36,906 nucleotides of DNA, taken from a virus (Duplodnaviria; Caudoviricetes). The notes beneath the pieces were generated by a model. The model made no database searches, had not been told where the DNA came from, and worked only from the letters and a program-made list of their open reading frames with translations. Positions 1-36,906 of this stretch are shown piece by piece; the stretch's first letter is position 1, and each line of letters begins with the position of its first letter. Location: IMG/VR virus record IMGVR_UViG_3300017913_000829, positions 1 through 36,906 of that record, one strand, 5' to 3'. Both the position numbers and the translations under genes were made by a program.

Positions 1-141
1 AGCATTGGCGGCCGTTCTGTCTTTATGCACAACAACGGTACGGGGCAAGGGATTTATAATGATGTAAATAATGAGTGGTTATTCTACGGCGTAAGTAACA
101 GTTACGCACGCTTGTATTACAACGGCTCATCAAAGGTTGAA
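1..141. repeat. Terminal direct repeat, copy 1 (identical to 36766-36906); circular-assembly overlap
   Basis: The first 141 nt (agcattggcggccg...caaaggttgaa) match the last 141 nt; the overlap falls in the middle of a gene. Confidence 0.95.
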
Positions 142-489
142 ACAACCAGTTATGGTGCCTTGGTCAACGGCAACGTCAGATCGCAAAGCACAGCAAAAGT
201 TTGGACTAACTTTGAAAGCATTGGCACACTTGGCATCAGGGACAGCTTAAATCAATCAAGCGTTAGTGATCTGGGAACTGGGTATTATCGCAGTAACTTC
301 TCAAGTAATACAGCCAATGACGATTATGCGGTGGGCGGCACATCTGGCGGGTTTCTCCCAAACTATGGCAGTCGCGTTGTATTCCCCGCAGCCTATGCCA
401 CTTCCTCATATTCGTTCCGCGTTCAATGGCAAGCCAATGAGGCGTATTATGACAGTGATAATAACACTATCATTATCATTGGAGATTAG
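1..489 (+). CDS. 3' part of the collagen-like tail fibre that starts at 35542 (about 570 aa when joined)
   Basis: The ORF-track Met at 25 corresponds to 36790, which is in frame with the ATG at 35542. The C-terminal segment is rich in G/S/N/Y, as expected for a receptor-binding tip. Confidence 0.85.
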   Translation, partial: SIGGRSVFMHNNGTGQGIYNDVNNEWLFYGVSNSYARLYYNGSSKVETTSYGALVNGNVRSQSTAKVWTNFESIGTLGIRDSLNQSSVSDLGTGYYRSNFSSNTANDDYAVGGTSGGFLPNYGSRVVFPAAYATSSYSFRVQWQANEAYYDSDNNTIIIIGD

Positions 490-899
490 TGGTGGTTGAT
501 CTTTTGTTTGATAGATTGTGCGAAGCCAAGTCGAAGTTGGACAAGGTACAATCTAAGTATCGTGTTGTTTATGAACTGCCTGATGACCCAGAAGGTACAG
601 CGGCTGTGCTTGTTCCTGACCCAAACTGGATGGCAGCGGCTTTGCATGGTGGGATACTTCCCCCAATCGAAACATACCAACGTGATCGACTGAAGGAAAA
701 GCCACCTTGGGAACATCAAACCGCAGAGCCTATCGGACCAATGACCGAAGAGGAAGCGATTGAGTACCTAATTATGAAAGACATCGAACCAAGTGTTTGG
801 CGCGACTACAAAGGCAATAGGACGATCATGCGTATTGTCCCTGTCGAATTGGTGCCAAGTGATCGAACATTTAGAAATGCATGGGAAGTAGCACAATGA
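489..899 (+). CDS. Hypothetical protein, tail-fibre associated
   Basis: 136 aa; start overlaps the fibre stop codon; GGAG upstream. Confidence 0.7.
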   Translation: MVVDLLFDRLCEAKSKLDKVQSKYRVVYELPDDPEGTAAVLVPDPNWMAAALHGGILPPIETYQRDRLKEKPPWEHQTAEPIGPMTEEEAIEYLIMKDIEPSVWRDYKGNRTIMRIVPVELVPSDRTFRNAWEVAQ

Positions 900-1318
900 G
901 TGACCCAGATTTAACAGACCCAGCGGTTCAAGCTGATAGGGTTGACCCAATACCAGACGATCCAAAAGACGTCTTTGTGAAGATTGACAGCACAGAATAT
1001 GACACGGAAACCCTAAGTCTACCAACAGACAGGGTATTCCGCGAAGCATGGGAAGCCCCAGAGAATGGTGCGATTGCTGTCAACATGGACAAGGCAAAAG
1101 ACGTATGGCGCGATAAGATACGTTTGGCACGTCCTGATGAGTTCACAAAGCTAGATGCTGACTTCATGAAGGCATTAGAAACTGGCAGTGATACATCGAC
1201 TATTGCTGCACAAAAGCAAGCACTACGCGATGCCCCACAACATGCGGATATTGACGCAGCAACAACGCCAGATGAATTGAAACTGGTGCAGCCAATACCC
1301 AACGTGACTGTCGGGTAG
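896..1318 (+). CDS. Putative tail fibre assembly chaperone
   Basis: ATGA overlap at 896-899. The C-terminal 'LDADFMKALE...AAQKQALRDAP' resembles the R/KQALRD motif of tail assembly chaperones. Confidence 0.6.
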   Translation: MSDPDLTDPAVQADRVDPIPDDPKDVFVKIDSTEYDTETLSLPTDRVFREAWEAPENGAIAVNMDKAKDVWRDKIRLARPDEFTKLDADFMKALETGSDTSTIAAQKQALRDAPQHADIDAATTPDELKLVQPIPNVTVG

Positions 1319-1322
1319 TCTT

Positions 1323-1865
1323 ATGAGGCAGAATTGGCAAATGTGGTCGTCTGTGCTTACTGATCAATCAGTCAGTGATATTATTGCGGACGCAGAAAAT
1401 TATGAAGTGGTACAAGCCTCAACTTTTTCTGGCGATACGTCAGAGCATCGTAAAAGCAATGTAAGGTGGCTTACGCCAAACTGGGCTGTCCGCGACATCA
1501 TGTTCAATTTTGCAATCATGACCGCAAAAACATTGGACATACAAATATATCGTGATGGTGACATACAGTTCACAGAATATTTAGGTTCAGAGGGCGGTAA
1601 ATACGATTGGCACCATGATGTCGATTGGAATAGGTCGGACGGTGTAGATCGTAAGATTTCTGTTGTGTTGCAATTATCAGACCCAAGTGAATACGAAGGT
1701 GGCGACTTTAGTTTTAGCGAAGTTGAAAACCCACCCACAGATGCCTTGAAAGCCAAGGGGACAGTTCTGTGTTTCCCAAGTTATTTGCAACATCAGGTTA
1801 CACCAGTAACCAGTGGGGTGCGTAAGTCTGCTGTTGCATGGTTTGAGGGTCCGCAGTGGCGCTAA
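1323..1865 (+). CDS. 2OG-Fe(II) oxygenase (prolyl-hydroxylase/PKHD-like)
   Basis: Motifs YDWHHD (HxD), RKISVVLQLSDPSEYEGG, distal His in LQHQVTPV and the 2OG-binding RKS. Confidence 0.9.
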   Translation: MRQNWQMWSSVLTDQSVSDIIADAENYEVVQASTFSGDTSEHRKSNVRWLTPNWAVRDIMFNFAIMTAKTLDIQIYRDGDIQFTEYLGSEGGKYDWHHDVDWNRSDGVDRKISVVLQLSDPSEYEGGDFSFSEVENPPTDALKAKGTVLCFPSYLQHQVTPVTSGVRKSAVAWFEGPQWR

Positions 1866-1876
1866 CAATAGGCTTG

Positions 1877-1885
1877 TGCTATAGT
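1877..1885 (+). promoter_or_regulatory. Candidate extended -10 promoter (TGcTATAGT)
   Basis: TGn plus TATAGT in the gap before 1904; a similar TGtTATTGT lies at 2824-2832 before the next fibre gene. Confidence 0.4.
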
Positions 1886-1903
1886 GCAAAAAAAGGTGAC
1901 TAA

Positions 1904-2821
1904 ATGTTAGGCTTTAGCCCCATAGCATCCGCACCATTAGGTGCAAACGTAGACGGAGATAAGGTCTTAATCGCTTTTAGCGGTACGTTTACGCTTAGTA
2001 TGCATGGGGCTGCCAAGCTGATCAGTGACGTTTACCCAAGTGGTGAATTTGTCAGCGATGGTCAGGCAATTACCTTTAGCGTTCAACGTGCGTTTGTCGC
2101 GGACGCTGGGTCGTTTACACTGTCGGGGCAAGATGCAAGCGTCACGGGACAGCTTAACTTTGCTTTGGATAGCGGATCGTTTACGCTTGCGGGGCAAGAC
2201 GCTGCGGTTAAGGCGCAAATAAAAATTGCATCGGATGCTGGCACATTTTCTCTAACGGGAACAGACGCTGATACAGAAACCCGCACTGACGCGGGCAACA
2301 TCTTACTGGATGTTAATTTTGGTCTACCGCTAGAAGCTGGCACATTTACGCTGACATACAGCGCCGATCTGGACTTTAAGAAGGGTTTTGGCCTGATTGC
2401 GGGCAGCGGATCGTTTGCGTTCACTGGCAACGATGTCACCTTTACGAAGGACATGAACATCTACCCAGAAAGCGGTACGTTTACGCTATCTGGTGAGGAT
2501 GCGGCAGTCACAGCGCAGTTTAATATGGCTGTCGATGCTGGTTCGTTCGCCTTGTCAGGGCAGGATGCCACCCTAACGCTACGGCGCAACCTTGTAGTAA
2601 ACAGTGGCACGTTTGCTCTGACGTTCCAAGAATTTACGATCAGAGGCTTTTTGTCGCCATATGTTCCGCCCGCCGTATATACAGAGCAAACGGTGCCAGT
2701 AGAAATATGGACAGAGCAAACAGAACCCACAGACATTTGGGTTGAGCAAGTGGATGCGTCATCCCCGACTTATACGGAAGCAAGCGACACATCTACCAAT
2801 ACATGGACTGAGGCCGCATAA
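1904..2821 (+). CDS. Virion/tail protein with degenerate 'xGSFTLSGQDA' repeats
   Basis: 305 aa in the tail module; repeated beta-strand-like units and C-terminal (W/Y)TEQ repeats. Confidence 0.65.
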   Translation: MLGFSPIASAPLGANVDGDKVLIAFSGTFTLSMHGAAKLISDVYPSGEFVSDGQAITFSVQRAFVADAGSFTLSGQDASVTGQLNFALDSGSFTLAGQDAAVKAQIKIASDAGTFSLTGTDADTETRTDAGNILLDVNFGLPLEAGTFTLTYSADLDFKKGFGLIAGSGSFAFTGNDVTFTKDMNIYPESGTFTLSGEDAAVTAQFNMAVDAGSFALSGQDATLTLRRNLVVNSGTFALTFQEFTIRGFLSPYVPPAVYTEQTVPVEIWTEQTEPTDIWVEQVDASSPTYTEASDTSTNTWTEAA

Positions 2822-2854
2822 AGTGTTATTGTGCGGATAACAAAGGATTAGATC

Positions 2855-3916
2855 ATGGCAATCAGTATTACAAAACCAACAGTTGGCGGCTCTGAGGACA
2901 CTTGGGGAAATCAAATCAACACCGCGTTGGATACTATTGTAGACGCGGTAAACGGCACGTCTGGCACAGTAGCACCAGACCACAGTACGCTCACAATTAA
3001 TGGCACTGATGTGACTGCTACAGCGGCAGAATTGAACATTATGGATGGTGTGACCGCGACTACGGCTGAACTGAACATCTTAGACGGCGTTACGGCAGAT
3101 GCGACAGAGTTAAACATCATGGATGGCGTTACCGCAACGACAGCCGAATTAAATATTATGGATGGTGTTACCGCGACAACGGCAGAATTGAATATCATGG
3201 ATGGCGTGACTGCCACTACAGCCGAATTGAACATTATGGATGGTGTGACTGCTACAGCAGCAGAATTGAACATTATGGACGGTGTGACAGCGACAACGGC
3301 AGAATTGAACATTATGGATGGTGTTACTGCTACAGCGGCAGAGTTAAATAAGCTAGATGGTGTGACAGCCACTACAGCCGAATTGAACTATACTGATGGC
3401 GTAACCAGCAATATTCAAACCCAGTTAGATGCAAAGGCTCCCACATCGCGCACAATCACTGCTGGCAGTGGCTTGTCAGGTGGCGGCAGTTTGGCAGCTA
3501 ATAGGACAATCAGTCATGCTGATACATCTAGCCAAGCATCTGTAAACAACAGCGGCAACACGTTTATTCAAGACATTACTCTTGATACATATGGACACAT
3601 TACTGGCATCGTGTCGGCTGCTGCTTCTGGCCTTTCTGTGACTGCAAGTGATTTCACTGGTACTGATGGTTACATCAAGTTTTCTAACAATTTTATGATC
3701 CAGTGGGGCCAAATTGATCCCTCTTCTGGAACCCAAGCTGTGTCTTTCTCACCTGCATTCGGTAGTAATGTGGTTTGGGCATCGGCTCAGTTGATCGACA
3801 GCTCACAGAACTATCAGTCAACCGCTATTAATCCCAGCTACACCACATCTGGTATGACCATTTACAGTGACAACGATACCAATTTGAAACTGTGGTGGAT
3901 TGCGATGGGTATCTGA
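2855..3916 (+). CDS. Tail fibre with a 13-aa tandem-repeat shaft
   Basis: N-terminal KPTVGGSEDTWG anchor-like motif; 10 copies of VTATTAELNIMDG; C-terminal GYIKFSNNFMIQWG as seen in fibre-tip (gp53-like) domains. Confidence 0.85.
   Translation: MAISITKPTVGGSEDTWGNQINTALDTIVDAVNGTSGTVAPDHSTLTINGTDVTATAAELNIMDGVTATTAELNILDGVTADATELNIMDGVTATTAELNIMDGVTATTAELNIMDGVTATTAELNIMDGVTATAAELNIMDGVTATTAELNIMDGVTATAAELNKLDGVTATTAELNYTDGVTSNIQTQLDAKAPTSRTITAGSGLSGGGSLAANRTISHADTSSQASVNNSGNTFIQDITLDTYGHITGIVSAAASGLSVTASDFTGTDGYIKFSNNFMIQWGQIDPSSGTQAVSFSPAFGSNVVWASAQLIDSSQNYQSTAINPSYTTSGMTIYSDNDTNLKLWWIAMGI
3011..3400 (+). repeat. 10 x 39-bp coding tandem repeat
   Basis: Encodes VTATTAELNIMDG units with synonymous variation between copies. 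Confidence 0.9.
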
Positions 3917-3980
3917 TGGTGGCACAGAATGGGGACACCCGTACAACATTGTTTAGGTCACGAAACCAGAGTAAACGCAT

Positions 3981-5471
3981 ATGCCGCTTATACCCTTAGA
4001 CATTCCCGCAGGATTTTACCGCAACGGTACGGACTATGAGCAAAGCAATCGCTGGCGTGATGGCTCATTAGTTCGCTGGCGTGATAATAGCTTGCGTCCG
4101 ATTGGTGGATGGCAAGAGCGTAAAGCGTCTTTTAGCACAAACCCGCTGCGCGGAATGCATACATGGGAAACCAACAACGGCAATGCATGGCTGGCTGGTG
4201 GCTCTCACTCAGAGCTGAAAGTGATGACGGGTGCGGCTGTAGTCACGGATATTACACCATCTGACTTAGCCACAGGCCGCGAAGATGCTGGTGTTAATAC
4301 TGGCTTTGGCGGTGGGTTTTACGGCCTTGGGTATTTCGGTCAACCTATTCAGTCAAACGATGACAGCGTTCCATTAGAGGCCACAACGTGGGCGTTAGAC
4401 AACTGGGGTGAATACTTACTTGCGCTACATTATGATGATGGGCGCTTGTTAGAGTGGCAGTTGGATACCGCATCGAATGCGGCAGTCGTAAGCAACGCGC
4501 CAACTAGCAACCTTGGAATGGTTGTTACGGAGGAGCGCTTTGTGTTCTGCCTTGGCGCGGGTGGCAATCCACGCAAGGTTCAGTGGTGTGACCGCGAAGA
4601 CAACACAACATGGACACCCGCAGCAACAAACGAAGCTGGCGACATTCTTTTGCAGACATCAGGTCAGATCATGCAGGGCATCCGCACACGCGGCCAGACA
4701 TTGATTATAACTGACACAGACGCACACACAGCACGTTATCTAGGCCCACCATATGTGTATGGCTTTGAGCGCGTAGGGACATCGTGTGGAGCGATTTCGC
4801 GCAAAGCTGCATCGGATGTAGATGCTGGTGTGTTTTGGATGGGGCAAGGCGCATTTTTTCGTTTTGATGGTAACAGCGTCAATGAATTAAAATGTGACGT
4901 GCATGATTATGTATTTGGCGACTTTAACACAGCTCAGCAATCAAAATGTTGGTCGTTTGCAAATGCGGCGTTTGGTGAAATTTGGTGGTTTTATTGCTCA
5001 TCGAGCAGCACAGAGATAGACCGCTATGTTGCGTATGACTACCTTGAAGGCCATTGGTTGATTGGTGAATTATCGCGCACATCTGGTGTGGCGCGTGGTG
5101 TTTTCCGCTATCCGTTCATGGCGGGTCACGATAGCGACACCGACATTTACGATCACGAAGTTGGCTACAATTTTGACAGCGCAACAACATACGCGGAAAC
5201 TGGGCCAATAAGCATTGGTGTTGGTGATCAGATTGCGCGGGTCACAAAAGTAATTCCTGACGAAATCACGCAGGGCGACGTGGACGTAACTTTTAAAACG
5301 CGTTTCTACCCGAACGCAACAGAGACAACACACGGGCCGTTTACTCCAGCAAACCCAACAAGCGTTAGATTTTCAGGACGCCAGTTGAGAATGCGTGTAG
5401 AGGGGCAAAGAGCCACGCAGTGGAAAGTAGGCAATATGCGCATTGATGCAAGCACCGGGGGACGTCGCTAG
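3981..5471 (+). CDS. Tail hub/nozzle (P22 gp10 / tail tubular protein B-like)
   Basis: 496 aa, Trp-rich beta-propeller-like pattern ('GTSCGAIS...GVFWMG'), located before the ejection genes. Confidence 0.7.
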   Translation: MPLIPLDIPAGFYRNGTDYEQSNRWRDGSLVRWRDNSLRPIGGWQERKASFSTNPLRGMHTWETNNGNAWLAGGSHSELKVMTGAAVVTDITPSDLATGREDAGVNTGFGGGFYGLGYFGQPIQSNDDSVPLEATTWALDNWGEYLLALHYDDGRLLEWQLDTASNAAVVSNAPTSNLGMVVTEERFVFCLGAGGNPRKVQWCDREDNTTWTPAATNEAGDILLQTSGQIMQGIRTRGQTLIITDTDAHTARYLGPPYVYGFERVGTSCGAISRKAASDVDAGVFWMGQGAFFRFDGNSVNELKCDVHDYVFGDFNTAQQSKCWSFANAAFGEIWWFYCSSSSTEIDRYVAYDYLEGHWLIGELSRTSGVARGVFRYPFMAGHDSDTDIYDHEVGYNFDSATTYAETGPISIGVGDQIARVTKVIPDEITQGDVDVTFKTRFYPNATETTHGPFTPANPTSVRFSGRQLRMRVEGQRATQWKVGNMRIDASTGGRR

Positions 5472-6142
5472 TGCCAAGTCCCACCCTGCCACCTCTTGGA
5501 CCTGACCTCCGGCAATGGGGGCGACAGCTATCTGCGTATTTACAGCGCAATTTAGCAAAGCTCGGGCAAAAGACTACAGACGACAACCCATCAGAGGATG
5601 GCGTTATTTTGTTTGATCGTGAATATGGATACCCTGTTGTTTCGTATAACAATGAATTTCGCCAGATCGTCATGGAAGGTGGCCATGTCTCACTGATACG
5701 ATCCACGGATGTCACAGCGGCGGCAGCCAATACAGCGTATTCCATCACATTCGATGCGCCGACAGGCAACAAGTACATTGACCGCGATGCGACAAACAAT
5801 GAACGGATCGTGTTTGAAGAAGCTGGCGAATATTTGATTAACTTCACAGCAGAAATTACATCATCATCTGGCAGTGATGTGACGTTCTATTTCTGGCCTG
5901 CGAAAAACGGCACGAATGTTGCGGGATCGACTATGGTTAATGTGCTGCATAACAACGGCGCAACTTTGGTGGTTTCGCGCAGTGCAGTGTTTAGCTTTGA
6001 TGCGAATGATTATTTAGAAGCCAAGTGGGCGGTGGATAGTACCAACGGATCGCTGAACAGCACGGCGGCAACATCATTTTCACCAGCATCACCCGCAGCT
6101 ACAATGACCATTACGCGCATCCACGGAGAGCATGCAAGTTAA
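5471..6142 (+). CDS. Putative tail needle or small tail protein
   Basis: 223 aa, coupled to the hub gene; beta-rich C-terminus. Confidence 0.55.
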   Translation: MPSPTLPPLGPDLRQWGRQLSAYLQRNLAKLGQKTTDDNPSEDGVILFDREYGYPVVSYNNEFRQIVMEGGHVSLIRSTDVTAAAANTAYSITFDAPTGNKYIDRDATNNERIVFEEAGEYLINFTAEITSSSGSDVTFYFWPAKNGTNVAGSTMVNVLHNNGATLVVSRSAVFSFDANDYLEAKWAVDSTNGSLNSTAATSFSPASPAATMTITRIHGEHAS

Positions 6143-6602
6143 CGAGGGTTCACGTTTGGGCGATAATGTTGTAGAATTGAAAAAACGATCACACATCAGG
6201 GTCGAGCCGATCATCGAGGACGTCGAGCTTGCGCTAGATAAATCGCTGAATTTGCTTCGTCCATCAATCGATGCATACAGTAGAAACGTAGCGGTCGAAA
6301 ACGTGATCGAGGATTTGCTAGACCAGAGCACGTTGCTCTGGCATGTGTACATCGAGGACACGTTGGCAGCGGCTTTTACAACAGTCGTGTGTCATCACCC
6401 TCAACGGCAAACGCTCTTCATAGAGTTTATGGGTGGCGTTGATATGAGGGTTTGGATGAAAGCAGCTCTAAACACACTGACGGAAGTTTGTAAGCGCGGC
6501 AATCTTGCTGCGATTGAAGCTGACGGTCGTTTAGGGTTTACGCGCTTTGCCGCAGACAACGGCTTTGTGGAAACACATCGTCATTTTGAGATGGAGATTT
6601 AG
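6132..6602 (+). CDS. Virion-assembly protein, possibly GNAT-like fold (T7 gp13-like position)
   Basis: 156 aa between the tail and ejection genes; 'LFIEFMGG...IEADGRLGF...GF' pattern. Confidence 0.5.
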   Translation: MQVNEGSRLGDNVVELKKRSHIRVEPIIEDVELALDKSLNLLRPSIDAYSRNVAVENVIEDLLDQSTLLWHVYIEDTLAAAFTTVVCHHPQRQTLFIEFMGGVDMRVWMKAALNTLTEVCKRGNLAAIEADGRLGFTRFAADNGFVETHRHFEMEI

Positions 6603-6604
6603 TC

Positions 6605-7795
6605 GTGGGCAGTAAGACAACGACAACCGAAGCAAAGATGCCTCAGTTCCAAGAGGACTTTATCAGAGAAACAATCATTCCGCGCGCTGAAGATATTGCG
6701 TCGCAAGAGTTTGAGCCATTTACGGGTGAACGCGTAGCCGGGTTGACCGGCCTACAAGAGCAAGCTCTGCAAGGTTATGGTGCTCTATCCACTCCATCCC
6801 CTGAAAGCCAACAAGCAGCACAGGCGTACGGGCAGCTTGCACAGTTTCAGCCAAGAGCCATGCAGGCAGCTACAGCCGCTCCGCTCTCGACGTTTGGCGG
6901 TGTTGGCGCGGTGCAAAGCGCAATGGCTCCCGGTCAAATGGCTGTCGACACAGCGGCGTCTCGTATGTCGCAGTATCAAAACCCATACGAAGATGCAGTG
7001 GTGCAGGCAGCTTTACGCGATGTAGAGCAGGGCCGCCAAGCTGCAATCAATCGTGAGGGTGCAGCGGCAACGTCAGCAGGCGCGTTTGGCGGATCTCGAC
7101 AGGCAATACGGCAGTCAGAGCTCGATAAAGCTGCAAATCAGCAAGCTCTCGACACAGCGGCACGTTTGCGTTCTCAGGGCTTCACACAGGCGCTTGGAGC
7201 GTCACAGTTCGACATTGGCCAGACACAAGCGGCACGCAGCCTAGCAGCGCAGCAAGCAATGACAGCGGCCACACTCGGCCAGCAAGCTCGAGAGAGTGCA
7301 GCGGCTCGTGCGCAGGCGTCAGGCATGGCAGGCATGACAGCGGCAAACCAAGCGGCACAAGCACAGGCGGCACGCGAACAAGCAGCCGCGCAGGCTAACT
7401 TGTCAGCGGCGTTGTCAGCGGGTCAATTGCAGGCGACAGGCGCGGCAGGGCTTGCCGGGCTTGGCAGCTCTAACCTACGCGATCAAATGGCGGCACTTAG
7501 CGCGCAGATGGGCGCAGGCGAAACTCAGCGCATGCTTGGCCAGCAAGGTCTGGATGCAGCGTATCAGCAATACTTGGCGCAGCAAAACTATCCGCTTACA
7601 CAGTTTGGCGTCTTGACAGGTGCAGCAAGCGCGATCCCAACAGGTTACGGGACTACAATGGAAACGACACGAAACCCGATGGGCACGCTTGGTATGGGCT
7701 TGCAAGCGTTTGGCGGATTGGGCATGGGCGGCATTGGGCCGTTTAGCGCGTTCCAAGGAATGCAGAGCAACCCGTTTGGCGGATTTGGCGGATAG
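6605..7795 (+). CDS. Putative ejection/internal virion protein
   Basis: A/Q/G-rich; 'YQNPY...AGAFGGSR' motif; glycine-rich hydrophobic C-terminus; GGAG RBS. Confidence 0.7.
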   Translation: MGSKTTTTEAKMPQFQEDFIRETIIPRAEDIASQEFEPFTGERVAGLTGLQEQALQGYGALSTPSPESQQAAQAYGQLAQFQPRAMQAATAAPLSTFGGVGAVQSAMAPGQMAVDTAASRMSQYQNPYEDAVVQAALRDVEQGRQAAINREGAAATSAGAFGGSRQAIRQSELDKAANQQALDTAARLRSQGFTQALGASQFDIGQTQAARSLAAQQAMTAATLGQQARESAAARAQASGMAGMTAANQAAQAQAAREQAAAQANLSAALSAGQLQATGAAGLAGLGSSNLRDQMAALSAQMGAGETQRMLGQQGLDAAYQQYLAQQNYPLTQFGVLTGAASAIPTGYGTTMETTRNPMGTLGMGLQAFGGLGMGGIGPFSAFQGMQSNPFGGFGG

Positions 7796-7804
7796 GAGAT
7801 AACG

Positions 7805-8992
7805 ATGGCGACTTATAGACTTACACAAGAAGACATCGATCGCTTCAATCTGACGGACGCCGTGCCCGGCGACATGGCGACAGAGCAAGAGCTGCGCATG
7901 ATGTTTCCGGCGCAGATGAATGAGCTCGACCAGCAAGCGCGTCAAGCGACGACAAGCAGCATGTTCACGCCGGCTAGCGTATCGGGCACACCCGTCGCGG
8001 CTCCGGTGTCGACGGCTAATCTGCCGTACAATCCCAGCGAAATCCTGCCACCTGATGCGCCAGTGGCGCAGCAAGTCACCGGGACAACGCAGCCTCTGTC
8101 TAACGCTGGTATTGAGGCAATGTTGGCGCAGGGCGCACAGGCGCAGCCAGTCGCGTCAATGACGCAAGAAGACGACCCGTACAGCAACCTAAGCAAGACG
8201 CAGCGACGTATGCTTGCGTTTGCCGCAATCAGCGACGCAGGCGCCGCTTTGCAGGGCAAGCAGGGCACGATGGTATCATCGCTTCTTGGCGACTTTACAG
8301 AGCGCGCAGATCAGGCGCGTAAGGCTAACGCAGCGCAGCAACGCAACCAGATGATGTCGCAGCTCATGGGCGGCGGTATGGGCGGAGGCATGGGCCTCGA
8401 AGGCTTCAACCCTACGCAGCGTCGTCAGGCGATCGTAGCAGCTATGACGCAGGGCTTGATTGAGCCTGCGGCGGCAAAGGTGTTGCTCGATCAAACAGCG
8501 CAGATGGAAGGTCAACTATCGGCCGCAAGTAAGTCGGCGTCACTAATTGCGGACGTTGATACAGTGCTACAGCTTCCCGGGCTTGATCAATTGCTTGGCG
8601 TCGAGGGTATATTTACGCGCAGCTTAGAGAGCTTGGGACTTGGCGCGTTGCGTCAGGATGCAATGGCAGCTCGCGCTTTCATGGAAAAAATTAAAGGCGG
8701 CATATTCATGGAAGCCTTTTCCACATTGAAGGGCGGTGGACAAATTACTGAAAAAGAAGGTGAGAAAGCGACCCAAGCCGCAGCACGCCTAAACGAAGCG
8801 CAGAGCCCACCAGCGTTCCGCGACGCACTTGCAGAGGTGCGTTTTTATGCGGATCTTGCGCGGCGTCGTGCTAACGGTGAGGTTATTCCAGAGACGTTCT
8901 ACAAAAGCACATTGACGCAGACGGACGCGACAGAAGCGGACCAAGAGACTGACGAAGACACAGAAAAGTATTTCACTACACCGGGTAATTAA
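7805..8992 (+). CDS. Putative ejection/internal virion protein
   Basis: 395 aa; AGGAG RBS; C-terminal 'AFSTLKGGGQITEKEGEKA' motif; position in the module. Confidence 0.65.
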   Translation: MATYRLTQEDIDRFNLTDAVPGDMATEQELRMMFPAQMNELDQQARQATTSSMFTPASVSGTPVAAPVSTANLPYNPSEILPPDAPVAQQVTGTTQPLSNAGIEAMLAQGAQAQPVASMTQEDDPYSNLSKTQRRMLAFAAISDAGAALQGKQGTMVSSLLGDFTERADQARKANAAQQRNQMMSQLMGGGMGGGMGLEGFNPTQRRQAIVAAMTQGLIEPAAAKVLLDQTAQMEGQLSAASKSASLIADVDTVLQLPGLDQLLGVEGIFTRSLESLGLGALRQDAMAARAFMEKIKGGIFMEAFSTLKGGGQITEKEGEKATQAAARLNEAQSPPAFRDALAEVRFYADLARRRANGEVIPETFYKSTLTQTDATEADQETDEDTEKYFTTPGN

Positions 8993-10642
8993 ATGGCACG
9001 CACAGCACTCGAGATATTCCAAGCAGGCAAGCGCGCAGTTGAAGCGGGCGACATGAATGCGGCCAGAAAGCTCAAACGGATGCATCAGGAAGCGGTGCAA
9101 CGCGAAGCCGCAGAGCGCAGCGTTGCGGGCGAAGCTGCGTACGCAGGCGGTGCGGGCGTCGTTCGAGGGGCCGCTGAAGGCGCAAGCGTCGGCAGCCGCA
9201 TTCTAGATTTCATGCAGTTTGGCATTCCTGCTTACATTGCTGAAAATGTTTTAGGAGCCGAAAACGTAGAAGTGCCAGAGAGCGATCCCGGCGCATTGCG
9301 TCGTATAGCCTCGGACGTCACAGGCGGATACAGCGAATATCAAAGCCCGCGCTTTGTTGGCCAAGTTGCTGGCACTGGCGGCGAGTTTGTTGGCGGCGGC
9401 TTAACGATGCCAATCGGAGGGCCAGTTCGAGCGGCCGCTCAGTCTGTAGTGCCGGGCGTTGCAAGCGAGCTCGCGGGTCAAGCAGCGCAAGCCTATGCGC
9501 CAGAATATGAGGGCGCAGCTCGCTTAGTTGGCGCCCTTGGTGCGCCGTTCGCGACTGAGGGACTAAAGGCAGGCGCGCGTCGTGCGTTGACTGGCGGCGA
9601 AGCTCGCTTGGGTCGTGTTGGATCTGAACGAGCGCGCTCAATTCAGGCGCTAGAAGCGGCAGACGTTCCGCTGACCGCAGGACAAAAGTACGGCTCGACA
9701 TCGTTGATGCGCTTAGAAGGCGTTGAGGCGACCGACATCGAAACAATGGAAGGCATTTCTCAACAGGTAATGCGCCTGATGGGGTCAGACGCGCCCAAAG
9801 CGACGCGCTCAGCGATGCTAGAGCGCAAGCAGGCACTCGGAGACGTTTTCGAGCGTGCAGAGGCTGTGGCGGGCGATATTCCGACAGCGCAGGATGTGAC
9901 AGACATGGCGCGCGTTGCGCAACGCTTCCAAGATGCAAGCGGTGATGCAATGCCTCGTATCGTGAAGCAAGCGCTAGAGCGCATCGATGAGGCGGCTAAT
10001 ACTGGCGTACCTCTATCTGGCACAATGTTATCTGACTTCCGCACACGACTGAGCGATGTCATTGAAACAACGCTCGGCGACGAGCGTGCGGTCGCAGCCA
10101 TGGGTGCAAAAGAGGTCATCGACAACATCATTGAGCGCAGCGTCAAACGCCAAGATCCAGATTTGTTCCGCGAGCTTGTGACAGCGCGTGAGCAATATCG
10201 CGCATTCTTGACAGGCATGCGTGCGCTAAATCGCCAAGGCACGGACATCCGAGGCGGCATCATATCACCAGCGGCGTTGAGTAGCGCAGCCCGCATCCGA
10301 GAGGGCACAAAGTATCTGACTGGCACAGGATCACCATTGGGTGAGTTTGCGTTTGCGGCCGAGGAAATCGCGTCTAGCTTGCCTGCCGTCATGGCTGGCG
10401 GTGCTCGTACCGTGCAGGGCATGGGCGGCTTTGGTGGCGCTGTTCTTGGCGCAGAGGCGTTCTCCACACCGACAGCGGCCGCACTTGGCGGATTGGCGGG
10501 GATCGCTGCGCCGCGTATCGCTCAGTCGATCGTGCGCTCTGGTCCGGTGCAGCGCGGGCTTATGCCGCCAGAGCAAGTATTGTCGACCCGCCTGATTGAG
10601 CGACTAGCGCGTCAGCCCGGCGGGTTACTCGCGATCGATTAA
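8993..10642 (+). CDS. Putative large ejection (DNA transfer) protein
   Basis: 549 aa, A/G-rich and helical, with hydrophobic glycine-rich segments; last gene of the structural run. Confidence 0.65.
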   Translation: MARTALEIFQAGKRAVEAGDMNAARKLKRMHQEAVQREAAERSVAGEAAYAGGAGVVRGAAEGASVGSRILDFMQFGIPAYIAENVLGAENVEVPESDPGALRRIASDVTGGYSEYQSPRFVGQVAGTGGEFVGGGLTMPIGGPVRAAAQSVVPGVASELAGQAAQAYAPEYEGAARLVGALGAPFATEGLKAGARRALTGGEARLGRVGSERARSIQALEAADVPLTAGQKYGSTSLMRLEGVEATDIETMEGISQQVMRLMGSDAPKATRSAMLERKQALGDVFERAEAVAGDIPTAQDVTDMARVAQRFQDASGDAMPRIVKQALERIDEAANTGVPLSGTMLSDFRTRLSDVIETTLGDERAVAAMGAKEVIDNIIERSVKRQDPDLFRELVTAREQYRAFLTGMRALNRQGTDIRGGIISPAALSSAARIREGTKYLTGTGSPLGEFAFAAEEIASSLPAVMAGGARTVQGMGGFGGAVLGAEAFSTPTAAALGGLAGIAAPRIAQSIVRSGPVQRGLMPPEQVLSTRLIERLARQPGGLLAID

Positions 10643-10827
10643 CTAGACTTCTTGGCTCGCGTTTTTCTCGCGGGCTTTTTCTCTTCTGCGGGTGCAATGA
10701 TTTCGTCTTTAAAACGATTAAGAAGCTCTGCTGCTGTCTCGCACGCTCGAAACACAGCAAACACGTTTGCGGATCGATGCGGCTGGCGTAATACGTTTAA
10801 AAGCTCTTTGTATTCATGTTCTTGCAT
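10639..10827 (-). CDS. Small hypothetical protein with a basic tail (62 aa)
   Basis: GAGG upstream of ATG 10827; the stop overlaps the stop of the convergent gene. Confidence 0.6.
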   Translation of the reverse strand: MQEHEYKELLNVLRQPHRSANVFAVFRACETAAELLNRFKDEIIAPAEEKKPARKTRAKKSS

Positions 10828-10871
10828 TTCTTTTTCCTCTGCTAAGTGCGGCAAGCCTACGCCATATGTAG

Positions 10872-10900
10872 TTGAAAAGCAAACTAGCGTGCTATATGTT
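10872..10900 (+). promoter_or_regulatory. Sigma70-type promoter TTGAAA-N17-TATGTT
   Basis: -35 at 10872-10877 and -10 at 10895-10900, with 17-bp spacing. Confidence 0.65.
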
Positions 10901-10906
10901 GTGCAT

Positions 10907-10975
10907 ATTCATGGTTAGAGCAACCACTCACTTCACTGCTTCACTGCACTCCCCGCTTCGGCGGGGATTTTTTTT
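10907..10975 (+). ncRNA. Putative ~70-nt trans-acting antisense sRNA
   Basis: Bounded by a promoter and an intrinsic terminator. It has a 5' hairpin TGGTT/AACCA (10912-10926) and an unpaired CTCACTTCACTGCTTCACTGCAC (10927-10949) complementary to several phage RBS regions. The 5' end is estimated. Confidence 0.6.
10950..10975 (+). terminator. Rho-independent terminator
   Basis: TCCCCGC-TTCG-GCGGGGA stem with a cUUCGg loop, followed by T8. Confidence 0.9.
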
Positions 10976-10977
10976 AG

Positions 10978-11008
10978 TTGAAACGGAGTCCGTTAACGCT
11001 TAGTTAAC
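10978..11008 (+). promoter_or_regulatory. Promoter with GTTAAC-N5-GTTAAC operator
   Basis: TTGAAA at 10978; GTTAACgcttaGTTAAC at 10992-11008. Confidence 0.7.
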
Positions 11009-11030
11009 AATAAGAAGTGAAGGAGGAACC

Positions 11031-11210
11031 ATGGAATACATCAAAACACTTGCCGCAGCCGTAAGCTGCACGGTCATCTCAATCGCAGGCCCGTTCGCCT
11101 GCGCATTGGGCATCGAGTACATCTTGCCGGGATTGGGCTACCCTGCGTTGGGCATCGCGTTGGTCGCGTGCCCAGTGCTCGGATGCAAGGCGATGGATCT
11201 GTTTGATTAA
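11031..11210 (+). CDS. 59-aa two-TM membrane protein (absent from the ORF track)
   Basis: AAGGAGG RBS; translates to MEYIKTLAAAVSCTVISIAGPFACALGIEYILPGLGYPALGIALVACPVLGCKAMDLFD. Confidence 0.75.
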   Translation: MEYIKTLAAAVSCTVISIAGPFACALGIEYILPGLGYPALGIALVACPVLGCKAMDLFD

Positions 11211-11327
11211 TCGTGTGGGCGGCGTGCTTGTGATCGGGTTATAGCGGGTCTGGCACAACCAACAAAACGCTGTATGTGTCAGAAAGCCGCCCACGCACAA
11301 TAACTATCAAAACTAGGAGTGAGATCA

Positions 11328-11570
11328 ATGGAATTTTTTACCGCATTCTACTTAGAATACGCAATCATGGGCAGGGATATACAGACGTATATACTCCTGC
11401 CCAGTTCTGAGGCGTGTCAGGTGTTTATCCGGGACAACGAAGACATGGCGGAGTACATGTACGCCGATGGCGACGTTGACATGTACTGCCGCGATACTGG
11501 CGTTTTGTCCAAGTCTATCAGGCCCAAGCTGCGACCCACTGACCTACGTCAAAGCACGGACAAGCCTTAG
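11328..11570 (+). CDS. Hypothetical protein (80 aa)
   Basis: AGGAG RBS before ATG 11328; overlaps the convergent amidase 3' end by 53 nt. Confidence 0.65.
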   Translation: MEFFTAFYLEYAIMGRDIQTYILLPSSEACQVFIRDNEDMAEYMYADGDVDMYCRDTGVLSKSIRPKLRPTDLRQSTDKP

Positions 11571-11958
11571 TCGCATAATCGTTGTGACCCGAGATCGTTG
11601 AGATCGTCGGAAACTCTTGCTGTAAGCTCTCGATCAGGGCTTGCAGCTCACGCGCTTGATCGACGGTGTAGTTATCCATGAACACGTCGTCAGCGCAGCC
11701 TCCACGCCCGCCTACGAGCGCAATGCCAATCGTTGTCTTGTTGTGCCCGCGTGTGTGCGCCCCGCTGCGCGTGATCGGGCGTCCAGCCGCGATCTGGCCA
11801 TTACGATGCACGACGAAGTGATAGCCAATGTCGGACCATCCGCGCTCGGTCGTGTGCCACCGGCGGATCTCCTTTACGACATCCGCTGCGTCTTTGTCTG
11901 CGTACCAGTTCGGATTGGTCGCCGTTGCGTGTATTACGATTTCGTCAATGTGTCTCAT
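11518..11958 (-). CDS. Endolysin, N-acetylmuramoyl-L-alanine amidase (T7 lysozyme/Amidase_2 type)
   Basis: Zinc-amidase motifs IVIHATAT, GWSDIGYHF, GAHTRGHN and GHNDYATKACPCF; start placed at the ATGA overlap. Confidence 0.92.
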   Translation of the reverse strand: MRHIDEIVIHATATNPNWYADKDAADVVKEIRRWHTTERGWSDIGYHFVVHRNGQIAAGRPITRSGAHTRGHNKTTIGIALVGGRGGCADDVFMDNYTVDQARELQALIESLQQEFPTISTISGHNDYATKACPCFDVGQWVAAWA

Positions 11959-12308
11959 TTTTTCTTTCCTCCAAGTCCCCGCATTGTTCTTATCCCAAAG
12001 GATGCGGCAATCGACGCGTACATGCCCCACTGCACCCAGAGGGGTGTCGTCTCAAGATTTGCAAATCCTCGTGCCATTGTATCCTGTAAAGACGGAACAA
12101 AATTAGCAGCAAGGATAAGCACAAACACAATCGTCCAAAGCTCATCTTTCCAACTATCCTTACTGGCCTCGATGGCCGCCTGTTCCCAGTTAATTTCGCC
12201 CGTCGCTTGTTTAAGTTTAATTTCGGCATTGGCCTTTTGAATTGCTGTCTTGCCGTCAATGTACGACGTAGCCAAGCCTGACAGCGCTTGCACGATGCCC
12301 CCGATCAT
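11955..12308 (-). CDS. Putative holin
   Basis: 117 aa; 'SWKDELW' followed by two hydrophobic helices, 'ASFGIR' and a basic tail; directly upstream of the endolysin. Confidence 0.7.
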   Translation of the reverse strand: MIGGIVQALSGLATSYIDGKTAIQKANAEIKLKQATGEINWEQAAIEASKDSWKDELWTIVFVLILAANFVPSLQDTMARGFANLETTPLWVQWGMYASIAASFGIRTMRGLGGKKK

Positions 12309-12511
12309 TTCTTTTGCTCCCCGTTCATCCAGATACCAAAGCAGCCGGTTAGCGCGCCCATGCACACAGAAACAAGACCCGCCTGACCATTTGTGGGCGC
12401 TTCAAGGCCCATGTACCAGTGTACCGATTGATAAGTTAGTATAGTGACGGCTAACATCATAAGCCGTGGGATGACTTTCCAGTCATCAACGAATGTACGA
12501 GCCATTTGCAT
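12305..12511 (-). CDS. Small two-TM membrane protein (holin/antiholin candidate)
   Basis: 68 aa, two hydrophobic segments, GGAG RBS, Met-Gln-Met start. Confidence 0.7.
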   Translation of the reverse strand: MQMARTFVDDWKVIPRLMMLAVTILTYQSVHWYMGLEAPTNGQAGLVSVCMGALTGCFGIWMNGEQKK

Positions 12512-12608
12512 ATCTCTCCGCTATTTCTCGACTGGTCGTGATTATAACGACTTTCCCGCATTTGTCATATACTGCGTACTTCATGTTTCCGATCTGCACC
12601 AATTGCAT
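12486..12608 (-). CDS. 40-aa hypothetical protein
   Basis: MQLVQIGNMKYAVYDKCGKVVIITTSREIAERYANGSYIR; fills the gap and starts immediately after the upstream stop. Confidence 0.45.
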   Translation of the reverse strand: MQLVQIGNMKYAVYDKCGKVVIITTSREIAERYANGSYIR

Positions 12609-13076
12609 TTACCATTTGCCTTGTTGCTTCCCCACGAACCAGAACACAAACGCCATGATAACCGCTGCCAAAACAAAGATAATAAAGCCAAACGTCCACT
12701 CAATGATCGCTTGTTTCATCTTGGCTTTTTTGAAATCGGTTTTCTCCTTTTGCTTTTTCATATCCCGCAGGATCTGCTTGTACTCCTCAAGCCCGGTCGG
12801 GCCGTGTACATAGCGGATCATGTTTTCTAGTTCGGTCTTGAGAGACTGAGCTTTCTTTTTCGCGGCAAAGGCGTTAGCCGCGCGCTCCTCCATTGAGCCG
12901 CTAAATGTCTTGTACCATGGCGGGTTCTTTGCCTGACGCTCTGCTTCGTTAATATCTGCCCACGCGCCTGCAAACTTTGACATGGCTTGTGTGGTGTCGC
13001 GTCCCGCATTGATAAGCTGCCGCATCTGCCCGACGGCTGTGCTGGCAACGCTTAACGCTGTGATTGGATCGATCAT
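12609..13076 (-). CDS. Membrane-anchored coiled-coil protein
   Basis: 155 aa; MIDPIT start; helical body with a single C-terminal TM segment. Confidence 0.75.
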   Translation of the reverse strand: MIDPITALSVASTAVGQMRQLINAGRDTTQAMSKFAGAWADINEAERQAKNPPWYKTFSGSMEERAANAFAAKKKAQSLKTELENMIRYVHGPTGLEEYKQILRDMKKQKEKTDFKKAKMKQAIIEWTFGFIIFVLAAVIMAFVFWFVGKQQGKW

Positions 13077-13234
13077 GCTAGTTCTAACCTCGCTGGGCAG
13101 ATGTACTCTGGGCTTACGCGGTACATTCTATCATAATAACCAAATCTTCGCGACCCGCAGTCATAGTAGCACAATTTGTGAAATCCAAGCGTGAACGTCT
13201 GGCCCCATGCTATAGCGACCAAAGTGCAGATCAT
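13073..13234 (-). CDS. 53-aa Cys-containing hypothetical protein
   Basis: ATGA overlaps at both ends; four Cys (C..CYYDC..CP). Confidence 0.55.
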   Translation of the reverse strand: MICTLVAIAWGQTFTLGFHKLCYYDCGSRRFGYYDRMYRVSPEYICPARLELA

Positions 13235-13398
13235 TTTGCCCGAGACAAAAAGTCTTCCCACATAGGTTTAATCATCTTGTAATTCTCTTCAACCTTGTAC
13301 GTCGTTAGCGTCATCTTTGCGTTCATTTGGTAAAGCTGTAATGATCCCCAGCTTAGCATACCAAGCGCGATAACACCTAAAATTTGCTCGATCTTCAT
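13231..13398 (-). CDS. 55-aa protein with N-terminal TM segment (absent from the ORF track)
   Basis: MKIEQILGVIALGMLSWGSLQLYQMNAKMTLTTYKVEENYKMIKPMWEDFLSRAK; ATGA-coupled on both sides. Confidence 0.65.
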   Translation of the reverse strand: MKIEQILGVIALGMLSWGSLQLYQMNAKMTLTTYKVEENYKMIKPMWEDFLSRAK

Positions 13399-13595
13399 AG
13401 GCCGTCCATCTTCATCAAAACTGCGACAAGCAAACCGATGATTGAGCCAGCGGCTGCAAGCAGAATACTTTCCAAACGCTTCACGCGTGTAAAGAGGTCC
13501 TTGAACTGGATTTTTACCTCAGTTTTTATGGCCACAACTTCCTTTTCCAATCCGTCAATGCGCTCATGCGCGCTGGCTACAGTGCGTCGATCCAT
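13395..13595 (-). CDS. Coiled-coil protein with C-terminal TM segment (XhlA-like architecture)
   Basis: 66 aa; GAGGTAGGA RBS; first gene of the lysis cassette. Confidence 0.75.
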   Translation of the reverse strand: MDRRTVASAHERIDGLEKEVVAIKTEVKIQFKDLFTRVKRLESILLAAAGSIIGLLVAVLMKMDGL

Positions 13596-13657
13596 GTCCT
13601 ACCTCGAGTAACTTTTAACAATTTATAGCATATCGCAAAAAAAATGCACATCCCCCC

Positions 13658-13688
13658 TTGTAACTCTAATTGTTAACATTAAGTTAAC
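13658..13688 (+). promoter_or_regulatory. Promoter with GTTAAC-N5-GTTAAC operator
   Basis: TTGTAA at 13658; GTTAACattaaGTTAAC at 13672-13688; same geometry as 10978-11008. Confidence 0.7.
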
Positions 13689-13714
13689 AGTATAAGAGTG
13701 AAGGAGACAAAAAA

Positions 13715-13957
13715 ATGACAAACACAGCTAAAAAAGTTCGTAAAGGTTTTTACACATACAACGGTCACTTGATCGTAAATCGTGAGCTTGGTGGACAAAA
13801 GCATTGGGCAATTTTTGAAGAAGCACCAGAAGGCTCAGAGCTTCCTATGTCTATGTATCACATCACCAACTTTAACACTAAGCGTGAGTGTGAGCGTCAT
13901 ATTGATGCGCTTACATCATGGGCGCGTCAGCCAGTCACAATCGGTTTAACGTATTAA
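13715..13957 (+). CDS. Hypothetical early protein (80 aa)
   Basis: AAGGAG RBS; first gene after the operator-bearing promoter. Confidence 0.8.
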   Translation: MTNTAKKVRKGFYTYNGHLIVNRELGGQKHWAIFEEAPEGSELPMSMYHITNFNTKRECERHIDALTSWARQPVTIGLTY

Positions 13958-14000
13958 TCAACGGGGCTTCGGCCCCACCTTACAGTGAAGGAGACAGAAA

Positions 14001-14195
14001 ATGACATACATTGATAACGACGATTACTGGGCAAGACAGTGGCAGCTAGAAGCTGAGGCGGAGGAATACGAAATCGAAAAGCAGCGCATTGAGCTACAAA
14101 ACGCATCTGGCGTTGATATGCCAGACTTAGGGCCATATCGCAATTATTTCGATTTCGTAGATTGTAAGTTTGAAAGCACAGAAATCCCATTTTAA
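14001..14195 (+). CDS. Small acidic early protein ending in EIPF
   Basis: AAGGAG RBS; 64 aa, strongly acidic. Confidence 0.75.
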   Translation: MTYIDNDDYWARQWQLEAEAEEYEIEKQRIELQNASGVDMPDLGPYRNYFDFVDCKFESTEIPF

Positions 14196-14205
14196 TTCTG
14201 GCAAG

Positions 14206-14239
14206 TTGATCCCGCTGTTACTTCCATGTTAACAGCGGG
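14206..14239 (+). promoter_or_regulatory. Degenerate operator and 10-bp inverted repeat upstream of the RHH gene
   Basis: TTGATC at 14206; GTTACTtccatGTTAAC at 14217-14233, within CCCGCTGTTA...TAACAGCGGG. Confidence 0.55.
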
Positions 14240-14258
14240 GAAACATATGGAGATACCA

Positions 14259-14435
14259 ATGATCACACCAGTTTCACTGAAACCCGCCGAAGAGTTAAAA
14301 CAGATTGGACCGCGCATCAGCGAGACGGTCGCCAAGTCACTAGCGGACTACAGCAAGCGCACCCGGATGCCGCAGGCGCTAATCGTGGAAAGCGCGCTAC
14401 GCGAACTACTAAAGGACGCAGGCTATGACGTCTAA
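14259..14435 (+). CDS. Ribbon-helix-helix (Arc/CopG-like) DNA-binding protein
   Basis: KQIGPRIS strand followed by two helices (ETVAKSLADYSKRT and PQALIVESALRELL); GGAG RBS. Confidence 0.75.
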   Translation: MITPVSLKPAEELKQIGPRISETVAKSLADYSKRTRMPQALIVESALRELLKDAGYDV

Positions 14436-14886
14436 GATTTACGCTGGCATCGATTGCGGATACCGCACTGGCGGTGTGGCGCTGATCGACAAAAGCGGCT
14501 TTGCCGAGGTACACGATTTGCCGACGTATAGCGAAGGCGGGGTCGACATCACGGCGCTGAACGAGATCCTGACAAGCGTCGACATCGATCACATCTTCAT
14601 CGAAAAGCAGCAAGCCATGCCACGCCAAGGCGTGTCGTCGACGTTTAAGCTAGGCTACGCATTCGGGCAGATCGTTACCACAGCCGCGCTTACACGCACG
14701 CCGTACACGATCCTATCGCCCGCTGGCTGGAAGAAGGGCTTACGCTTACCCAGTGACAAAGACGCAGCGCGCAGGCTTGCGCAGCAATGGTATCCGAAAG
14801 TCGCGGATCAATTCACACGCAAAAAAGACGAGCACCGCGCTGAGGCGTTGTTAATCGCACACTACGGAGCTTTGCTAGATGGCTAA
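14425..14886 (+). CDS. RuvC-like Holliday junction resolvase
   Basis: Catalytic pattern GIDCG, IFIEKQ, SSTFKLG and HRAEALLIA. Confidence 0.88.
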   Translation: MTSKIYAGIDCGYRTGGVALIDKSGFAEVHDLPTYSEGGVDITALNEILTSVDIDHIFIEKQQAMPRQGVSSTFKLGYAFGQIVTTAALTRTPYTILSPAGWKKGLRLPSDKDAARRLAQQWYPKVADQFTRKKDEHRAEALLIAHYGALLDG

Positions 14887-15676
14887 TATACGCTACGACA
14901 TGTCGAACGAGGAGTACCACCAGAGCGACGCGCTCAGCGCCTCTGGCGCAAAGACGATCGCGCTCGAAAGCCTATTCGACTTTAAGTACGCTGAACGCGA
15001 ACATAAAACCGCGTTTGACGTAGGGACAGCCACGCACACATTCGTGTTCGAGCCTCAGATCGCCGACACAGTGTGGTGTGGACCAGAGACGCGCCGAGGC
15101 AAGGCGTGGACGGAGATGAAAGCCGCTGCGGATGCCGAAGGCGCACTGCTACTCACGGACAGCGACTATCGTCTAGCCAAGGGCATGGCAGAGGCCGTCC
15201 GCGCCAACCCCGACGCAGCCGAGCTGCTCACGCGTCAAATGACATGCGAGGCAAGCGTATTTGTACGCGATCAAATCTATGGCGTCGACTTGCGAGCCCG
15301 CCCGGACGGATGGCGTAAGGACATCGCAACGCTGATCGACTTGAAAACAACGATTGATCCATCGCCAGAAGGGTTCGCCAAACAAGCGGCCAATCTTGGC
15401 TACCACATACAGGATCAGTTCTACCGCCGGGTGATGACCCTAAGCGGAAACGAGATTGACCGCTTTGTCTTTATCGCGGTAGGAAAGAAAGCACCCCACA
15501 AAGTCGGGGTGTACGAGCTTAACTGGCGCACGCTCGAAGAGGGCAACGCGGCAGTTAAACACGCGCTTGAGCAATACGCGAGAGCGCAGGAAACGGGCAT
15601 TTGGGATTACGGGTATGGCGAGCTTACCACGCTCGAGATACCGCCATATGCCTTCAAATTCACCGAGGCAAACTAA
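14879..15676 (+). CDS. RecE/ExoVIII-like PD-(D/E)xK exonuclease
   Basis: Motifs YH..ALSASG, GTATH, RARPD...IDLKTT and YHIQ..FY. Confidence 0.88.
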   Translation: MANIRYDMSNEEYHQSDALSASGAKTIALESLFDFKYAEREHKTAFDVGTATHTFVFEPQIADTVWCGPETRRGKAWTEMKAAADAEGALLLTDSDYRLAKGMAEAVRANPDAAELLTRQMTCEASVFVRDQIYGVDLRARPDGWRKDIATLIDLKTTIDPSPEGFAKQAANLGYHIQDQFYRRVMTLSGNEIDRFVFIAVGKKAPHKVGVYELNWRTLEEGNAAVKHALEQYARAQETGIWDYGYGELTTLEIPPYAFKFTEAN

Positions 15677-15690
15677 GTCAGGAGACACAC

Positions 15691-16290
15691 ATGCCAATTG
15701 AATTTACGTCTGAAAGCGCAGGCAATACAAACTTTGTCCGCGTCAACCTACCGCAAAACCGGTGGACACTTAAAACCGAAGGCGGCGACGAGCCGATCGA
15801 CATGACGCGCGGCATCGCGATCGACGTGGCCAATGTCGTGTTTGGATGGCTGCACATCGATGTCGGCGTCCGCGACTGGCAACCATGGCCATCGCCTTCA
15901 CAGCAAATCGCAAAGCCAAGCGATCAGCACAAAAAAGGATTTGAGGTAGACTGCTGGATGGGCGACGGCCGTGCCGCGCAGTTCAGCGGTAACTCATACG
16001 GCTTAGGCACGTTTATCGCCAAGCTATACAATCAAGCAGAACAGATGCCAGAGTTTGGCACGCAGATCCCAGTGGTTCAGTGTACAAGCTCAACGCCGGT
16101 CGTGATCGGCAAAGGCACATCGTACGACGTCGGTTTCACTATTGCGAAGTGGATCGATCGTCCTGCGCAGGATGCGGACACGGGTTCCCCTTCCCCCGCA
16201 GCACCCGCTCCTGCGCAACCAACACCAGCGCCAGCGCCTGAACCCGCGCCGGCGGCTGCACCGACAGGAGGCAGCGACTTCGGGTTCTAA
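15691..16290 (+). CDS. Putative single-stranded DNA-binding protein
   Basis: AGGAG RBS; aromatic beta-rich core, P/A linker, terminal DFGF; lies between the exonuclease and primase genes. Confidence 0.6.
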   Translation: MPIEFTSESAGNTNFVRVNLPQNRWTLKTEGGDEPIDMTRGIAIDVANVVFGWLHIDVGVRDWQPWPSPSQQIAKPSDQHKKGFEVDCWMGDGRAAQFSGNSYGLGTFIAKLYNQAEQMPEFGTQIPVVQCTSSTPVVIGKGTSYDVGFTIAKWIDRPAQDADTGSPSPAAPAPAQPTPAPAPEPAPAAAPTGGSDFGF

Positions 16291-16347
16291 CAAAAGTAAT
16301 AACGCGCCTCGCCTAACAGCGGGGCGTAACCACATCAGGAAGTGAGC

Positions 16348-18537
16348 ATGTCTGAAGCATATTTTAACAAGGTTCGCGAAAGCGCCGTCGGCGAAATGCT
16401 GACAACAATAAAAGGCGGTCGCAACGAAACACTGAACAAGGCAGCGTACGCGCTCGGTCGCCACGCACACCTTGCACCCGCAAACATCGATGCAGCCGTC
16501 TCAGAGCTGCACGCAGCCGCAAAACAAATCGGCCTGAACGAAATCGAAATCAAAGCCACAATTGGATCTGGCTTTAAACGCGGCGGCGAAAACCCAAAGG
16601 TTCTCGAAGACAGCGACGCGCTGCCGTACAGCGCGTCCGAGTTTGACCGCCTGATCGGTCGTCTGGCAAACAAAGAGGTGCTCGTACGCGACGAGGAAAC
16701 ACGCCAAGACAAGATTAAGAAAGCGCAGGAACAGTGGGAGCGCGCTGTACCGATCTCACGCGAAACGACGGACGCTGTGCGCCCGGCACTCCTTTACCTC
16801 AACTCACGCGGCCTCAGAGCGTCTACAGCGGTCGACACAGCGCGCTTTGCGCCTAACGTTTACGGTGGGCCCGCGATTGTGTTCCCAGCCTATAGCGAGG
16901 ACGGAGACTTACGCGGCGTGCAAGCCGTGTTACTCACGCCCGAAGGTAAGAAGCGCGAGCACAATGGCATCGCCAAATATTCGCGCGGTGTGCTTGCTGG
17001 AAACGCGATGAAGATAGACGGCGGAGCGCCGATCATCATTTGCGAGGGGCCAGAGGACGCGCTGAGCGTGCGACAGGCGGCCGGAGACGCCGCGACAGTC
17101 GTGTGTACGTTCGGCAAGGCTGGTATGGCCTCGTACAACGTTCCACGCGCCTCAGACGTCACGATATGCGCTGATCCTGACCTAGACGTCGACAAGTGCG
17201 CAGAGGTGCTTGCAGGGGACGGCAGCAACGCCGTACACGTCGTCCGTTTCGATCAGCTTGGCGTCGAAAACGTCAAGGACGCCAACGACTACCTAAAGGA
17301 AGCTGGGGAGGACGAGCTAAAGCGCGCGCTTGCGCAAGCCAAACCTGTGGACCAAGTAAAGCAGGAAGCGATCGCAACCGAGCGCAACTGGCCGACGCTG
17401 TTTGAGCCGATCGACGCCGCAAACATTCCCGCGCGTCGTTGGGTTTACGGACACCACTACATCCGCTCCTACGTCAGCGTCGTGGCATCCGCCGGGGGCT
17501 TAGGCAAGTCATCCATGCAAATGGTAGAAGCGGTCAGCATTGCCACTGGCAAGGCGCTACTCGGCGAGGCCGTGCACGAGCAATGCAAGGTGTGGATCGT
17601 CAACCTAGAAGATCCGCTCGAAGAGATGCAGCGACGCATGGCAGCCGTCATGCAGCATTACGACATCAAGGCCGACGACATCCGCGGTAAAATTTTCCTA
17701 GACGCTGGGCGCGATCTAAAGATGATCTTTGCCAAGCAAACGCGCGACGGTCTCGAGATCATCGAAGAAATCGTGGAATACATGATCAAGGTTATCAATG
17801 ACAACGGCATCTCCGTCGTCTTCATTGACCCTTGGGTCGCGGCGATGGGTGGCATCAGCGAAAACGACAACATGGCTATGAACGCAGCCGTGGGCGCCGT
17901 CAGAGCCATCGCGGATGCGACAGACGCCGCAATCGTGCTCACGCACCACATTCGCAAGACAAACGGCGAGGAAGCAACAATCGATAGCGTCCGGGGCGCA
18001 GGCTCGCTCATTGGCGCAGCTCGTGCCGCGCGTGTTCTTAATCGCGTATCGCAAGAGGAAGCGATGAAGCTTGGCGTGTCCGAAGAGGGCAGTCTAGGCA
18101 TCTTCCGCGTCGACGACGGCAAGAACAACCTAAGCTTACCCGCATCCAAGGCGCTCTACAGGCGCATGGAGAGCGTACTGCTCGCCAACGGTGAGTTTGT
18201 CGGCGTCGCCACAGAGTTTAAGCTGCCTGATCTCTTTGACGGCATCAGCGCCAAGCACGCGATGGAGGTGCAGAAGCTCGTAGGCGCAGCCGAAGAACGC
18301 GGAGAGCCGATGCGCAAAAACGCGCAGGCAAAAACGTGGGTCGGGCAAGCGGTCGCCGTCGTGCTCGATCTCGACATGGAAAAGAAACACGAGAAAGCGA
18401 AAGCAAAAGCCGTCATCGCCAAATGGCTAGAGACAGGCGTGCTGCGCGAAGACACTTGGAAAAGCGGACGCGATGGACGCGAGGTGCCGATCATCATCGT
18501 TGGCGAATGGATCAGTAGAGCGGAGGCAGGGCTATGA
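16348..18537 (+). CDS. Primase-helicase (PriCT-like, Toprim, RepA-type AAA)
   Basis: GGRNETLNKAAYALG; Toprim motifs ICEGPEDAL, ICADPD and KDANDYL; Walker A ASAGGLGKSS; Walker B VVFIDP; HHIRK; RGAGS. Confidence 0.88.
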   Translation: MSEAYFNKVRESAVGEMLTTIKGGRNETLNKAAYALGRHAHLAPANIDAAVSELHAAAKQIGLNEIEIKATIGSGFKRGGENPKVLEDSDALPYSASEFDRLIGRLANKEVLVRDEETRQDKIKKAQEQWERAVPISRETTDAVRPALLYLNSRGLRASTAVDTARFAPNVYGGPAIVFPAYSEDGDLRGVQAVLLTPEGKKREHNGIAKYSRGVLAGNAMKIDGGAPIIICEGPEDALSVRQAAGDAATVVCTFGKAGMASYNVPRASDVTICADPDLDVDKCAEVLAGDGSNAVHVVRFDQLGVENVKDANDYLKEAGEDELKRALAQAKPVDQVKQEAIATERNWPTLFEPIDAANIPARRWVYGHHYIRSYVSVVASAGGLGKSSMQMVEAVSIATGKALLGEAVHEQCKVWIVNLEDPLEEMQRRMAAVMQHYDIKADDIRGKIFLDAGRDLKMIFAKQTRDGLEIIEEIVEYMIKVINDNGISVVFIDPWVAAMGGISENDNMAMNAAVGAVRAIADATDAAIVLTHHIRKTNGEEATIDSVRGAGSLIGAARAARVLNRVSQEEAMKLGVSEEGSLGIFRVDDGKNNLSLPASKALYRRMESVLLANGEFVGVATEFKLPDLFDGISAKHAMEVQKLVGAAEERGEPMRKNAQAKTWVGQAVAVVLDLDMEKKHEKAKAKAVIAKWLETGVLREDTWKSGRDGREVPIIIVGEWISRAEAGL

Positions 18538-18764
18538 CAGACCAAGATACAATCGACAGAATATACGACGCGCTCGATGGCGTGGAAAAGTTGTTCCTGT
18601 TGCTTAAGGTGAAACAGAGCGAGCGCTACCAGCAGCTACAAGACCAACACATGAGCGTCTCTGTGGTCAGCGATCAGGTGTGGCATCACACAACGTACAA
18701 GAACGCAGATACGACGCCGATTGTAGACGGTGATGACGTGCTGGATGAAGGCGATGCATTCTAA
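18534..18764 (+). CDS. Hypothetical protein (76 aa)
   Basis: ATGA-coupled to the primase-helicase; GGAGG upstream. Confidence 0.65.
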   Translation: MTDQDTIDRIYDALDGVEKLFLLLKVKQSERYQQLQDQHMSVSVVSDQVWHHTTYKNADTTPIVDGDDVLDEGDAF

Positions 18765-18765
18765 A

Positions 18766-18900
18766 CCGCACTTACCGCACTAGTGGTGCGGAGAGGTGCG
18801 GAAGGTGCGGAAAATAAGCCGTAAACCACTCCGCCGCACCTCTAGCGTATATAATACGCTAGTGCGGAGGAACGTGCGGGGCTTATAAATGTAGGTGCGG
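18766..18900. repeat. Iteron-like array, candidate replication origin
   Basis: Nine copies of GTGCGG/CCGCAC in 135 bp, plus the palindrome CTAGCGTAT-ata-ATACGCTAG (18842-18862). Confidence 0.7.
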
Positions 18901-18907
18901 AGGTACT

Positions 18908-19522
18908 ATGGCAAAGAAGAGCTATGTAAACGTAACAAAGGCTAAAGCGAGAGGCCGTGATGCAGTAGGACACATAAAGCCAGACGAAGACAAGCTGGTC
19001 ATTAAAGCGGCTGTCTGGGGACAGCTTGAACCCTTGCAGAAGATTAGCGAAGAAAAGATCCGGCGTTGGGGCGATCAATTGCCGAAGTGCGTGCCGCCAG
19101 AAATGGCAGGACGATTTGAAGCGGCATATGAGGCGCTCGAGGCTGCGGTACTCGATAACGATGTCGTCACGACGCACGAAATCGTCGGGCAGCTTATGCG
19201 CGCATGGGACGTGCTAGAGAAGACAGCGATCGCAGCCGGGCACGAGCCGCTCAGAGAGAGCGCTTGGTGCGTGCAGATGGATGAGGGCGATGTCATCTGT
19301 ATCGCGCTTCACGGGCACGCTGAGCTGCGGCAGAAGTTTCCGCATTGGACGGTCTACGGCATCGAGGATGCGTGCCGTGTCCTGCGGGCAGACTGGACCG
19401 CGTCATTCTTGGACAAGGCATACGACAGCTTCCCGAATGCGAAGCTCACGAAAGTCGTGTACAATGGCGAAGACAAAGCACCAGTGAACTGGGATTTAGG
19501 AGGAGACGATATTCCATGGTAG
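18908..19522 (+). CDS. Hypothetical protein (204 aa) ending in DDIPW
   Basis: GGAGGT RBS; long ORF following the origin-like array. Confidence 0.8.
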   Translation: MAKKSYVNVTKAKARGRDAVGHIKPDEDKLVIKAAVWGQLEPLQKISEEKIRRWGDQLPKCVPPEMAGRFEAAYEALEAAVLDNDVVTTHEIVGQLMRAWDVLEKTAIAAGHEPLRESAWCVQMDEGDVICIALHGHAELRQKFPHWTVYGIEDACRVLRADWTASFLDKAYDSFPNAKLTKVVYNGEDKAPVNWDLGGDDIPW

Positions 19523-19968
19523 GTGAGGTAGGCTTAGCAAAGATGGCAGCGCTCGACGCAGTAGGCGAAGACGAGATCTTCGAGCAAATCGCGCAAGGGC
19601 AGACAATGCAGCTACTCTGCAAGAAGTACGACATAGGCACGAAGCTCTGGTACAAGTGGATCGATAGCGTCGAAGGTCGCCGGGATCGATACAACGGTGC
19701 GCAAGCAGAAGCTGCGCACTTCTACGCGAACAGAGCGGTTCAGACGTCACAAGCTGCAACTCCTGACATGGTCAACGTCGCGCGCTTACAGGTCGACACG
19801 GACAAGTGGATCGCGTCCAAGCTGAACGCGCAGTACGACACGAGACAGCGTGATGTCGCGGTGAACATCAGCGTGACAGACTTGCACGCGGAAGCATCGG
19901 CGCTGCTCAACAGCGTGCAAATGAAGGACGTGATTGACGTGGACGCGGAGGACGTGAGCGATGGTTGA
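19516..19968 (+). CDS. terS: Terminase small subunit
   Basis: N-terminal HTH (IFEQIAQGQTMQLLCKKYDIG..LWYKWI) and 'ARLQVDTDKWIASKL' as in Sf6-type TerS; upstream of terL. Confidence 0.8.
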   Translation: MVGEVGLAKMAALDAVGEDEIFEQIAQGQTMQLLCKKYDIGTKLWYKWIDSVEGRRDRYNGAQAEAAHFYANRAVQTSQAATPDMVNVARLQVDTDKWIASKLNAQYDTRQRDVAVNISVTDLHAEASALLNSVQMKDVIDVDAEDVSDG

Positions 19969-20129
19969 CGGTGAAATCACACACTGGCGCAACACCGCGC
20001 ACGCGGGCGCGCGCGTAACCGAACGAGCGTTCAATTGCAAGCTCGATCGCGTCGCCGCGTTGCAGCGGACACACAAGATGTTGTGGTTTGCGCTGAGCGC
20101 ATATCTCAGGCCGAATAAAAAGCGTTATA

Positions 20130-20142
20130 AATCAACGGCTTA
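20130..20142 (+). promoter_or_regulatory. IHF consensus site in the terS-terL spacer
   Basis: AATCAACGGCTTA matches WATCAANNNNTTR and has an upstream A-tract. Confidence 0.55.
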
Positions 20143-20307
20143 CCAAAGTTTTAACATAATAGCTGTTATACGACTTGCGTTTAGCTATGCGCGAATTGCA
20201 TGCCTCGGCGCGGCCGCGTTTTTGCCCCCCCTTCGATTTGCTGCGGCCCCCCGCAAATGCAATGACCCCAACACGCATCCCCGTTCAAAAATTTTCGGAG
20301 AACCCAC

Positions 20308-21717
20308 ATGAGCAACGATAACCCCTTTGTGAAATTGATGCAGCGCTACCGCGATGACCCGGTTGCCTTTGCGCGCGAGGTCATCGGCATTGAGCCTGAC
20401 GAGTGGCAGATTGAGCTGTTGGACGCGGTTGCCGCGCCTGCGGTTCGGCGTGTGTCCGTTCGTTCTGGCCACGGTGTAGGGAAGTCGACAGCGGTTGCGA
20501 TGGCTGCGATTTGGCACGTTTTGATGCGTGTACCGAGCAAGACGGTTGTGACGGCCCCCACGTCATCTCAGTTGTTCGACGCGTGTTTCGCTGAGATGAA
20601 AAATGTGGCCAAGCGGTTGAAGCCTCCGTTTGACAAGTTGTTGGAGGTGAAGAGTGATCGCATTGAGTTGAAGAGCCAGCCGGAGGCCACGTTTATTTCG
20701 TGTAGGACGTCCCGCGCCGAGCAGCCGGAAGCGTTGGCTGGTGTTCACAGTGAGAACGTGCTGCTGATTGCCGACGAGGCCAGCGGTGTACCGAACGCGG
20801 TTTTTGAGGCGGCTTCTGGATCTATGTCTGGGCACAATGCGACGACCATTCTCACTGGCAACCCGACGCGGAACACGGGTTTCTTTTATGACACGCACAA
20901 TCGTTTGAAGGATGACTGGTACACGATGCATGTGAGCTGCGTTGATAGTCCACGCGTTGCGGAAGATTTTGTGTCGGACATGATGAAGCGATATGGCGAG
21001 GATAGCCCGGCGTATCATGTGCGTGTGTTGGGCAATTTCCCGCCTGCGGAAGAGGACACTGTTATTCCTGTGGCGTTGATCGATGCCGCGATGAATAACG
21101 ATATACGCGTTCATGAGGATACGACGGTCATTTGGGGTTTGGACGTTGCCCGGCAGGGTGGCGATGCGAGCGTTTTGGCGAAGCGTCAGGGGCCGATTAT
21201 ACATCCGCTTACTGTGTGGCGAAATCTCGACTTGATGCAGCTCACGGGTGCTGTGAAGGCGGAGTATGACGCGTTGGCGCCGTCCAAGCGGCCGGCGGAG
21301 ATTATTGTTGACAGTAACGGGTTTGGCGCGGGTGTGTTGGATCGCTTGCGGGAGCTGGGGATGCCGGCGCGTGGATTGAACGTTGCGGAGCGTGCGATGG
21401 CGAAGGAGACGTATTTGAATATGCGCGCTGAGCTGTGGTTTAAGACGAAGGCGTGGCTAGAGGGGCAGGACGTTAAGCTGCCTTACGATGATTTGTTGTG
21501 GGCGGAGTTGGCGGCTCCTCGTTATCACTTTACGAGCGCGGGCAAGATCCAAGTTGAGAGCAAGGAGGCGATGAAGAAGCGTGGCGTTGCGTCGCCTGAC
21601 CGCGCTGATGCGATTTGTTTGTGCTTGGCGAATGATCACACGACGATGCATTACGGAACGAGTTCGAGCGGCTCGTGGAGCCGCCCGTTGCGTCGTGAGA
21701 TCCGAGGTATTATTTAG
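20308..21717 (+). CDS. terL: Terminase large subunit
   Basis: Walker A SGHGVGKS, Walker B LLIADEA, GNP coupling motif, nuclease motifs WGLDVA...GD and SPDRAD. Confidence 0.93.
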   Translation: MSNDNPFVKLMQRYRDDPVAFAREVIGIEPDEWQIELLDAVAAPAVRRVSVRSGHGVGKSTAVAMAAIWHVLMRVPSKTVVTAPTSSQLFDACFAEMKNVAKRLKPPFDKLLEVKSDRIELKSQPEATFISCRTSRAEQPEALAGVHSENVLLIADEASGVPNAVFEAASGSMSGHNATTILTGNPTRNTGFFYDTHNRLKDDWYTMHVSCVDSPRVAEDFVSDMMKRYGEDSPAYHVRVLGNFPPAEEDTVIPVALIDAAMNNDIRVHEDTTVIWGLDVARQGGDASVLAKRQGPIIHPLTVWRNLDLMQLTGAVKAEYDALAPSKRPAEIIVDSNGFGAGVLDRLRELGMPARGLNVAERAMAKETYLNMRAELWFKTKAWLEGQDVKLPYDDLLWAELAAPRYHFTSAGKIQVESKEAMKKRGVASPDRADAICLCLANDHTTMHYGTSSSGSWSRPLRREIRGII

Positions 21718-23051
21718 AGCGTGTCGGCGCGTTTTATGCGTTCCCCGATCCACCGCATGACTGGCACCGCCATTGAGTTGCCCATCGCCTTGTATCGAGG
21801 TCCGTCCGGGCAATCCTCCGCGTCTTTGTTGCGCCACGAAATCTGCGTGTAGTTATCGGGGAAGCCTTGCAGGCGTTCGCACTCGATGGGCGTTAGGCGG
21901 CGGACTTGTAAGTTTTGCCTGATGCCGTACTGAATGTTGGACGTGTCGTTTGGTATCTGCGCGTTGAGCGTTGGGTAAACGTCACGCTCCCAGGCGTAGC
22001 TGTTTGACATCTCCGACGCAGTCCACGCCACCGCGGTTGTATGCCCCACCGATAGCGTCGGCGACACCTCTGGTGTTGACGCCGCCTGTGTGCCGCTCAT
22101 CTCCGCGGGGAATGCGACAGGATGGATAACGCCTTCCTCAACATCGCGCGCCCCGATTGCGTTGAGGCCACGCGCCGTAAGCGTTCCTATAACGTCGCGT
22201 TCCACGATCAAGTGTCCGTTGTTTGCGGATTGGTGCGTGAGTTTGCCGCCACCGCATTGCGTATCTAGGGCGCCCGCTGTGGCGGGTGTGTGCCCATACA
22301 CAAGCGGCTTGGTTTCGTGATCTGCGCCACCCATGCCATACGACGCTGTGATCGTGTTCACGGTCTGCTGCGCGGTGACAAGCGTCTCCGACCCGCCGCC
22401 TAAGTCTCCTCCTGCGGCTCTGATTGTTCCGACGCCTTGATGGTAGCCTCCAAAGCTGCTTGAAGTGTATCCGGCAGCTTCTTGTTTCGCTTCTCGGCTC
22501 GGCGCAGGATGCCCTGACATGCTTTCGCGCTCAAATAGAACCGCTGCGGCACGTCGCCAGTCTCCAAGGTATCCGACAACAAACACACGTCTGCGTCGTT
22601 GGGCCACTCCGAAGTATTGAGCGTCAAGCACTCGGTAAGCGAACCCATACCCGAGTTTGCCCAGCGCCCCGAGGAAGGTGCCAAAGTCTCGTCCTCCGTT
22701 AGATGACAAGACGCCGGGGACGTTTTCCCAGACCACCCATCTGGGCTTATACTTTGCAGCAATGGCAAGATAGGTGAGCATGAGGTTCCCGCGTGGGTCA
22801 TCAAGTCCTTTGCGAAGTCCTGCGACGCTGAATGATTGGCAGGGGGTTCCTCCCACGAGAAGGTCAATTGGGTCATCGTTCCACTCCTTAAATTTCGTCA
22901 TGTCGCCAAGGTTAGGCGTTTCTGGGTAATGGTGCTCTAAGACTGCGCTCGGAAATTTTTCGATTTCGCTGAACCACTGCGGCTCCCACCCGAGCGGGTG
23001 CCATGCAACTGTGGCGGCTTCTACGCCTGAGCATACGCTTCCGTATTTCAT
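21714..23051 (-). CDS. DNA (cytosine-5)-methyltransferase
   Basis: Motifs CSGVEA (I), GGTPCQSFS (IV), WENV (VI), QRRRR (VIII), RRLTPIECERLQGFP (IX) and GNSM (X). Confidence 0.95.
   Translation of the reverse strand: MKYGSVCSGVEAATVAWHPLGWEPQWFSEIEKFPSAVLEHHYPETPNLGDMTKFKEWNDDPIDLLVGGTPCQSFSVAGLRKGLDDPRGNLMLTYLAIAAKYKPRWVVWENVPGVLSSNGGRDFGTFLGALGKLGYGFAYRVLDAQYFGVAQRRRRVFVVGYLGDWRRAAAVLFERESMSGHPAPSREAKQEAAGYTSSSFGGYHQGVGTIRAAGGDLGGGSETLVTAQQTVNTITASYGMGGADHETKPLVYGHTPATAGALDTQCGGGKLTHQSANNGHLIVERDVIGTLTARGLNAIGARDVEEGVIHPVAFPAEMSGTQAASTPEVSPTLSVGHTTAVAWTASEMSNSYAWERDVYPTLNAQIPNDTSNIQYGIRQNLQVRRLTPIECERLQGFPDNYTQISWRNKDAEDCPDGPRYKAMGNSMAVPVMRWIGERIKRADTL
22400..22876 (-). CDS. Nested alternative-frame ORF, M.EcoHK31I beta-subunit-like
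   Basis: 158 aa wholly inside the MTase gene on the same strand; AAGGAG 7 nt upstream; 'LSDTLE...FYLSAKACQGILRRAEKRNKKLP..L..AL' motif. Confidence 0.7.
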   Translation of the reverse strand: MTQLTFSWEEPPANHSASQDFAKDLMTHAGTSCSPILPLLQSISPDGWSGKTSPASCHLTEDETLAPSSGRWANSGMGSLTECLTLNTSEWPNDADVCLLSDTLETGDVPQRFYLSAKACQGILRRAEKRNKKLPDTLQAALEATIKASEQSEPQEET

Positions 23052-23491
23052 GTTCTGTCCCTCGGTCCTTTGACGCCGTAGCGCGTTTTGACTTGCTGGA
23101 CGGCTTGGTGCGTCATGCCGAGCTCTTTTGCGATTGCGCGGTTTGTGAAGCCTTCTTGGATCATCTCGATGGCGATTTGGATGTGTTTACGCGCGCCTAT
23201 GCGTGACGAGATTGTGCCTACGGTGCCTTGATTGATGCCGAGGTGTTCGGCGATTTGTTTTTGCGTGTAGCCTTCTTTCGTCATGCGAATGATGGTTTGT
23301 TGGCGTTCGACTTTGACGTGCTTGCCTTCGACGGACTTTTTCTTGTGTTCTTCTGGGTGGACGATTTGGTTGCCCCAGCGTTTGCGGAATGCTTGGACGT
23401 CGTTGCGCGCGACTTCTTTCATCATGTTGGCGACTTCGTCTTCGTTTGGCGTGCGTCCGTTTTCTTCGACGAATTTTGTTATTGCGTTCAT
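23048..23491 (-). CDS. Double helix-turn-helix DNA-binding protein
   Basis: Two HTH motifs: GYTQKQIAEHLGINQGTV and GFTNRAIAKELGMTHQAV. Confidence 0.8.
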   Translation of the reverse strand: MNAITKFVEENGRTPNEDEVANMMKEVARNDVQAFRKRWGNQIVHPEEHKKKSVEGKHVKVERQQTIIRMTKEGYTQKQIAEHLGINQGTVGTISSRIGARKHIQIAIEMIQEGFTNRAIAKELGMTHQAVQQVKTRYGVKGPRDRT

Positions 23492-23673
23492 ATGTTGTAC
23501 CCTTCTTTTCTGCGATCTGCGACAAATTTGCGTAATTCGTCTTTTGCGTACCAGTATTTGTTACCGGCTGACGGCGTTTCGCGTTTTACCCATGCCTCCA
23601 TGCATCTGTCGACGTGTTGTCTTAGGTGATTGTATTCCGCTTCTAGCGCTGGTGTTAGCCCGTGTTTTGCCAT
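23488..23673 (-). CDS. Hypothetical protein (61 aa)
   Basis: AAGGAGGT RBS; ATGA coupling to the next gene. Confidence 0.75.
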   Translation of the reverse strand: MAKHGLTPALEAEYNHLRQHVDRCMEAWVKRETPSAGNKYWYAKDELRKFVADRRKEGYNI

Positions 23674-23785
23674 TTCTACCTCCTTTTGGGATGAATTTCT
23701 CGATCCAGCATGGCGCGCAATAGTGGATCTCGTTTGTTATTGTTGTTGATGTATTTCCGCATTCTGCGCATGTGTTATTTTGCAT
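23561..23785 (-). CDS. Small CxxC...CxxC zinc-finger-like protein
   Basis: CAEC-x13-CAPC; the 3' half overlaps the next gene. Confidence 0.5.
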   Translation of the reverse strand: MQNNTCAECGNTSTTITNEIHYCAPCWIEKFIPKGGRNGKTRANTSARSGIQSPKTTRRQMHGGMGKTRNAVSR

Positions 23786-23984
23786 TATTTTTTGTCTTTC
23801 CTCGAGGATTTTTTATGGGTGGTAGGTCGGCTGTGAGCGCGTCCGGGTTATTGCGTTTCCAGCGCGCGTTGAGGCCGATTGTGTGCGTGATTTCTGCAAG
23901 CAGCGCCTCGGCTGTGTCGTCGCCGTCCACGATTTCTTGCAAGCGATCTGCGATGTGAAAGATGCAAACTCTATCGTCGATCAT
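23775..23984 (-). CDS. Hypothetical protein (69 aa)
   Basis: AAGGAAG RBS; coupled to neighbouring genes. Confidence 0.65.
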   Translation of the reverse strand: MIDDRVCIFHIADRLQEIVDGDDTAEALLAEITHTIGLNARWKRNNPDALTADLPPIKNPRGKTKNNAK

Positions 23985-25066
23985 GACGCTTCCTTCCTTG
24001 GCATGTGATAGCTCTTTTTAACGCCGAATGCGGGGTGCCCGGCTTCGTAGCCGTGGACGTAGATTTCCCAGCGGTTGCGTGTTTCGCTCCAGCGCGAGCG
24101 CTCCCATTGTTCTTTGGCTTTGCGCCAGTGCCCCCGGCGGAAGTGGAGGGCTTGCTTACCGCCTCCGCCTTCCTCGTATGGCTTGGCTTTGACGGGTTTG
24201 TCGACGTTCCACGACACGAGGTTCCAACTGTCGGGCGTAAAGCGTCCTGTGGCTTTGCGGAACGCTTGGCGCTTGACCATGCTGACGTCGCGTTTTGAGG
24301 GTGTTACGAAGCGTGGCTGGTTGATCGTTTGCAGCGCCATTGCGACGTGCCTTAGCTCCATATTGACAACGTGTACTGTTGCTTCTGGCGCGTTATTTTC
24401 TAAGTGCCACGCGTTCAATTCAAACGTGCAGTCATCATTGTAATTCACGATGTTTCCGAGCGGTTTGTAGCGGACCTCGTCCTCAAATGTTAAGCTGGAA
24501 ACGTGAAAGTAACGCCCTTTGTATTCTGCTAAATCTCCTTTGTCTTGCCAAAGTGGCTCACAAATATACACGGTTTCTGTGTCTGGTATTTCCATACTGT
24601 AACCGCCCGCATATCCTTGACTTGCAAAGTACAGCCCGACAGTTTCAGCGGGCAAGATTACGTCGGGGTGCGGTGGCACATCAAAGTCAGGATATGCGTC
24701 GTCGCAGTTGAGGTAGATGTACTCCTCGATGTTTGAGCAATCAAAGTATTGCACGTCTTTTACGAGTTGATTTGCGAGATCGTGGCTGTTGAAGTTTTCA
24801 CGCCCAACCCATTCTGGCCGTTGGGGCGGATACATGCGCAATTCGCGCACGATGTCGCGCACAAGGTACAGCATGTCCTGCTTTTTGCGTCGGCGTGTAC
24901 TCGTATCTCTTGACCCGCGCCCGTGCGGCGTTTTGCGCCCATGTCCGCGTCCAGATAACTTAGGGGTGTGGCCGTTGCCCATGTGGGAGAAGTTAATGCG
25001 CTCCGCTAAGCTCATGTTTTCAAAATCGGGCTTCATATTGCTAATCTTTTTTATGGCATCACTCAT
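23981..25066 (-). CDS. Hypothetical protein with C-terminal HxRRGHWR motif
   Basis: 361-aa ORF containing ALHFRRGHWRK...AGHPAFG. Confidence 0.8.
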   Translation of the reverse strand: MSDAIKKISNMKPDFENMSLAERINFSHMGNGHTPKLSGRGHGRKTPHGRGSRDTSTRRRKKQDMLYLVRDIVRELRMYPPQRPEWVGRENFNSHDLANQLVKDVQYFDCSNIEEYIYLNCDDAYPDFDVPPHPDVILPAETVGLYFASQGYAGGYSMEIPDTETVYICEPLWQDKGDLAEYKGRYFHVSSLTFEDEVRYKPLGNIVNYNDDCTFELNAWHLENNAPEATVHVVNMELRHVAMALQTINQPRFVTPSKRDVSMVKRQAFRKATGRFTPDSWNLVSWNVDKPVKAKPYEEGGGGKQALHFRRGHWRKAKEQWERSRWSETRNRWEIYVHGYEAGHPAFGVKKSYHMPRKEAS

Positions 25067-25301
25067 CTTTCATTTCCTTAAGCTGTTCGTCCAAGTCGTT
25101 GATTTCTTCGAGCTGCTCTTCGAGCGTTTTTAGCTCTTTCTGGCGTGATTGCAGGATCATCTGGTGATGCGCTATGTCTGCGGACACTGTGCCGCTGCGC
25201 ACGCCTTTGTTGTTTTCGTGGATCGTGTTGATGCGCAGCTTCTGGCGTTCGATGATTTGCTTTAGAATGCCGATTTCGTATTCGAGTGTAAGTTTATCCA
25301 T
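25059..25301 (-). CDS. Small coiled-coil protein (80 aa)
   Basis: Heptad pattern; GAGGAG upstream; start uncertain. Confidence 0.6.
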   Translation of the reverse strand: MDKLTLEYEIGILKQIIERQKLRINTIHENNKGVRSGTVSADIAHHQMILQSRQKELKTLEEQLEEINDLDEQLKEMKDE

Positions 25302-25382
25302 TAGAATGGTGGCTCCTCTGCTTCGTGTTTTGGCAGCCACACGATGTCGACACCGTGTAGCTGTAGAATGAATGTTCGTAGG

Positions 25383-25784
25383 TCACTGGCGTACACGGCA
25401 CCAATACCCGTAGACCATCTTTTCAGAACTGTCGAAGATGTCCTGCGGGACGCCGTCGGTGACTGCAACGAAGTGGCGCGCCTGACGCGCGATCACTGTG
25501 CCGGCTGGCATGTCAGAGCAACGCGCTTTGCGCCCACTAAACTTGGGCGCGCGGTGCCACATCCAGCCGTGCTCCAAGAGCACTAAGTGAAAGTCATCTT
25601 TCATGATGCCGTTGCGTACTGACTTTGGGCGACCGCTATCTTTGTTGGCTTGAGCCAAAACTTTATAGCAAGTGTCGTAGTCGAGATCGAGTGCGATGGC
25701 CATTGCTCTGACAGCACAGTCGCCTGCGGTGCCTTTGCGTCCTGACGCTTCGCGTCCGCCGTCGTTGTATATGAATGTAGACAT
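25383..25784 (-). CDS. Hypothetical protein with papain-like Cys/His pattern
   Basis: GDCAVRAMAIA...RHFVAVTDG...D; first gene after the minus-strand promoter. Confidence 0.7.
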   Translation of the reverse strand: MSTFIYNDGGREASGRKGTAGDCAVRAMAIALDLDYDTCYKVLAQANKDSGRPKSVRNGIMKDDFHLVLLEHGWMWHRAPKFSGRKARCSDMPAGTVIARQARHFVAVTDGVPQDIFDSSEKMVYGYWCRVRQ

Positions 25785-25816
25785 GGTAAAACTCACTGTT
25801 TGTTAGTTATACAGTG

Positions 25817-25845
25817 TATATATGTTAACATGTCGTTAACATCAA
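25817..25845 (-). promoter_or_regulatory. Promoter TTGATG-N17-TATATA with GTTAAC-N5-GTTAAC operator in the spacer
   Basis: GTTAACatgtcGTTAAC at 25824-25840; -35 at 25845-25840 and -10 at 25822-25817 on the minus strand. Confidence 0.7.
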
Positions 25846-26022
25846 CCCCTAGATTGAGAAAAAATGCATTTTATGGCAAATTGTTTTTATGCGGCACCCA
25901 TTTCCCGCTCGAGCCGCATAGAGCATCCTCAAGCTCCCCCACGCGTTCAACTCCCTGTGCGCGTGGGGTTTATTTTGAGCGATTTTCCTGTATTATGCTC
26001 ATTAACGCAAAAGGAGATAGCA

Positions 26023-26187
26023 ATGCCTGCGAAGAAAAAAGGACTTTACACCAACATCCATGCGAAGCGTAAGCGTATTGCGGCTGGATCTGGCGAGAAG
26101 ATGCGCAAGCCAGGATCGAAAGGCGCTCCGACCGCAAAAGCGTTTAAAGCTGCTGCGAAAACCACAAAGAAGAAGGCGAAAAAGTAA
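26023..26187 (+). CDS. 54-aa highly basic protein
   Basis: AAGGAG RBS; MPAKKKGLYTNIHAKRKRIAAGSGEKMRKPG...; Lys/Ala-rich. Confidence 0.8.
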   Translation: MPAKKKGLYTNIHAKRKRIAAGSGEKMRKPGSKGAPTAKAFKAAAKTTKKKAKK

Positions 26188-26279
26188 TGCCAAACATGAA
26201 AACATGCCCGACATGTCCAACGCCGAAGCAATACGCGAAAGCTGGAGTTTGCTTAGGTCGCCTAAAAAAGTCTATGTAG
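26187..26279 (+). CDS. 30-aa basic Cys peptide (absent from the ORF track)
   Basis: TAATG coupling; MPNMKTCPTCPTPKQYAKAGVCLGRLKKSM; ends just before the next ATG. Confidence 0.5.
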   Translation: MPNMKTCPTCPTPKQYAKAGVCLGRLKKSM

Positions 26280-26280
26280 C

Positions 26281-26988
26281 ATGGGCATTTTAGATGATCT
26301 AGCGATGGGCTTTGGTCTTAAAGAGCGCACCGAGGATTATGACGCTAGGACAGCGCGTACGATCGCTTTGAACGAGCAGTACGACAACGACATTGATCGT
26401 AGCCGCGCCCTCCGATCAAAGTCTTACGACGTAACGCGCGGCGGAGCGGCACAATACCTTGGCAGCCGTGGACGTGAGAACTACAACCCGCAAATCGCTC
26501 AGGACGATCGTCCGTTTATGCAGCGTTTGCTGCGATCGCCTCAAAGCGCGCCGAGCCCAACGTCATATGCGATTGGACCTGTTAAGATGGACCAAGCGTT
26601 AAACTTGCCGTCGTTTAGCCCGATCGGCATGTTTATGAATATCTTGTCTGGCGGAAATAGAGACGTTCCGACGGTAAGCGCCGACACATCACCGATGCGT
26701 GTGCGACCACAAAGTGGCTACAATCTTGGTGGCAGCGCTCAACCGGGGACGCGTTTTGACACGCGCACAGAGGCGGAGCCGATTGACTTCAGCAATGGCA
26801 TCTTGGTCGAAGATCCTGCGACGATCGCAGCCAAGGAGGCTTTACTGTCAACGCCAGACGTTTATGATCCAAGCGGCGAATTTGGCTTGCGTGAAAATGG
26901 TGTTCTCGATCCGAACCTCGAGCTCATTACCGAGGGTCCGCACGCGGGCAAATATGTCGATAGAAGCGGCCGAATAAGGATGCCATAA
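26281..26988 (+). CDS. Hypothetical protein (235 aa), possibly virion-associated
   Basis: Long ORF with MGILDDL start in the pre-portal operon. Confidence 0.7.
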   Translation: MGILDDLAMGFGLKERTEDYDARTARTIALNEQYDNDIDRSRALRSKSYDVTRGGAAQYLGSRGRENYNPQIAQDDRPFMQRLLRSPQSAPSPTSYAIGPVKMDQALNLPSFSPIGMFMNILSGGNRDVPTVSADTSPMRVRPQSGYNLGGSAQPGTRFDTRTEAEPIDFSNGILVEDPATIAAKEALLSTPDVYDPSGEFGLRENGVLDPNLELITEGPHAGKYVDRSGRIRMP

Positions 26989-27209
26989 TGCCACGCAAGA
27001 AAACACCAGCTCGGATTAAATATGCCAACGGAACAACCTACACAGATGACAAGGGCGTTAAGCGTAAACGAACATCTGCGAAGGGCACCAAGCGCGGTGA
27101 CGCGTATTGTGCGCGTAGTTCGGGCCAGAAACAAACTGAAAAAGTTAAAGTCAGACGCAAGGCATGGGGATGCCGAGGCAAGAAATCCGTGAGATCAGGT
27201 GGTAAGTAA
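26988..27209 (+). CDS. 73-aa basic protein, DUF6321-like
   Basis: 'AYCARS...RRKAWGC' resembles the (F/Y)CAR...WxC motif; TAATG-coupled. Confidence 0.65.
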   Translation: MPRKKTPARIKYANGTTYTDDKGVKRKRTSAKGTKRGDAYCARSSGQKQTEKVKVRRKAWGCRGKKSVRSGGK

Positions 27210-27628
27210 TGGACCCATTTCTGCGTAAGCTATATGTCGACCTGACGATGGATGAGGACAACGCGTACCGTCTGCGTGAGGATGACACCGAAGGCTATAT
27301 GTACAGCGACAACACGATTATGCGTGCGTTGCGTAAGCTCGAGGCCGCAAAGGACGCAGACGAGTTTAGCTATCTTGTAAAAGCGATGCGTGAGTATGGT
27401 CCGCGTGCTGGTGCGTCTATGAACTACGAAACAAGCAACTACGCCGGCCAAGATTTCTTCGATGATAGATTGGCGGATTATCAAGAGGCCGGTCGACGCG
27501 GTGATATCTTGGGTCAGGGGAAAGCGATGGCGCGCGTTGGCATGGGATTGCTAAATCCGCTCAGTTCGGGCGATAAGCGCGCAGGCGTTACACGCGGATT
27601 ATTACGTTATATTTCGGAGAGAGAGTGA
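27209..27628 (+). CDS. Hypothetical protein (139 aa)
   Basis: Coupled ORF within the operon. Confidence 0.7.
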   Translation: MDPFLRKLYVDLTMDEDNAYRLREDDTEGYMYSDNTIMRALRKLEAAKDADEFSYLVKAMREYGPRAGASMNYETSNYAGQDFFDDRLADYQEAGRRGDILGQGKAMARVGMGLLNPLSSGDKRAGVTRGLLRYISERE

Positions 27629-29766
27629 TGGTAGATCGTGCTGGCGAACAAAGATACGGGCGCGAAATCAACAGCCCATTTGCTCAGTTTTACGCAGCCA
27701 AACGTCGCCACGATGTAAATATGGCGTTAGCGAGACGTCGTCAGCACGCTCTTGGTCTGACGTCACCAGTAGGTGGTGCTAATAGTTTATCTGACGTAGG
27801 ATTTAATGCAGCCAGCTTAGGCTTTGGGATACTAGATCCGATTTTTCGTGCAGCCGACAGTTTTGTGTCCGCCGATCGCGGTCTGATCCCGCAGGAAGAC
27901 ATGATCGGCGAAGCGTTAAATGTTACTGGTATTGCCACGGCTGGTGCAAGTGCTGTGCCTGTAAAGGGTCCGGCGTTGCGCTCAAACAATTTAAGCGGGC
28001 TTATCTCGGATGACACGCCACGAATTACTACAGAGCCCGAGTTTCGACCAGAGACGTATTATCACGGCACGCGCGCCGACATCGATGCGTTTGACAGCGA
28101 TCTAGTAGATCTAGGTGTTCATGTTGGTACTAAGGGCCAAGCAAACGAGCGTTTGAATGATTTGGTCAAAAAGGAAAGTCCTGTTTACTCTGGCGGCATC
28201 TTTGGGGCATTTGATTTGCCAGAGGGGCACGCTAGTCGCACACCTGATAGTGCATTTGTAACTGGCGAAGGATCAGCCGAAGGCGCGCAAATTATGCCTT
28301 TGCGCGTTCGTGCGGACTACCCATTACGCATGCCAGACGCTGGAGAATGGAACCGCGCCGAAGTCGTGATGTATCACCTTGAAAAGATGATGGGTCCAGA
28401 TGGCGACCCAAGGTTACGCGAGGCGTTTGAGGATTTTGATTTCGACGAACTCGAAACTGTGCGTGATCAATTCTTCGACAATGACGACTGGAAAGCCAGT
28501 CTCGAAAACCGTGAGTTTTTAGACGAGATACGAGAGCGCATCCAAGATGCGGGATACGACAGCATTGTTTACAGAAATGCTGTAGAGAGTACGCGCGATG
28601 AAGGCATCCAAGACAGCATGATTGTCCTAGACCCTCGTAACATTCGCTCGGTCAATGCTGCTTTTGATCCTGCCTTTGAGGGGAGTGACAATCTACTTCT
28701 TGCGAACAGGTCGCGCGCAGCCGGCGCTCTTGGCGTTAGCGTAAAACCACCCACTAAAGAAGAGCTCGATCCGCTTGGCTACCAGAAAACCAAGATGCGC
28801 AAGTCGCTTTTCAACACCGAGGTCGACGAGGTCGATCTAGGCGAAAACTTGCTACGCATCCCACGTTCTTGGGAAGAGATGGAGAACCGCCTGATTTTGC
28901 CGTTTTACGGTGACCGCACAAGCCGTGGCATGGAAGTGCGCGGAGTTGATGGCATGGTTTTCGATACGCCTGTATATACCGAGGGCGGTGTGGACTTTAT
29001 GCGTGGCCCCGCTGCGCAAGCTGACCGCGCTATCTGGGCGTCGAACAGCAACATCATTAAGCGTATCGCAGATGAGGCGGAAGCCGCGCGCAAGGCGGCA
29101 GCCGGGGAGCCTGTGTTTGGTATGACTGGCTCAATGGCTCCTGATGCAAACGACTTTGCGGTGCATACTGGGTCTGTGATGGCTGAGATGGTCAAGAAGT
29201 CCAAGATAAATCGTGAGACAGCGGCGTCATTCAATGACGCAATGCGCGTCGTTGATGAGACGTTCCCCGGCATTCGGTCACCGAAGCTGCGCGAATGGGT
29301 CGACAGCACAACATCGCCAAAGCGTAAAATGTTTATTCGTTTGATGGACAGCGCACCGATGCAGGCTGGCGGTATGCCAAGTCCAGCGCAGGCGCGTTAT
29401 GCTGCCACGGATGCGACGCAGCGTAACATGGGATCAGGTCAGTTCGGCATGGGTGTCGCGCAGCTTGATGAGCTGTCCCCGATTTTGCGAATTAATCCCG
29501 AGGGCAACCGTCCGGGGCAATCATTCCCGCACCGCACATACAACACACAAATCACCGGAGATTACTTTGGTTCGCTTCCACCCGTTCCGCAGGGCTTATT
29601 GTTTAAGGACGTCTATGATAGAATGGAAGGCGGGGTCACTAAAAAAGGCCAGCCGTACAACGAAGCACATAAGACGCATGCAATCAAAACAATTATGCCA
29701 GTACAGCGTTTGCGACCAGAAATCATCGAAGGTATCCTAAACTATCTTCAGCGCACCGGTAACTAA
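27625..29766 (+). CDS. Polyvalent protein with an ADP-ribosyltransferase-like (ART-PolyVal) domain and an unknown C-terminal domain
   Basis: YYHGT..DIDAFD....LGVHVGT..QA, IMPLRVR...PL and GYDSIVYRN...SMIVLDPRNIRSVNAAFDP. Confidence 0.7.
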   Translation: MMVDRAGEQRYGREINSPFAQFYAAKRRHDVNMALARRRQHALGLTSPVGGANSLSDVGFNAASLGFGILDPIFRAADSFVSADRGLIPQEDMIGEALNVTGIATAGASAVPVKGPALRSNNLSGLISDDTPRITTEPEFRPETYYHGTRADIDAFDSDLVDLGVHVGTKGQANERLNDLVKKESPVYSGGIFGAFDLPEGHASRTPDSAFVTGEGSAEGAQIMPLRVRADYPLRMPDAGEWNRAEVVMYHLEKMMGPDGDPRLREAFEDFDFDELETVRDQFFDNDDWKASLENREFLDEIRERIQDAGYDSIVYRNAVESTRDEGIQDSMIVLDPRNIRSVNAAFDPAFEGSDNLLLANRSRAAGALGVSVKPPTKEELDPLGYQKTKMRKSLFNTEVDEVDLGENLLRIPRSWEEMENRLILPFYGDRTSRGMEVRGVDGMVFDTPVYTEGGVDFMRGPAAQADRAIWASNSNIIKRIADEAEAARKAAAGEPVFGMTGSMAPDANDFAVHTGSVMAEMVKKSKINRETAASFNDAMRVVDETFPGIRSPKLREWVDSTTSPKRKMFIRLMDSAPMQAGGMPSPAQARYAATDATQRNMGSGQFGMGVAQLDELSPILRINPEGNRPGQSFPHRTYNTQITGDYFGSLPPVPQGLLFKDVYDRMEGGVTKKGQPYNEAHKTHAIKTIMPVQRLRPEIIEGILNYLQRTGN

Positions 29767-29777
29767 GGGGTTATAGA

Positions 29778-31904
29778 ATGGACTATGAAACACAAATGAT
29801 CGTCGCTGAGATGGAAGCGCTAAACCCCAATGTGATGGGTGAGGACGAGCTGCAAGGTATCGTTGGTAAAGAGATCGAGGACGCACGCGACTATGTCGAC
29901 AACACGGTGTCACCGATCCGCGCGTCGGCGACGCAGTATTATCGGGGCGAGCCGTTTGGTAATGAAGAGGACGGCCGCAGCCAAGTGGTCAGCATGGACG
30001 TACGGGATACCGTACAGTCAATCATGCCGTCACTTATGCGCATTTTCCACGGCACAGATCGCACTGTTGAGTACATCCCGCAGAACGCCGAGGATGTCGC
30101 ATCAGCAAAGCAAGCGACAGAATACGCGAATTATGTGATCAACCGCGACAACAGCGGGTTCCTGCATATGCACGCGGCGTTCAAGGATGCGCTGATCCGT
30201 AAGGTTGGCGTGTTGAAGTGTTACTGGGATGACCAGACAAAGTTTGAAACGCATGACTTGACCGGGCTGGACGACAACGCCTTGGCCGCGTTGATGGCAG
30301 ATCCAGACGCCGAGATTGAGATTGTTGCGTCCGAGCCAGTGGGCGAGCCGGACTTTGACCCTATGACTGGCGAAATCATTACGGCACCTATGATGCACGC
30401 CGTCCGCGTGACCTACACGCACCCCGACGGACGCGTGCGCCTAGAGGCTGTGCCGCCCGAGGAGTTTCTTATTTCTCGTGAGGCTAAATCCATCGAGGAA
30501 AGTGATTACGTCGCTCACCGGCGTATTCTGACGGTGTCAGAGCTTGTTTCGATGGGATACGACTACGACGAAGTGTCGGCGATGGCGTCAGCGCACGAAG
30601 ACATGACGACGAACATCGAACGCCTGACGCGCAACTCAGCTCTCGATAACGAGCTAAACGAGCGTCACGACCCGGCGATGAAGAAAGTCATGTACATCGA
30701 AAACTACATCAAAGTGGATTACGATGGTGACGGCATCGCGGAGCTGCGCAAGATTTGTACAGCGGGTGACGGTAATAAGATTTTGATGAACGAGCCGTGC
30801 GCAATGGTTCCGTTTGCATCATTCTGCCCCGATCCCGAGGCGCACGACTTCTTTGGCATGTCTATTGCTGATACGGTCGCAGATATCCAGCGGATCAAAT
30901 CGAACATCATGCGCAACACGCTTGATAGCTTGGCGATGTCTATCCACCCACGCATGGCGATCACCGAGGGCATGGTTAACATCGACGATGCCATGTCGAC
31001 TGAGGTTGGCAGCGTAATCCGCCAACGTCAGCCGGGAAGTGTGCAAATGCTGTCGATGCCGTTTGTTGGCCGCGAGGCGTTCCCAGTGTTGCAGTACATG
31101 GACGAGCTCAAAGAAGCCCGCACAGGCATCTCAAAGGCATCTATGGGCCTCGATGCGGGCGCATTGCAATCATCTACCGCATCAGCGGTTAACGCGACTG
31201 TGGCGGCCGCTCAGCAACACATCGAGCTGATTGCGCGTATCTTTGCCGAGACAGGCATGAAGCAGCTTTACAAAATTGTGCTGCACTTACTGACAACGCA
31301 TCAGGATCAGCCGCGCATGGTGCGCCTGACGAACGAGTTTGTGCCGATTGATCCCAAAGCATGGAACGCAAACATGGACGTGAGCGTCAACATCGCGTTG
31401 GGCAAAGGCAACGACACCGAGCGCATGATGATGTTGAAGCAAATCGGGGACATGCAGAAAGAAGCGATCATGCAGATGGGCCCGGTCAATCCGTTGACCG
31501 ACATGAGCAAGCTCGCGAACACGCTGAAAGCGATGACCGAAATCGCCGGGTTCAAGGACAGCTCGCAATTCTGGTCAGATCCTGCCCAATTCCAAGCACC
31601 TCCAAAAGAGGACAAGCCTGATCTGAATGAGCAATTGATCATGGTGCAGATCCAGCAAATCCAAGCGGATATGCAAAAGAAGGCGGCAGAGCTTGCGCTA
31701 GAGCGTGAGAAGATGTTGATGGACGACGATCGTAAACGCGATGAATTGGACGCAGAGCTATTCGTAAAAGCCGAGGAAATGGCGGCTAAATACGGAACGC
31801 AGCTAAACGTGGAAGAAATCCGGGCAAACTTGCAGATGAACCGAGAGATGCTGCGAAACCAAGCTGAAATCATCAAGGGAGCAATAGATGATAGCGAAGA
31901 GTAA
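29778..31904 (+). CDS. Portal protein (P22-like, long C-terminal helical barrel)
   Basis: 708 aa; YYRGEPFGNEEDGRSQVVS, FKDALIRKVG; Q/E/K-rich helical tail; precedes scaffold and capsid genes. Confidence 0.9.
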   Translation: MDYETQMIVAEMEALNPNVMGEDELQGIVGKEIEDARDYVDNTVSPIRASATQYYRGEPFGNEEDGRSQVVSMDVRDTVQSIMPSLMRIFHGTDRTVEYIPQNAEDVASAKQATEYANYVINRDNSGFLHMHAAFKDALIRKVGVLKCYWDDQTKFETHDLTGLDDNALAALMADPDAEIEIVASEPVGEPDFDPMTGEIITAPMMHAVRVTYTHPDGRVRLEAVPPEEFLISREAKSIEESDYVAHRRILTVSELVSMGYDYDEVSAMASAHEDMTTNIERLTRNSALDNELNERHDPAMKKVMYIENYIKVDYDGDGIAELRKICTAGDGNKILMNEPCAMVPFASFCPDPEAHDFFGMSIADTVADIQRIKSNIMRNTLDSLAMSIHPRMAITEGMVNIDDAMSTEVGSVIRQRQPGSVQMLSMPFVGREAFPVLQYMDELKEARTGISKASMGLDAGALQSSTASAVNATVAAAQQHIELIARIFAETGMKQLYKIVLHLLTTHQDQPRMVRLTNEFVPIDPKAWNANMDVSVNIALGKGNDTERMMMLKQIGDMQKEAIMQMGPVNPLTDMSKLANTLKAMTEIAGFKDSSQFWSDPAQFQAPPKEDKPDLNEQLIMVQIQQIQADMQKKAAELALEREKMLMDDDRKRDELDAELFVKAEEMAAKYGTQLNVEEIRANLQMNREMLRNQAEIIKGAIDDSEE

Positions 31905-32136
31905 GCAGAAGATCATCGAGGATGGTCACCATGCTAAGCGGCTGATGGATGACGATAAGCTGCAAGAATTTTTGGACGAAATTAAAGCCAGTTGCCACGT
32001 TGAAATCGAGGTGACTGGCTTTAACGATACGCAGGCGAGAGAGGCTGCGTATATGAAGCTAAAGGGCGTCGATCATGTGCGTCAGGCGCTCCAAGCAATG
32101 ATAGATAACGCATCTATTGAAAAAAACGGGAAATAG
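31888..32136 (+). CDS. Small head-module protein between portal and scaffold
   Basis: 82 aa, helical; 'AREAAY' motif; position. Confidence 0.7.
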   Translation: MIAKSKQKIIEDGHHAKRLMDDDKLQEFLDEIKASCHVEIEVTGFNDTQAREAAYMKLKGVDHVRQALQAMIDNASIEKNGK

Positions 32137-32159
32137 ACGCATAATGATGGAGAAAGACT

Positions 32160-33167
32160 ATGGCAGAAACCAATAACCCACTTGGGACTGATCTGTTCAC
32201 AGCACAAAATGCTATTAGGCAAATGATTGCACCCGAAGAGGATACTGCGACTGAGCCGAACGCGCTTGAGGCCGAAGCTGAAGAGGTAATCGAAGCGGAA
32301 GCCGAAATGCCAGAAGGTGAAGAAGAATACCAAGAGTATGACGCTGCACCCGAGGGCGAACCAGATGGAGAAGGCGAAGCCGAAGAGTTTGACGACCAAT
32401 CCTTTGACTTACTTGGGCAGATTGTCGAGGTAGACGGAGAAGAGATGACGGTCGAAGAGCTGAGACGCGGAAACCTACGACAGAAGGATTACACGCGAAA
32501 AACCCAAGAGCTTGCTGAAACTCGCAAAGAGATGGAGGCACAGTTTCAAGAGTTAGAGCGTGAACGTGCTCAATATGCTCAGGCGCTACCCTTACTACAG
32601 GAACGCTTGGAGCAACCGATGGAACAGGAGCCTGACTGGGACAAACTGTACGAAACAGACCCCAATATGGCAGCGAGAGCAGAGCGCAAATGGCGCGTCC
32701 AACAGGATGAGCGTAAAGCTCAGTTGGAGGCAGTACGCCAAGAGCGTGAACGCATGGCACAGATTGAACAGCAACGTATGACGCAGTATCAAGCGCAATA
32801 CACTGAACAACAAAGAGCCATGTTGCCAGACCTTATTCCTGAATGGCGTGACACAAAGGTCGCGAAACAGGAAGCCGGCGAATTACGATCATTCCTCTTG
32901 AACGAGGGATTTTCGCAAGACGACGTGAACGGTCTAGCGAATGCATCGCTTGTGAAATTAGCGCGTAAGGCAATGCTGTACGACAAAGGCCAAACTCGAG
33001 CAACGCAGGCAAAGACAGCCAAGGCGAAGCCGAAAGCCAAGACGATGCGGTCAGGGTCACGCGGATCACAACCAGCTCCAAAGAGTGCGCAAACACAAGC
33101 GCTTCAGCGCGCAAAGCAAACCGGCCGTGTTGCTGACGCAGCGGCTGCAATCAAATCGTTACTCTAG
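32160..33167 (+). CDS. Head scaffolding protein
   Basis: Acidic N-terminus, VDGEE.TVEEL..G..RQKDYTRKTQ, coiled coil and basic C-terminus. Confidence 0.85.
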   Translation: MAETNNPLGTDLFTAQNAIRQMIAPEEDTATEPNALEAEAEEVIEAEAEMPEGEEEYQEYDAAPEGEPDGEGEAEEFDDQSFDLLGQIVEVDGEEMTVEELRRGNLRQKDYTRKTQELAETRKEMEAQFQELERERAQYAQALPLLQERLEQPMEQEPDWDKLYETDPNMAARAERKWRVQQDERKAQLEAVRQERERMAQIEQQRMTQYQAQYTEQQRAMLPDLIPEWRDTKVAKQEAGELRSFLLNEGFSQDDVNGLANASLVKLARKAMLYDKGQTRATQAKTAKAKPKAKTMRSGSRGSQPAPKSAQTQALQRAKQTGRVADAAAAIKSLL

Positions 33168-33176
33168 GAGGCCACA

Positions 33177-34130
33177 ATGGCAATTGTAACAAACACATTC
33201 ACATCACACTCAGCGGTTGGTATCCGCGAGAGCTTGCATGATGTTATCTCAAATATTTCGCCTGAAGAGGTGCCGTTTCAATCTAACGTCGGCTCTGAAA
33301 GCGTAAGCAACACTTACTTTGAATGGCAGACTGACAGCCTAGCAGCGGCTGCGACAACAGCCGTCATCGATGGTGATGATGTAGCGTCTTTCGACAGTAC
33401 CTCAGCGACAACTCGTGTTGGTAACTACACACACATCCGTCGTCGTACAGCGATCATCGCGGACAACTTAAGCGCGCAAGATCTTGCCGGGCGCAACGAT
33501 GAGTTGAGCTACCAGCTCGCAAAGCGCGGTAAAGAAATTAAGCGCGACATCGAAAAAGTGCTATGTGACAACAACGCTCAAGTTGCTGGCGCAGCGGCTA
33601 CTGCTCGCGAAACAGGCGGTCTAGGTGCTTGGATTGCGACAAACGCAAATGCTGGCACAGGTGGAGCGCTTGCAACTGGCGACGGTACAACAGCTCGTAC
33701 AGACGGCACGCAGCGCGACTTCACTGAAACAATGTTGAAAGATGCGATGCAGCAAGCGTACACATCAGGCGGTCAGCCATCAGTATTGATGGTGGGACCA
33801 CACAACAAAACTGTTGTGTCTGGTTTCGCGGGTATTGCAGCTCAGCGTTTCATGGCGCCATCTGAGAGCCCAACAACGATCATTGGCGCGGCTGACGTTT
33901 ATATGTCCGACTTCGGCACTTTGAATGTCATTCCTAACCGGTTCCAACGTGAGCGTGACGCGTTCTTGCTAGATCCAGAGTACGCATCAGTATGCTACCT
34001 ACGTCCGATCCAAGCGGTCGAACTAGCAAAAACAGGTGACGCAGAAAAGCGTATGGTCATCTCAGAATTTGGTCTAAAAGTTCTTAACGAAGGCGCACAC
34101 GCCATCGTCGCGGACTTGAATGTATCATAA
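33177..34130 (+). CDS. Major capsid protein (SU10/DUF5309-like)
   Basis: 317 aa; RESL.DVI.NISP, FEWQTDSL, NYTHI, SDFG and LAKTGD; GGAGG RBS. Confidence 0.92.
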   Translation: MAIVTNTFTSHSAVGIRESLHDVISNISPEEVPFQSNVGSESVSNTYFEWQTDSLAAAATTAVIDGDDVASFDSTSATTRVGNYTHIRRRTAIIADNLSAQDLAGRNDELSYQLAKRGKEIKRDIEKVLCDNNAQVAGAAATARETGGLGAWIATNANAGTGGALATGDGTTARTDGTQRDFTETMLKDAMQQAYTSGGQPSVLMVGPHNKTVVSGFAGIAAQRFMAPSESPTTIIGAADVYMSDFGTLNVIPNRFQRERDAFLLDPEYASVCYLRPIQAVELAKTGDAEKRMVISEFGLKVLNEGAHAIVADLNVS

Positions 34131-34137
34131 TTCAAGA

Positions 34138-34157
34138 GGGGCGGCTTAGGTCGCCCC
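34138..34157 (+). terminator. GC-rich hairpin after the capsid gene (weak terminator or 3' stabiliser)
   Basis: GGGGCGGC-TTAG-GTCGCCCC; no U-tract. Confidence 0.5.
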
Positions 34158-34176
34158 ATCTACTGTGGAGAGGTAT

Positions 34177-34482
34177 ATGGGTCAGAAGCGGATATTTGGA
34201 CACGATCCACTAACAGGAATAACAGAATATTGGCATGTGACGGACAAGGGAGAGTACGTCATTGAAAAGGTCCAAGAGGTGCAAGCCATCGCGGACAGCA
34301 ACAAACGACAGTACAATGACACGCCGGATCGCTACGGTGATATGAACAAGGTAGCATCTATCCCGCTTTCAGTGTACTATGAGCTGAAACGTCAGGGGAT
34401 CGCAGACGATCCAGTGGCAATGAAAAAGTGGTTGAACGATGGCGACAACCAAGTGTTTAGAACAAGGGCAGGCCGGCTGTGA
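34177..34482 (+). CDS. Hypothetical protein following the capsid gene (101 aa)
   Basis: GAGG RBS; 'KVASIP...KKWLND.DN..FRT' pattern. Confidence 0.75.
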   Translation: MGQKRIFGHDPLTGITEYWHVTDKGEYVIEKVQEVQAIADSNKRQYNDTPDRYGDMNKVASIPLSVYYELKRQGIADDPVAMKKWLNDGDNQVFRTRAGRL

Positions 34483-35096
34483 GCGTTACAAACTTCACCA
34501 ACCTGAAATCTAGCATCGCGGACTTTTTAGACCGCGATGATCTGACGTCGGTGATCCCGACATTTATCTCGTTGGCTGAAGCTGACATGAACCGCAAGCT
34601 GCGTCATTGGCGTATGGAGCGCAGATCCACTGCCGTGCTTGACACACAGTACAGTGCATTGCCTACCGATTTCTTGGAGGCAATCCGTTTACAGCTCACC
34701 GGTTCGCAGACACACCGCTTAGAGTTTATCTCGCACAGCGATTTGATGGACAGACGTTCTGCTAGTAATACAGCAGCAACGCCACGCTTCTACACGTTTA
34801 TTGATGGCACGATTGAGGTCTATCCGACGCCAGATCAAAACTACACATTGGAAATGACTTATTACTCTAGCATTGATGCTTTGAGCGCAAGTAATGCAGA
34901 CAATTGGGTTATAACTTACCACCCGGACGCTTATCTTTACGGTGCGCTAACGCACTCTGCTCCGTATCTTGGAGAAGACGCACGCACGCAAACATGGGCG
35001 GCGTTGTTTCAAAACGCAGTAGGTGGTATAAACAACGAAGATGACAAAGCCAAGTCTGGCGGCTCAGGCCACAGAATAAGAATTAGGAGCTTCTAA
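34479..35096 (+). CDS. Head-tail adaptor (tail tubular protein A-like)
   Basis: FISLAEA.MNR.LR, LPTDF, YPTPD and HPDAYLYGAL. Confidence 0.8.
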   Translation: MSVTNFTNLKSSIADFLDRDDLTSVIPTFISLAEADMNRKLRHWRMERRSTAVLDTQYSALPTDFLEAIRLQLTGSQTHRLEFISHSDLMDRRSASNTAATPRFYTFIDGTIEVYPTPDQNYTLEMTYYSSIDALSASNADNWVITYHPDAYLYGALTHSAPYLGEDARTQTWAALFQNAVGGINNEDDKAKSGGSGHRIRIRSF

Positions 35097-35528
35097 ATGG
35101 CAAGTTTTACAAAGGTAAATGACTTTGTGGTCAACCTAGCCAATGCAATGGACTTAGACAGTGACACACTTGCCGTTGCTTTGACAAACACAGACCCAAC
35201 ATCTGGCACAGATGCGACAGGGGACGGCAACGGTGTTTTGGCAAACATCTCTGAAATCGCATACACAAACCTATCGTCACGCACATTGGCAAATGTGACA
35301 TCGACGCAGACATCAGGCACATACAAGCTGTCAGCGGATGACTTAGTGCTTACAGCGTCAGGTGGGTCAGTCGCAGCGTTTCGCTATGTGGTTGTTTACA
35401 ATGACACGCCAACATCCCCAGCCGATCCTTTGATTGGATACTACGATTATGGTTCATCATTAACGCTAAACAATGGCGATACATTCACAATCGACATTGG
35501 GTCAAACGGTATCCTAACACTGACATAA
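35097..35528 (+). CDS. Small structural/tail protein (143 aa)
   Basis: AGGAG RBS; S/T/G-rich beta protein; [17 protein letters not shown]. Confidence 0.7.
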
Positions 35529-35541
35529 TGGGAGCGTCATC

Positions 35542-36906
35542 ATGGCTAAACTTTTTAACAGAGCCAAGATGGACACTTCCACAACGGGCAGTGGAACCAT
35601 TACACTTGGCTCCGCTGTTGACGGTTATCAATCGTTTGCAGATGCGGGCGTTGCTGATAGCGATGTTGTCCAGTACGTCATTGAAGACGGCACTAGCTGG
35701 GAAATCGGCACAGGCACATATTCTGCCACAGGTACGTCTTTAACGCGCACACCTAGTGAAAGCAGTAACGCGGGCGCAGCTATTTCACTGACAGGCGTAG
35801 CAGAGGTATTTATCACGGCTGTAGCTGATGACCTAAACCGCTTGCAGGACGCAGGGTCGGACATTGTGACGGTGTCAGCATCTGGCGCAGCGGTCACTGG
35901 CAACATCACGGTTACTGGCACGGTAGATGGGCGTGACATTGCGTCTGACGGATCAAAGCTAGACGGTATTGAAAGCGGAGCGACAGGCGATCAGACAGCA
36001 TCCGAAATCAGGTCATTAGTCGAAAGCGCAACTGACAGCAATGTATTTACTGATGCAGACCACACAAAACTCAATGGTATTGAGAGCAGCGCTGACGTAA
36101 CAGACAGCGCAAATGTTGGATCATCTTTAACAGGATTTACAACAGCAACATCGTTTACTGGCTCAGACATTATTCCTGTTTATGATGCATCTGCATCAGC
36201 ATGGCGTAAAGGTACAATTACCAATGCAGCCTTGGTCGGTCCAACTGGTCCGACTGGTCCAACTGGACCGACAGGTGCAGCGGGCGCTGATGGTGCTACA
36301 GGCCCCACTGGGCCTACAGGCCCCACGGGTTTGACTGGCCCAGCGGGTGCAGATGGTAACGATGGAGCAACGGGTCCAACTGGTCCGATTGGTCCAACGG
36401 GTCCAACAGGATTAACAGGTCCCACTGGTCCAGCAGGTCCAACGGGTCCAGCAGGTTCTAATGGCTCTACAGGTCCAGCGGGTCCAACAGGTCCGACTGG
36501 TCCTACAGGACCGACAGGCCCAACTGGTCCAGGAGGCCCAAGTACGATTGCTTCTTACATTACCCACAGTGGTGACACTGACACCTACTTTGGCTTCCCA
36601 GGTAATAACGCATTCAAAGTGCGCGTGGGTAATTCTGATGAAATCTACGTCAACACCACAGGTGTACGCCTAGGCGACACAGGCAACGGCTACTTCCAGC
36701 CTGTTTCTGGCAACTACGGCTCAATCCAAGTTGATGGCGGTGCGCACGGTGGTTGGGAAGGTTATAGCATTGGCGGCCGTTCTGTCTTTATGCACAACAA
36801 CGGTACGGGGCAAGGGATTTATAATGATGTAAATAATGAGTGGTTATTCTACGGCGTAAGTAACAGTTACGCACGCTTGTATTACAACGGCTCATCAAAG
36901 GTTGAA
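35542..36906 (+). CDS. Collagen-like tail fibre, 5' part (continues over the join to 489)
   Basis: GGAG RBS; ATG 35542 ([23 protein letters not shown]); frame open to the window end; includes DGSKLDGIE repeats and 34 Gly-X-Y triplets. Confidence 0.88.
36238..36543 (+). repeat. 34 uninterrupted Gly-X-Y collagen triplets, mostly GPT
   Basis: Translated directly from the sequence. Confidence 0.92.
36766..36906. repeat. Terminal direct repeat, copy 2
   Basis: Identical to 1-141. Confidence 0.95.

Follow-up and report, generated by a model that had tools for sequence, protein, structure and literature searches.

A predicted phage small RNA complementary to the ribosome-binding sites of its own early and replication genes

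Does a short non-coding stretch between two small phage genes specify a regulatory RNA, and, if so, which mRNAs would it address? The stretch lies in the window, the whole of a virus record (36,906 nt), which is a complete 36.9-kb podophage genome with direct terminal repeats at its ends. A cassette is present here that is conserved in the phage family, is complementary to ribosome-binding sites (RBSs) of the same genome, and matches these in a lineage-specific manner. We regard it, with a probability of roughly 0.7, as the gene of a trans-acting small RNA (sRNA) of about 70 nt that would block translation of the phage's primase-helicase and of the lead genes of its early units.

The genes called in the window include those for portal, scaffold, capsid, ejection proteins, terminase, a Holliday-junction resolvase, exonuclease VIII, a primase-helicase (16348-18537), a DNA methyltransferase, and a ribbon-helix-helix protein (RHH, 14247-14435). 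A lysis-like block with amidase-like and membrane proteins, recognized by eye, lies inside the early region (11518-13595, minus strand), and a 713-aa protein encoded 5' of the portal gene (27625-29766, plus strand) gave a weak ART-PolyVal match below the cut-off (E 1.5e-4). The capsid shares 47% identity with that of Sinorhizobium phage phiM5, and searches with the capsid and the element against cultured phages found no close cultured relative of the window phage. The best holders of the sequence are seawater metagenomes, and over a stretch of 74 bases the gene at 11328 shares 80% identity with DNA of Roseobacter phage CRP-738. Because of these two likenesses and of CtrA-type promoter boxes described below, the host is probably a marine alphaproteobacterium, likely of the Roseobacter group. 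Two contigs of the phage family (L262 and L316, both G024) were found inside a metagenome-assembled genome labelled Opitutae, where they are probably misbinned. A tyrosine integrase (PF00589) was matched in none of 20 family records, ten of them near-complete, and no antirepressor was found among the 59 ORFs scanned in the window.

Architecture and conservation of the cassette

A sequence-only reading of this locus had proposed a promoter, a 5' hairpin, a linker with a tandem repeat, and a UUCG terminator in succession, and all of its coordinates hold (Table 1). The predicted RNA has its own promoter, and there is no gene on the same strand upstream of it; the structural operon ends at 10642, facing a converging small gene. 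The -35 element is arranged back to back (TTG-N5-CAA) with the likely -35 element of the divergent gene. Taken by itself, the promoter scan performed at chance level (14 found, 10.7 expected). The element of the window folded with a z score of -3.3, and none of 200 shuffles was as good. The terminator had a fold probability of 0.98-1.0, read-through RNA included, and the two halves of the linker, which carries CTTCACTG twice, had mean unpaired probabilities of 0.78 and 0.65. An attenuator or antiterminator was considered and discarded because folding of the read-through RNA revealed no such structure. It had also been claimed that no ORF led by a Shine-Dalgarno (SD) motif crosses the RNA, and this stood up, as the ATG-led frame that exists there lacks an SD motif. 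A peptide-coding function was rejected: the frame is common to the window and one relative (G001), continues through the terminator, is missing from 4 of 13 RNAs, lies in different frames in two further relatives (G015 and G016), and is disrupted in strain contigs by the insertion of one base.

Table 1. Features of the cassette, its predicted target sites and the early promoter boxes (positions in the window)
Feature	Position	Strand	Remarks
Sigma-70-type promoter, TTGAAA-N17-TATGTT	10872..10900	+	TTGAAA 10872-10877, TATGTT 10895-10900
Predicted small RNA, about 70 nt	10906..10975	+	5' end inferred from the -10 box
Weak 5' hairpin	10912..10926	+	stem kept among relatives, sequence varies
Single-stranded linker, seed region	10927..10949	+	CTCACTTCACTG core, tandem repeat, ACT at the terminator base
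Intrinsic terminator	10950..10975	+	7-bp stem (10950-10967), UUCG loop, U8
Divergent 62-aa gene	10639..10827	-	syntenic cassette marker; shares the promoter region; not a predicted target
Predicted target, RBS of 59-aa gene at 11031	11012..11025	+	AGTGAAG 11016-11022; rank 1/54
Predicted target, RBS of 80-aa gene at 11328	11316..11323	+	8 bp, one G-U
Predicted target AGTGAAG, gene at 13715	13697-13703	+	rank 24/54 with accessibility; bare duplex -13.0 kcal/mol
Predicted target, RBS of 64-aa gene at 14001	13983..13993	+	rank 2/54
Predicted target, primase-helicase RBS	16339..16346	+	8/8 match; rank 5/54
Predicted target AGTGAGT, first accessory-operon gene (start 25784)	25791-25797	-	rank 15/54
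First early promoter, TTGAAA and TTAA-N7-TTAA box (10993-11007)	10978..11007	+	CtrA-type by consensus
Second early promoter box	13673-13687	+	TTAA-N7-TTAA, before gene at 13715
Third early promoter box	25825-25839	-	TTAA-N7-TTAA, before accessory operon

The neighbours of the cassette are phage genes for proteins of 62 and 59 aa without a Pfam match. The divergent 62-aa protein also had no PHROG or fold match, and its structure consists of two helices. Members of its family have 57-90 aa, invariant L-x2-P-x-R-x2-N and C-x2-A-A motifs, and a Lys/Ala/Pro tail, and in many relatives the promoter of the gene is overlapped by a CtrA-type box. One metatranscriptome contig spans 10761-10975 and 22 letters beyond; because it contains flanks beyond the RNA and may represent DNA, it counts neither for nor against expression. 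A branched stem-loop, also present in G001, lies between two early genes (11213-11300, plus strand), and its 5' part had the top summed contig depth in one metatranscriptome, a measure that cannot show expression.

Homologue searches yielded 80 loci with the exonuclease and 47 loci with the small divergent protein, and a family set of 36 records was analyzed, namely the window and 35 records picked for length and spread. The cassette pattern, defined as TTG-N5-CAA-N12-TA followed by 45-125 bases to a terminator, was matched in 28 of the 36; three records of lineage X and a second contig of G024 raised this to 32, always at the same place, and the cassette was present in all ten near-complete family records. 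The pattern was unmatched in G010, which has the RNA body and an altered -35 element, and in three fragments (G033, G034, and G035). All 11 examples that were folded beat their shuffles (z -2.8 to -5.5). The linkers fell into eight types, and in 19 of 21 distinct linkers an ACT was located at most 9 nt from the terminator stem. Promoter spacing, linker, and basal ACT were kept where the coding neighbours turn over.

Within lineage A, the lineage of the window (seed CUCACUUCACUG), the core of the linker is unchanging. Strain contigs from four studies had 10-12 differences each from the window, none of which is listed in 10923-10944; changes in the 5' hairpin fell within and beside its loop, and for one contig the counts show that 10906-10975 is identical to the window. 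Because the linker types track the primase-helicase and exonuclease trees, the lineage was used as the unit of the tests described below. On the primase-helicase tree, lineage A is sister to lineage X (96/92).

Searches beyond the family were less productive. A BLAST search with the element against cultured phages gave terminator-level matches only, an exact 18-mer scan a single chance match in a coding region, and a metagenome scan with the cassette pattern 119 loci (13 of 64 parts), just two of which were true homologues. A second conserved non-coding element precedes the late genes of the window (25888-25976, plus strand); it has three hairpins, C-rich anti-SD-like loops, and a terminator, and gave no Rfam match in the window. 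It was found in 9 of the 17 records spanning the region, with differing stem sequences and with CCTCCTCCC in a loop of one copy, and in G006 and G007 a SorX-like RNA (30.2 bits) takes its place. This element is probably a second sRNA, cuckoo- or AbcR-like.

Predicted target sites in the window

Six words complementary to the seed had been named at translation starts, and all six are present at their positions. The sites were ranked among the 54 called starts with an accessibility-corrected duplex model, which is our own approximation and not IntaRNA. In three of the six target genes the promoter is overlapped by a TTAA-N7-TTAA box, and such boxes recur through the whole family; boxed genes are penalized in the ranking, because the accessibility term takes in upstream promoter DNA that would stay untranscribed. 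The duplex at the accessory operon (-8.8) was the weakest of the six. At the site of 11316-11323, a relative reads AAGTGAGT.

A genome-wide count of the target words and a test of their enrichment at starts had been proposed. AGTGAAG is not enriched in the genome, as six copies on both strands were found and 4.2 expected; its position departs from chance, with three of the four copies outside the element located at RBSs. The shorter AGTGA was found within 25 nt of 5 of the 54 called starts (0.83 expected, binomial p 0.0014), and the gene at 11328, which is absent from the gene-caller output, has a sixth site beyond these five. The start count alone is modest, because the control word CGTGA was also found at 4 of the 54 starts. 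Among shuffled linkers, 29 of 2000 paired as well with the six named targets.

The three AGTGAAGGAG sites resemble copies of a single promoter/RBS cassette and are therefore not independent. In one strain contig, 332 other letters stand between 10975 and 11016, and the sequence rejoins at the AGTGAAG site, from which we conclude that early-gene cassettes are inserted between the terminator and the first gene. This likeness and this mobility would suit a purely cis-acting element, in which read-through RNA folds the linker onto the next RBS and the distal words are passive copies of the promoter/RBS cassette, and the linker was indeed predicted to pair with the 11031 site in read-through RNA. 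Nevertheless, we consider a cis-only element quite improbable. The leaders of the primase-helicase gene and the accessory operon match although neither is a copy of the cassette and their distances from the element are 5 and 15 kb, the adjacent gene is served by a promoter of its own beyond the terminator, an antiterminator fold was not found, and the distal gene classes were significant alone in the following comparison of lineages.

Joint variation of seed and targets among lineages

If the linker pairs with phage mRNAs in trans, seed and targets should covary among relatives, a check proposed in the sequence-only reading, and such covariation was found. In lineage A, AGTGA[A/G] or AATGAAG was present at 14 of 16 early and primase-helicase starts, compared to 1 of 59 in the other lineages and none of 21 late genes. 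The word was found at all five adjacent genes, at five of the seven distal boxed genes (two are without it), and at all four primase-helicase genes. In lineage F, which has the seed UACUUCUCC, all seven boxed early leaders contained GGAGAA[G/T], compared to 1 of 49 elsewhere and none of 11 late leaders; it was present in neither of the two primase-helicase leaders of this lineage. For these counts it has to be considered that early leaders are duplicated cassettes, so that the sites are not independent, and that part of the data had already been inspected by eye when the idea arose.

The host-type seed UCCCUGU is changed to UCACUGU or UCACUGC in the window lineage, and its target sites have AGUGA in place of the AGGGA or GGGAG of other lineages. 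The C-to-A exchange in the seed is mirrored by a G-to-U exchange in the targets, with ACAGGGA in the primase-helicase leaders of E2, B1, and F2 and AGTGA in those of A. Of 37 distinct primase-helicase leaders from all loci collected, seven contained AGTGAG, all of them from lineage A, and seven contained ACAGGG, versus 5 and 12, respectively, of 1145 other leaders.

The match was quantified in a double-centred matrix of 15 RNAs (out of at least 25 distinct ones) and 291 distinct leaders, using exact permutation over lineages. The leaders were chosen by rule, four labels were corrected by synteny, and ten gene classes were tested; of the two p values given, the first takes into account the hybrid and the opening of the RNA, the second also the opening of the target. 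The cognate excess was -2.2 kcal/mol for the adjacent gene (p 0.0006 and 0.007, 8 lineages), -2.4 kcal/mol for the distal boxed genes (p 0.0014 and 0.017, 6 lineages), and -1.3 kcal/mol for the primase-helicase (p 0.045 and 0.014, 7 lineages). The latter two classes, which pooled gave p values of 0.0012 and 0.0014 (8 lineages), weigh most because the sites there cannot pair in cis. The exonuclease leaders were borderline positive (p 0.05 and 0.006) and without a match in lineage A. Late, ssb, resolvase, divergent-gene, and RHH leaders showed no cognate excess in the matrix (p 0.29-0.98). Lineage A contributed the largest share of the signal, and lineages C and G are represented by one record each; the picture was unchanged without lineage C. 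A type I toxin-antitoxin pair with the divergent gene was rejected, as no cognate excess was found (p 0.59-0.83), although the RNA of sub-lineage A1 pairs with the divergent gene (rank 2/39). Individual gaps were also seen at the primase-helicase leader, which has no match in F (rank 50/57 in G020), a weak one in D, and none in one record of E (L052).

In addition, the 22-base linkers were shuffled with preservation of composition (n = 200 per RNA). For early targets, shuffles as good as the native linker numbered 0-1 of 200 in lineage A (3 of 3 RNAs), 1 in E (2 of 2), 4 in F1, and 1 in X (1 of 1); F2 was borderline with 13 of 200. The linkers of B, C, D, and G did not beat their shuffles (17-85 of 200); the likely seeds of lineage B are in the 5' arm and the loops, beyond the reach of this test. 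Late genes showed no significant linker pairing in any lineage. These results bear on the possibility that the hairpin is simply a terminator or insulator beside the divergent promoter and that pyrimidine-rich linkers match purine-rich RBSs by composition. The promoter scan at chance level, the four lineages that fail the shuffles, and the frequency of CGTGA near starts are in line with it. Nevertheless, its probability is very low in our judgement: composition-preserving shuffles fail to reproduce the pairing in A, E, F1, and X, late genes have no excess, promoter spacing, linker, and ACT are conserved, and the structural operon has already ended at 10642.

Taken together, matrix, shuffles, and word counts show that the exposed seed is complementary to unlinked mRNAs beyond chance. 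The earlier proposal of one trans-acting RNA masking the RBSs of early lead genes and of the primase-helicase is thus supported, as a prediction, by start enrichment, shuffles, and covariation. A real sRNA could also be directed chiefly at host mRNAs, as a captured mimic of the host RNAs alphaR8, SorX, and SorY that silences transporter or stress genes, the match to the phage being secondary. Lineages X, G, and E2 keep the host-type CUCCCUGU seed, the host RNA SisA is described as repressing many host mRNAs through an anti-SD motif (PMC12559287), and a SorX/SorY-type 3' module recurs in three other phage contexts. Furthermore, the X-type RNA pairs well with leaders from most lineages (-11.5 with A leaders, cognate -13.8). 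A host-directed seed, however, would be expected to be fixed, whereas the seed has drifted in A and F, and four non-homologous phage leaders have changed along with it while late leaders have not. We therefore regard host mRNAs as unlikely to be the chief targets.

An unrelated 75-kb phage (G040, loci L341-L344), the capsid of which is nearest to those of HTVC023P-like phages, has a hairpin where its early strand ends, with the seed CCCUCACUUCA in the loop (L088, 9985-10080, minus strand). AGTGAG precedes 12 of its ATG-led ORFs, all on the early strand and 11 of them as AGTGAGG, compared to a control frequency of 0.11 per 10 kb (71 loci). No relatives of G040 were found in the collection. At the level of sequence, G040 is an independent case of the same seed and target word. 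A scan for CCTCACTT followed by a terminator gave 121 loci (13 of 64 parts), of which 80 measured 4 kb or more; six had an unpaired seed, and none of the six had two or more target sites.

The sequence-only reading had offered as an alternative that the repeats are decoys for a protein. In this case the repeats would be DNA operators or decoys for a protein, for example the RHH protein or the 62-aa protein, that binds CAGTGAAG just 3' of early start sites. The 8-bp repeat stands in tandem, the target words are a few bases downstream of three promoters, and an RHH gene is present. The decoy idea has little force, since what the RNA carries is not the mRNA word but its complement. The element is antisense to the mRNA word in all matching lineages and in G040, G-U pairs are required in several of the duplexes, there is no boxed promoter at the primase-helicase site, and the family resembles known base-pairing RNAs; accordingly, we give a protein-binding site hardly any credence.

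Proposed role and comparison with known RNAs

The predicted RNA would likely switch off translation of early and replication genes, because its exposed stretch complements their RBSs and varies with them in step by lineage. TTAA-N7-TTAA is the CtrA consensus, described in promoters of alphaproteobacterial phages and associated with 'lytic deferment' (PMC9437464); that work concerns transcription, and the phrase 'small RNA' is absent from its main text (PMC9437464). A degenerate box (14218-14232) is located 5' of the RHH gene, and for this reason the phage RHH protein is an alternative reader of the boxes to host CtrA. The sRNA promoter of the window has no such box. With a box-free promoter of its own, the RNA would accumulate independently of the early promoters and could act as a delayed brake. 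In our proposal, it would be transcribed from 10872-10900 and, judged by its U8 tail and by the trait of the family, be loaded by host Hfq; base-pairing over SD regions would then repress translation, as the SD motif itself is covered. Accumulating after entry, it would curb the primase-helicase and the lead gene of every early unit. In productive infection this may bring about a delayed shut-off of early and replication proteins, and while the boxed promoters are held off by CtrA or by the phage RHH protein, leaky transcripts may be kept silent. As a consequence of the private code, superinfecting phages of the same lineage might be excluded. Immunity had been suggested as a role before; in its classical lysogenic form it is unlikely because a match to an integrase is absent (PF00589, 0 of 20 records).

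More tentatively, non-integrating marine phages may have captured a host Hfq-binding RNA of the alphaR8/SorX/SorY type and turned it on themselves, private codes of seed and RBS serving as an off-switch for early and replication genes on top of CtrA sensing and as a means of kin exclusion without repressor or integrase, and host alphaR8 RNAs gating phage replication, according to nutrient or stress state, in lineages with retained host-type sites. We hold this wider scenario to be possible rather than probable.

The TTAA-N7-TTAA boxes, the divergent 62-aa gene, and the likeness to SorX, SorY, and alphaR8 were absent from the sequence-only reading, which had named c4, P4 CI, and cuckoo RNAs as analogues; the host RNAs turned out to be closer. 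The alphaR8/suhB RNAs (RF00519: MmgR, SisA-D), SorX (RF02784), and SorY (RF02651, Rhodobacter) have the size, the weak 5' hairpin, the anti-SD linker, and the terminator in common with the window RNA. Aligned end to end to Rfam models, lineage X scored 35.0 bits with SorX, 32.5 with SorY, and 30.7 with suhB; it has a run of 15 letters in common with the consensus of SorY and one of 13 with that of SorX, and CCUCCCUGUUGGA is present in lineage X as in the consensus lines of both Rhodobacter RNAs. The linker CCUCCCUGUUGGA(CU) before the terminator is whole in X, partial in G, E2, and A2, and altered in the window. A lineage A copy aligned end to end with SorX at 27.8 bits, and lineages G and A2 reached 31.5 and 27 bits. 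With the SorX model (gathering score 46.6), none of 33 records scored above the cut-off; 7 of 33 matched at E <= 1, the best with 35 bits, and the same loose search also matched 9 of 14 control genomes. In the window, Rfam gave nothing above threshold, with no match to SorX, alphaR8, c4, or cuckoo. Because the scores are below the cut-off, the window has no hit, and control genomes match as well, we base descent on the identity of 13-15 letters at the homologous position and on the graded series X, G, E2, E1, A. As the SorX/SorY linker recurs in a sister lineage with almost every letter unchanged, the window RNA is likely derived from a host sRNA of the SorX/SorY/alphaR8 type, its seed having drifted. 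A SorX/SorY-type 3' module with a terminator was also seen in other phages (L331/L333, L336, and L332): after a 392-aa gene, probably for a capsid, in G036 and G039, before the scaffold gene in G037, and in G038; no clear early-gene match was seen in these four.

Three features define the alphaR8 family, namely a weak hairpin, the 10-mer UUUCCUCCCU in single-stranded form, and a terminator; with Hfq, SisA represses mRNAs by pairing 5' of their start codons (PMC12559287). SorX is described as inhibiting the translation of potA (PMC9438474). The window RNA shares the alphaR8 architecture and is probably descended from such an RNA, yet by the defining motif it falls outside the family: the 10-mer is missing, the linker reads CCACUCACUU in its place, and only lineage X keeps the last eight letters. 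The alphaR8 gathering score of 41 was not reached, the window giving no hit and lineage X 30.7 bits. Whereas alphaR8 RNAs are mostly encoded next to the FGase gene and SorX is processed from the 3' end of an ompR-type mRNA, the window RNA has its own promoter and stands beside the phage 62-aa and 59-aa genes, the former divergent. Moreover, unlike that of the host RNAs, the seed of the phage RNA varies by lineage and matches phage early leaders.

Base-pairing RNAs of phages and related elements are already known, c4, sar, and SviR among them (PMC12197685, 10.1101/2022.04.08.487710, PMC4615179, PMC7143759). The c4 RNA of P1 and P7, of about 77 nt, is described as acting in trans near the RBS of an mRNA of its own phage, differences in its seeds leading to heteroimmunity (PMC12197685). 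It addresses one antirepressor operon in a temperate phage through seeds borne in loops, whereas the window RNA would address five to six unlinked genes through one linker in a phage without an integrase match; the Rfam C4 model gave no match in the window at E <= 5 or 10. The P4 CI RNA arises by processing of the immunity leader and acts through premature termination; it likewise had no Rfam match in the window. Cuckoo/CcsR RNAs, also alphaproteobacterial anti-SD sRNAs, have two to four hairpins with CCUCCUCCC in each loop (PMC4615179); the window RNA lacks such loops and has its seed in the linker. P22 sar blocks a phage RBS (PMC12197685), and SviR of the Vibrio cholerae satellite PLE pairs with several mRNAs of its own or of the helper phage (10.1101/2022.04.08.487710). 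Both are base-pairing RNAs of mobile elements, as proposed for the window RNA; they differ from it in that sar has a single target and SviR is satellite-encoded. In the literature searched, an incomplete set, neither a phage-borne RNA of the alphaR8/SorX type nor a multi-target RNA against the early regulon of a lytic phage itself was found. Phage RNAs that control genes of their own phage are described as having mostly one target and as serving lysogeny (PMC12197685). The RNA predicted here, in contrast, would address several unlinked early and replication genes via a code in their RBSs. Within the family, seeds grade from the host type to derived forms accompanied by matching targets, so that nature offers an experiment in compensatory mutation, and two questions thereby become directly testable with simple reporters: how lytic phages without a polymerase of their own turn down early genes, and whether host sRNAs are recruited by phages as regulators.
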